A stretch of DNA of 64,000 nucleotides from Squalus acanthias (taxonomy: Eukaryota): the NCBI GenBank assembly GCA_030390025.1, contig CM059431.1, positions 132,186,001-132,250,000 of the forward strand. Reading direction: 5' to 3'. Position numbers and translations under genes: made by a program. The notes below the pieces were generated by a model that was given only the letters and a program-made list of their open reading frames with translations, made no database searches and was not told where the DNA came from. Of this stretch, positions 1 to 64,000 are shown piece by piece (position 1 is the first letter of the stretch; every line of letters starts with the position of its first letter).

Positions 1-226
1 CCCAGAGCTAATTTCATGTTTTATAGATTCAATTTGTAAAGGTAGGGAACAATGAAGCATTAAATCACTGCATTGTGGCATTTCAGGCATGTGTTACCAA
101 GAACAGTCGGTACTCTCATTTTTCAGTACAAAATAATTAATCATTTACTGCAAACCACATCGGAAGACCGATTTACACAGAAAGGTTTATTGTGTAGTTT
201 GATGGGGGAAGGAAAGTTGAGACAAT

Positions 227-991
227 GGCTGGAATTTGTAGCCAGCAGCAAAGCGAAGGCGTTCGCTGCTGGCCCTGAAGTACGCTCCGCACAGGGATCT
301 CGCAATTCCTGTGTCCGGAACTTCGGGTTTTCCGACCTTGAATTCAATTCAACGGAACTTAATGGAGATCCCCTTGTGCGAAGTGCTGTGATGTCAGCAG
401 GTTGTCTAAGCAGCCAATCAAAAGGCAGAATTGTCACAGACAGCGAACAATGAAGTGGGTAAGCCCTAAAAATTCTAACATTTTAGAAAGCGCAAAAGAA
501 AGATTGGGGTTCGCACATGGGGAAAAGGCAAACCTAAAATATAGATGCCCGAACTTTAAAAAAAAAATTAAAAATTAAAATTTATTTTTGAAAAGTTTCT
601 GAATTTTAATTTTTATTAAAATGGACAATTTTCACACTGCACAAAATTAAAATTAGTTTTCCAGGCCCTTAACATTTGTTTAGCAGTCAATACGCTGTTA
701 AAACCCCAGTTACACCAAATCCCTTTGGGTCTAACTTTTAGTGAGATACTTAACAGCGTAATTACTGCGGAAGAGCCGAAGTTTTCGTCAGTTTCAATGA
801 TTTCTGAGATTTCACTGATTGCCAGCTCTGTTTCGGGGGGTGGGGGGGAGGGGGGCAGAGCGCGGCCAGTTTCGGAGCTGTCATTGACAGACCGCAACTT
901 CAGGATTTCCACATGCGCTTGTGCACGCACCAAAATCCGAAGTTGTGGTCAGTTTCAAAGGGGGCGTCATACCGACCGCAAATTCAAGGCC
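227..991. mobile_element. Non-autonomous Harbinger-type MITE
   Basis: Imperfect TIRs GGCTGGAATTTG (227) and CAAATTCAAGGCC (991), with AAT on both flanks (3-bp TSD). No credible coding region. Confidence 0.6.
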
Positions 992-1959
992 AATGTTTGA
1001 GAATTCATATCAATTTATTAACTTTGGTTTTACTATAGCTCTTATAAGGGCTAAACATAAAGGTAGCATGAGACAGGAGTCGAATCTAAATGTTCTGTGC
1101 ATGTTATAACACTCCGGGTTGCCTGAGAAGAAACTGTTTTAATATCTAGCCATAAAACGAAATCCCAGAAGTCAGAGTTAATTTCAATACTGACACCAGC
1201 CTCTGACTATAGTGCTAGTTGTTAATCATTTAATCTCTTTGAATAATTTGATATTTAATAATGTATTGTGGAATTCTTATTCTGAGTGAGACTGGTAGTA
1301 TAAATCCCTCGCTGTGAAGGCAATTCGATTTTCTTTGGTGTTGACTGTTGAGTTGGCTTTTAAACATCAATCATTTAGGCAGTCACAAAGCCCAATCTGA
1401 AGTTCCGACTGATTCTGATAGCTAGCATGTGAACCTCCCTAGACTGCGAGGAAAAATGGATGCATAGTTCTCTTTATACCACCAGAGATTTTTTTTTTAT
1501 TCGTTTATGGGATGTGGACGTCGCTGGCAAGGCCAGCATTTATTGCTTATCCCTAATTGCCCTTGAGAAGGTGGTGGTGAGCTGCCTTCTTGAACCGCTG
1601 CAGTCCGTGTGGTGAATAATGCTCCAGGATTTTCTCTCAGGGACTATGAAGGAACGGTGATATACAGGAAACTTTCGTTTATCCGGCATCGACGGGACCG
1701 GCGTGGTGCCGGTTTATCGAAAGTACCGGATAACGGAGAGTTATATCTACCGAGGCTATTTTTAACATAAAAAAATCAAGAAATGTGCAGTATACAGTAT
1801 TTGGGTACTCACCTACAGAATGTTGTGTTAAATGGATAGTGGAAGATGCTTGATTAAGTACAGTACTGCCAGTTGAGGGTAATCCATAACTCTTTAATTA
1901 CTTAACAGTAAAACAAAACTTATAAACGACTGTCTACAGTACTGTAGTTGACTGTACAC

Positions 1960-3732
1960 TTATTCCGAGTCATCTGGTTCATCAGAAATATCCGTATCCA
2001 TGCCAGCTGGGTCATCAGGATCACGCAGTTCCACCGATGCCACAGATTCTTCAGGCACTTCCGCTGCTGCGACTCTTTTGGAAGCTTTCTTAAACATGTT
2101 GCGGATGTCGGTTTGCTTAGTGGACTCTTGCCTTTTCTGTAGAAAGGTGGAATGCAGAATATGGAGTTGCATAACTTCTTGTGCAGAGTAGCAATTCTGC
2201 CTTTCAGCAAATTTGAGGATTGTAGAAAATCCTTCTGCAGCTTTAGCCCAAGAAATCTTCTCTTCTTCAGAAATCTCATCCTCTTCACTTTCCATCTCGC
2301 TTTCCTTTTCTTTCTTTGGATTCAAAACATTCTGAATTATTTCATCATCACTTAGCATATGCACAACACCAACTTCTCTATCTGCATCAACCCACTGCTC
2401 GATATCACTTTCACTGAGGTGACGTAGAGGGTTTGCTGGGCCTGCATTTTTCACCATTCCAGCCATTTCCATTATTGTACTCTTCTTGGGACGAACACTG
2501 AACCCATGAAATTCCTCCTCTGAAGAAGAACCTTCAGCAAACATTACAGAAGGCCACAATTTGCGCCAGGCTTGCCTCAGAGTGTGACCTTTCACCAATT
2601 TCCAGGAACATGAAACATTATAGATGGCATCTTTAATATTGTATTCCTTCTGCAAATCTTGAATATTCTCATCTTGGCTTAGCAGTTTACGTAGGAAGTC
2701 TTTCTTGTAATGACACTTCAGATTTTGGATAACGCCCTGGTCCATGGGTTGGATGAGAGAAGTTACATTTGGTGGCAAATAAATGGTGAAAATATTTCCC
2801 GAAACCAACTGGGATTCATGCGGATGGGCTCTGCAATTATCAAGCAATAAAATGCATTTGCTATCTTCAGGTTTCCCTATTCTGCGGAAATGTTCCTTCA
2901 CAGATGGAACAAAAATATGATGGAACCAATCGGAGAAGATTTCCTTATCCATCCAAGCATTTTTTTGAGCTTTGTACTCAACAGGTAAGTGCCTCACATT
3001 TTTAAATGCACGGGGATTTTTATACTTCCCGATAACAAGAAGTTTAACCCGGTGTGATCCAGCGGCGTTCGCACATGTTAGCACGGTTACACGATCTTTA
3101 TTTTTCTTGTAACCTGAAGCATTAGCCTCACTAGCCCCAGCAAGCGTTGATTCTGGCAAAAACCTCCAAAACAAGCCAGTTTCATCGGCATTGTAGATCT
3201 GTGCTGGCGACAAATCATGTTGCTGCACAATCCGATTCAAATAATCGCAGTATTCTTCTGCGGCGTCGTGATCAGCTGATTTCTTCTCCCCGGAAATATC
3301 GAGTCGTCGTATCCCGTGCCGTAACTTGAAGCACGTTAGCCATCCATCGGAGAAAGCACACTTGTCAGTGAGCTACATCCTTTCGTAGAAATCCTTTGCT
3401 TTCTCGATTAGCATGGGTCCGGAAATTGGAACACCCTCTGAACGCTTAAGAGAAAACCATTCATAAAGCATGGTATCCAGCTCTTCAAGCTTAGGCTTAC
3501 GAAGCGTACGCCGTTTCTCTACACTCTTGCATGTCTCCGAGCTTGAATAAAACTTGAGCAGCTTATCCTTCTGCGATTTGATGTCGTAGATTGTTGACGA
3601 ACCGATTTTGAATTCATTCATAATGTTGATACGCTTCTCTCCCCTTTCAAGTCGTTGGCATATCTCGATTTTCTGTTTTAAAGTTAAGACCACTCTCTTC
3701 CTTTTGCTTGGACCAGCTTTTGGGAATTCCAT
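1960..3732 (-). pseudogene. Tigger/pogo (CENP-B/Jerky-like) transposase, about 590 codons with one in-frame TAG
   Basis: ORFs 3373-3786 and 1960-3240 share a frame, and read-through of TAG 3373-3375 gives [16 protein letters not shown]-terminal HTH region ([25 protein letters not shown]). DDE motifs NADETG, LLLDNC and QPMDQG with DD32D spacing. Confidence 0.93.
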
Positions 3733-3796
3733 AATGCAAGATGGAGGAGATAATTGCCGATGAAGATGGAAAGACACACAGAACAATGGTGGCTAG

Positions 3797-4024
3797 GAAG
3801 AGACTACCAGCAGCGTGGGAGACACACAGTAAAATGGTGTATCAGAAGAGACTACAGTACCAGCAGCGTGGCAGACACACAGCAAAATGGTGTATCAGAA
3901 GAGACTACAGTACCAGCAGCGTGGGAGACACACAGCAAAATGGTGGATCAGAAGAGACTACCAGCATCGTGGGAGACACCCAGCAAAATGGCCGATCAGA
4001 AGAGACTCCAGGCAGCGCGGGAGA
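3797..4024. repeat. 48/53-bp tandem repeat (about 4.5 copies) upstream of the Tigger transposase
   Basis: Units of GAAGAGACTAC[AGTAC]CAGCAGCGTGGGAGACACACAGCAAAATGGTGTATCA starting near 3797, 3845, 3898, 3951 and 3999. Confidence 0.9.
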
Positions 4025-4425
4025 ATCTACTCATGCTACTGCAATGTTTTGGACTTGCGACAGCGCCAGGAGGCCGAGTAGTGGCACTTTTGAAAAGTAC
4101 CCCTGCTGACTAAATCGGCATTCTCGGACTCGGGATCGGCAACATTGCTGGTTATTTGAGAGGAGTTTTCGGAGCACTCGGCGTTCGCGGAGACTCGACT
4201 GCGACTCGGCAACATTGCCGGTTATTTGAGAGGAGTTTTCGGAGGATGATTTTTGCCGGTTAAGCGAGAATTCCGGATATTTGGGTGCCGGATAAACGAA
4301 AGTTTCCTGTATTTCTAAGTCAGGATGGTGTGTAACTTGGAGGGGAACTTGGAGGTAATGGTGTTCCCATGCGCCTGCTGCCCTTCTCCTACTAGGTGGT
4401 AGAGGTCATGGGTTTGGGAGGTGCT

Positions 4426-4640
4426 GGTATGTTTAATTCCCAGGCATTGTCACCCTGCAGCCATGTTTCTGTAATGGCCACAAGATCATACCCATATGTA
4501 GTTATTTGTGCCATTAACTCGTCTATTTTGTTACGAATGCTACGTGCATTCAGATAGAGAACTTTCAAATATGTTTTGTGACACTTAGTTCCTTCTTTTG
4601 CCCTTTTTATTACTTTACCTTTTACTCCATACCTTCTGCC
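4426..4640 (-). mobile_element. CR1 ORF2 endonuclease N-terminal fragment
   Basis: Translates YLNARSIRNKIDEL...YDLVAITETWL, the AP-endonuclease motifs I/II. Confidence 0.8.
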
Positions 4641-5554
4641 CCTGTCAGGCTGTTGCTTGACTAGTCTGTGGGACAGCTCTCCCAATTTTGGCACAAGTCC
4701 CCAGATGTTAGTGAGGAGGACTTTGCAGGGTCGACTGGGCTGGGTGTGCCTTTGTCATGTCCGAAGCCGGTGCCAAGATCGATGTCAGGTCGTCCGTTCG
4801 GTTTTATTCTTATTATTGTTTCTTGTAGCGGTTTGTTGCAACCGAGTGGCTTGCTAGGCCATTTCAGAGTGCAATTAACAGTCAATCACATTGCTGTGTC
4901 TCTGGAGTCACATATAGGCCAGACCAGGTAAGAACAGATTTCCTTCCCTAAAGGACATTAGTGAACCAGATGGGTTTTTACAGACACCAATACTGACACT
5001 AGCTTTTTATTCCAGATTATTTAATTAACAATTTAAATTCCACAGCTGCCGTACAGCAGCCGTGGTGGGATTTGAACTCACGACTCCTGGATTATTAGTC
5101 CAGGCCTCTGGGTTACTAGTCCAGTAACCACTATGTCACCGTTCCCGATTCAGAACCTCAAGTGCTAGTCGCATCAAAGACTAATCAACCTACCAAATGA
5201 GACAACAGACATGAAAATGATTTCCTCTCAGCATTACTGTCATGACATCATAAAAAATGTGGGAAGATTTTTTCTAGGCGGCATTTTGAACAAAAAAGGA
5301 GAATCTCTCCTTCAGCGAAGTGTAACAACTGCTGAGTGCGTACATATCCCAGTAAACATGTTAGTCTTTTAGTGACCATTTAAAAAAAAACTTCTTTTTC
5401 AACAACTGCACTTATTTCCCCTAATTGAAACAATATAACAGAAGATTTCTTCTGTGCCATACATGTATCAAAATCATAAACCCATTGCTTGGCTAGTTCA
5501 ATTGAATTTCTTGAGGAAATCATGAAGAGTGTGTAGATAAAGAAAATGTGGAGG

Positions 5555-6655
5555 ATTTTATATAGATGGAATTTCAGAAGGAATTTGATGATGTGCCACA
5601 TAAGAAAGGTACGTGGTATTAAAAGGAAAGCAGAGGCATGGATAGAGAGATGGCTGGGGGCAAAAAGCTAAGAGTAAACATGATTAGATGATTTTAAGAT
5701 TGGTGGGAGATGGATAGCTGTGCGTCCGGAGATCCACTTTTGTTTTTCATTTGTATAAATGATTGAATGCAGGTGCAAGAGGAATAATATCAAAGTTTGC
5801 TGATAATACATATTAGGGGCATAGCAAACAGTGATGAAGAGATTGCAGGAGAATATAAACAGGTAACTGAATGGGCAGATAGGTGGCAGACGTAGGTAAA
5901 TGCAGAGAAATGAAAAGTAGTACATTTTGGGGGAAAAAACGGTGAATGGAAGTATACATCAAACATTAAGGGGTTAACTTTATCCTTCACCGCCTGAGTG
6001 GTAATCTGGTGGAGCAGATTGTCCATCTGTTGTGAATTTCACCCGATTTTCATCCCATTGGAAGCAGGTAGAAAAGTTTAAGGAATGGGCAGATGGGATT
6101 CTGGGTTTCATACACTGGGGACTTTGAATCTAAATGCAAAGAAGTGATGTTGAGTTTGTACAAGATGTTGTTTAGGCCACATTCAAGTATTGCTTGCATG
6201 CAATTCACCGCATTCCATTATTGGAATATTCGAGTCATGGAAAGGAGCCTCATGAAGATTCACTAGAACGATACCAGAAATGAGAGGTTATAATTATGAA
6301 GAAAGGCTCAAAGAATTGGGCCTTTTTTTTTACTAGAATAGAGAAGGTGAAGTAGCGGTTTTCAAAATGCTGAAAGCTTCTAGTGAATCATGAAAAATTG
6401 TTTATGCTGGTTGATAAATCAGTAACAAAGGATTATCATGAGAAGAGCGATGGGGAAGCTCCATGAATTTTTTTCACACAGAAAGTTATTGAGACTTTAC
6501 CACAAATGGCTACTGAGGCACAGAATATAACATCATTTAAAAGGAAAAAGTAATAGAAAAAGTTACTGGAAAAGGCAGGGATTAGAATAGATAACTCCAG
6601 TTGAAGAGCAACTACCAGCACAGGCATAGTGAGCCAAGTAAGCTCCTCCAGTGCT
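5555..6655 (+). mobile_element. Highly degenerate CR1 RT/3' fragment
   Basis: Eroded matches to [16 protein letters not shown] and QMKFNAEK DNA and to the CR1 3' UTR. Many stops. Confidence 0.6.
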
Positions 6656-8631
6656 ATAGGGGTGAATTTTAACAGCCAAAAACATGTGGGACGGCCCCAC
6701 CCCAGGATCGGACCTACTTTCTCCTGCGCCCTGCTCTGGAGTCCTCCCCACCTGACTGGAAGCCAAGCCTGTCAATCAGGCTGACTTCCGGGCGGGGAAT
6801 CTGTCAAGGACAGAAGATGCAGGCTGTGGAGTTAAACTCCACAGCATGCGGGGAGCGGGTTTCCCATCTGAAACTCTCCCGCACGCCTACGTGACGCGTC
6901 CCTATTAATATCCATGGGTTGAGAATGGATCTGGCCCGGGTAAATTGGAATCAAAGATTGGCAGGCAAAACTGTAATCGAACAATGGGCTGCTTTTAAAG
7001 AGGAGATGGTTCGGGTACAGTTGAGGTACATTCCCACGAGGGGGAAAGGTAGGGCAACTAAAGCCAGAGCTCCCTGGATAACGAAAGAGATAGAGAGTAA
7101 GCTGAAGCAGAAAAAGAGCACGTATGACAGATGTCAGGTTGAGAATACAAGTGAGAATCAGGCTGACTATAGAAAGTTCAGAGGGGAAGTGAAAAAGAAA
7201 ATAAGAGGGGCAAAGAGAGAGTATGAGAATCGATTGGCAGCTAACATAAAAGAGAATTCAAAAGTCTTCTATAGGCATATAAATAATTAATGGGTAGTAA
7301 GAGGAGGGGTGGGGCCGATTAGAGACCAAAAAGGAGACCTACGCATAGAGGCAGAGGGCATAGCTGAGGTACTAAATGAGTACTTTGCATCTGTCTTCAC
7401 CAAGGAAGAAGATGCTGCCAAAGTCATAGTGAAAGAGGAGGTAGAGGAGAAATTGGATGAGATATGAATTGATACAAAGGAAGTACTAGAAAGGCTGTCT
7501 GTACATAAAGTTGATAAGTCACCAGAACCAGATGGGATGCATCCTAGCATGCTGAGGGAGGCTAAGGAGGAAATCGCAGAGATACTCGCCATAATCTTCC
7601 AATCCTCCTTAGATACGGGGGTGGTGCCAGAATACTGGAGAATTGCGAATGTTACATCCTTGTTCAAAAAAGGGTATAAGGATAAACCCAGCAACTACAG
7701 GCTAGTCAGTTTAACCTCAGTAGTGGGGAAGCTTTTAGAAACAATAATCAGGGACAAAGTTAACAGTCAGTTGGACAAGTGTGGATTAATTAAGAAAAGC
7801 CAGCATGGATTTGTTAAAGGCAAACCATGTTTAACTAACTTGCTCGAGCTTTTTGCCTCTCATTCTTCCTTCCAAAATGCATTACTTCACACTTCTTTGC
7901 GTTAAATATCATCTACCATGTGTGTGTCCATTTAATTTAACTAACTTGATTGAGATTTTTGATGAGGAACGAACTTGATTGAGTTTTTGGTGAGGTAGCA
8001 GAGAGAGTTGATGAGGGCAATGCGGTTGACGTGGTGTACATGGACTTCCAGAAGGCGTTTGATAAAATGCCACATAATAGGCTTGCCAGCAAAGTTGAAG
8101 CCCATGGAATAAAAGGGACAGTGGCAGCATGGATACGAAATTGGCTAAGTGACAGGAAACAGAGAGTAGTGGTGAATGGTTGTTTTCTGGACTGGAGGAA
8201 GGCATACAGTGGTGTTCCCCAGGGGTCGGTTCTAGGACCAGTGCTTTTCTTGATATATATTAATGACTTGGATGTTGGTGTGGGGCACAATTTCAAAATT
8301 TGCAGATGACACAAAACTTGGAAGTATAGTGAACAGTGAGGAGGATAGTGATAGACTTCAATAAGACATAGTCAGGCTGGTGAAATGGGCGGACACGTGG
8401 CAGATGAAATTTAATGCAGAAAAGTGCGAAGTGATACATTTTGGTAGGAAGAACGAGGAGAGGCAATATAAACTAAAGGGTACAATCCTAAAGGGGGTGC
8501 ATGAACAGAGAGACCTGGGGATTTATGTGCACAAATCGTTGACAATGGCAGGACAGGTTGAGAAAGCGGTTAAAAAAGCATACGGGTTCTTGGGCTTCAT
8601 AAATAGAGGCACAATGTACAAAAGCAAGGAA

Positions 8632-11629
8632 CAGCAAAATACTGCGGATACTGGAAATCTGAAATAACAACAGAAAGTGCTGGAAACACTCAGCAGGTCA
8701 GGCAGCATCGAGGAGAGAGAAACAGGGTCAACATTTCGGGTCGAACCGTTCATCAGAACTGGAAAAGGTTAGGGAAGAGAGATTTTTAAGCAGGGGCAGG
8801 GAGGAGGGGAGGAAAGAACAAAGGGAAGGTCTGTGATAGGATGGAAGGCCGGAGAGATTGAATGACAAAACGGATGATGGTGCGAGGCAAAAGGAGAGGT
8901 AATGGGCCAAGTTAAGAAACAAAAGATGGCTCTAGATGATGTGTGAATGATGATGACAGCAACATTAACAGCTACCATGTGAGGAAACAAGAGAAAAAAA
9001 TATATAAAGAAATAATTTATAGTCTGAAATTGGTGAACTCGATGTTTAGTCCAGAAGGCTGTAAACTGCCTAATAGAAAGATGAGGTGCTGTTCCTCAAG
9101 CTTACGTTGAGCTTCGTTGGAACAATGTAAGAGGCCGAGGATGGAGAGATCAGAGTGGGAGTGGAGCGGGGAATTAAAGTGACAGGCGACCGGAAGCTCG
9201 GGGTCACGCTTGCGGACTTAACGGAGGTGTTCCGCAAAGCAGTCACCCAATCTGCGTTTGGTCTCCCCAATGTAGAGGAGACCGCATCGTGAGCACCAAA
9301 TACTAAATTGCAGGAAGTACAAGTAAATCGCTGTTTCACCTGGAAGGGGTGTTTGGGGCCCTGGACAGTGGGAAGGGAGGAGGTAAAAGGGCAGGTGTTG
9401 CATCTCCTGCGCTTGCACGTGAAGGTGCCGGGCGAAAGGGAAGGGGTGTTGGGGGTGATAGAGGAGTGGACCAGGGTGTCACGGAGGGAGCGGTCCCTTC
9501 GGACTGCTGAAAGGGGGGGGGGGGAGGGGAAGATGTGTTTGGTGGTGGGATCACACTGGAGGTGGCGGAAATGGCGCAGGATGATCCGTTTGGTGGTTGG
9601 TGGGGTGAAAGTTGAGGACAAGGGGAACCATATCGTGGTTCTGGGAAGGAGGGGAAGGGCTGAGAGCAGAAGTGCAGAAAATGGAATGGACACGGTCGAG
9701 GGCTATGTCAACCACGGTAGAGGGGAATCCTCGGTTGAAGAAAAAGGAAGATATACTGGAAGCACTAGTATGTAAGGTGGCATCGTCCAAACAAATGCGC
9801 GGAATCGGAGAAACTGGGAGAATGGAATAGAGTCCTTACAGGAAGCGGGGTGGGAGGAAGTGTAGTCCAGGTAGCTGTGGGAGTCAGTGGGCTTATAGTG
9901 ATGTTGGTCGATAGCCTATCCCCAGAAATGGAGACAGAAAAGTCGAGAAAGGGAAGGGAAGAGTCGGAGATGGACCATATGAAGGTGAGGGAAGGGTGGA
10001 AATTGGAAGCAAAGTGAATGAAATTATCTAGTTTAGGACGAGAGCAGGAAACGGCACCAACACAGTCGTCAGTGTACCAGAAAAAGAGGTGAGGGTGGGG
10101 ACCTGAGTAGGACTGGAACAAAGAATGTTCCACATATCCCATGAAAAGGCAGGCATAGCTAGGGCCCATGCAGGTGCCCATAGCAACACCTTTAATTTGG
10201 AGGAAGTGAGTGGAGTCAGAGGAGAAGTTGTTCAATGTGGGAACAAGTTCAGCCAGGCGGAGGAGGGTGGTGGTGGATGGGGACTGGTTGGGCCTCTGTT
10301 CAAGGAAGAAGCGGAGCGCCCTCAGGCCATCCTGGTGGGGGATGGAGGTGTAGAGGGATTGGACGTCCAAAGTGAAAAGGAGATGGTTGGGGCCGGGAAA
10401 ATGGAAACTGTTAAAGTGGCGGAGGACGTCGGAAGAGTCGCGAATGTAGGTGGGAAGAGACTGGACAAGGGGAGAAAAAATAGAGTCAAGATAGGAAGAA
10501 ATCAGTTCTGTGCAGCAAGAACAGGCTGAAACAATGGGTCTACCAGGGCAGTCCTGTTTGTGGATCTTGGGAAGGAGGTAGAAGCGGGCTGTGCGATGTT
10601 GGGGGACTATGAGGTTCGCGGCCATGGAGGGAAGATCTCTAGAGGAGATGAGGTCAGTGACAGTCTTGGAAACGATTGCTTGATGTTCGGTAGTGGGGTC
10701 ATGGTCCAGGGGGAGGTAGGAGGAGGTGTCAGAGAGTTGCCGTTCAGCCTCCGCTAGGTAGAGGTCGGTTCGCCAAACAACAACAGCACCACCCTTGTCA
10801 GCAGGTTTAATGACAATGTTAGGATTGGATCGGAGAGAACGGAGTGCTGCAAGTTCAGAGGGAGGTAGGTTGGAGTGAGTGAGGGGAGCAGAGAAATTGA
10901 GATGGCCGATGTCACGCCGGCAGTTAGCAATAAAAAGATCTAGAGAGGATAAGAGGCCAGAGGGAGGGGTCCAGGTAGAACGAGAATTCTGAACGTGGGA
11001 GAAAGGGTCCGCTGTGCGGGGGGAAGACGCCTGGCCAAAGAAGTGGGCACGGAGACGAAGGCGACGGAAAAAGAGGTCGGCGACATGCCGAGCTCGAAAT
11101 TCATTGAGGTGGGGGCGTAAGGGGATGAAGCTCATGCCTTTGCGAAGGACTCATCGTTCGGGGTCAGAGAGGAGAAGGTCAGTGGGGATAGTGAAAACAC
11201 GGCAGGGGGGTGAGATTGGAAGAAGGGATGGGGTCAGAGGAAAGTGAAGGGGAAGAAGGTTCTGGAGGGGCGTTGGTGTCCAAGAGTTGATGAAGCTTGC
11301 GATCCTTGACATCTGAAAGGAATAAATAAAGTTTTTGATGAGTCGAAGTATGAAATGGAACTGCGGACCAGGACAGCTTTGAGATAGAGTGCGTCGGTTG
11401 ATGCATGGCGTTGAGCGTGGATCTCAGGATGCGGCGAGAGCAGTAGCTCAAGGAATGCTGAATATCTTGGAGATATCTGTAATCCTGGATGAATCCGAAA
11501 CACGAAGGGTGGAATTTCAGTTGGAATCCACGTGGAATAAGTCGGAACTGGAGACAGTTGCTGAGGAAAGAGATGTGGCTGTGAAAATGGGTCTTGGCAG
11601 ATACCTGATCAAACACGAGAAGGGAAACA
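8632..11629 (-). mobile_element. Penelope-like retroelement (RT + GIY-YIG), copy 1
   Basis: ORF 9765-11135 has KPADKG, LPKIHK...GRPIVS, DVQSLYTSIP, GVAMG. The downstream frame has GLLYIGETKRRLGDCFAEH (GIY-YIG). Flanked by an imperfect direct repeat AAAAGCAA(G/T)GAA. Confidence 0.92.
8726..8760 (-). ncRNA. Degenerate minimal hammerhead ribozyme in the Penelope tail
   Basis: Minus strand reads AGTT CTGATGA A CGGTTCGACCC GAAA TG TT GACC. Core boxes are present but the stems are eroded. Confidence 0.55.
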
Positions 11630-12349
11630 AAAAGCAATGAAGTTATGATGAACCTTTATAAAACACTGGTTCAGCCTCAACTGGAGTATTGTGTCCAATT
11701 CTGGGCACCGCACTTTAGGAAGGATGGGAAGGCTTTAGCGAGGGTGCAGAAAAGATTTACGAGACTGATTCCAGGAATGAGGGACTTCAGTTACGTGGCT
11801 AGACTGGTGAAGCTGGGGTTGTTCTCCTTAGAGCAGAGAAGGTTGAGAGGAGATTTGATAGAGGCATTCAAAATCATGAGGGGTCTGGACAGAGAAGATA
11901 GAGAGAAACTATTCCCATTGGCGGAAGGGTCGAGAACCAGAGGACATAGATTTAAGGTGATTGGCAAAAGAACCAAAGGCGACATGAGGAAAAACATTTT
12001 TACGCAGTGAGTGGTTAGGATCTGGAATGCACTGCCTGAAAGGGTGGTGGAGGCAGACTCAATCGTGGCTTTCAAAAGGGAATTGGATAAGTACCTGAAG
12101 GAAATAAATTTGCAGGGCTACGGGGCAAGGGGAGTGGGACTAGTGAAGTGATCCTGCAGAGAGCCGGCACGGACTCAACGGGCCGAGTGGTCTCCTCTGT
12201 GCTGTAACCATTCTATGATTCTATGCCATAATGTCTATGATTCTATAATAAAGAACAACTTAATTATTTTGTTAGTCATAATGCATAGAGTAGATCTTCC
12301 TCCATGGCCCATTTAAAATTGTTTGTGGATTGTTTTTCTTTTAAACTCC

Positions 12350-14387
12350 AAAGACCCTATTTAAATCCCGACTGTCCAATTGGAACAGGGTAGGTGGGTG
12401 GCTAAAATAGCAGTAACGCTATGTGTTCCTGACACAGTACCACTGGCCGACATTTTAACCGTGTAGTTTTTTGATTTAGGACAGGCATCTTCTATAGGCA
12501 GTCCGGGGCCTCATGAGTATATTAAAATCAGGGTCCTATGATCCTGTTTTAACTAAAAATCATTGAAGTCCTGCCCAATGCCTTATCCATCAGTAAAGCT
12601 GGCAAGATTGGTGTCTCAGAGCCACTGAACCTGTATTAAAAGAGGCACTCAGCTCATAGTGGATCATAGGATCTTTTTGCAGTCTGGTTTGTCAGGAGAA
12701 TTTTCAACTTCCAGATCACTTCTTTTGCACTTTTATTTGCCTTATCACTCTCATTAAGATTTCTGAGCTTATCATGGGCGCTATTATTGCTAGTTTCACT
12801 TGGACGGAGGAACACTTAGAAGAGGAGGAACAGCAACCTCAACAACCAGCATCAGCAGCAGCTGGGCCTATCAGAAGACAGCAAGTGAGCAGGTTGCTCG
12901 TAGGAGGCCATACTCAGCACACAGGGTCTACAGGCCAAGAGTCACTTTCTTGGATCTATCTGAAAAGCAATGTCTCAGGAGGATGCATTTCTCCAATCAG
13001 GCTGCTCCAGACCTCTGCAGCCTCCTGCAACAGGACTGGCTGCCTGCTTGACCAAGGGAGCACGCTTTGCCAGTCACTGTGAAACTCACCACAGCCATTA
13101 ACTTCTTTGTCAATGACTCCTTCTAGTCCGCTACAGGGGATATTAGCTGCATCTCCCACTCTGCAGTACGCAGCTGTATTATGCAGGTCACCGACACCCT
13201 GTTCGCCAGGGCTGACCAGCTTTCCCACTGACTTCAACAATCAACCGGAGAGAGTTTGGAGATTTGCAGCAGAGGCTGGCCACGTGATGGGCGTCATTGA
13301 CTGCACACATGTTGCCATCAGTGTACCAGCGCACCAGCTAGCAACGGTCATCAATAAAAAAAGGCTACCACTCCATTAATGTCCAGCTAGTGGCCAGTCA
13401 CAGAAACAGGATTACAACAACAACTTGTATTTATATAACGCCTTTAACGTAGTAAAACATCCCAAGGTGCTTCACAGGAGCGTTATCAAACAAAATTTGA
13501 TGATGCAAGTTTATGAACCCAGGCAGTTGTCATGACATATTTATCCTACGATAGCCTACCATCTCCCCACAAAATGATATTCTCCCAGGAATGTGGTAGG
13601 CTGGATGCTCAGGGACAAGGAATACCCATTTCAGACATGGCTCCAGGCACCTCTCTGCAACCCCAGCACACCAGAGAAACACAGCTATAATCAACGCCAG
13701 GGGACTACCAGGATCATTACTGAGCACACCATAGGGCTGCTGAAACAGAGGTTCACGCCCCTCGATAGGTCTGGGGGCTCCCGACAATATTCTTCATGAA
13801 GAGTCTGCAGACTGCACAACCTTGCCATATAGAGAGGCCTGCATTTTGAGGAGGCACAGCAGCAGCAGTCCTCAGACAAGGAAGACCAGGGGAGTGTGAG
13901 GAAGCAACAGAAGAAGGAGGTCCACCTCAACGCCTTGCAGCAAGAGATGTGCAGAATGAGTTAACTTCTCAACAATTCCACTTACCTGCTCATTCCCCTG
14001 CCCTCAAAACGTACACAGAACCCCGCAATGTACTTGTAACATTCTGCATCACTTCCTAGGACCACCAGGAAGGGGGCAACCCTTCAACTCATCTCTGCTT
14101 CAAAAATTTGTTCCACAGTGCGTCAAAGAAAAATCAATGTGGGAACTGCAAACTCACTTTAAGAGGTGCATAACCACTTTAAATAGACCTCAAAAGTCAT
14201 GCCAGAAATTACGTGCACCATTTGGGAGGACTGCCCGATTCCCAATGTGATTGGGAGGGTAGCCCATCAGTCAAATAGAAATGAAGCCCAGGAGTTAAAA
14301 TGGCCCGAGACTCACGCCGACAATGCCATGGGGTGACGCTCCGTCCCGCCCTGCCCGCCAATTCACGCCCCAAGTTGAAATTGGGGC
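12350..14387 (+). mobile_element. Degenerate PIF/Harbinger element with nuclease pseudogene (about 12774-13990)
   Basis: Frameshifted pieces RRPYSAHRVYRPRVTFLDLSEKQCLRR, GVIDCTHVAI, GWMLRDKEYP, TRIITEHTIGLLKQRF. Right end GAAATTGGGGC. The left boundary is approximate. Confidence 0.75.
13414..13500 (-). mobile_element. Short L2-type/SINE 3' tail inserted in the Harbinger relic
   Basis: (ACA)n followed by CTTGTATTTATATAACGCCTTTAAC...CCCAAGGTGCTTCACA, an L2-like tail recognised from memory. Confidence 0.5.
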
Positions 14388-15911
14388 TATAATTTATTAA
14401 CATCAAATGGATGCTATGTGTGAATGGATGGCATAATCACCCAAAACGTGCGCATTATTCTCCAAGTAACCCCAATCTCAGCCATGATGAAGCATTGAGA
14501 AGACACTGACTCGATGGGCTGAATGGCCTCCTTCTGTGCCATTATGACTCTATGACAGCCCCGAAATGTACAGCAGGAGTTACACATCAGCTTCACTGTA
14601 ACTGGAGTGGTACTCTACTCTGACACAGTGTGACATGTGGTTGCAATAACAGCCTATGCAGACTATTCAGTCACAGTACTGGATGAGAACCTAGTATTTT
14701 TTATTCCTATGAGCAGCATAGTAACACCTATTAGCTGAATCACATTCAAAATTGGTGTTACTATGCTGCTCATATGAAGGAAGTTTTCAAAGAAAGCCCG
14801 CTGAAAAATAACAAGCTACTCCAAAAATAACACTGTACTCCGTAGTTTCTTTCCTTCAAAAATTCCCAAATAAATATTGACTGTTGCTGGAACCAGTCCA
14901 CTTGGGCAAAGATGTTATGATATCTGGCTGAAGTTTTCTGCTCTTCCAACACAGTGACATCTGGAAACTCCTTGTTGCAGATTTGCACATTCTGTTATCT
15001 AAGATTGCACACCAAGGGATGTAATAACACTTGCTACAATGCAGCTTGGCTCATTTTCAGACCTGATGTATGTAGCACTGTGAATTCTGTGCAATATACA
15101 TTTCCTTGAAGTAACTCCCAAAGAGCTGAACTTTGCACCTTGTCTAATACCAAGATACCACATCATGTTGAACATTTACCTCCTGAATGCCTTAATTTTA
15201 AGAATGAATAAAGGTTATTTGAATAAATTACTATAGATCAGAACAATCTCGAGTACTCTGCAAATTGAAAAGTGTGTTGGATAACTACATCTCTAATGTG
15301 TGCTGATGAAGTCTATTCACCAGCTCCACTCTGGTCAGGTTGATCCCAATGTCACCCTGACTATCTCATACAGAGCAAGACATATGGTTGTGATAATGTG
15401 CCATATATTTATTCCAGATTCAGTGGTAGTAGTGGATGAGGACTTGACTGTTAATCATTCACACTGGCAGTAAGTTGACCCTATCGTGGTCTGTATAAAT
15501 ATAAATCTCTAACTGTTCTACATTCAATCTCTAACATCGCCCCCCTACCCCCATTTAGACGAGAAGGGCTCATCTACAGGCGCATTCTCTGATAAAACCA
15601 TGCTAGTAACCTCAATTTCCATTGCAAAGACAATTTAAATGAATTGTCACTGCAGAATATTAGCTTTCCAATGCTGACTGGCTGAAAAGTCAGTTACTTG
15701 GTTGAAAATGTTTGTTTAATGGCTGCTATGTGCTTCAGATTGTCTTTTATTAGCAATTGGATCAGTGACTGATGTTGCACAGCAGAATTCTACCTATTTG
15801 AATGTTCCTAAAAATAAAGGAAAGCTTAGTAAGCTCCTTTTTTCCTTCTTTTCTCAAGACTGAAATTATATAATTGGGTCCACAAAAAGCTATCTGCCTA
15901 TTTATTATCTT

Positions 15912-17203
15912 TAGAATCATAGGCCGGAATTTTGTTCGGGGAGGCGGGTTGGGGGTGGGAAACCCAGGAGGCCGGGTTTCCCGCAGGCCCTGCCGATTTT
16001 ACTGGCAGGGCCTAATTTGAATGTGATGCCTGTGTTACTCGCCCGCAGCCAGCCAGCTTGAGAGGCTGGCTGGCTGAGGATGGGTAAGCCTCAGTTGCAA
16101 GGGATCGGTCCAGTGGAGGGATCGGCAGGAGGGGGTTCGGGGATCGTGGGGGGGGGGGGGAATTGGGGATCACGGGGGGTGGCCAGGGATCAGGAGGGGC
16201 CGGAGGATCGTGGCTGGCCTCATTATCATCGTTGAGGGGGGGAGGCCTGGGACTGCGATCGGAGGCCTGGTGAGGGGGTCTCTGATTGTGGGGGGTGGGT
16301 TAGGCAGGGACCCTGGATCCAGGAGGTAGGTATAAAGCCACTTACCCCCTGGATGCAGCAGTCCCCGCCTCTGTTTCACTGCCAGGTTTCACGAATTGTG
16401 TGAGACCCGTCCACAGGCAGTTTCTTTCAAAATGGAGGGGAAAATAGAGGCTTCTAGCCTTATTACAATATTTAAATTGAGGTACCGCCCGCTCCCATCC
16501 CGCTTCCGGGGAAACCGGAAGTGGGCGGATGGGAGCGGGATCAGGTCGGGATTCACATTTTTAACAATTGAACTGCCCCACGCTCCAAACCCACCCGTTT
16601 TTTGGGGACAATTCCGGCTGCACAGAAGGAGGCCATTCGGCCCATCGTGCCTGTGATGGCTCTTTGAAAGAGTTATCCAATTAGTCCCACTCCCCTGCTC
16701 TTTCCCTATAGCCCTGCAAATGTTTCCTTTTTAAGTATTTATCCAATTCCCTTTTGGAAGTTACTATTGAATCAGCTTCCACCATCCTTTCAAGCAGTGC
16801 ATTCCAGATCACAACAGCTCGCTGCGTTAAAAAAAACCTCCTCATCTCCCCTCTGGTTCTTTTGCCAGTTGTCTTAAATTGTGTCCTCTGGTTACCAACC
16901 CTTCAGCCAGTGGAAACATTTACTCCCTATCTACTCTATCAAACCCCTTAAAATTTTGAACACCTCTATTAGATCTCCCCTTAACCTTCTCTTCTCTAAA
17001 GAGAACAACCCCAGCTTCTCTAATATCGCCATTAAACTGAAGTCCTTCGTCCCAGGTACTATTCTAGTAAATCTCCTCTGCAACCTCTCTGAAGCATTGC
17101 CATCCTTCCTAAATTGTGGTGCCCAGAATTGGACACAGTACTCCAGCTGTGGCCTAAACAGTGATTTATAAAGGTTTAGCATAACTTCCTTGATTTTGTA
17201 CTC
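15912..17203 (-). mobile_element. CR1 3' fragment, interrupted by a MITE
   Basis: ORF 16931-17182 LYKSLFRPQLEYCVQFWAP...LRGDLIEVFKI. 3' UTR at 16620-16900. Confidence 0.85.
15922..16619 (+). mobile_element. GC-rich MITE (family M2), complete copy
   Basis: Ends GGCCGGAATT and AATTCCGGC. Internal homology to 17205-18110 (inverted) and 18685-19675. Confidence 0.65.
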
Positions 17204-17204
17204 T

Positions 17205-18110
17205 GGGGGGGAATTTTAACCTAAAATAACTGGTGGGTTGGGGGCAAGTTACAGTGTTAGAAATCTGAATCCTGATCTGAACCTGCCTCCAACCCGCCCA
17301 CGAGCCAATTCACTGCCAGGAGGTTGGTTGTATATTTAAATATTATAATGAGGCTGGAAGCCTCTGCTTTAATCTCCATTTTGAATTTAGTTTTAGCTGG
17401 TCGGGTTTTGCAGGCCTCGTGAAAGCCACCAGCTTATGCAAGGAGAGGACTGCTGGATCCAGGAGGTAAGTGCCTTTACACTTACCTTCTGGATCCAGGG
17501 TCCCTACCTAACCCACCCCCCACAATCGGAGACCCCCCCATGAGGCCTCCGATCCCCCTCCCTCCGGCCTCCAATTCCCCCCCCCCCCCGAGGCCTCCAA
17601 TCCCCACAACGAGGCCTCTGCACCCCCATGCTTCTCCAGCCCTCTCATGTCGACCTCCCCCCCCACCACCCCGCTCCCGCACGTCCTCACCTCCCCCCCA
17701 CCCCGCCACCGTACCTCCAGCCGTGAATTTTTTCCGGCCTCCCCGTACTCCTTCCGCCCCGCCCTCCCCCGATCGATTCATCTTCCCCTCCCCGTGCTAC
17801 TCCCAGCCCCGATCTCTTCAGACTCCCCCCCCCCCCCACCCCCGTGCTCCTCCCGGCCCCGATCTATTCAGACCCCACCCCCCATGCTACTCCCGGTCCC
17901 TGATCTCTTCAGACCCCCCACCCGTGCTGGTCCCAGTGCCCGATCACTTCACATTCCCCCCCACCCACCGTGCTGGGCTCGGCACTTGATCATTTCCGAT
18001 CCCGCCACCCCGCTGCTCCAGCCAACCCCCGGCCCCCACACGATCCCTCCCTCCCACCTCTCTGCTGCCTAGAACCAGCCAGCCTCTCAATCTGGCTGGC
18101 AGCAGGTGGC
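17205..18110 (-). mobile_element. GC-rich MITE (family M2), inverted partial copy with C-rich repeats
   Basis: Starts GGGGGAATTTTAAC. Reverse-complement homology to 15922-16619, including the CTGGATCCAGGAGGT palindrome. Confidence 0.6.
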
Positions 18111-18187
18111 AAACAGATGTTGGACTGGGGTGGACAAATGTGAGAAGTCGCACAACACCAGGTTATAGTCCAACAGCTTTATTTGAA

Positions 18188-18226
18188 ATCACAAGCTTTC
18201 GGAGCGCTGCTCCTTCGTCAGGTGAT
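18188..18226 (-). ncRNA. Minimal type-I hammerhead ribozyme (orphan Penelope-type tail fragment, about 18138-18226)
   Basis: Minus strand reads ATCAC CTGACGA A GGAGC AGC GCTCC GAAA GC TT GTGAT. Stems I and II are perfect, the CUGANGA/GAAA core is intact, and stem III is the palindrome AAGCTT. Confidence 0.85.
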
Positions 18227-18562
18227 ATTGATGGTGGCGTCCTCCATTGGCGTGTACCTTTGCAAGGTGATCACACTCCTCCCTGGTCCCTCCAGTCTCC
18301 TTTCTATTGTGTGCCAGTGGATAAATATTTTTAAAAGTAGGTATTTTAAAAGTGCACGGGAATGGGACTAAGTGGATAGCACTTTGAGGCCAGGCATAGG
18401 TGCGATGGGTCAAATGGCTGCCTCCTGTGCTGTAAAACTCTATCATTTTAAATGTTTCTATGTCCAGTGTAAGAAAACCCTGCTTACAACACGATCTTAG
18501 TGCCAAATGTTTTCTCCTTTCTCCAACTTTATTGAATGATTCTTCATTAAACCACTAATACA

Positions 18563-18680
18563 AATGGCAAAATACTGCGGATGATGGAAATCTGAAATAT
18601 AAACAGAAAATGCTGGAAACACGCAACAGGTCAGGCAGCATCTGTGGAGAGAGAAACAGAGTTACTGTTTCAGGTCTGTG
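18563..18680 (-). mobile_element. Penelope 3' tail fragment
   Basis: Matches 8632-8740 and the reverse complement of 34935-35015. An oppositely oriented piece lies at 19676-19745. Confidence 0.7.
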
Positions 18681-18684
18681 AGGT

Positions 18685-19675
18685 AACAGGTTTTAACCAA
18701 GAACAGAGACAGGGAAAGCGGGGTGGAGTGGGGTGGGGGGAAGTGAAGAAAGGAAGACAAGGAATATCGGAGACTCCGTAGGATCGGGGAGCGGTACATG
18801 GAAGGTCGGGGCCTCTGTGGGATTGGGGGCTGGGAACATGGAAGATCGGGGCCTCCGTGAGATCGGGGGGCGGAGACAAGGAAGATCGGGACCTCCATGG
18901 GATCGGCAGTGGGGATGGACATGGAAGATCGGGGCCTCCGGAGGATCGGGGGGGGGGGGACATGGAAGATCAGGGCCTCCGGAGGATCGGGGGGGGGGGA
19001 GGGGGCATGGAAGATCAGGGCCTCCGAAGGATCGGGGGGGGGGGGGGGACATGGAAGATCGGGGCCTCCGAAGGATCGGGGGGGGGGACATGGAGGATCG
19101 GGGGGGGGTGGGACATGGAGGATCGGGGCCTCCGGAGGATCGGGGGGGGGACATGGAGGATCGGGGCCTCCGGAGGATCGGGGGGGGGACATGGAGGATC
19201 GGGGCCTCCGGAGGATCGGGGGGGGGACATGGAGGATCATGGCCGGCCTCAGGATCATTGTGGGGGTTGGGGGATCCAGGAAGGCGATCGGAGGCCTCGT
19301 GATGAGGTCTCTGATCGCAGGAGATGGGCTAGGCAGAGACCCTGGATCCAGGAGGTAGGTGTAAAGGCATTTACCTCCTGAATACACACAGTTCTCACCT
19401 TGCTGTAACTGCTGGGTTTTACGAAGTGTGTAAAACCCGACCAGCCACAGTTAAAAACAAAATGGTGGTTAAAGAAGAGGCTTCCAATATTTCATTAAAA
19501 TATTTAAATTAATGTCCCGCCTCCTGGCAGCGGGTTGGCTGCCCGCCCCTCTCCCGCCTCTGTTAAAACTGGAAGTGGGCGGGTTGGAGGCTGGTTCAGG
19601 TCGGGATTCCGATGTTTAACAATTTAACTACCCCCACGCTCCAAACCCACCTGTCTTTTCAGCTTAAAATTCCCC
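18685..19675 (+). mobile_element. GC-rich MITE (family M2) copy with an expanded minisatellite
   Basis: 19240-19675 is homologous to 16200-16619 and ends TTAAAATTCCCC. Confidence 0.65.
18780..19240. repeat. G-rich minisatellite, unit about 37-45 bp
   Basis: About 11-12 units of ACATGGA(A/G)GATCGGGGCCTCCGGAGGATC(G)n with variable G-run length. Confidence 0.9.
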
Positions 19676-20716
19676 AACTCTGTCTCTCTCCACTGATGCT
19701 GCCTGACTGGCTTAGTATTTCCAGCATTTTCTGTTTATACTTCATTAAACCACTTTGGGATGTCAGAAGCACTTCTGATGGAATCATTAAACATCAAAAA
19801 AAAATCCCCAAACCTGCGGCATTCTAGAAAGATTGCATGAATAAAAGTGCTCAATAGTAGTTCAAAATTTCATATTATTCTCAGAGCTTTGCTGCTCTTT
19901 TCTCATTTTCTGACATTGAAGCTGTATACCAGTCTGCCTGGAGCTCTTGTGAGTGCTGGATCGTTCACACACATCATGAAATCAGGTGGTAATGCGCTAT
20001 CACAGCCTGTATTCCTGTTTTCAGATTCTGTGCACTTATGTTTTTTTGTCAGTTCTGAAATGTACCTGAGTTCAGTAAATCTCCCTGGACCCCATTCAGT
20101 AATTCTGATCCATACATGTTGATGCCTTTGAGCCTGAAAGGAGTTTTGACTGGTTTGTGCCATTCCTAATCTCAACTGTTCCCTCACGGAGAAGCTTCGA
20201 CTGCCGGGCATTTCCTTGTGAGCTGATGGAAAATTGACAATGTGACCACCTAAGCTTTTCTCATGGACCTTGTGTTTGTCAGTTATAAAGTGGCAGTCTG
20301 CCTCCATCAGCCCAAACTATCGGATAATACACATTCCCCATCCACCCACTTCCGAAATTGAGGACGGTGAATGACATGAGTAATATTACACTTCGGCCTT
20401 TCTCTGAACTATCTTTATTTGTATCCATAGCAGTATCCAGAGGCAGACCTGAATAACCTACGATCGAAAATTTACATTATTCTGTGTGCCGTGAATGGGT
20501 TAGTGTGCCACAAGATTAACAATTTCCTTTGTTTAACTGAAATATTTCACACTACAAGTTGTACAAATTGCCCTCCCCCCGCGCTTCTTTCCATTTCTTC
20601 TATGTTAAAACTAAACATCCAATTTATTTATAAGATACAGTTACACAGAAAAAGAAGGAGTACAGCAGAATAAGTAGCACTTATACATTGCTTTAAATGG
20701 TGTTGAAAATAATGAA

Positions 20717-21441
20717 GGCCCCGATATTTACGAGGAGGTGGGGCGGTAGTGTGGGGGAAACCCTGGCAAGGCCGGGGACGCGGAAGCCTGCCGACTTTAA
20801 TGGCAGGACCTCATTATGACTTTTTGATTCCATTTCTCGCCCGGCAGCCTTCACATTGACAGGCTGGCTGGCTGCCAGGCGGGAAGACCAGCGATCCTTG
20901 GGAACGGTCTCTGGCAATAGGGAGGGGGGAGGGAGCAAGAGATCGGGGCTTGTGGCGGGGTGGAGGAGAAGCCATTGCGGGAGGGAGGGACAGATTGGAT
21001 TGGGTGGTGGAGAGAGGCCATCACAAGAGGGAGGGAGCAAGAGAACGGGGCTGGAGGGGGGGGAGGGAGAGGTTGTGATCGGCAGAGGGGAGGCTGGAGG
21101 TTTGCTTGAGGGGTCGGGGGGAGCACTCCTGCACCTCATGGCCCACAAGGAGTGCTGTAAAGGCACCTACTTTCCTGAGCTGGCAGCTCCCGCCTCCCTT
21201 TTACTGCCGGTTTCCCGAGCCCTGGGAAACCTGCGTGGCAACTGTTACATTTAAATCAGGCTCCAAATTGCACTGTGGATGCCGGATTTAAATATATTAA
21301 TGAAATGTCCCGCTTCTTGACGGCAGGAGACTCTCACGTCACGAAACCTACCACCATAAAAATGGCAACGGCGTGTACACGGCATGTTGGGGAATCGTTC
21401 CCTGTTGTTTTCATTTTTAACCCCGCCCCCCGATAAATCCA
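20717..21441. mobile_element. GC-rich MITE-like element
   Basis: Starts GGCCCCGATATTTACG. A related terminus CGTAAATATCAGGGCC occurs at about 37325-37340. Subterminal motifs are shared with the other MITEs. Confidence 0.45.
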
Positions 21442-24099
21442 TTTTTCCTTTTCACGTCAATTGCAGCCTTCTAACTTTGATAGGTTTCATGTTTGCTTTT
21501 AACACCCAAATCGTCTGGAATAGAGAACCAACATTTATGACTATTCTACATCTGCAAGCCTGGCATACACCCAACACTTCAAAGCCAGCAGAAAATTTAT
21601 GATGCAATTAACATGCACTGACCAACCACGATATATATATATATCCCTAGACAATATTGAGTATTACTTTAACTCGTTTCCATCCTATACAAAGACAAAA
21701 TCCTTCCTTTCAGAAAGCAGCTAACACAGTTTGATTTTAAATTCACAATATATTGGCCTATCTAAAATTTCACTTGAAGAAGATATAATACAGACATTTT
21801 TACACTTTGAAGTAAGATGAAGCCCTGCTTCAGTGACAAAGCAATTGAAAAAGGTATTTTTCAAATGCCAGGGGAGAAATAATAATGCAAATAAATTGAA
21901 ACAAAAGATAAGCAATTTAAAATCAACAATGTATTTTTTTCTGCGGTTGTTCTTCTCTCAGATAGGTAGCTGAATTTGTGAACTATGCATAATGAAATGG
22001 TCTATTCAGAATTCTGGTAAAGCAATTTACAAGTGGGATCAGTAGTTAATTTCACTCTCTTCCTATCCAAACAAAGCAAACACAGCACAGCCAGCTCAAA
22101 GAGTTGTATGCAAGCAGTTCACAGAAAGTAACTATACAGGATTTCCCAGAGGTCACCAGTTACAATCTAACCCTTAATATGCTCAGAAAGATATAAGGAC
22201 TAACAATGACCTCCATGGAGCATATAAATCTGCTTTAGTAGAAGAGAAAGAGATGGTTGTCAGCTAAGCATATTGTAAAATTCACGGAGCGATGGTGTCA
22301 TGTAATCAACTGGGAGACAAGAATTTATTCAGGGTATTTTGTTCATCCATGTTTGCTGGTGTGCTGTATGAAGGGATGTTACAAGAGAGTCTTAAGCTTT
22401 TTAAAAATAGTGTACTGCAACCTGTTTAAAAATGAGTCTGACCATCAGTACGCTTCTTTAAAATCAAAGTTAGCAGCTCCCTCGGATAGCCCACCTAGTT
22501 CAGACACATCAGGCTTCAATGTTAACTGTCCCCACCTGCCGGAAACCAGACGGAGGGGGCAGTTAAGATAACGGGTGTCAGTTACCCTCCCGATCACGAG
22601 CCTGGAGCTTATGATCCACTGTCCCAGTGTCCCAGTGATCAAGGGGTTGAATTTTCGCAGAGGTTCTCTGGATTGTCCGCTGTTACAATGAACGATCAGG
22701 AGAACTCCCACGGAAATTAATGGTGCCAGTTTTATTTTAATCAAAAAGTATATTTTTTCCTTTAAATATATATTTGCAGGGTTATTTGACACTCTGCAAT
22801 CAGTCCCAGCACTATACACTCTCAAATTGGGTGTGTTGCATGGGTTCGATGCAAGATAAAGCTCTTAACCCCAACCCTTTTTTCATTTCTCACATCAACT
22901 GTCCCTGCGCCCTTCCTGAATGAGACTGACAGTTTCATAATAATTGGTACTATGGGCCCACACTCAATAGGGACTGGGTTTATTCTGCCCAAACTGAATT
23001 TACATAGGACTCTTCCAGTCAATAAAGAGAAGAGACTTTAACCTTTTCAGTCTGGCCTGAACTAAAACTCGTAACTCGGAGATAAAAGGAAATTCACTGC
23101 ACCACCGAGTTTCCCCAAATTTTACTTTTGATGTTTGTATCATCTGAAATCAAATCCTTGCCCTCTTCACTATTCTGCAATAAATTTTTAATCAAACCTT
23201 TTGAAATCATCTCTTAAACGGAGCTGTCATGTCTATCACCCCCACTCCATACACACAGTGATTGGATAAAAATAGTTGCTGAGCTTCCATTACATCCTAC
23301 TACATGTCTTTAGTATTCTTTGAAAATGCTCTCTTATGCACAAACTACTAAATTAACCATTGTAACCAAGGGGTACAAGCATACTTTATGCTATGTTCTT
23401 ATTTTCAAATGTTCACTGTACTGGAAGGCTGTTCAGATCAAATTTTGTTAAAATAATTTCTTGTCCCTATGTTAAATAGCAATACATTTTCAGTGCCTCC
23501 TCCACCCGCTCAGTTTGATTGCCCTTTGTGCACTGCCACCAATGCATCCTTGCTGTTGTACAGTGAGCAGTACTCCAAGTGAGGTCTTGCCACTTCTGTG
23601 TACAGACTCGCTGTCACCTCCTGGGATTTGTGCTCTGTCCTTCTAGCTGTATATCCCAAGATCCGGTTAGCTTTCCTTGTGCCACACACTGTGCTTTTGG
23701 CTTCAGTGGGATATTCACCAATACTTCCGTATCCTTCTCCTGTGTTGTGTCCTGTAGCCTAGAGCCACTGTTGTAGAAATTGGATTGTGCCACGTCCGTT
23801 TTTCAGGCGTGCACGGAATTGCGCACCCACCATACTTGATTGGGCTCCTCCGTAGGCATCCAGGGTGTACGCTGGAACTATTCAGAATGCTCATTATAAT
23901 ATTAAAATACCCTACACTGGTTGTAGGATCCTTTTGTGAAACTTGTCTGCCCCAGCACCTTACTTAACAAGTGATAACCTCTCCCAGCAACTCATGGTGC
24001 CAACAGTCAACAAGGATCCTTCAGGAGTGCTATTTAAAGGTTCATCCCCTCCATACAGGTTAGTTGGTTGTTTGTCCCATTAGGCTTCTAGACAATTTC

Positions 24100-24760
24100 A
24101 GGACCAAGCGAAGCAGGATGAGAGAGCACTAGGCTACGCATGCATTTCAGGCTTCCCCATAGTGCAAAGGGTCATAGACTGCACTCACATTGACCTTCAT
24201 GTACCCCATCACCAGCCTGACATCTTTCTCAACAGAAAGGGATACCACTCCCTCCACATCTAGCTTATTTAATAACACAGACAGCACATAATACAGATCT
24301 GTGCCTGGTTTCCTGTAAGCAGCCATGTTTCACTCATCTTGCGGCGGCTCTCTGTCCCACTTCTATTCTGACCAGACCGTTAGGTCACAGGCTGGCTACT
24401 TGGCAACATGGAATATCTCCTCCAGACATGGCTCATGACTCAGGTAAGGAACCCAGGCAGAGAAGTCCAACAATGCTATGCCGCCACCAGAAATTTCACT
24501 GATCAAACCATCGGCATGCTCAAACGATGGTTCCTCTGCCTGAACCGTTCGGGAGGCGCTCTCCAGTACACCTTACTGTGTCTCCACATTTGTCATCTGT
24601 GCTGCACGCTGCATAGTTTTTCAATACAGAGGAACTAGCCCTTACCACCACCTGGGCAGGAAGAAGTGGTGGAAGAGGAAGAGCAGGATCAGCATCACGC
24701 CAGTCTCCCAAGCTGCCAGAGCTCTTAGAGAGCAACTGATACAAGAACGCTTTATCTGAA
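24100..24760 (+). pseudogene. Degenerate Harbinger (HARBI1-like) nuclease fragment
   Basis: GFPIVQRVIDCTHI at about 24151, GWLLG at about 24390, ATRNFTDQTIGMLKRWFLCLNRSGGALQY. Confidence 0.75.
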
Positions 24761-25467
24761 TCATCCCTTGCCTCTCCAATACACCAACAATCCCGCCCTC
24801 CTTATAACCACCATCCGACTGCCTTCCTGCAGTTTTGCCTCATGGCTCCTGTCCATATCTATCATGCATGTCCTAATATAGATCTTCCACATTTCAAGTT
24901 CAACGGTATCTGCTTGTTCCTGGTCTCCAGTTCATGTATGCCTTACTGGGTTTCTACGTTTATTTCCACCTGTTGAATCTTCTTCCCCGCAGTCTGTTCC
25001 ATCGTGATTCTGTTTCTTCTCTGTCATCACCTGTATAAATGACTTCCCTCAGCACCCATCTCTGAAACATAGCTACTCGATCAACTCCCTGATAGTTCAT
25101 TCACAAGGTCTAGAAAGAGCCTGGATCGTTCACTGACCTGTGGAAACTCACTTACTTACTCTAATACTATCCATTTGCCTTCAATAATCAACCCACTTAA
25201 CCCAGTCCTTGTAAATTTTGTACCTTACTTTCAAGTCATAATACTTTATTTAAGCTTATTGATCAGTAGGCAGCTCTCGCATCTTCTGGTCCATCTATTA
25301 AACATGGCGTTTTCTTTTGGAAACATCCCTCAGCAAACATCCCACACCTCATGACTTCAGTATTTTACTTCTCTCTTCTATTTCCCTTTAGATCTTAATT
25401 ATCTTACTCGCCCACTTTTGCTTTGGATTTACTGATGTGCCCCTATCTTCCCTTGTCCCTTCTATTT

Positions 25468-28400
25468 CATAGAATCATAGAATGGTTAAAGCACGGAAGA
25501 AGTCCATTCGGCCCGTCGAGCCCATGCCGGCTCTCTTCAAGAGCACTTCAGCTAGTCCCACACCCCGCCCTTTCCCCGTAGCCCTGCAAATTATTTTCTT
25601 TCAGGTACTTATCCAACTCCATTTTGAAAGCTGTGATTGAGTCTGCCTCTACCACCCTTTCATGCAGTGCATTCCAGATCCTAACCACTCGCTACATAAA
25701 GAAGTTTTTCTTATGTCGCCTTTGGTTCTTTTGCCAATCACCTTAAATCTGTGTCCTCTGGTTCTTGACCCTTCTGCCAATGGGAACAGTTTCTCTCTAT
25801 CTACTCTGTCCAGACCCCTCATGATTTTGAATACCTCTATCAAATCTCCTCTCGATCTTCTCAGCTCAAAGGAGAACAACCCCAGCTTCTCCAGTCTATC
25901 CACGTAGCTGAAGTCCCTCATCCCTGGAACCATTCTTGTAAATCTTTTCTGCACCCTCTCTAAGGCCTTCACATCCTTCATAAAGTGCGGTGCCCAGAAT
26001 TGGACACAATGCTCCAGTTGAGGCCAAATCAGTGTTTTATACAGGTTCATCATAATTTCCACTCTATACCTCTATTCATGAAGCTCAGGATCCCATAAGC
26101 TTTTTTTACCTGCTTTCTCAACATGCCCTGCCACCTTCAACGATTTGTGCACATATACCCCTAGGTCTCTGTGTTCATGCACCCCCTTTAGGATTGTACC
26201 CTTTAGCTTATATTTCGTCTCCTCATTCTTTCTACCAAAATGTATAACTTCGCATTTTCCTGCGTTAAATTTCATCTGCTACGTGTCCGCCCATTCCGCC
26301 AGTCTGTCCACGTCCTCTTGAAGTCTATCACTATCCTCCTCACTGTTCACTATACTTCCAAGTTTTGTGTCATCTGCAAATTTTGAAATTGTGCCCCTAC
26401 ACCAACATCCAAGTCATTAATATATATCAAGAAAAGCAGTGGTCCTAGAACCGACCCCTGGGGAACACCACTGTATACCTTCCTCCAGTCCAGAAAACAA
26501 CCATTCACCACTCTCTGTTTCCTGTCACTTAGCCAATTTCGTATCCATGCTGCCACTGTCCCTTTTATTCCATGGGCTTCACCTTTGCTGGCAAGCCTAT
26601 TATGTGGCACTTTGTCGAACGCCTTTTGGCAATCCATGTACACCACGTCAACCGCATTGCCCTCATCAACTCTTTCTGTTACCTCAGCAAAAATTCGATC
26701 AAGTTGGTTAAACACGATTTGCCTTTAACAAATCCGTGCTGGCTTTCCTTAATTAATCCACACTTGTCCCAAGTGACAGTTAATTTTGTCCCTGATTATT
26801 GTTTCTAAAAGCTTCCCAACTACCGAGGTTAAACTGACTGGCCTGTAGTTGCTGGGCTTATCTTTACACCCTTTTTTGAACAAGGGTGTAACATTTGCAA
26901 TTCTCCAGTCCTCTGACACCACCCCATTTCTGAGGATGATTGGAAGATTATGGCCAGTACCTCCGCGATTTCTTCCTTCACTTCCCTCAGCGTCCTAGGA
27001 TGCATCCCATCCAGTCCTGGTGACTTATCTACTTTAAGTACAGCCAGCCTTTCTAGTACCTCATCTTTATCAATTTTTATCTCATCCAGTATCTCCTCTA
27101 CCTCCTCCTTCACTGTGTCTATGGGAGCATCTTCTTCCTTGGTGATGACAGATGCAAAGTACTCATTTAGTACCTCAGCCATGCCCTCTGCCTCCATGCA
27201 TAGGTTTCCTTTTTGGTCCCTAATCGGCCCCACCCCTCCTCTTACTACCCGTTTACTATTTATATGCCTATAGAAGACTTTTGGATTACCTTTTATGTTG
27301 GCTGCCATTCTATTCTCACACCCTCTCTTTACCCCTCTTATTTTCTCTTTCACTTATTCTCTGAACTTTCTATATTTAGCCTGATTCTCAGATGTATTCT
27401 CGACCTGACATCTGTCATACGTGCTCTTTTTCTGATTCATCTTACTATCTATCTCTTTCGTCATCCAGGGAACTCTGACTTTAGTTGCCCTACCTTTCCC
27501 CCTCGTGGGAATGTACCTCGACTATGCCCAAACTATTTCCTCTTTCAAGGCAGCCCATTATTCCACTACAGTTTTGCCTGTCAATCTTTGATTACAATTT
27601 ACCTGGGCTAGATCTGTTCTCATCCCACTGAAATTGGCCTTCCTCCAATTAAGTATTTTTACTCTAGATTACTCCCTGTCCTTTTCCATAGCTAATCTGA
27701 ACCTTATGATACTATGATCACTGTTCCCTAAATGTTCACCTACTGACACTTGCTCCACTTGACCTACCTCATTCCCCCGAACCAGATCCAGCAATGCTTC
27801 CTTCCTCATTGGGCCGGAAACATGCTGATCAAGAAAGTTCTCCTGAACACACTTCAGAAATTCTTCCCCCTCCCTGCCCTTTACATTATTACTATCCCAG
27901 TTTATATTAGGATAGTTGTAGTCCCCCATTATTACTACTGTATAGTTCTTGCATCTCTGTAATTTCTCTGCAAATTTGTGCTTCCATATCTTTCCCACTA
28001 GTTGGTGGCCTATAGAATACACCTAGTAGTGTAATGGCACCTCTATTATTTCTTAACGCTAGCCATATACATTCTGTCCTTGACCCCTCCATGACATCCT
28101 CTCTCTCCAGCACTGTAACATTCTCCTTAACCAATACTGCCACACCACCTCCTATCTTTCCTTCCCTATCTTTCCTGAACACCCTATATCCAGGAATATT
28201 TAATACCCAATCCTGCCCTTTTTTGAGCCAGGTCTCCGTCATTGCCACGACATCATATTCCCATGTGGCTATTTGTTCCTGCAGCTCAACAAGCTTGTTT
28301 ACTATGCATCGTGCATTCACATACATACACTGTAAACCTATCTTAGACCATCCTGTGTTCTCTCTTAGTCTGACCCCACCTAATACCTTACTATTTCTTA

Positions 28401-28655
28401 CTGTAGTGCTATCCGTCTCTCCCAGTCCTTTGTGCCCATTGTTTAAGAACATAAGAACATAAGAAATAGGAGCAGGAGTAGGCCAATCGGCCCCTCGAGC
28501 CAGCTCCGCCATTCAATAAGATCATGTTTCTCCTTTGTAATGCTACATCCAGGTGCCCTGCCAACTTAGTTTAAACCCTCCCCAACAGCACCAGCAAACC
28601 TCCCCGCGAGGATATTGGTACCGGTTCTGTTGTGGTGCAACCCGTCTGGCCTTTA
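25468..28655 (-). mobile_element. CR1 LINE, near-complete ORF2 (EN+RT) in frameshifted pieces
   Basis: ORFs 27907-28512 (YVNAR, YDVVAMTETWL), 27669-28022 (MGDYN, SDH), 26829-27353, 26350-26715 and 25649-26062. Tail CATAGAATCATAGAAT at 25468. A second short CR1 tail is nested at 28446-28525. Confidence 0.92.
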
Positions 28656-28689
28656 CAGGAGGATGTTTGCAGTGCACTCAGACATTCGA

Positions 28690-29440
28690 TGGTGTGTTGC
28701 TATCTCCAACAAGAGAGAGTCTAACCACCTCCCCTTGACATTCAATGCATTACCATCACTTAATCCCCCACCATCAACATCCTGGAGTCAACAATGGCCA
28801 AAAACTTAACTGGACCATCACATAAATACTGTGGCTACAAGAGCAGGTCAGAGGTTGGGTATTCTGTGGCGAGTGACTCACCTCCTAATTCCCCAAAGCC
28901 TTTTCACCATCTACAAGGCGCAAGTCAGGAGTGTGATGGAATACTCTCCACTTGCCTGGATGAGTGCAGCTCCAACAACATTCAAGACGCTCGACACCAT
29001 CCAGGACAAAGCAGCCCGCTTGATTGGCACCCCATCCACCACCTTAAACATTCACTCCCTCCACCACCGGCGTTCCGTGGCTGCAGTGTGTACCATCTAC
29101 AAGATGCACTGCAGCAACTCGCCAAGGCTTCTTCGACAGCACCTCCCAAACCCACGACCTCTACCACCTAGAAGGACAAGGGCAGCAGACACATGGGAAC
29201 ACCACCACCTCCAAGTTCCCCTCCAAGTCACACACCATCCTGACTTGGAAATAAATTGCTGTTCCTTCATCATCACTGGGCCAGAGTCCTGGAACTCCCT
29301 CCCTAACAGCCCTGTGGGAGTACCTTCACCATACGGACTGCAGCGGTTCAAGAAGGCGGCTCACCACCACCTTCTCAAGGGCAATTAGAGATGGGCAATA
29401 AATGCTGCCCACATCCCAAGAATGAATATTAAAAAAAAAT
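28690..29440 (+). mobile_element. LINE family B, 5'-truncated 3' fragment
   Basis: ORF 28831-29388 is nearly identical to 37419-37976 (...HHHLLKGN). A-rich tail at 29431-29440. Confidence 0.88.
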
Positions 29441-29995
29441 CTGCTTCTGAGAAGTACCTGGTGTCTGCTGTTCTTCTAGTTAGTCCTCTAACCCGCACCT
29501 GTTTAACAACTAACTTGTGACAATTCTCCTGGGGGAGGTGCGGTAAGCAGGGTCTCTTTAGGATCAAGATGGTTCCCAAATGGCCTGCCGATGGAAATTT
29601 TACACTAAGTCAACCCTCTGTGACGGACTCGGTAATCCGATACCTGAACCTGGCACTCCAGGACAACGTTAATGATTGACCAGCCAAGTTGGCTCACTAA
29701 TGGAACCTGGACAGGCGGACCTATCACTGGGGTACAGCGATTCTTCCCACTCAACTCCAGATAAGACTGCAAGTGAATGCCCTAATGAGTAGGGTTGGTG
29801 CTTGCTGGACGAGCTGTGTGTACCCTATCAGTACATTGTTATGTAACTTGCCACAGTTTAGCTGGTTAAGCTCCAGCTGTACCCCTTGTGTACACATGGG
29901 GTCCCTAAGCATTAGCTTTGTCAACCTGCACCTAAGCTCGCTGGACTTTGGTTAAGTTTGTGTTTGTCCCTGTGGGGAGAGAGTGTACACTCAAT

Positions 29996-31777
29996 GGGCT
30001 GGATTTTTCCAACCTCGGCGGGTCCGTGGTGGGTGACATCCGTGGCGTGTGGGGACCTCACATCTGTCTGGATCCCGGCCTCCAACAAAATTTTACGTTA
30101 ATAGGACTTGTTAAGCCCGCCTTGCAAGGTTCCCGGCCAATTAATAGGAAGCGGGTCTGATGACGTCATTTGATGATGCGTCATCAGCCGGTTTCCTTAA
30201 AGGGGCCATGTCCAAATTGATCTTGACATTTGTGCTGTCAGTGTGCTACAGCATTGAGGTGCTGCAAACACTGACAAGCACTGCACAAAGGTGCACGGCT
30301 GCACCCAGGCTCTCCCATGACTCCCTCCATATGCTTATAGAGGGAGTCACAGCACGCAGGGAGATCATCTTCCCTTCCCATGGGCGGAAGACACCTCCCC
30401 AGGACACCAGTGCAGCCTGGTTGCACATTGCACAGGAGATACACAAGCAGGGATGTCGTCAGGAGGACCTGGCTGCAGTGGCCCAAACCTTTCAATGATC
30501 TCAGTAGAGCATGAAATTTTAGTACAAAGCCACACTCAACCTCATCCTGTTGTGCCACTCATCACATCCCCATCACTCTACCTTCCCTACCCTACTCCTA
30601 CACATCTTTACTCACACCAACTTACCTTGCACCTCCACCCATCCCTCTCTATCTACATTATCACTTCCCCATCTCACTAGCCACCCCACACACTCACCCT
30701 CATCCTAGTGCAATCATAACAACTAACAACACACATGGGTAGGCACTTGTGTGTTTTAGCCAATGTTCATGTGAAGTTTCTGTTAATGTGTTGTCAAGCA
30801 TTGAAATCCTTATTTTCACCACTTTGTGTTCTTGGACAGATTTTTGTGCACCTTTGAAAGTGTGTTAGTGAGTTGCAGTGAATGGTGAGACATAACGTTC
30901 CCCCCCGCGCCTCAATGGTGATGAGTGTGAAAGGAATGGCTTGGACATTGTTGGGATGCTTTATGGTGCTGGTGTGGGGTGGTGCCAACCTGGTGCATCA
31001 TGTGGCAGCCAGGGTGTTCAGTGTTAAGTGAAGCAAATCTGGACATGGTGAGACCATTGCTGGTGTCCCGGGCAGCAATGTTCACGGATGATGATGCCCT
31101 GTGTCCTGTGCAACATTAGTTGATTGCGGAGAAGGTTGGTGTGGATGTTGGTGCTGCTGGTGTGCCTGGTGCTGCTGATGTTGGGGCTGATCATTTTGGG
31201 ATTCTGAGGACCAAAGTGAGATTATTTCAAGGGCACCAATGCTGATGGAATAGATGGCAGGTGAGGTTGAGATGACAGAAGTAACCTGTCAATGTTGAGA
31301 TAGGTTGTTCCAAGGAGGTGACAATGGATAGAGAGAATACTCCAAGCACTTCAAAAGTGCATAAAGCTCAAAAGTAGGTTCCAAATACTGAAGGATGAAG
31401 CTTCTGAGATTGGAAACTGACCAGCTGTAAAATGGTAGCTTTTAAACCACTTTTGCAGCTGTCACCTATTGAAAGAATTGGAGAGTTGTTCAGAACCCGA
31501 CATACTTACCTGGCGTGATCCCCGAGCGACAGGAACCTCGTGGAAATCTTGGGAAAATGATTTGCACCTGGTAAAATGATGATTAAATTGCTTTAAACAC
31601 CCTCTTAACGAGCACAATTGCATGACCTGCCGCTTAGTGCCGGGTCTGCAAAGCGCAGGCAGAGCCGGCACTAGGGAAACTCACAAGGAGGCGGGTTTAG
31701 AGCGGGATACCGCCCCGCTATCAATCTTTTCGATTTTGACAGTGGACCCGCCTCTGAACGCCGGCAAAATTCAGCCC
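29996..31777 (+). mobile_element. Non-autonomous Harbinger derivative with a Myb/SANT-like remnant
   Basis: TIRs GGGCTGGATTTT and AAAATTCAGCCC with AAT TSD. About 30290-30510 translates AAPRLSHDSLHMLIEGVTARREIIFPSHGRK...AWLHIAQEI, resembling Harbinger Myb/SANT-like DNA-binding proteins. Confidence 0.8.
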
Positions 31778-32377
31778 AATATCAGACAAACAGAAATTCT
31801 ACAGGTGTAGATTTCTTAGTAGCTTGGTTTGGAAACACTTAAACATGGTGATGAGTTTCCATGTGTATCGGTTGACCAAAACAAATATTACATTCAAGGT
31901 TAGATTTTTAACTAGCTGAAAAATAAAGATGGCAGCTCAAACCAATTCCCTCAAATTGTTTCAGGAGGTTGATTGGTCAGTTTCTGTTCTTTCCCAGTTC
32001 AGAAAAATAATTCAGCAACTTGCTCAGCTTTGTGCTACTTACTACTTCCTTATTGGCACTTGCAGACTGAATCAAACTGCTTTTGATTCATGCTTTGTCA
32101 ATTGGTTATTTGATTGGTAACTTAACAGGGAAGTGCTCATTTCAGCCAATCACTAATTTTTACCCTACATATAGTTGAGGTTGGTCACTGTTGAGGTGTG
32201 ATCTTTGAAAGGTGCGATATAATGGATGTGCACTATACACAATTTCAAGATAAGTTGCACAACAACAAGGTGCAGCCAGAGACACTGGAGCACGCACAGC
32301 TGCCTTATAATTTTGACATTGGTGAGTGCCGGGAGCAAGAAACAAATTGTGTGCAATTATACTTTGGCACTTTTTTT

Positions 32378-35018
32378 TTCTTCCTTTCTGATGTCAAGGA
32401 TCGCAAGCTTCATCAACTCTTGAACACCAACGTCCCTCCGGAACCTTCTTCCCCTTCACTTTCCTCTGACCCCCCTTCTCCCAATCTCACCCCCTGCCGC
32501 GTTTTCACTATCCCCTCTGACCTTCCCCTCTCTGACCTTCCCCTCTCTGACCCCAAGGCCTGAGCTTCATCCCCTTACGCCCCCACCTCAATGAATTTCG
32601 AGCTCGGCACGATGCTGAGCTCTTTTTCCGCCGCCTTCGGCTCCGTGCCCACTTCTCTGGCCAGGAGCCTTCCCCCCGCACGGCTGACCCTTTCTCCCGC
32701 TTTCAGAATTCCCGTTCTACCTGGACCCCTCCCTCTGGCCTCTTACCCTCTCTAGATCTTTTCATTGCCAACTGCCGGCGTGACATCGGCCGTCTCAATT
32801 TCTCTGCTCCCCTCTCTCACTCCAACCTACCTCCCTCTGAACTTGCAGCACTCTATTCCCTCAGATCCAACCCCGACATTGTCATTAAACCTGCTGACAA
32901 GAGTGGTGCTGTTGTTGTTTGGCGTACCGACCTCTACCTAGTGGAAGCTGAACGCCAACTCTCCGACAACTCCTCCTACCTCCACCTGGACCATGACCCC
33001 ACTACTGAACATCAAACCACCATTTCCAAGACCGTCACTGACCTCATCTCCTCTGGAGATCTTCCCCCCACGGCCGCCAGCCTCATAGTTCCCCAACCCC
33101 GCACAGCCCGCTTCTACCTCCTTCCCAAGATCCACAAACAGGACTGCGCCGGTAGACCCATCGTTTCAGCCTGTTCTTGCCCCACGGAACTTATCTCTTC
33201 CTATCTCGACTCTATTTTTTCTCCCCTTGTCCAGTCTCTTCCCACCTACATCCGCGACTCTTCCGATGCCCTCCGCCATTTTAACAGTTTCCAGTTTCCC
33301 GGCCCCAACTGCCTCCTCTTCACTATGGACGTACAATCCCTCTACACCTCCATTCCCCACCAGGATGGCCTGAGGGCGCTCCGCTTCTTCCTTGAACAGA
33401 GGCCCAACCAGTGCCCATCCACCACCACCCTCCTCCGCATTGAACAACTTCTCCTTTGACTCCACCCATTTCCTCCAAATTAAAGGTGTTGCTATGGGTA
33501 CCCGCATGGGTCCTAGCTATGCCTGCCTTTTCGTGGGATATGTGGAACACTCTTTGTTCCAGTCCTACTCGGGTCCCCTCCCTCACCTCTTTGTCCGGTA
33601 CATTGATGACTGTATCGGTGCCATCTCCTGCTCTCGCCCTGAACTAGAACATTTCATTCACTATGCTTCCAATTTCCACCCTTCCCTCACCTTCACATGG
33701 TCCATCTCTGACTCTTCCCTTCCCTTCCTCGACTTCACCGTCTCCATCTCTGGGGATAGGTTATTGACTAACATTCACTACAAGCCCACTGACTCCCACA
33801 GCTACCTGGACTACACTTCCTCCCACCCCGCCTCCTGTAAGGACTCTAGTCCATTCTCCCAGTTTCTCCGTCTCCGCCGCATCTGCTCTGATGATGCCAC
33901 CTTCCATACCAGTGCTTCCGACATGTCTTCCTTTTTCCTCAACCAAGGATTCCCCTCTACCGTGGTCGACACGGCCCTCGACCATGTTCGTTCTATCTCC
34001 CGCACTTCTGCCCTCACCCCTGCCCCTCCCTCCCGGAACCACGATAGAGTTCCCCTTGTCCTCACCTTTCACCCCACCAGCCTCCACATTCAACGGATCA
34101 TCCTCCGCCATTTCCGCCACCTCCAGCGTGATCCCACCACCAAACACATCTTCCCCTCACCTCCCCTTTCAGCATTCCGCAGGGACCGCTCCCTCCGCGA
34201 CACCCTAGTCCACTCCTCTACCACCCCCAGCACCCCTTCCCCTTCGCCCGGCACCTTCCCGTGCAAGCGCAGGAGATGCAACACATGCCCTTATACCTCC
34301 CCTCTTCCCACTGTCCAGGGCCCCAAACACCCCTTCCAGGTGAAACAGCGATTTACTTGTACTTCCTGCAATTTAGTATACTGTATTCGCTGCTCACGAT
34401 GTGGTCTCCTCTACATTGGGGAGACAAAACGCAAATTGGGTGACCGCTTTGCGGAACACCTCCGTTCAGTCCGTAAGGGGGACCCGGAGCTCCCGGTCGC
34501 CTGTCACTTTAATTCACCGCTTCACTCCCACTCTGACCTCACCGTCCTCGGCCTATTACACTGTTCCACGGAAGCGCAGCGTAAGCTCGAGGAACAGCAC
34601 CTCATCTTTCGTTTAGGCACTTTACAGCCCTCTGGACTCAATATCGAGTTCAACAATTTTAGATCATAACCTTAGCCCCATCACATTTATATTTTATTTT
34701 CTCATCCACCCTTTTATTTGCCCCCCCCCCCCCATTTTTTTTTTCCTCCTAGAAGCTGGCAGCTGTCCTTCATTCTGCCATTGCATTTCACATTTCTTTC
34801 AGCCATAACCTGTCACATTTTCACCACCTTTTGCCTTGATATCTCTTAATGTCTCTTAATCACTCCTTTTGTTCTTTTATCCCCTCCCCCTTTTCCCAGC
34901 TTTATCCTGCTGTCTCCAGTTCTGATGAAAGGTCTTCGACCTGAAACGTTAACTCTGTTTCTCTCTCCACGGATGCTGCCTCGCCTGCTGAGTTTTTCCA
35001 GCGTTTTCTGTTATTTTT
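32378..35018 (+). mobile_element. Penelope-like retroelement (RT + GIY-YIG), copy 2
   Basis: ORFs 32941-33459 and 33392-34669, separated by a frameshift near 33435. Motifs LPKIHK, GVAMGT, RYIDD, CKRRRCNTC, LLYIGETKR..R..EH, PSGLN. Homologous to 8632-11330. Confidence 0.94.
34918..34954 (+). ncRNA. Minimal type-I hammerhead ribozyme in the Penelope 3' tail
   Basis: AGTT CTGATGA A AGGTC TTC GACCT GAAA CG TT AACT. Stem I AGTT/AACT, stem II AGGTC/GACCT, palindromic AACGTT stem III. Confidence 0.85.
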
Positions 35019-35396
35019 TATACTTTGGCACTAATAGTCTAGCCACAAATTTCCTATCGCCTAATGCATATTTGAGCCCCACCAGTTAATGTCATTACTT
35101 GTCATGCACGCTCACGAGCCTCAGCAATTAAGGTTATTATATGGCTAGTCCAATTCTGTGCTTTCAATCATAACGTGTTGTGGCGAGTTGTACATGCTAA
35201 AAATAATCGCATGATTACTGTCATACAATGTACTGTGTTCAAATGAATCACAGAGCTGTCAGCCTCGGGGAAAAGTTAGGAGTGATATTTATGATTAAAG
35301 AGAATGAGGTGGATCACCGACCCATTTAAAGCATAGAGCTGTAGCTTTTTATAAGAAGGAGAAATCTCAAAATAGGTAACATTTTTAAAACAAAAT

Positions 35397-36066
35397 GGGC
35401 TGGATTTTGATACTGGGGCGGGTTGGGGTCGTGTTATCCACTTTTCGTGTTATCCACCCGACTGCAATTGGATGTGGGAGATTGATGCAATTTTCACCTA
35501 ATTGGGCAATTGAGTTCCAGCATGTGGGAACCCATGAACCAATTAGTGTTTTCAGTCTGAAAGTCACCTCTGATGATGTCATCATTGCTGCTGCATTGAA
35601 GGTCTTCAGAGACTGCCTGGCCTTCGCTGTGAGAGGACCTGGATGCAAAATGAGCAGCAGCAGCCCTAAGTCTGCTCCCAGATATTTTTACACGAGAGAG
35701 AGAGAGAGAGAGACGAACATCTCCATTGTAATAGTGGACCTGCAGCTGATAGTCAGCTATCCAAATGTGCTCCTGCCAGGTTTCACAATCGTGGTTCAGA
35801 ACAGGCGTGCTTCACGTAGAACAAGGGGTAAAATCACAAAGGCCTTTCAAAATGGCATTATAGAGCCAATTTAGTGCTTGTTAAGGGCCTTAACAGCCTA
35901 TCCCGTCTCTTAGAGGCTGGACGGAGTCGGGATCAGCAGACACGATTTAATGAAAATTGCGTGGAGGCGGGATGGAGGCGGACTTGTGCCCGCCCGCCAG
36001 TTTTCGCAATTTTAACCCCCCACACGCCTCCAAACCCACCTCCACGGGTCAATGAAAATCCAGCCC
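35397..36066 (+). mobile_element. Harbinger-type MITE (family M1), copy 1
   Basis: Perfect 12-bp TIRs GGGCTGGATTTT/AAAATCCAGCCC with AAT TSD. Highly similar to 61130-61835. Confidence 0.9.
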
Positions 36067-36309
36067 AATGAGTGAGGGGGATTTAAACCCCAAAAAGGGT
36101 GGTTTTGAGTCAGGTGGGATGTTAATAATATGAAACCCAAAGCCAACCCATCTCGAACTCGCCCACTTCCGGTTTTAACAAAGGTGGGACGGGGTGCAGG
36201 CAACCAACCCACTCCCAGGAGACATGACGGTCATTTAAATATTTTAGTAAGGCTGTGTGCCTCAGAATTTACCTCCATTTTAAATTTTTCACTGGCCGGC
36301 CGGGTTTCA

Positions 36310-37118
36310 GATAACGGGACAGATAGCATCCTTTGTTAGCAAGATCGAGAGTCCCACATGGTATGTCGCCTACCTGGTGCCAGGGTAAGGGACATCTCGA
36401 ACCGGCTTGAAAGGATATTGGAGAGGGAGGGAGAGGATCCAGTCGTGTGGTCCATGTTGAGACCAACAATATAGGAAAGAGTAGGCAAGAGGTCCTGTTT
36501 GGAGAGTACCATGAGCTAGGATCTAGATTAAAGAACAGGACCTCAAGGGTTATAATCTCTGGATTATTAACCGAGCCATGTGCAAATTGGCATAGGGATA
36601 AGCAGATTAGGGAGGTGAACAAGTGGCTGAAGGAGTGACGTGGGAAAGAGGGGTTCTGTTTCATGGGACACTGGCACCAGTACTGGGACAGGAAGGAACT
36701 GTACCATTGGGAGGGGCTCCACCTGAACCGGGCTGGGACCAGCGTCCTAGCGGAAAGGATAAATATGGCAGTCACGAGGTATTTAAACTAGTAAATGTGG
36801 GGAGGGCTCAGGTGACAAATGTAGTATAAATAATAGTTCAAAAACAAAAAAGGGAAGAGAAGAGAGTAATAGTCAGAAATTGTGCTTTAGGCACTACAGG
36901 TAAAGGGAAAACTAAAAGATGTGAAGTGATTAAACCAGGAGAGAGAAATAAGAAATGTGTGAGTAAAACATTAGAGCCGAAGGACAGGTTAGGATGTGCG
37001 GCCCAAATAACTGTTCTTTATACAAACACACGGAGTATAAGGAATAAATTGAATTAATTGCAAGCGCAATTTCAACTTGGAGGGTATGACATGGTAGCTA
37101 TTACTGAGACATGGCTAT
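36310..37118 (+). mobile_element. CR1 ORF1 (SGNH esterase-like) remnant and ORF2 start
   Basis: VHVETNNIG...RTSRVIISGLL...VNKWLKE...EGLHLNRAGTSVLAERI, then YTNTRSIRNK...YDMVAITETWL. Confidence 0.8.
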
Positions 37119-37356
37119 GGCCTGGTGCTGAAGGCCTATCCACTCCCGACAACCAGTCAGCCTCTCAATCTGGCTGGCTGTGGCCGGGAAACACAAACAA
37201 AAAATGCTGAGGGAAACCTGTTCTTCCAGGGTTTCCCAACCGCAAAACTTCCGCCCCGCCTCCCCCCCTCCCCCCGCCCCCCCCCCCCCCCCCTCCCGCA
37301 GCCCAGCTCCCTCCCCGCCTTCCCGTAAATATCAGGGCCAGTGAGTATCATGAGTT

Positions 37357-40300
37357 GTTTTTTTATTCGTACATGAGATGTGGGCATCGCTGACAAGGCC
37401 AGCATTTATTGCCCGTCCCTAATTGCCCTTGAGAAGGTGGTGGTGAACCGCCATCTTGAACTGCAGCAGTCCGTGTGGTGAAGGTACTCCCACAGTGCTG
37501 TTAGGGAGGGAGTTCCAGGATTTTGACCCAGCGATGATGAAGGATCGGCGATATACTTCTAAGTCAGGATGGTGTGTGACTTGGAGGGGAACTTGGAGGT
37601 GGTGGTGTTCCCATGCGCCTGCTGCCCTTGTCCTTCTAGGTGGAAGAGGTCGCGGTTTTGGGAGGTGCTGCCGAAGAAGCCTTGGCGAGTTGCTGCAATG
37701 CATCTTGTAGATGGTACACACTGCAGCCACGGTACGCCGGTGGTGGAGGGAGTGAATGTTTAAGGTGGTGGATGGGGTGCCAATCAAGCGGGCTGCTTTG
37801 TCCTGGATGGTGTCGAGCTTCTTGAGTGTTGTTGGAGATGCACTCATCCAGGCAAGTGGAGAGTATTCCATCACACTCCTGACTTGTGCCTTGTAGATGG
37901 TGGAAAGGCTTTGGGGAGTCAGGAGATGAGACACTCGCTGCAGAATACCTAGCCTCTGACCTGCTCTTGTTGCCACAGTATTTATGTGGCTGGTCCAGTT
38001 AAGTTTCTGGTCAATGGTGACCCCCAGAATGTTGATGGTGGGGGATTCGGTGATGGTAATACCGTTGAATGTCGGGGGAGGTGGTTAGACTTTCGCTTGT
38101 TGGAGATAGTCATTGCCTGGCACTTCTGTGGCACGAATGTTACCTGCCACTTATCAGCCCAAGCCTAAACGTCATCAGGGTCTTGTTGCATGCGGGCATG
38201 GGCTGCTTCATTATCTGAGGAGTTGTGAATGGCGCTGAACACTGTGCAGTCATCAGCGAACATCCCCATTTCTGACCTTATGTTGGAGGGAAGGTCATTG
38301 ATGAAGCAGCTGAAGATGGTTGGGCCTAGGATACTGCCCTGAGGAACCCCTGCAGCAATGTCCTGGGCTGTGATGATTGACCTTCAATCACCACAACCAT
38401 CTTCCTTTGTGCTAGGTATGACTCCAGCCAGTGGAACGTTTTCCCCCCGATTCCCATTGACTTCAGTTTTACTAGGGCTCCTTGATGCCACACTCAATCA
38501 AATGCTGCCTTGATGTCAAGGGCAGTCACTCTCACCTCACCTCTGGAATTCAGCTCCTTTGTCCATGTTTGGACCAAGGCTGTAATGAGGGCGGGAGCCG
38601 AGTGGTCTTGGCGGAACCCAAACTGGGCAGCTGTGAGCAGGTTATTGGTGAGTAAGTGCCACTTGATAGCACTGTCAATGATACCTTCCATCACTTTGCT
38701 GATGATTGAGAGTAGACTGATGGGGCGGTAATTGGCCGGGTTTGATTTGTCCTGCTTTTTGTGGACAGGACATACCTGGGCAGTTTTCCACATTGTCGGA
38801 TAGATGCCAGTGTTGTAGCTGTACTGGAGCAGCTTGGCTAGAGGCGTGGCTAGTTCTGGAGCACAAGTCTTCAGCACGATAGTCGGGATGTTGTTGGGGC
38901 CCATAGCCTTTGCTGTATCCAGTGCGCTCAGCCGTTTCTTGATATCACGTGGAGTGAATGGAATTGGCTGAAGACTGGCTTCTGTGATGTTGGGGACTTT
39001 AGGAGTAGGCCGATATGGATCATCCACTCGGCACTTCTGGCTGAAGATGGTTGCAAACGCTTCAGCCTTGTCTTTTGCACTCACATGCTGGGCTCCACCA
39101 TCATTGAGGATGGGGATAATCATGGAGCCTCCTCCTCCCGTTAGTTGTTTAATGGTCCACCACCATTCATGACTGGATGTGGGAGGACTGCAGAGCTTTG
39201 ATCTGATCCGTTGATTGTGGGATCGCTTAGCCCTGTCTGTAGCATGCTGCTTCTGCTTTTTAGCATGCATGTAGTCCTGTGATGCAGCTTCCCCAGGTTG
39301 GCACCTTATTTTTAGGAACGCCTGGTGCTGCTCCTGGCATGCTCTTCTGCACTCCTTATTGAACCAGGGTTGGTCCCCTGGCTTGATGGTAATGGCAGAG
39401 TGAGGGATATGCTGGGCCATGAGGTTACAGATTGTGGTGGAATACAGTTCTGCTGCTGCTGATGGCCCACAGCACCTCATGGATGCCCAGTTTTGAGCTG
39501 CTAGATCTGTTCTGAATCTATCCCATTTAGCATGGTTGTAGTGCCACACAACACGATGGAGGGTGTCCTCAGTGTGAAGACAGGACTTCATCTCCACAAT
39601 GACTGTGCAGTTGTCACTGCTACCAATACTGTCATGGACAGATGCATCTGCGACAGGTAGATCGGTGAGGACGAGGTCAAATAGATTTTTCCCCTTGTGT
39701 TGGTTCTCTCACCACCTGTCGCAGGTCCAGACTGGCAGTTATGTCCTTCAGGACTCGGCCTGCTCAGTCAGTAGTGGTGCTACCGAGCCACTCTTGGTGA
39801 TGGACATTGAAGTCCCCCACCCAGAGTGCACTCTGTGCCCTTGCTACTCTCAGTGCTTCTTCCAAGTGGTGTTCAACATGGAGGAGTACTGATGCATCAG
39901 CTGAGCGAGGGCGGTAGGTGGTAATCAGCAGGAGGTTTCCTTGCCCATGCTTGACCTGAAGCCATGAGAATCATGGGGTCCGGAGTCAATGTTGAGAACT
40001 CCCAGGGCCACTCCTTCCCGACTGTATACCACTGTGCCGCCACCCCTGGTGGGTCTGTCCTGCCAGGACATACCCAGAGATGGTGATGGAGGAGATTTTG
40101 TGAGTATGATTATGTCAGGCTGTTGCTTGACTAGTCTGTGGGACAGCTCTCCCAATTTTGGCACAAGTCCCCAGATGTTGGAGGACTTTACAGGGTCGAC
40201 TGGGCTGGGTGTGCCATTGCTGTGTCCGTAGCCGGTGCCGAGGTCAATGCCGGGTGGTCTGTCCGGTTTCATTCTTTTTCGTAGTAATTTGTTACAACTG

Positions 40301-40590
40301 AGTAGCTTGCTAGGCCATTTCTGTGGGTCTGGAGTCACATATGGGCCAGACCAGGTAAGGACGGCAGATTTCCTTCCTGAAAGGACATTAGTGATCCAGA
40401 TGGGCTTTTACGACAATCCGATAGTTTCATGGTCACCATTACTGATACTAGTAATTATTCCAGATTTATTTAATCAACTGAATTTAAATTCCCCAGCTGC
40501 CGTGGTGGGATTTGAACTCATGTCTCTGGATCATTAGTCCAGGCATCTGGATTACTAGCCCAGTGACATTACCACTATGCTACCGTTCCC
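37357..40590 (-). mobile_element. tRNA-headed LINE (family B), apparently full length (about 3.2 kb), EN-RT frameshifted
   Basis: Head at 40590-40500. EN start NIWGLVPKLGEL...PDIIILT. RT ORF 38494-39597 (NYRPISLLS, QFGFR, LDIKAAFD). C-terminus 37419-37976. A-rich tail at about 37357. Confidence 0.9.
40500..40590 (-). promoter_or_regulatory. tRNA-derived RNA polymerase III internal promoter (A and B boxes) at the LINE 5' end
   Basis: Minus strand GGGAACGG TAGCATAGTGG (A box, 40582-40572) ... GAGTTCAAATCCC (B box, 40519-40507). The same head occurs at 5060-5146. Confidence 0.75.
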
Positions 40591-42492
40591 TCAAACAGCT
40601 TGTCATGAGTGAGACATGACAAGCCTGATTAATCATGGTAATTTCCTGACCTGCACTTTTAAGTGATGTTAATTCTCCGCAAAAAATAAGATCAGTGGTT
40701 TTATTGACTTTTCTTATTTGTTAATAGAAAAATAAAATGATTTTTAGCCTGTTCTTTAAGCTGCTGCAGAAGGAAGAAAGATAAATGAGTTATGGAAAAA
40801 ACATGAAATAGTATTTTAGATCTCTCACCATTTGCACTTTGCTGATGATGAATAGTCTCATTTCATCTCATTAATTCTTTGAGCCAACCAGATAAATGCA
40901 AAAAGATTACCTTACCATCCCAAGCTGGTTAACGTGTCAAGATAACAAACAGGGGAATGATTCCCATTTTATCGATTTCTGCCAATGGTGATGTGCCAAA
41001 TTGTGTCTCACAGAAGCATAATTTTCTGAGTATTATGCTACACATAGGCACAGTGGGCCTGATTCTATTTTATTGGCACTGCCTCATGTGTGATTTGTGG
41101 TAGCAGCACATGCAAAAATGAAATAAAGGAGCCTGTGCTTTATTCTGAACAATGTATTGATTTCCCTCCTGGTTTTGGTTGTCGCTCGCTCTTTAGGTCC
41201 TGCCTTTATACTATGTACAGTTTGTTAACCAATTGGACAAACAGGGATTCCTCTCCTAAATGTCTGCTAACAAAAACTGGGAGGTGCATGAAAGCAACAT
41301 GCATTGATTTGCAATTTAACCTGCCCCCTCAATGAAGAAGCAAGGAGACCTCAGCACCTTCTTCTGAAACTATTTCCCCTTCCATCTTCAGAATTTCAAT
41401 CTAGGCTTTTTCTGATTGTTGTAGCAAAGGACATGAACCCACTTTCAAACAGTGATACCGTGCCTTTGAAATTGGTGAGAAGCTATTGATTATAACATGG
41501 ACTTTACATGTCATTGAGAGTGAAGAGTGATTAATACCTGGGATAGCCTTCTGTGCAGACTGTCGAATCATTCAGGAGACAGTGTCACATTTCAAGATTT
41601 TATGACCATTTTTCCACAGAAATGATTTGGGGGGAAAAAACATCACTTTTGAATGTTGAGTTTTTAAGCCAAAGTATCTTGACACAAGTTTTTTTTTTAA
41701 AAAGAAGGCACTGAGATGTAAAATAGTTAAAATTATGCCCAAGCTAAGCTTTGATGTGAAATCTCTAGTCCTGGATACTCGATAGCGACGGCAGGTCTGA
41801 CAGACCTTCCCTTCTGGTTGTGAATAGAGCATGAAAAAAAACAGAAGCAAGGGCAGTCAGTCAGGTCCAGCAAAGACTGCAAAGTCAAACAGAAAGTCAT
41901 CATGGCAAGCTTTGGCCAAGCTCAGAAGGACAATGCACAAAAATAGGAGTTATTTTGTTTAAGGCAAGCAAGATGCCATCTGATGTGGGGAAGCTTGTCA
42001 TGTTAATTATTTTTATATTATTACACAGAGACAGATTGTGCAGATTGAACTAAGTAAATATGTATGTTCACTTGCTCTGAGATAAAACAGCTTAACGATT
42101 CATATCTGGCCTCATCGAACCAAATCTCAGTCTACCCTCGAAAAGATTGAAGAAGCATGATTGCAAAAGACACAAATATCCAGTTCAGGTGACAAAGGGG
42201 TCCTATTGTTACACCCTGGGTTACGCTATTGTATAGTTAAATATTGGGTAATACAGATGCATCCCTAATCATAAGACACTTAGATCACTTACGGGAGGAA
42301 TTACTAGCAATGCTGTACCTGAAAGAATAACTAAGTTAAAACCCTAAACTATAATTGGCAGTTACATATCGTAGGGAACAGTAAATTTCCATGGAAGGAT
42401 GAGCTAGGTTGGCCAGTGGAGTCACTCATCTGTACTTATCTTTGTGAACAATTATGTAGTATGCTATAACTGTCTGGAATGGCAATTTGATT

Positions 42493-42860
42493 AGAATCAG
42501 AGAATCATACAGCACATAAAGAAGCCCCCCTGCCCATCATGCCCGTGCTGGCTCTTTGAAGGAGCTATCCAATTAGTCTCACTCCCCTGCTCTTTCCCCA
42601 TAGCCCTGCAAATTTTTCCTTTTCGAGTTTATATCCAATTACCTTTTGAAAGTAACTATTGAAACTGCTTCCACCACCCTTTCAGGCAATGCAATCCAGA
42701 TCGTAACAATTTGCTGCATAGAAATTCATAAATCCTTGTCCTCTGGTTACTGACACCCCCCCCCCCCCCCCCCCCCCCCCCCAACCACCAGTGGAAAGTT
42801 TCTCCTTATTTACTCTATCAAAACCCTTCATAATTTTGAACACTTCTATTAAATCTAAAT
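42493..42860 (-). mobile_element. CR1 3' tail fragment with a poly-C run
   Basis: DLIEVFKIMKGFDRV and CR1 3' UTR similar to 16620-16980. Confidence 0.75.
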
Positions 42861-43660
42861 TACATTTTTTATGGTTTGTTTTGTTAAATTGAAGTAATGG
42901 AAAGAGGAATACAAGCTTCCACACACAGCTTCTGGCTGGATCTCCTCTTGAATTTCTCTCATTTCCTCCAGTTTTAATTCATAATGAACCTCCAGTGTAC
43001 GAGCATTGCAGTTAAAGGAGGACTGTTGTCTCACTTTAGAGGAATCTGTGACTGCAGTAAAAACTAATAATTGTCTGTGACAGTACCAGCAATGATTGTC
43101 TCATCAAACAGTGCTTACAGCAAGTCAGTAATGGCCTTTACAAGATCCTGAAGCATTTAAATAGCACTGTCCTCACACATGAACAATGCACTGGTTAATT
43201 GGTTAAGAAGTAGCGCTATTCAAAAATATAATAGTGAACACACTTTCTCCCACTGTCTTGGGTGATACAATTATCTACTTCTTTTGTGTTCAGGATTTGA
43301 TGCTTTACTACCCAGAAATTTCAGACACCAAATATCTCTTTGTTTTAATTAATTACATAGCAGTGATTTTGTGAATAATGCTCAAGCAATGTAATTGACT
43401 ATGAACTACTGCAACCTCGTGTTTCATTTAAAAAAATTATTAACTGTGGTTTCAGCAATCATAAAGATATATTTCGCCTTTGCGTAGGACCTTATAACCT
43501 ACTTGTTATGATGCTTTAAATTGATTATTAAATTCTAATTACACTTGGTATCTCTGGTATAGCTGTAATTTATTTTCACAGTACGCCTTCCCATTGCAAT
43601 TTACTGGTAATGTACTTAGATGGATAGAACTATATTCTATCTATCTCTAAAAAAACATTA

Positions 43661-44651
43661 GGGTAGATTTTCCGATATGGGTGCAGTTTATACCTAGATG
43701 ATTTGAAACAGCTGCACAGGTCATCCAAAGTGAAATGCGCTGTCTGCACCCAATTTCTATGATCAGCTCATTATTGTATTTATGCCTAGCTTCAGTTGCA
43801 GATTTGGATGTGTGCAGAGAGCACGCGATTGGTGGGAGCTGAAAATTGCATATTTGTGAAATTTAAAGGGATGCAGATAATTTAAAGGGAAATGGTAGGA
43901 TAAGGGGACAAAAATTCTTGTGGCCTTTGGAAAGGCTCAGAAGACATTTCAACCCAACAGCAGCTTTGGCAAGGCTGCACGGGGGAAGTGTCCAAAAAAA
44001 TAAAAGTGAAAAGAAGCCCAAGATACAGGCATGAGTCTACAGGCAAGTGATGGTTAGGCACAGCACTCAAACCATGTTTGATGACGACTGAAATGGAGGT
44101 GGTGCTGCATGACATGGTTGCAAAGCAGGTGGCCCTTCTTGCCACTCGACAACACCACCTCCATAGACCAGCATGGTAGGAGGTGCTGGTATGCTTGAGG
44201 CCATAGGGGGACGGTACTGTCATTGGCTGTACCAGCCCTATGGTACATGGTAGCTGCAAATGACCTAATGGCAGTTAGCACATCTCCGCATCTGATTTTC
44301 TAAGGATTCAGAACCCAGTGAAGACAATTCCCTTAAAGGAAAAATAGACTGAACTGTCTTCTGAGTGTCCAGTGTGGCCTTCTACAAGGGAGTCAAGAGC
44401 TTATGATTTCTGAGTCCTTCTCCAGTTCAGGTCTGCTCCCTTATATTATGAATTACCTTGTCGTGCAAGTAGAGAAATATTGTTGTGAGGTCAATGCAAA
44501 CATCCTTTAGCGTGGCTTCATTTGATGTCCCTAAATCGCCCGTTGGAAAATCAATCATGCTGCAAGTCAGTCGCACAATGTCAGACGCCCAGTTTTCCAA
44601 CCTGTGCCTGTCAAGGATCCGTGCCATAATGGAGCCTTGGAAAATCAGGGC
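43661..44651 (+). mobile_element. Old Harbinger-like derivative (tentative)
   Basis: Ends GGGTAGATTTTCC and GGAAAATCAGGGC. About 44070-44190 reads EMEVVLHDMVAKQVALL...AW*EV, weakly Myb/SANT-like. Confidence 0.35.
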
Positions 44652-45564
44652 TTGAAAGTTCGAAAGACGAAAAAGAAAGGTTATGGGAGATAAGTTGTAA
44701 CAAATCAAAGATGGCAGTATATGGGACATTCTCCATTTCTGGGTGTATGGAGAAATTGAATGGGAATATGTATGTGAATGAAATCCTAAACCCATTCTTT
44801 TACGAATTACTTTACAAATTCATTGCACATAGGGTGCAGAGTGAATCTTCCACCCTGGTTTGTAGAGGAGGAGATTTGCTTTGTAAATGACTGGGGAGCT
44901 TTGTCAGGTAAAAGGTATCGAGGCAAAATATAAAAATAATAATTGGGAATCTTTTCAACTAGATTTGATGGGGAAGGATTAATATTTTTGTTGTCACAAC
45001 TGATATAGAAGGATGAGGAGATAATACTCAGAAGTGCACATTTAATAAATAGTTCTAATAGAGATTACAAGGTATTCAAAGATAAGAGTAAACATTTTTA
45101 CACTAAGGCAAAGAGCATTGGAAAGAAGCTTCAAGAATTACAGGTATTTGCAGCAAGTAAAAATAGTGACTTTTTTTTTGCCATTATTGAAACATGTTAT
45201 AGATGGAAAACAGACAAAAACATACAGCTGAGAAGAAATAGAATGTTCCACAATGATTAACCTGTTAAGATAGGTGGAGGAATGACATTAGTTCTAAAGG
45301 GAACTAAAACATCTATCAAAAAAGTGTATATACCAGCTGGGGAGACAGCAGAAGCGATATGGATGGAGATTTGTAACGATAAGCACAACAAAGTAATAAT
45401 TGGTAACTGCTATTGACAGTCAGCTCAAAGTGAATGGGTACATGGAGAGCTGTTTGGACAAACAAGAGAGGCTGCAGGGAATCGTAATGTGATACATGAC
45501 AACAAAGAAGTAAGACTGAAGAACAAACAATTTCATAGAGAAGTGACAGCTTCTTAACACAACA

Positions 45565-45749
45565 GAGCTCATTTTAACTTTGGCTGATGGCGTAAAATGG
45601 GCGGTATCGAATTGGTCGCGCATTCTACAGCTCTCCCGACTTTCCCTTCTATTGACTGCAATGGAAAGGAAAATCAAGCGTGGCGTAGAATGGGCGACTA
45701 GTTCGATGTTGCCTGTTTTACACCCTCGGCGAAAGTTAAAATTCCCCCC
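45565..45749. mobile_element. Short palindromic MITE
   Basis: Imperfect inverted arms of about 60-80 bp (TTTTAACTTT...GCATTCTAC and GTAGAATG...AAAGTTAAAA) around CTATTGACTGCAATGG. Confidence 0.7.
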
Positions 45750-46778
45750 AACATGTGAAACAGGCTACAAGATAGATGCTATATTTAGTCATCCAGGAGA
45801 ACTGATTTGTAACCTGGAAATGCATGAATACTTCGGGTAATCAGTGTAAAGTAATAAAGGCAAAGGCCGAAAATATCAATATTGCTGTGTAAGAGCAAGT
45901 GAGGATTAAGTGGTAAACTGACAATAGCCTGGATTCAGCAAGGCTGTGCTCCTGATACAGCACTTCGCTTGACAGAGGTGTGAATCAGAGAATTGGGCAC
46001 GGAGGCCAGCAGACCTGCTTCATGGTGTTGCTGATTTTCATGGGGTAGATTTTAATCACTGGAAAATCGATGCCAGTGTAAATTGCATGCACTGACTTCT
46101 ACATCTGATTCTGCGTGAAGCAAAGCTATATGTGGGGAATGTAGCCTCACTAAATTTACTTGTAGCCATGGCAGAAAAGAAGGAACATGGCGTGACCCAG
46201 GCCACAGTCGTTGAATGAGGTCAAAAAAATAACCTAATGGTTAAGAAAAATTTGCCGAGAATGTTTTTGAGCGTTCTCCCAATCGTCTGCTGTAACTTTA
46301 GCAGGAGATCGGTGAAAACCCCATTAATGTCCCATAATTTGCTGTCAAACTAATGGCGAAGCAAATAGCGCTCGCCATTATTTATGCGCAAATGCCACAG
46401 CAACTTCAGGCGAGGGGCAGATTTGAAACAATAGATTTAGAAATCCAAAAGTTGCTATCCGAGATGCGCCGCTCCACCATTAGTTTTGCGAAAATGGCAT
46501 CTCGCTGCCTGCCTCACCATTGAAATATATTGAGCAGCTTGAATTGGCTGCATTTACACGGTAGAAACAAACTAAAGTTAGAGCTGATCTGAAGTGACAC
46601 AAGGAGCCTGTTTTGGAGCCATTTAAGGCTCATGCATATTTATTTAAACCTGGATTAGCTGTCAGAGATTCTTTTGATGATGTGCTAAGTGTTAATCACT
46701 GCCAATGATCCCCTCTGGCACCGAAAATTAACTATTACAAGTGTGGAATCTCATTTCTTCAGGTTTTAATTGTTGTTG

Positions 46779-47013
46779 TGTGGCGGATCGCCACCTAAAC
46801 GGGCGCAATCCACTTTTCCGTCCGTGGACAATAAATCAGGCACCTTGCCTTTAAGGCGCATGCTGCCTTTAAGGCATGAAAAAAGGAGTGGGCGTGGCCT
46901 CAGGGTTTTGCAGAGAAATGTTAGCAGCCATTTTACCAGAGGAGATGTAATAAAAAGCCATGTGTTCCACATATTGACTCGGCCTCAATTCGTGCTTCGC
47001 GGCAGCCACAACA
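46779..47013 (+). repeat. 5' LTR
   Basis: Direct repeat of 50886-51120. Contains AATAAA. Confidence 0.95.
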
Positions 47014-47014
47014 T

Positions 47015-47028
47015 TGGTGACCCCGACG
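47015..47028 (+). promoter_or_regulatory. Primer binding site complementary to tRNA-Trp 3' end
   Basis: TGGTGACCCCGACG lies one base after the 5' LTR and matches the complement of the eukaryotic tRNA-Trp 3' end (...CGUCGGGGUCACCA), recalled from memory. Confidence 0.85.
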
Positions 47029-47053
47029 CTCAGAACGTATTCCGAGCACTGCA

Positions 47054-50000
47054 ATGGCGGACACGAACGCAGTTTCCGTGAAACTGCCGGAGTTTTGGGA
47101 AAACCAGCCCGAAGCCTGGTTCCTCCAAGCCGAGTCACGATTCCGGCTGCGACAAATCACCACAGATGGGACGAAGTACGACTACCTCGTCACATCACTC
47201 GGTAGCTCCACAGTTACGAAGGTCTGGACAGCGCTGCAGAACCCACCAGAGGAGGGCAAGTATGCACATCTTAAGGCCGCGCTCCTTAAAAAATTTACGG
47301 CCTCGACATACCAGCGAAACTGCCACCTCCTCGACCTTACAGGCCTCGGTGATGCCTCACCGTCAGACCTCCTCTCCCACATGCTCTCCCTCACCGACGA
47401 GAGCCCACCCGGATCCCTCTTCCGCACGCTGTTCATCCGCTAGCTACCTCTCAGCATCCGCCCAGCGATCGTGGCGTCTGGCCTTATGGACCTGGAAGCC
47501 CTGGCCGATGAGGCCGACAAGCTGCTGTCCGCTCACTCCAGCCGTGACGTCACTCCGGACCTGGCAGCCACTGACTGGGCGCGCCCCTCACCGGCCACCA
47601 CGCGGCCACAAGGCCCAGCCACCGGGCTCACGGGGCCTTCGCGCCCCACTAACCCGGGCCACTGTTACTACCACGCACGGTTCGGCACCAGGGCACAGCG
47701 GTGCACACCTCCCTGCTCTTTCAAGTCCGCCCCCGTACCAGCCCCCGCGATGGCCGTGGGCCACGCGGGCTCCCTACTGTACGTCACAGATGACAAAACC
47801 GGCCGCCGGTTCCTGTGCGACACTGGAGCTCAGCACAGCATCATCCCGGCCTTCGCCCTTGACATCGGAAAGGGCAAACGAGGACCGGCGCTGGCTGCTG
47901 CTAACAGCTCGGACATCGGACATACAGCACCCGTACAGTCACCCTCGACCTCGCTGGTCGCCGCTACCGATGGGAGTTCATCACTGCCAAGGTGCTCTCC
48001 CCTCTCATCGGTGCAGATTTCCTGTGCGGCCACGGCCTACTGGTAGACATCCCTCGACACCGCCTCGTGGACATGAACACCATGTCCCCCATCCTGGGCG
48101 CCATGGCCCCCCATCAACCCGCCGACATGGCGTCACAGTGCCACGCCCGGGCCACGGATGACTACTCGGCACTCCTGGCCGAATTTCCGGCCCTTACCAA
48201 TCCGACCTTCTCCGTGGAGGCCGCCAAACACGGGGTGGAGCACTTCATCCCCACCACAGGCCCCCCAGTGTATGCCCACGCCCGCAGGCTGGACCCGGCC
48301 AAACTGGAGATCGCGCGGACCGAGTTTGCCACCATGGAACAGCTCGGCATCATCCGCCGCTCCAACAGTCCCTGGGCCTCCCCACTCCACATCGCCCCCA
48401 AACCAGGCGGGGGTTGGCGCCCCTGCGGGGATTACCGCCGCCTCAACGACGCCACCACCCCTGATCGGTACCCCGTGCCGCACATCCAGGACTTCTCGGC
48501 TAGACTGGCCGGCCGCTCAGTCTTTTCCAAGGTCGACCTGGTGCGCGGCTACCACCAAGTCCCCGTCCACCCCGCGGACGTCCCCAAGACGGCCGTAATC
48601 ACCCCCTTCGGCCTTTTCGAGTTCCTGCGGATGCCCTTCAGCCTCAAAAACGCGACCCAGGCATTCCAACGGCTCATGGACTCGGTCCTTCGGGACCTGA
48701 AGTTCCTGTTCGTCTACCTGGACGACATCCTGGTAGCCAGTTCCTCCAAGCAGGAACACCTCGAACATCTTCGCATCCTGTTTGGGCGCCTCAGCGACCA
48801 CGGGCTCATCCTCAGCCCAGCCAAATGCCAGTTCGGCCTGGACAAGATCGACTTCCTCGGCCACCACATCACCCATGCTGGGGCCATTCCCCTGCCCACC
48901 AAGGTGCAGGCCGTCCAACAATTTCCCCGCCCCACCACCATCAAAGGCCTCCAGGAGTTCCTCGGGATGGTGAATTTCTACAACCGCTTCATCCCCAAAG
49001 CGGCGTCCCTCATGAGGCCCCTGTATGAAGCCCTCCGGGGCAGGAGCGGCAAGATGGCGGTCGAATGGACGGCAGACGCGTCAGCCGCCTTCGACTCCAC
49101 CAAGACCGCGCTCGCCAACGCCACCCTGCTCACGCACCCACGGCCCAATGCCAGGGTAGCGCTCACCACGGACGCCTCCGACCACGCGGTCGGCGCCGTG
49201 TATGAGCAGTGGGTCGACGGCGCCTGGCAACCACTTGCCTTCTTCAGCCGCCAACTATGCCCCCCGGATGTCAAGTACAGCACCTTCAACCGCGAGCTCC
49301 TCGCGCTGTTCCTGGCGGTCCGCCATTTTCGGTTTTTGCTGGAGGGCCACCCCTTCACTGCGTTTGTCGACCACAAACCCCTGACATTCGCAATGGCAAA
49401 GACAACCGACCCCTCGTCCGCCAGGCAGCAGCGCCAGCTCGCGGCAGTGTCCGAGTTCACCACGGACATCCAACACGTCTCCGGCCGAGACAATGTGGTA
49501 GCCGACTGCCTCTCCCGCCCCGCCATCCTCGCCGCACACCTGGCAGTCGACTACGCTCAACTCGCAGCAGACCAGATCACCAACCCTGATCTGCTCTCCG
49601 CACCTACCAACCTACCAGGGCTACGCCTGGCCGACGTCGCCTGTGGCCCGACCGCAGTCACGGTCAAGTGCGACATATCCCTATGTCAACCTCGGCCCGT
49701 CATCCCAGCGTCCTGGCGCCGCCGGGTATTCGACATTCTCCACAACCTCTCCCACCCCGGCGCCCGCACATCCATCAAATTGGTAGCCAACCGCTTTGTC
49801 TGGCGCAGCCTTCGCAAGGATGTGCGTACTTGGGCCAACTCCTGCCTAGCCTGCCAAAAGGCCAAGGTGCAGCAACACACGAAAGCACCCCTCGAGGAGT
49901 TTACCGTCCCTTCGCGTAGATTCAACCACATCCACGTGGACATCTTTGGGCCCCTGCCACCATCGCAAGGCCACACGCACTTGCTGACGATCGTTCACCG

Positions 50001-50865
50001 CACCACGCGCTGGCCCGAGGCAATTCCACTGACCTCTACCACCACCGCCGACATCGCCAGAGCCTTCGTCAGCACCTGGGTCACACGGTTCGGTGTCCCC
50101 TCCGACATGACGTCGGACAGAGGTCCGCAATTTACCTCTGAACTCTGGACCGCCGTCACACGCAATCTCGGGGTGACCATTCACCGTACCACAGCGTACC
50201 ACCCCCAAGCCAACGGACTGTGTGAGCGGTCCCACAGATCCTTGAAGGCATCTCTTCGAGCCAGCCTCCAGGACGGCGCCTGGACCGACCGACTCCCGTG
50301 GGTCCTCCTCCGCCTGCGCACCGCGGTTAAAGAAGACCTCCACACATCGGCAGCAGAGCTCGTGTACGGTCAGCTGCTGCGCGTACCCGGCGAGTTCCTG
50401 CCCACCGCCACGACACCCTGGTCAGCCGACCAGCAACGCCACGACTTCGCCTCACCGGCGCTACAGTTCGCTCCGGTGCCCATTGCCTGACACGGCGAAT
50501 CCACCTCACACGTCCCACTAAGCCTGCACCAGGCACGGTTCGTTTTCGTCCGGCACGACGCCCACCGCGGACCCCTTCAACCCCCGTATGACGGGCCCTA
50601 CAAGGTGCTACAGGCTGGGGACAAATTTTTCACCCTGCAAGTGGGCGACAGGACCGAAAAAGTGTCGGTTGACCGACTCAAGCCAGCACACTCGGAGCCC
50701 GGTGAGCAGGTCCCTGTAGCTCGTCCACCTCCACGCGGCCGACCTGCCCTCAAGCCAGTTCACCCGGCTGCTCCACGCCCGGCCGTTCCACGTCCACCGG
50801 CGTCCTACAAGAGCCGCTCCGGCCGGCCCATCAGACCGCCGCACCGACTCGTCCACACCTCCTAA
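47054..50865 (+). pseudogene. gag-pol polyprotein with two nonsense codons and one frameshift
   Basis: Gag VKLPEFW...AWFLQAE, TAG at 47441, CHCC knuckle CYYHARFGTRAQRCTPPC, protease FLCDTGA, frameshift near 47915, RT YLDD, RNase H TDAS, integrase H-H-C-C and SDRGPQF, TGA at 50488, C-terminal PY.GPY and VSVDRLKP. Confidence 0.93.
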
Positions 50866-50885
50866 GTGGATTCTAGGGGGAGCTG

Positions 50886-51120
50886 TGTGGCGGATCGCCA
50901 CCTAAACGGGCGCAATCCACTTTTCCGTCCGTGGACAATAAATCGGGCACCTTGCCTTTAAGGCGCATGCTGCCTTTAAGGCATGAAAAAATGAGTGGGC
51001 GTGGCCTCAGGGTTTTGCAGAGAAATGTTAGCAGCCATTTTACCAGAGGAGATGTAATAAAAAGCCATGTGTTCCACATATTGACTCGGCCTCAATTCGT
51101 GCTTCGCGGCAGCCACAACA
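50886..51120 (+). repeat. 3' LTR
   Basis: Direct repeat of 46779-47013, followed by the GTTG TSD. Confidence 0.95.
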
Positions 51121-51635
51121 GTTGGATATTTTAAAAATGTAAAATTTAATTTTTTTTTTAACTTTTCCTTTCTGTCTTTTTTTCTCTTTTTCTTAATCCA
51201 ATCTTTCTTACCCTCTCGTTATTTCTCTTTCTGTACCTGATTTGACATTGAATTCACCCACTCTAATCTACACTTCCTTCTCAGTCCTTGAGCTGTTAAT
51301 TTCACAGTCCGTCAATCTGATTGGTTAAGGAGATACACAGTTACTTGTCCTGTTCACTCAGGTCCCAGATGTGCGGTTTCTCTCACTGTGACGTTATCAA
51401 CTTGTATTTTCAGCAACTTGCAGTGCAAAATATCATCATGATTAAACGAGGCAAGAGCAAATGTAACTAACTGCGAGTGCCATTCGTTGCCCTGCTACAG
51501 CAAATTATGGGCCATTTTGTCTATCGGGAGTTTCCACCAATCTAATGCCAAAGTAATCACGGCCGATCAAGTGGGTATGTTTAGTGAGGCAGTGCGCCAG
51601 TGGCAGCCAGTAGCAGAGAGCTTCAAAAAACTTAA

Positions 51636-52962
51636 CAGAGAGAGTAATGAGAGATATACAAACCTTACCTGAGAGAGTTACAAGTGATATACACACCTTA
51701 CCCAAGAGAGACATGAGTGATAGGCACACCTTACCCGAGAGAGACATGAGTAATATACACACCTTACCCAAGAGAGACATGAGTGATATACACACCTTAC
51801 CCGAGAGAGACATGAGTGATATACACACCTTACCCGAGAGAGTCATGAGTGATATACACACCTTACCCGAGAGAGACATGAGTGATATACACACCTTACC
51901 CGAGAGAGACATGAGTGATATACACACCTTACCCGAGAGAGTCATGAGTGATATACACACCTTACCCGAGAGAGACATGAGTGATATACACACCTTACCC
52001 GAGAGAGACATGAGTGATATACACACCTTACCCGAGAGAGACATGAGTGATATACACACCTTACCCGAGAGAGTCATGAGTGATATACACACCTTACCCG
52101 AGAGAGACATGAGTGATATACACACCTTACCCGAGAGAGACATGAGTGATATACACACCTTACCCGAGAGAGACATGAGTGATATACACACCTTACCCGA
52201 GAGAGACATGAGTGATATACACACCTTACCCGAGAGAGTCATGAGTAATATACAAAGTTTACCTGAGAGAGACATGAGTGATATACAAGGTTTACCCGAG
52301 AGAGTCATGAGTAATATACAAAGTTTACCTGAGAGAGACATGAGTGATATACAAAGTTTACCCGAGAGAGTCATGAGTAATATACAAAGTTTACCTGAGA
52401 GAGACATGAGTGATATACAAAGTTTACCCGAGAGAGTCATGAGTATATACAAAGTTTACCTGAGAGAGACATGAGTGATATACAAAGTTTACCCGAGAGA
52501 GTCATGAGTAATATACAAAGTTTACCTGAGAGAGACATGAGTGATATACAAAGTTTACCCGACAGAGTCATGAGTGATATACAAAGTTTACCTGAGAGAG
52601 ACATGAGTGATATACAAAGTTTACCTGAGAGAGACATGAGTGATATACAAAGTTTACCCGAGAGAGTCATGAGTGATATACAAAGTTTACCTGAGAGAGA
52701 TATGAGTGATATACACACCTTACCCGAGAGAGACATGAGTGATATACAAAGTTTACCTGAGAGAGATATGAGTGATATACACACCTTACCCGAGAGAGAC
52801 ATGAGTGATATACAAAGTTTACCTGAGAGAGATATGAGTGATATACACACCTTACCCGAGAGAGACATGTGTGATATACAAAGTTTACCTGAGAGAGATA
52901 TGAGTGATATACACACCTTACCCGAGAGAGACATGTGTGATATACAAAGTTTACCTGAGAGA
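51636..52962. repeat. 33-bp minisatellite, about 40 copies
   Basis: Unit GAGAGAG(A/T)CATGAGT(G/A)ATATACA(CACC/AAGT)TTACC(C/T) in uninterrupted tandem copies. Confidence 0.97.
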
Positions 52963-52969
52963 ATTACAA

Positions 52970-53222
52970 TAGGACCACAGCACGTGAGTACAAAAGTCAA
53001 GGCTAAAGCGTTCGCAACCATCTTCAGCCAGAAGTGCCAAATGGATGATCTATCTCGGTCTCCTCCTGATGTCCCCACTGGCACAGATGCCAGTCTTCAG
53101 CCAATTCGATTCACTCCATGTGATATCAAGAAATGGCTGAGTGCACTGGATACAGCAAAGGCTATGGGCCCCGACAACATCCCGATTGTAGTGCTGAAGA
53201 CTTGTGCTCTAGAATTAGCTGC
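52970..53222 (+). mobile_element. LINE family B internal fragment
   Basis: QHVSTKVKAKAFATIFSQKC...AKAMGPDNIP...LKTCALELA matches ORF 38494-39597. Confidence 0.8.
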
Positions 53223-54200
53223 GCATTGGAGGACCGAGAGCTAATATATGTCAATGAGGACAGGGATGATGGATGAGTGGGACTTGGTGCGGGATGGGAT
53301 ATGGGCAGCAGAGATTTGGACGAGCTGAAATTTATAAAACGTGGAAGATTAGAGGCTGGCCAGGAGAGCATTGGAATATTCGAGACTGAAGGCGACAAAG
53401 GCATAGATGAGGGTTTCAACAGCAGATGGGTGAGGTAGGGGCGGAGGTGGAAGTATACCATCTTTTTGATGGAGAGCATATGGCATAGGAAGCACAGCTT
53501 GAGGTCAAATAGGATGTCAAGGTTGTGAACAATTTGTTTCAGCCTGAGGCAGTGGCTGGGGAGGGAGGTAGAATCAGTGACAAGGGTACAGAGATTGTGG
53601 TGGGGCTGAAGACACTGGCTTTGGTCTCCCTAATGTTTGACTGGAGGAAATTGCAGCTCATGCAAGACTAAATGTCGGTCAAGCAACCAGACAACACAGA
53701 GGCAATGGATGGGTCAAGAGAGGTGATAGAGATGTAGAGCTGGGTGAGATCAGAATCCATGGAGAAGCTGACCCCACACCTGTGGATGATGTTGCCAATG
53801 GGCAGCATATGTATCAGGAAGAGGAGGGGGTTAAGTTTTGATCCTTGGGAGGACTCCGGAGGTAATGGTGTGCGGTTGGGAGGACAAGCCATTGCTGATG
53901 ATACTCTGGCTACAGTTGGATAGATAAGAATGGAATCAAGTGAGGGCAGCCCCACTGAGCTGGACAACAGAGGAGAGACACTGCAGGAGGATCATGCGGT
54001 TGAATGCTACAGAGAGGTAGAGGAGGGATAATGCACCATGGTCACAGTCACAGACTTTGATTAGGGCCATTTCAGTGTTGTGGCAGGAGTGGAAACCTAT
54101 TTTTGAGAGATTCAACCACAGAATTACAGGAAAGATGGGCATGGTGAGGTCGCTGAAAGAATGGTCTCAACCTTAATGACAAGGAGTCAATGAGCTCCTC
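53223..54200 (-). mobile_element. Degenerate L2 LINE RT/3' fragment
   Basis: Minus-strand remnants resembling GF...H.TE.AL.KV, QGS.L.PLLFLI.M.P.G.II and SRL.YSNALLA, typical of L2 ORF2. Confidence 0.7.
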
Positions 54201-54207
54201 GCACTTA

Positions 54208-54540
54208 AGAACATAAGAACATAAGAAATAGGAGCAGGAGTAGGCCATTCGGCCCCTCGAGCCTGCTCTGCCATTCAATGAGATCATGGCTGATCTTCTG
54301 TCTCAATTCCATTCACCGGCCCTTACTAGTCAGAAATCTATCGACTTCTGTTTTGAATATACCCAATGACTGAGCCTCCACAGCCCTCTGGGGTAGAGAA
54401 TTCCCAAGATTCACCACCCTCTGTGTGAAGAAATTTCTTCTCATCTCAGTCCTGAATGGCCTACCCTTTATCCTGAGGCTGTGGCCCCTGGTTCGAGACT
54501 CCCCAGCCAAGGGAAACATTCTCCCAGCATCCACTTGTTC
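54208..54540 (-). mobile_element. CR1 3' end fragment
   Basis: VDAGRMFPLAGESRTRGHSLRIKGRPFRTEMRRNFFTQRVV. Tail (AAGAACAT)n. Confidence 0.88.
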
Positions 54541-55365
54541 TACACTAAATATTTTCTCAGGTTCAGCATCACTGGTCTCTCCTGTAAGCAAGCCCTGCAT
54601 CTCTTACGATAAGGATCTGATATATACGATCAGATATCTAGTCATACAATAGTGTGATCTGGGGCTAGTAACAAGGAAAGTCCCTTGTTATGTGATATTC
54701 CCAGCTGCATTTCTACTATCTTTCAAAAGGTGGAATGATTAACACTCTAGTGAGATGAGGCCAGCTATAAATCAATAAACGGATTTATTTTTCATATAAT
54801 CTGCGAATGAATGAAGGAATGTTTACAGTGAATCTCAGCTTATTTCGTATTACTGCTGTTAACGAGCTAAATACAACTTTTCTGACGAGTTATTTCTCTG
54901 AAACTGATCGGTAATCCCTCTGTCTGGCTTCCTTACCACAACTCGCAGATTGTGTTGTGTGTTGCTTTCTTAGCTGGACAGGAAGGCAAAGGCTTGACCT
55001 CTGACCCTCTCCATGCTCTCAATTAAGCTGCCTATCAAACTGGCTACTGCCCTTCTAGGTGTGAGCTTATCTGCCAGCATTCCTTGCTGGGCTCATATGA
55101 ATGAAGCCATTCCAACTCATCACCCGATGTCGCCATGAGGTGTGTAAACAACTCTCATTGGCCTAAGCTGCTCTGTTAGATGAGAAAGACCATCTTGGAT
55201 CGAGGTTTTGGCTTGGTCTAATTCCTTTTAGGTTGAACCCTAATTCATATCCCCAGTTGCTATATGTTATGGATTTGAGCTTTGTTGAGCTGAATTTAAC
55301 TTAACTTACCTTAATATAACTTCCCGAAGCTACTCCTTGGTTCGTCACAAAGTACCAAAATGTGA

Positions 55366-57938
55366 CATAGAAACATAGAAAATAGGTACAGGAGTAGACC
55401 ATTCGGTCCTTCGAGCCTGCACCGCCATTCAATGCGTTCATGGCTGAACATGCTACCTCAGTACCCCATTCCTGCTTTCTCGCCATACCCCTTGATCCCC
55501 TTAGTTGTGAGTGTTATATCTAACTCCCTTTTGAATATATTTAGCGAACTGGCCTCAACAACCTTCTGTGGAAGAGAATTCCATAGATTCACCACTCTCT
55601 GGGTGAAGAAGTTCCTCCTCAGCTCAGTCCTAAATGGCTTCCCCTTAATCCTTAGACTGTGACCCCTGGTTCTAGTTTTCCCTACCATTGGGAACATTCT
55701 GCCCGCATCTAATTTGTCTAAACCAGTCAGGATTTTAAATGTCTCTATAAGATCCCCCCTCATTCTTCTGAACTCCAGAGGATACAAGTTCAGTTGACCC
55801 AATCTTTCTTGATATGTCAGTCCGGCCATCCCAGGAATCAATCTAGTGAACCTTCGCTGCACTCCCTCAATAGCAAGAATGTCCTTCCTTAAGTTAGGAG
55901 ACCAAAACTGCGCACAATACTCCAGGTGTGGCCTCACCAAGGCCCTGTACAACTGTAGCATCACCTCCCTACTCCTGTACTCAAATCCCCTTGCTATGAA
56001 GGCCATCATTCCGTTTGCTTTCTTGACTGCCTGCTGCACTTGCATTCCCACCTTCAGTGACTGATGTACCATGACGCCCAGGTCTCGTTGCACGTCCCCT
56101 TTCCCTAATCTGCCACCATTCAGGTAATAGTCCGCCTCTCTATTTTTACCACCAAAGTGGATAACCTCACATTTATCCACATTGTACTTCATCTGCCATA
56201 CATTTGCCCATTCACCCAACCTGTCCAAGTCACTCTGTAGCCTCCTAGCATCCTCCTCATTGTTCACACTGCCTCCCAATTTAGTGTCATCCGCAAATTT
56301 GGAGATATTACATTTAATCCCTTCGTCCAAATCATTAATATATAATGTAAACAGCTGGGGTCCCAGCACCGAACCCTGCGGTACCCCGCTGGTCACTGCC
56401 TGCCATTCTGAAAAGTACCCATTTACTCCTACTCTTTGTTTCCTGTGTGCCAACCAGTTCTCAATCCACGTCAACACATTACCCCCAATCCCATGTGCTT
56501 TAACTTTGCTCACCAATCTCTTGTGTGGGACCTTGTCGAAGGCCTTCTGAAAGTCCAAATACACCACATCTACTGGTTCCCCCCTGTCCACCCTATTGGA
56601 AACATCCTCAAAAAATTCCAGAAGATTTGTCAAGCATGATTTCCCTTTCACAAATCCATGCTGACTTGGACCTATCATGTCGCCACTTCCCAAATGGTCT
56701 GTTATGACATCTTTAATAATTGCTTCCATCATTTTACCCACGACCGATGTCAGGCTGACCGGTCTATAATTCCCTGCTTTCTCCCTCCCTCCTTTTTTAA
56801 AAAGAGGGGTTACATTGGCCACCCTCCACTCCATCGGAACTGATCCAGAGTCTAAGGAATGTTGGAAAATGATCGTCAATGCATCCACTATTTCCAAGGC
56901 CACCTCCTTAAGTACTCTGGGATGCAGACCATCAGGCCCCGGGGATTTTTCAGCCTTCAGTCCCATCAATTTCCCCAATACCCTTTCCCGACTAATAAGG
57001 ATTTCCCTCAGCTCCTCCCTCTTACCAGATCCTCTGACCCCTTTTATTTCCGGCAGGTTGTGTGTGTCCTCCACAGTAAACACCGAACCAAAGTACTTGT
57101 TCAATTGATCGGCCATTTCCTTGTTCCCCATTACGACTTCCCCTGTTTCCGACTGCAGGTGACCTACGTTTGTTTTTACTAACCTCTTTCTTTTTACATA
57201 TTTATAGAAGCTTTTGCAGTCCATTTTAATGTTCTCTGCAAGCTTCCTTTCATATTTTATTTTCCCTGCCCTAATCAAACCCTTCGTCCTCCTCTGCTGA
57301 GTTTTGAAGTTCTCCCAGTCCCCGGGTTTGCTGCTACTTCTGGCCAATTTGTATGCAACTTCCTTGGTTTTAATACTATCCCTGATTTCCCTTGTTAGCC
57401 ATGGTTGAGCCACCTTCCCTTTTTTATTTTTACGCCAGACCGGGATGTACAATTGTTGTAGTTCATCCATGCGATCTCTAAATGTCTGCCATTGCCCTTC
57501 CACTGATAACCCCTTAAATATCGCTTTCCAATTTAACCTCGCCAATTCACGCCTCATACCCTCAAAGTTGCCCTTATTTAAGTTCTGGACCATGGTCTCT
57601 GACTTAACTGTTTCCTTCTCCATCCTAATGTAGAACTCCACCATACTATGGTCACTCTTCCCCAGGGGGCCTCGTACCACAAGATTGCTGATTAGTCCCT
57701 CCTCATTACACAACACCCAGTCCAGGATGGCCTCCCCTCGAGTTGGTTCCTCAACATATTGGTTTAGGAAACCATCCCTTAAACACTCCAGGAAATCCTC
57801 CTCCACCGTATTGCTTCCAGTTTGAGTAGCCCAATCTATATGCATATTAAAGTCACCCATGATAACTGCCGTGCCTTTTTTGCACGCACCTCTGATTTCC
57901 TGTTTCATACCCTCCCCCACCTCACTACTGCTGTTTGG
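55366..57938 (-). mobile_element. CR1 LINE, 5'-truncated, young
   Basis: Tail CATAGAAACATAGAAA at 55366 and an uninterrupted ORF2 segment. Confidence 0.95.
55458..57920 (-). CDS. CR1 ORF2 (C-terminal part of AP endonuclease + reverse transcriptase), 820 aa open, lacking the native N-terminus
   Basis: [50 protein letters not shown], with no stops. Confidence 0.85.
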   Translation of the reverse strand: MGEGMKQEIRGACKKGTAVIMGDFNMHIDWATQTGSNTVEEDFLECLRDGFLNQYVEEPTRGEAILDWVLCNEEGLISNLVVRGPLGKSDHSMVEFYIRMEKETVKSETMVQNLNKGNFEGMRRELARLNWKAIFKGLSVEGQWQTFRDRMDELQQLYIPVWRKNKKGKVAQPWLTREIRDSIKTKEVAYKLARSSSKPGDWENFKTQQRRTKGLIRAGKIKYERKLAENIKMDCKSFYKYVKRKRLVKTNVGHLQSETGEVVMGNKEMADQLNKYFGSVFTVEDTHNLPEIKGVRGSGKREELREILISRERVLGKLMGLKAEKSPGPDGLHPRVLKEVALEIVDALTIIFQHSLDSGSVPMEWRVANVTPLFKKGGREKAGNYRPVSLTSVVGKMMEAIIKDVITDHLGSGDMIGPSQHGFVKGKSCLTNLLEFFEDVSNRVDRGEPVDVVYLDFQKAFDKVPHKRLVSKVKAHGIGGNVLTWIENWLAHRKQRVGVNGYFSEWQAVTSGVPQGSVLGPQLFTLYINDLDEGIKCNISKFADDTKLGGSVNNEEDARRLQSDLDRLGEWANVWQMKYNVDKCEVIHFGGKNREADYYLNGGRLGKGDVQRDLGVMVHQSLKVGMQVQQAVKKANGMMAFIARGFEYRSREVMLQLYRALVRPHLEYCAQFWSPNLRKDILAIEGVQRRFTRLIPGMAGLTYQERLGQLNLYPLEFRRMRGDLIETFKILTGLDKLDAGRMFPMVGKTRTRGHSLRIKGKPFRTELRRNFFTQRVVNLWNSLPQKVVEASSLNIFKRELDITLTTKGIKGYGEKAGMGY

Positions 57939-57944
57939 AGGTGG

Positions 57945-58060
57945 GGGAGGGTATGAAACAATTAAAAAGGAAATTAGGAAAGCAAAGAGAAGGCATGAAA
58001 AATATTGGCAAGTAAAATCAAGGAAAACCCAAAGATGTTTTATAAATACATAAAGAGCAA
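57945..58060 (+). mobile_element. CR1 ORF2 fragment (left part of the element resuming at 62598)
   Basis: IKKEIRKAKRRHEK...IKENPKMFYKYIKSK tether-region DNA. Confidence 0.7.
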
Positions 58061-58541
58061 GGGGGAAAAATTCAGTTGATTGGCGCTTCCCGTTTACGCC
58101 CTAAGAGGGCGCTAACGGGGCGCAAAGCAACTAGCGCCCGGGAGCGGCGATGTTTGCACCACTCGCGAAATTGACCAGAGTTTTTGCGGTGGTGCTAAAC
58201 TCTACCGCCACGATCTCCTGCGCCCGCAGATCGTGACGTCAGTCGAGCGTGTGGCGCCCCGGACCGGATATTGAGTGGTGCCCCCTTCTTTTCCGCCTGC
58301 CGCAAGCAACGACAGGGAGAGTGGAACGTTTTGCAGGCGGGAAGGGACTGGGGGAGCGCTATTTAAAGACGCCCTCTTCCTGCCTTTTTTTGTGGGAGAC
58401 ATTTTTGCACCACTCATTCTGGAAGAGAGAGAGAAAGACTTCTGGAGAGATTCAATGCTGTGTGAAGTAGTTTTGGCTACTGAGCAGCACTTTGCAGGTT
58501 CTTTTGGATTTGACCTTCATTGCTTCGATTGTCAAGAGACT

Positions 58542-60986
58542 ATGGGGGCTGCACTAATTCGGGGCATTGTCCTGCGCCTGCAGAATCAGAGGCATCAGAG
58601 ACGCAGAGAGAGAGTGGCAATCATGGCCAGAGGGAGGAAGGCCAACAGGCCTCTGCACAGGAGACCTTACCCTCCCAGGGTATTCCGGGAACAATTCTCC
58701 TACATTCATTTGTCTGAGGAGCAGTGTTTGTGCAGGCTGCGCTTCAGCAAGGAGGTGGTCACTGAGCTCTGCCACCTGCTGCAGCCAGATCTGCAGCCTC
58801 AATTGAGGACCAGGACGTCTCTGTCGGTGGCAGTGAAGGTGACAGTGGCTCTGAATTTTTATGCCACCGGCTCCTTTCAAACAGCTACTGGGGACATCGC
58901 CAATATCTCCCAGTTCGCAGTCCATTGCTGTATCCGGGAGGTGACAAAGGCCCTCTATAAAAGGAGATGCCAGTACATCTCTTTCCCGATGACCTGGGCC
59001 AAACAGCGTGAACGCGCATTTGGCTTTGCGAGGATAGCGGGCTTCCCCATGGTGCAGGGCGCCATTGACTGCACGCATGTGGCATTGCGGGCACCACATG
59101 AGAATGCAGAGGTTTTCTGAAACTGCAAGGGGTTCCACTCCTTAAATGTCCAGTTGGACTGTGACCACAGATAGCTGATACTCGCCGTCAATGCCCGCTA
59201 TCCTGGCAGCAGCAACGATGCTTTCATCCTGCGCCAGACTGGTGTGCCAGACCTTTTCCAGGCACTGCATGCCCCAAGTGGTTGGCTCCTCGGGGACAAG
59301 GGTTATCTACTCTGCACCTGGCTGATGACATCGCTCCGTACCCCCAACACCCCTGCCGAGCTGCGGTACAATGAGAGCCATATTGCCACCAGGAACATAA
59401 TTGAGCAGACGATCGGCATGCTCAAGCAGCGGTTCTGCTGTCTGGACCACTCAGGAGGAGCCCTGCAGTACTCTCCTGAGTGAGTCTCCCTCTTCATAGT
59501 TGTGTGCTGCATTCTTCATAACCTTGCAATCCTCAGGACCCAGCCAATGCACCAGGCATTGGTGCACCACCGGAGGAGTTGGAGGAGGAAGAGGAGGAGG
59601 AGGATGAGGAGGATGATCATAGAAACATAGAAGATAGGAGCAGGAGTAGGCCATTCGGCCCCTCGAGCCTGCTCCGCCATTCGATGAGATCATGGCTGAT
59701 CATCCAAACTCAGTACCCTGTACCTGCCTTCTCCCCATATCCCTTGATACCTTTAGCTTTAAGAAATATATCTAACTCATTCTTGAATATATTTAATGAC
59801 TTGGCCTCAACTACCTTCTGCGGTAGAGAATTCCACAGGTTCACCACTCTCTGGGTGAAGAAATTCTTCCTCATTTCTGTCCTAAATGGCTTACCCGTTA
59901 TCCTTAGATTATGACCCCTGGTTCTGGACTCTCCGACTATCGTGAACATTCTTCCTGCATCTAGTTTGTCCAGACCTGTCAGAATTTTATATGTTTCGAT
60001 GAGATCCCCTCTCATTCTTCTATACTCCAGCTAGTATAAGCCCAATCGACCCAATCTCTCCTCATATGTCATTCCTGCCATCCCAGGTATCAGCCTTGTG
60101 AATCTTCGCTGAACTCCTTCCATGGCAAGAACATCCTTCCTCAGATAAGGCGACCAAAACTGCACACAGTACTCAAGGTGTGGTCTCACCAAGGCCCTGT
60201 ACAACTGCAGCAGGACATCCCTGTTCCTATACTCAAACCCTTTCGCTATGAAGGCCAACATACCATTTGCCTTCTTCACTGCCTGCTGCACCTGCATGCT
60301 TACTTTCAGCGACTGGTGCACAAGGACACCCAGGTCTCGTTGCACTTCCCCTTCTCCCAATCTATTGCCATTCAGATAATAGTCTGCCTTTCTGTTTTTG
60401 ACACCAAAGTGGATAACCTCGCACTTATCCACGTTATATTGCATCTGCCACGCTTCTGCCCACTCACCCAACCTGTCCAAATCATTCTGGAGTTTCTCGG
60501 TATCCTCCTCGCAGCACACACTCCCACCCAGCTTTGTGTCATCTCCAAACTTGGAGATATTACATTTAGTTCCCTTATCTAGATCATTAATGTATATTGT
60601 GAATAGCTGGGGTCCAAGGACCGATCCCTGCGGTACCCTACTAGTCACTGCTTGCCACTCGGACAAAGACCCATTAATTCCTACTCTCTGCTTTCTGTCC
60701 GCCAACCAGTTCTCTATCCAAGTCAATACCTTGCCCCCAATCCCATGTGCCTTAACTTTACACGCTAATCTCTTATGCGGGACCTTATCGAAAGCCTTTT
60801 GAAAGTCCAAATACACCACATCTACTGGTTCTCCCTTATCTATTTTCCCAGTTACATCCTCAAAAAATTCCAGTAGATTAGTCAAGCACGATTTACCTTC
60901 AGCAGCAGCACCAAGGCGGGAGGGAGGCCCACAATGTTGAAACTGCAAGGACCGTCCGTCAACGGCTGATAACAAGCCACTTCTAG
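58542..60986 (+). pseudogene. Harbinger (HARBI1-like) DDE transposase, three in-frame stops, split by CR1
   Basis: One frame runs from ATG 58542 through TGA 59118, TAG 59172 and TGA 59481: LNFYATGSFQ, GFPMVQGAIDCTH, GFHSLNVQL, YPGSSND, LLGDKGY, IIEQTIGMLKQRF, CCILHN, then a poly-Glu tract. Resumes at about 60900 with ARTVRQRLITSHF*. Confidence 0.9.
59618..60899 (-). mobile_element. CR1 LINE, 5'-truncated RT/3' end
   Basis: ORFs 60031-60899 ([12 protein letters not shown]...) and 59710-60015. Tail CATAGAAACATAGAA at 59618. Confidence 0.93.
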
Positions 60987-61129
60987 GCCCCTACTCAGAA
61001 GATGGCTTCTGGCATGGAGAACAACATGATGGAAAGCAACCTGCAACCCCTATAGCCGGCCAAGGCAGCAATGATTCCAAAGGCCAAACATGTACATTTT
61101 GAATAACTTTTTTATTTTACAAACTCTGT

Positions 61130-61835
61130 GGGCTGGATTTTGATACTGGGGCGGGCTGGGGTCGTGTTATCCACTTTTCGTGTTATCCACCTGACTGCAA
61201 TTGGATGTGGGAGATTGATGCGATTTTCACCTAATTGGGCAATTGAGTTCCAGCATGTGGGAACCCATGACCCAATTAATGTTTTCTAAAAGTCGCCTCT
61301 GATGATGTCATCATTGCTGCTACATTGAAGGTCTGCAAAGACTGCCTGGCCTTCGCTGTGAGAGGACCTGAAGGCAAAATGAGCAGCAGCAGCCCTAAGT
61401 CTGCTCCCAGATATTTTTGTACCACCACCACCACTACTCCCACATATTATTATTATTCTTCCTCCTCCTCCTCCGCCTCCGCCTCCTCATTCTCCTCCTC
61501 CTCCTCCTCATCATCATCAGCATCATCATCCTCGTTGTAATAGTCAGCTATCGAAATGTGCTACCGCCAGGTTTGACATTCGTGGTTCAGAACAGGCGTG
61601 TTTCACGTAGCAAAAGGGTTAAAATCACAAAGGCCTTTCAAAATGGCATTATAGAGGCAATTTAGTGCTTGTTAAGGGCCTTAACAGCCTATCCCGCCTC
61701 TTAGAGTCGGGACCAGCAGACACGATTTCATGAAAATTGCGTGGAGGCGGGCTTGCGCCCGCCCGCCAGTTTTCGCAATTTTAACCCCCCACACGCCTCC
61801 AAACCCACCTCCATGGGTCAATGAAAATTCTGCCC
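61130..61835 (+). mobile_element. Harbinger-type MITE (family M1), copy 2
   Basis: TIRs GGGCTGGATTTT and AAAATTCTGCCC with TGT TSD. Homologous to 35397-36066. Confidence 0.9.
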
Positions 61836-62285
61836 TGTGTGTGTCATTTATTCATGACAAACTAATAGAAACAAACACAACAAATCATTAATTAACATAA
61901 CTGGTTCTCACAAGCTGGAGATAATGGCCAAACACTAAACAAAAGTTATCAGATGAACCTCGGCCTTTAATAAAAACATTCCCAACATTTCTTGAGACCT
62001 CCTACTTTTTGCCCTTCAAGGGTGATCTCCATCCCTTGCGCACATCCCCCCTTCCCACCCTACTGCTCCTCCGCAATGGGGCCCCAGTGGCTGCAGCAAG
62101 GCTGGTGGAAGGCTGTGCACAAGTGGCGGGAGCACAAGTGGATAGCTGACTATCAGCTGCAGGTGCACTATTACAATGGAGATGTGATGAAGGTAGTAGT
62201 AGTATTAGGTCTGAAAGTCGCATCTGATGCTGGTGCATTGAATGCCTTCAGAGCCTGCCTGGGAGGACTTGGTTGCAAAAAAAAT

Positions 62286-62597
62286 TCTCACTCTCTCTCG
62301 CTCTCGCTCTCGCTCTCGCTCTCGCTCTCACAGATGCTGCTCATTTTGCATCCAAGTCCTCTCACACCAAAGGCCAGGCAGTGTCTGAAAGCCTTCAATG
62401 CAGCAGCAATGATGACATCATCAGAGGCGACTTTCAGACTGAAACCACTAATTGATTCATGGGTTCCCACATGCTGGAACTCAATTGCCCAATTAAGTGA
62501 AAATTGCATCAATCTCCCACATCCAATTGCAGTCGGGTGGATAACACGAAAAGTGGATGACACGACCCCAACCCGCCCCAGTATCAAAATCCAGCCC
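62286..62597 (-). mobile_element. Harbinger-type MITE (family M1), inverted partial copy 3
   Basis: Reverse complement of 35397-35660, ending AAAATCCAGCCC at 62597, with a (CTCTCG)n tract at 62288-62328. Confidence 0.88.
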
Positions 62598-64000
62598 TTT
62601 GTGTCTGTCTTCACAAACGAGAGGGATGATGCAGACATTATAGTTGAGGAGGAGTGTGAAATATAATGGATGAGATAAACATAGTGAGAGAGGAAATATT
62701 AAGGGGTTTAATCTTCTTTGAAAGAAGATAACTCACCAGGCCTGGATGAAATTTATCCCAGGCTGTTAAGAGAAGAAATAGCGGAGGGTCTGACCATCAT
62801 TTTCCAATCCTCTCCAGCTACAGGTGTGGTGCCGGAGGACTGCTAACGTTGTACCATTGTTTAAAAAGGGAGTAAGGGATTGACTGAGTAATTACAGGCT
62901 AGTCAGCCTAACGTCGGTGGTGGGCAAATTATTGGAAAAAATTCTGAGGGACAATATGAATCGTCATTTAGAAAGGCATGGATTAATCAAGGACAGTCTG
63001 CATGAATTTGTTAAGGGAAGGTCATGTCTGACTAACTTGATTGAAATTTTTGAGGAGGTAACAAGGAGGGTCGATGAGGGTACGGCATTTGATGTAGTTT
63101 ACATGGATGTTAGCAAGGCTTTTGACAAGGTCCCACATGGCAGATTGGTCAGAAAAGTAAAAGCCCATGGGATCCAAGGGAAAGTGGCAAGTTGGATCCA
63201 AAATTGGCTCAGTGGCAGGAAGCAAAGGGTAATGGTTGACGGGTGTTTTTGTGACTGGAAGGCTGTTTCCAGTGGGGTTCCACAGGGCTCAGTACTAGGT
63301 CCCTTGCTTTTTGTGGTATACATCAATGTATACCACAAATGATTAAGAAGTTTGCATGTGATACAAAAATTGGCCGTGTGGTTGATAGTGAGGAAGAAAG
63401 CTGTAGGCTGCAGGAAGATATCAATGGACTGGTCAGGTGGGCAGAAAAGTGGCAAATAGAATTCAATCCGAAGAAGTGTGAGGTAATGCATTTGGGGAGG
63501 GCTAATAAAGCAAGGGAATACACAATAAATGGTAGGATACTGAGATGTGCAGAGGAACAGAGGGACCTTGTCGTGCATGTCCACATATCCCTGAAGGTAG
63601 CAGGACAGGTAGATAAGGTGGTTAAGAAGGCATATGGGATACTTTGCTTTTTTTGCCGAGGCATAGAATATAAGAACAATGAGGTTATGCTTGAACTGTA
63701 TAAAACACTAGTTAAGCCACAGCTAGAGTACTGCGTACAGTTCTGGTCACCACATTACAGGAAAGATGTGATTGCACTAGAGAGGGTACAGAGGAGATTT
63801 ACAAGGATGTTGCCAGGACTGGAGAATTTTAGCTATCAGGAAAGATTGGATGAGCTGGGGTTGTTTTCTTTGGAACAGAGGAAGCTGATGGGAGACTTAA
63901 TTGAGGTGTATAAAATTATGAGGGACCTAGATAGAGTGGATAGGAAGGACCTATTTCCCATAGCAGAGAGGTCAATAACCAGGGGGCATAGATTTAAAGT
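62598..64000 (+). mobile_element. CR1 LINE RT region (degenerate), runs off the window
   Basis: ORF 62917-63342 ([29 protein letters not shown]) and downstream LEYCVQFWSP DNA. Confidence 0.92.

Follow-up and report, generated by a model that had tools for sequence, protein, structure and literature searches.

Does a tRNA-like head that stands in front of a LINE belong to that LINE, and if so, which RNA polymerase reads the element? The question is raised by a minus-strand element in a 64-kb stretch of Squalus acanthias DNA (64,000 nucleotides, the window). By the standard split, a LINE makes a Pol II message, whereas a SINE makes a short, non-coding Pol III RNA. Pol III RNAs are usually short and lack a normal cap, and Pol III terminates at runs of at least four T residues. 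A head of SINE type on a coding element of several kilobases sits on both sides of this divide.

The element (copy A) runs from 40590 to 37357 over about 3.2 kb and consists of a tRNA-like head, about 210 nt of non-coding body, a linker, a single endonuclease-RT frame, a 3' UTR and an A tail (Table 1). The initial annotation had proposed this order of head, endonuclease-RT and A tail on the minus strand at 37357..40590, with the endonuclease about 400 bp after the head; motifs, blastx and Pfam bear it out, and the distance measures 411 nt from the element's first base to the start of protein similarity at 40179. In blastx the similarity ends near 37431, and the alignment spans positions 4-934 of the relative P0004. 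Pfam finds Exo_endo_phos_2 (PF14529, E 2.8e-8) and two matches to RVT_1 (PF00078, E 1.4e-16 and 4e-14) in the ORF. An APE endonuclease and an RT in one ORF fit Zenon, of the CR1 group, while a SINE is short and non-coding, unlike this 3.2-kb element with its own endonuclease-RT frame. The ORF ends at 37419 and is followed by about 60 nt and then by AATAAAAAAA. A poly-A tail, not a microsatellite, is seen in copies A, B and C and in T-rich loose ends from three contig runs. A hairpin predicted in the 3' UTR is no more stable than shuffled sequence (z -1.2). ORF1 is absent, as only 411 nt lie 5' of the endonuclease and closed AUG frames there reach at most 34 codons. Several frameshifts and three in-frame stops interrupt the ORF, so copy A itself is dead; only the Zenon family is autonomous, and it is for the family that the earlier description as an autonomous retroelement holds.

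Table 1. Coordinates of the element (copy A), of its further copies in the window and of the insertions in copy B.
Feature	Positions	Strand	Basis or remark
tRNA-derived head, 5' end of element	40500..40590	-	A-box-like motif 40582-40572; B-box-like motif GTTCAAATC 40517-40509; Rfam; start of copy B
Non-coding body	40290..40499	-	kept in all elasmobranch Zenon consensus 5' ends; common to SINE-like forms
Linker into endonuclease	40180..40289	-	contains conserved AUG at 40272
Decayed single ORF, apurinic endonuclease and RT, Zenon type	37419..40179	-	frameshifts near 40100, 39969, 39691, 38364 and 38074; three stops
Short 3' UTR, two AATAAA, A tail	37357..37418	-	T-rich plus-strand loose ends at 37358/37377
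First TTTT 3' of tail, in flanking DNA	37244..37247	-	predicted Pol III stop for copy A
Copy B head, body, linker and endonuclease start	4643..5146	-	blastn alignment to copy A
CR1 endonuclease fragment in place of copy B middle	4427..4642	-	tblastx 51% to window 28195-28371, E 2.6e-15
Copy B 3' ORF piece	4310..4426	-	corresponds to 37670-37554 of copy A
DNA transposon within copy B, at a TA insertion site	1666..4309	-	matching terminal inverted repeats; presumably pogo/Tigger-like
Copy B ORF end, 3' UTR and A tail	1489..1665	-	match to copy A
Copy C, 5'-truncated 3' end	28700..29410	+	92% identical
Copy D, internal ORF fragment	52972..53219	+	88% identical

Read from 40590 on the minus strand, the head begins GGGAACGG-TAGCATAGTGG. 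Its A-box-like and B-box-like motifs, together with tRNA matches in Rfam below the gathering score, give the element the 5' head that characterizes tRNA-derived SINEs (SINE2). The match is weak for copy A (40583-40504; 21 bits, E 0.7, gathering score 29) and also below the gathering score for copy B (23.7 bits, E 0.019, in a search of 701 nt). A hairpin resembling an anticodon arm is present twice in tandem within the head. ARAGORN called no tRNA in the 64-kb window, as expected of a head that is a derived tRNA. Head and body may resemble the salmonid SlmI/RSg-1 pair, a likeness that the initial annotation also put forward, and the head may resemble tRNA-Leu.

The window contains three further copies of the element (B, C and D). 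Copy B shares the first base of copy A and aligns with it through the endonuclease start (blastn 75%, 534 gapped columns, E 1e-110), at 5146-4643; a second copy in which the same head abuts the same endonuclease start had been annotated at 4645-5146. Once the CR1 fragment, which has no match to the element, and the transposon are discounted, copy B spans head to tail, from 5146 to 1489. No flush target-site duplication was found at copy A or copy B. At copy A, an 8-nt match, ACTCATGA, stands 12 nt before the head and again 1 nt past the tail, not flush, with a chance of about 0.5% for two random 25-mers; the flanks of copy B hold no such duplication at all.

By its first bases, the element is a broken copy of an elasmobranch Zenon LINE. 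The assignment rests on the 5' match to the SquAca_Zenon-1 consensus, with which 97 of the first 100 nt agree by eye, leaving three differences. The size of about 3.2-3.3 kb (the consensus has 3314 letters), the single APE-RT frame, the poly-A tail and the lack of ORF1 are likewise those of the elasmobranch Zenon elements in the accessible text of Stuart et al. 2026 (PMC13343379). According to the same text, Zenon elements from five elasmobranchs are more than 84% identical, lack ORF1 and have a poly-A tail, and the lack of ORF1 is universal in Zenon. The absence of an evident ORF1, which the initial annotation had singled out, is thus real here and nothing new; it and the body were already known, because the SquAca_Zenon-1 consensus opens with the same head. 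In the parts of that paper available, Zenon occurs only in elasmobranchs, coelacanth and hagfish, with sockeye salmon among the species sampled, and the elasmobranch consensus rows were built outward from RT seeds with manual curation. Its Table S3 gives denominators of 59 to 2313, which we take as near-full-length copies, for six of the seven elasmobranch families (one entry being garbled), with 0 to 3 intact ORFs each.

More distant relatives are single-ORF elements. Among the 120 of 172 matches listed, full-length relatives have single ORFs, mostly of 900-1050 aa and most of them on contigs of 3-5 kb, and the best reaches 41% identity to a 404-aa query. Two clusters of relatives have named members, from a sponge and a shrimp, and predicted shark proteins carry fragments at 57-84% identity. 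Salmonid names are absent from the named protein matches, most matches being unnamed; the matching clusters in the ESM Atlas are all unnamed, and scans of viral contigs gave no match. The RT of the element is 34% identical to that of the window's CR1 and up to 49% identical to those of single-ORF relatives. In a quick RT tree, which took in 59 of 60 rows, has no named Zenon reference and is used with caution, the element falls outside the starred set that contains the window's CR1, its own placement is unstarred, and the invertebrate relatives are not well supported as sister.

The head is a feature of the family and not of this locus. All seven published elasmobranch Zenon consensus rows (SquAca_Zenon-1, -2 and -3, CarCar_Zenon-1, RhiTyp_Zenon-1, ScyCan_Zenon-1 and HypSab_Zenon-1, in the available material of PMC13343379), which stem from the five species of Squalus (three rows), Carcharodon, Rhincodon, Scyliorhinus and the ray Hypanus, open by eye with the A/B-box head, and body and linker follow in the same form in each. 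Across the rows the two boxes are conserved, and the spacer between them has diverged; the B box reads GGTTCGAATCC in three sharks, and the ray row is one letter short. In the read data, the sequence beyond a loose end at 40181 is again this linker (agreement 0.84 in 58 records of run X3; among the 19 listed of more than 10,000 loose ends), and depth declines from the tail towards the endonuclease, as in a 5'-truncating LINE. The earlier claim that the fusion was propagated, rather than being a chance neighbor, is upheld by the seven rows and by reads that cross the endonuclease start into the linker. Going by these consensus sequences, the head is the true 5' end of the elasmobranch Zenon family and is joined to the endonuclease-RT frame in five species, a fusion fixed in sharks and rays alike.

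Outside elasmobranchs the head was not seen. By eye, none of the two hagfish and one coelacanth Zenon rows has it in its first 400 letters. From invertebrate relatives, 21 loci were fetched by their endonuclease motif; no A-box match was found in 17 upstream regions, a lone B-box-like match occurred in three of the 17, and a scan of 19 loci with Rfam gave no tRNA. ARAGORN called no tRNA in any of the 21 loci, a result that carries no information, as the program also misses the head of copy A. L003 and L008, the two closest relatives with intact 5' regions, have in common a short 5' region that is different in kind. This distribution suggests that the head is a derived gain, a suggestion for which the headless relatives count little because some of their loci may be truncated. 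That the body might be a 5' part common to the invertebrate relatives gained no support, as the best blastn match of heads and tail to the 21 loci had an E value of only 0.29.

The head also occurs without the coding frame. Compared with the bin at the endonuclease start, the deepest head/body bin has about 2.6 times the depth in run X3, 2.5 times in X8, where the other head bin lies slightly below the endonuclease-start bin, and 12 times in X15, a run of contigs whose RNA origin is a guess; depth on contigs does not equal copy number. A run of raw reads, X23, was left out, since none of its 147 placed reads lay over endonuclease or linker. Three of the 15 joints listed (of 4499) lead from body to tail and skip about 2.8 kb, with breakpoints at 37430/40322, 37445/40296 and 37482/40279; they come from three runs, each joint resting on one or two contigs with 21-30 letters on the short side. 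The excess of head copies and the head-to-tail joints fit SINE-like deletion derivatives, and the several breakpoints would be compatible with repeated internal deletion. That a SINE could arise from this LINE by internal deletion had been proposed from the window alone. The expected head-to-tail forms are there in the read data, and they may fit either direction, SINE from LINE or LINE from SINE, with the head coming from the LINE or from an older SINE.

If Pol III reads the whole element, its coding strand should be poor in terminators. Base shuffles of the 3226-nt sense strand predict about 4.4-4.5 TTTT, and there is none (P 0.005); TTT runs number 8 against about 21.8-21.9 expected, and near-terminators (four T in five nt) 2 against 13.3. 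Multiple statistics were applied, all of them to one copy and fragments of the same family. The ORF alone is depleted likewise (TTTT 0 against 3.6, TTT 6 against 18.0, four-in-five 2 against 10.6), whereas pyrimidine tracts, C-runs and splice-donor motifs on the sense strand are not depleted. The observed/expected ratio for TTT, 0.37 in the element, lies at 0.76-1.51 in each of 19 control elements, and the headless relative L008 scores 1.01. No strand in the window stays free of TTTT for longer than that of the element itself (37248-40680), and none of 494 other overlapping 3226-nt strands of the window lacks TTTT. Five other pieces of the family in the window hold 3 TTT against about 13 expected, and TTTT occurs in one of the five. 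Two of the eight TTT runs are private to copy A. Among the 40 of 932 differences listed, eight sense-strand majority differences add a T and none of these creates a TTT, while two differences remove one.

The strength of the signal depends on the null model. The absence of TTTT is not significant in shuffles that keep dinucleotides (P 0.12) or trinucleotides (P 0.53), because TT itself is depleted (odds 0.73, against 0.97 in L008). A codon null gives P 0.054, being poorly calibrated and flagging five of ten controls as well, and the use of xTT and xTC codons equals that of T and C at other third positions (Fisher p 1).

It is the TTTT-free coding strand that makes Pol III reading of the element likely, and we propose that the head-bearing Zenon LINE is probably transcribed end to end by Pol III, like a giant coding SINE. 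A tRNA-derived module would have replaced the 5' UTR of an ancestral headless Zenon through template switching to a tRNA or to an older SINE, and this swap would predate the shark-ray split or have been followed by a later spread between sharks and rays. Copies free of Pol III terminators would then have been favored, and T-runs purged from the ORF. The A and B boxes would recruit Pol III, which would read through the terminator-free ORF, and the RNA would extend into flanking DNA up to the first T-run, like Alu RNA (for copy A, the TTTT at 37247). Translation would take place without a normal cap; the protein would copy the RNA from its 3' tail, and target-primed reverse transcription would give mostly 5'-truncated insertions. 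Internal deletions would yield ready-made SINEs that retain promoter and tail. Taken together, this would be an autonomous coding retrotransposon with a Pol III-made mRNA of 3.3 kb, a captured tRNA promoter and a terminator-purged ORF, kept across sharks and rays and giving birth to SINEs in one step by internal deletion, a reading that we cautiously favor on grounds of sequence.

Translation is the weak step of Pol III reading. At 40272 lies a conserved AUG that does not share the frame of the endonuclease in the ray consensus or in copy B, where it reads ATA; in copy A it does so solely through a 5-nt deletion. An in-frame AUG 5' of the endonuclease was not seen in copy B or in the ray consensus.

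In a second reading, the head is just as fixed and the transcript is made by Pol II. The head would serve as a SINE-derived promoter in the 5' UTR, or its structure would define the 5' end or help translation; both boxes would be kept since the deletion forms use them and swap sequence with the LINE. A cap would serve the translation that a 2.8-kb ORF requires, and the element has two AATAAA at its 3' end and none in the ORF. The accessible texts of Kojima 2024 (PMC10886601) and of PMC5786205 describe all characterized non-LTR elements as Pol II-transcribed or co-transcribed, and according to the former, non-LTR elements rely on Pol II, and the processivity of Pol III restricts length. Head bins deeper than the endonuclease start also imply that many heads reside in non-coding forms. 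Pol II transcription, however, leaves the depletion of T-runs in the ORF unexplained, as the SINE forms have no ORF and the headless L008 is undepleted, and we consider it unlikely, if well worth keeping in mind.

Clearly less probable still is that the head acts as a processing signal, at which RNase P or a similar activity trims host read-through RNA to a precise 5' end. Self-cleaving 5' ends are described for six LINE clades in the available text of PMC5786205. HDV-like ribozymes give such precise 5' ends in R2, RTE and Ingi, the exact first base is common to the copies of the element, and the head of copy B folds with tRNA-like arms in its centroid structure. On the other hand, the heads fold no better than shuffles (z -0.05 and -1.0), as is true of all seven folds of head, body and tail (z -0.05 to -1.5), and the Rfam alignments of both heads show little pairing in the acceptor stem. 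Trimming at the 3' side of a true tRNA fold would, moreover, sever the head from the element, and processing does not predict a depletion of T-runs. That the head is an independent SINE inserted 5' of a truncated LINE whose real 5' end is longer and carries ORF1, as the missing flush target-site duplications at both head-to-tail copies and a depth dip in the linker bin (where copy A has deletions) might suggest, and which the initial annotation had named as the case against its own proposal, is hardly credible and, barring artefacts of consensus extension, already refuted by the multi-species consensus: the same junction stands in two window copies and in seven of seven head-first rows from five species, the head has no A tail of its own before the endonuclease, and Zenon lacks ORF1 universally in the accessible text of PMC13343379.

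The Zenon LINE family is known; the literature searched seems to pass over both its SINE head and the lack of terminators on its coding strand. The words "tRNA", "promoter" and "polymerase" do not occur in the main text of PMC13343379, nor does "tRNA" in the searchable text of its supplement or in the available text of the preprint 10.64898/2026.01.13.699120; in the accessible portions of Stuart et al. 2026 (PMC13343379), no mention of T-run depletion or SINE-like forms was found. The comparison also covers the available text of PMC5135761, PMC11481361, PMC10468316, PMC3531059 and the preprint 10.1101/443036. We found no description of a tRNA-headed coding LINE in this literature, the scope of which lies outside Repbase, Dfam, SINEBase and the Matveev papers on SlmI/RSg-1.

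A SINE head on a LINE at the family level in sharks and rays blurs the split between LINEs and SINEs, and many shark "SINE" and "LINE" annotations would be parts of a single element. If Pol III makes the RNA, it would be a natural Pol III mRNA of several kilobases, and the length limit of productive Pol III transcripts and the translation of uncapped RNA would become directly testable.

Several known systems come close. SacSINE1 (a Deu-SINE) and HE1/HER1, both from sharks, and the salmonid SlmI/RSg-1 are tRNA-headed SINEs that have a tail in common with a CR1-group LINE, set beside Zenon here by their descriptions. SlmI is listed as tRNA-Leu-derived with RSg-1 as its partner in the accessible part of PMC3747384. 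An identification of the shark head with SacSINE1 was dropped by description, since the tail of SacSINE1 is tied to L2-2_CM, an L2 element, and not to Zenon in the available text of Luchetti 2017 (PMC5499810). The lepidopteran Persaeus is, like the shark forms, a short element made from Zenon's own 5' and 3' ends by internal deletion; unlike them, it is described as having neither tRNA homology nor a Pol III promoter in the accessible text of PMC6740152. The shark deletion product is a SINE because the common 5' end is itself a tRNA head. Bipartite LINE-derived SINEs (Bov-B/Bov-A/Bov-tA, RTE, Vingi) have a body that corresponds to the 5' part of the partner LINE and a tail that corresponds to its 3' part. 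In the model of Kojima 2018, as given in the available text (PMC5786205), the head joins the non-coding deletion product afterwards, the contributing LINEs are RTE and Vingi alone, and Pol II is taken to transcribe the LINE. In shark Zenon, by contrast, the coding LINE itself bears the head, and the loss of its middle would bring forth a SINE in a single step rather than by the published addition of a head.

Of the seven elasmobranch Zenon 5' ends, six carry, on reading by eye, a short AUG-initiated frame that overlaps the endonuclease start of the LINE in a different reading frame. Between-species changes in this short frame seemed to fall mainly in third positions. A vestigial uORF is one possible reading of it, the sign of a frameshift start another.

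Features considered here (window coordinates unless stated)
Feature	Position	Strand	Remarks
Short frame (MKPD...)	40272-40140	-	AUG-started; read by eye
DNA transposon in copy B	1666-4309		matching terminal inverted repeats; TA duplication
CR1 endonuclease fragment	4427-4642	as copy B	216 nt; substitutes for copy B middle
Gypsy-like LTR retrotransposon	46777-51120		237-nt terminal repeats; pol-like frame
Tandem array	51522-52970		33-nt unit; open in both directions
Shared 5' region, L008	451-745 (oriented locus)
Shared 5' region, L003	366-588 (oriented locus)

Copy B, the second Zenon copy in the window, is interrupted by a DNA transposon, probably pogo/Tigger-like, with an open frame of 470 aa (1960-3372). 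The CR1 fragment within copy B possibly reflects a template switch between two LINE RNAs. The Gypsy-like element, which served solely as a control, is probably a recent insertion, since its terminal repeats are 99% identical and its pol-like frame is open over 861 aa. The tandem array adjoins a mid-ORF Zenon fragment (52972-53219).

Zenon-like eukaryotic LINE sequence occurs in three bacterial metagenome-assembled genomes (L019, L020 and L021), probably as host contamination. The closest invertebrate-type relatives, L008 and L003, share a G-rich 5' motif without tRNA likeness, which lies 220-290 nt upstream of the endonuclease and is their apparent start.
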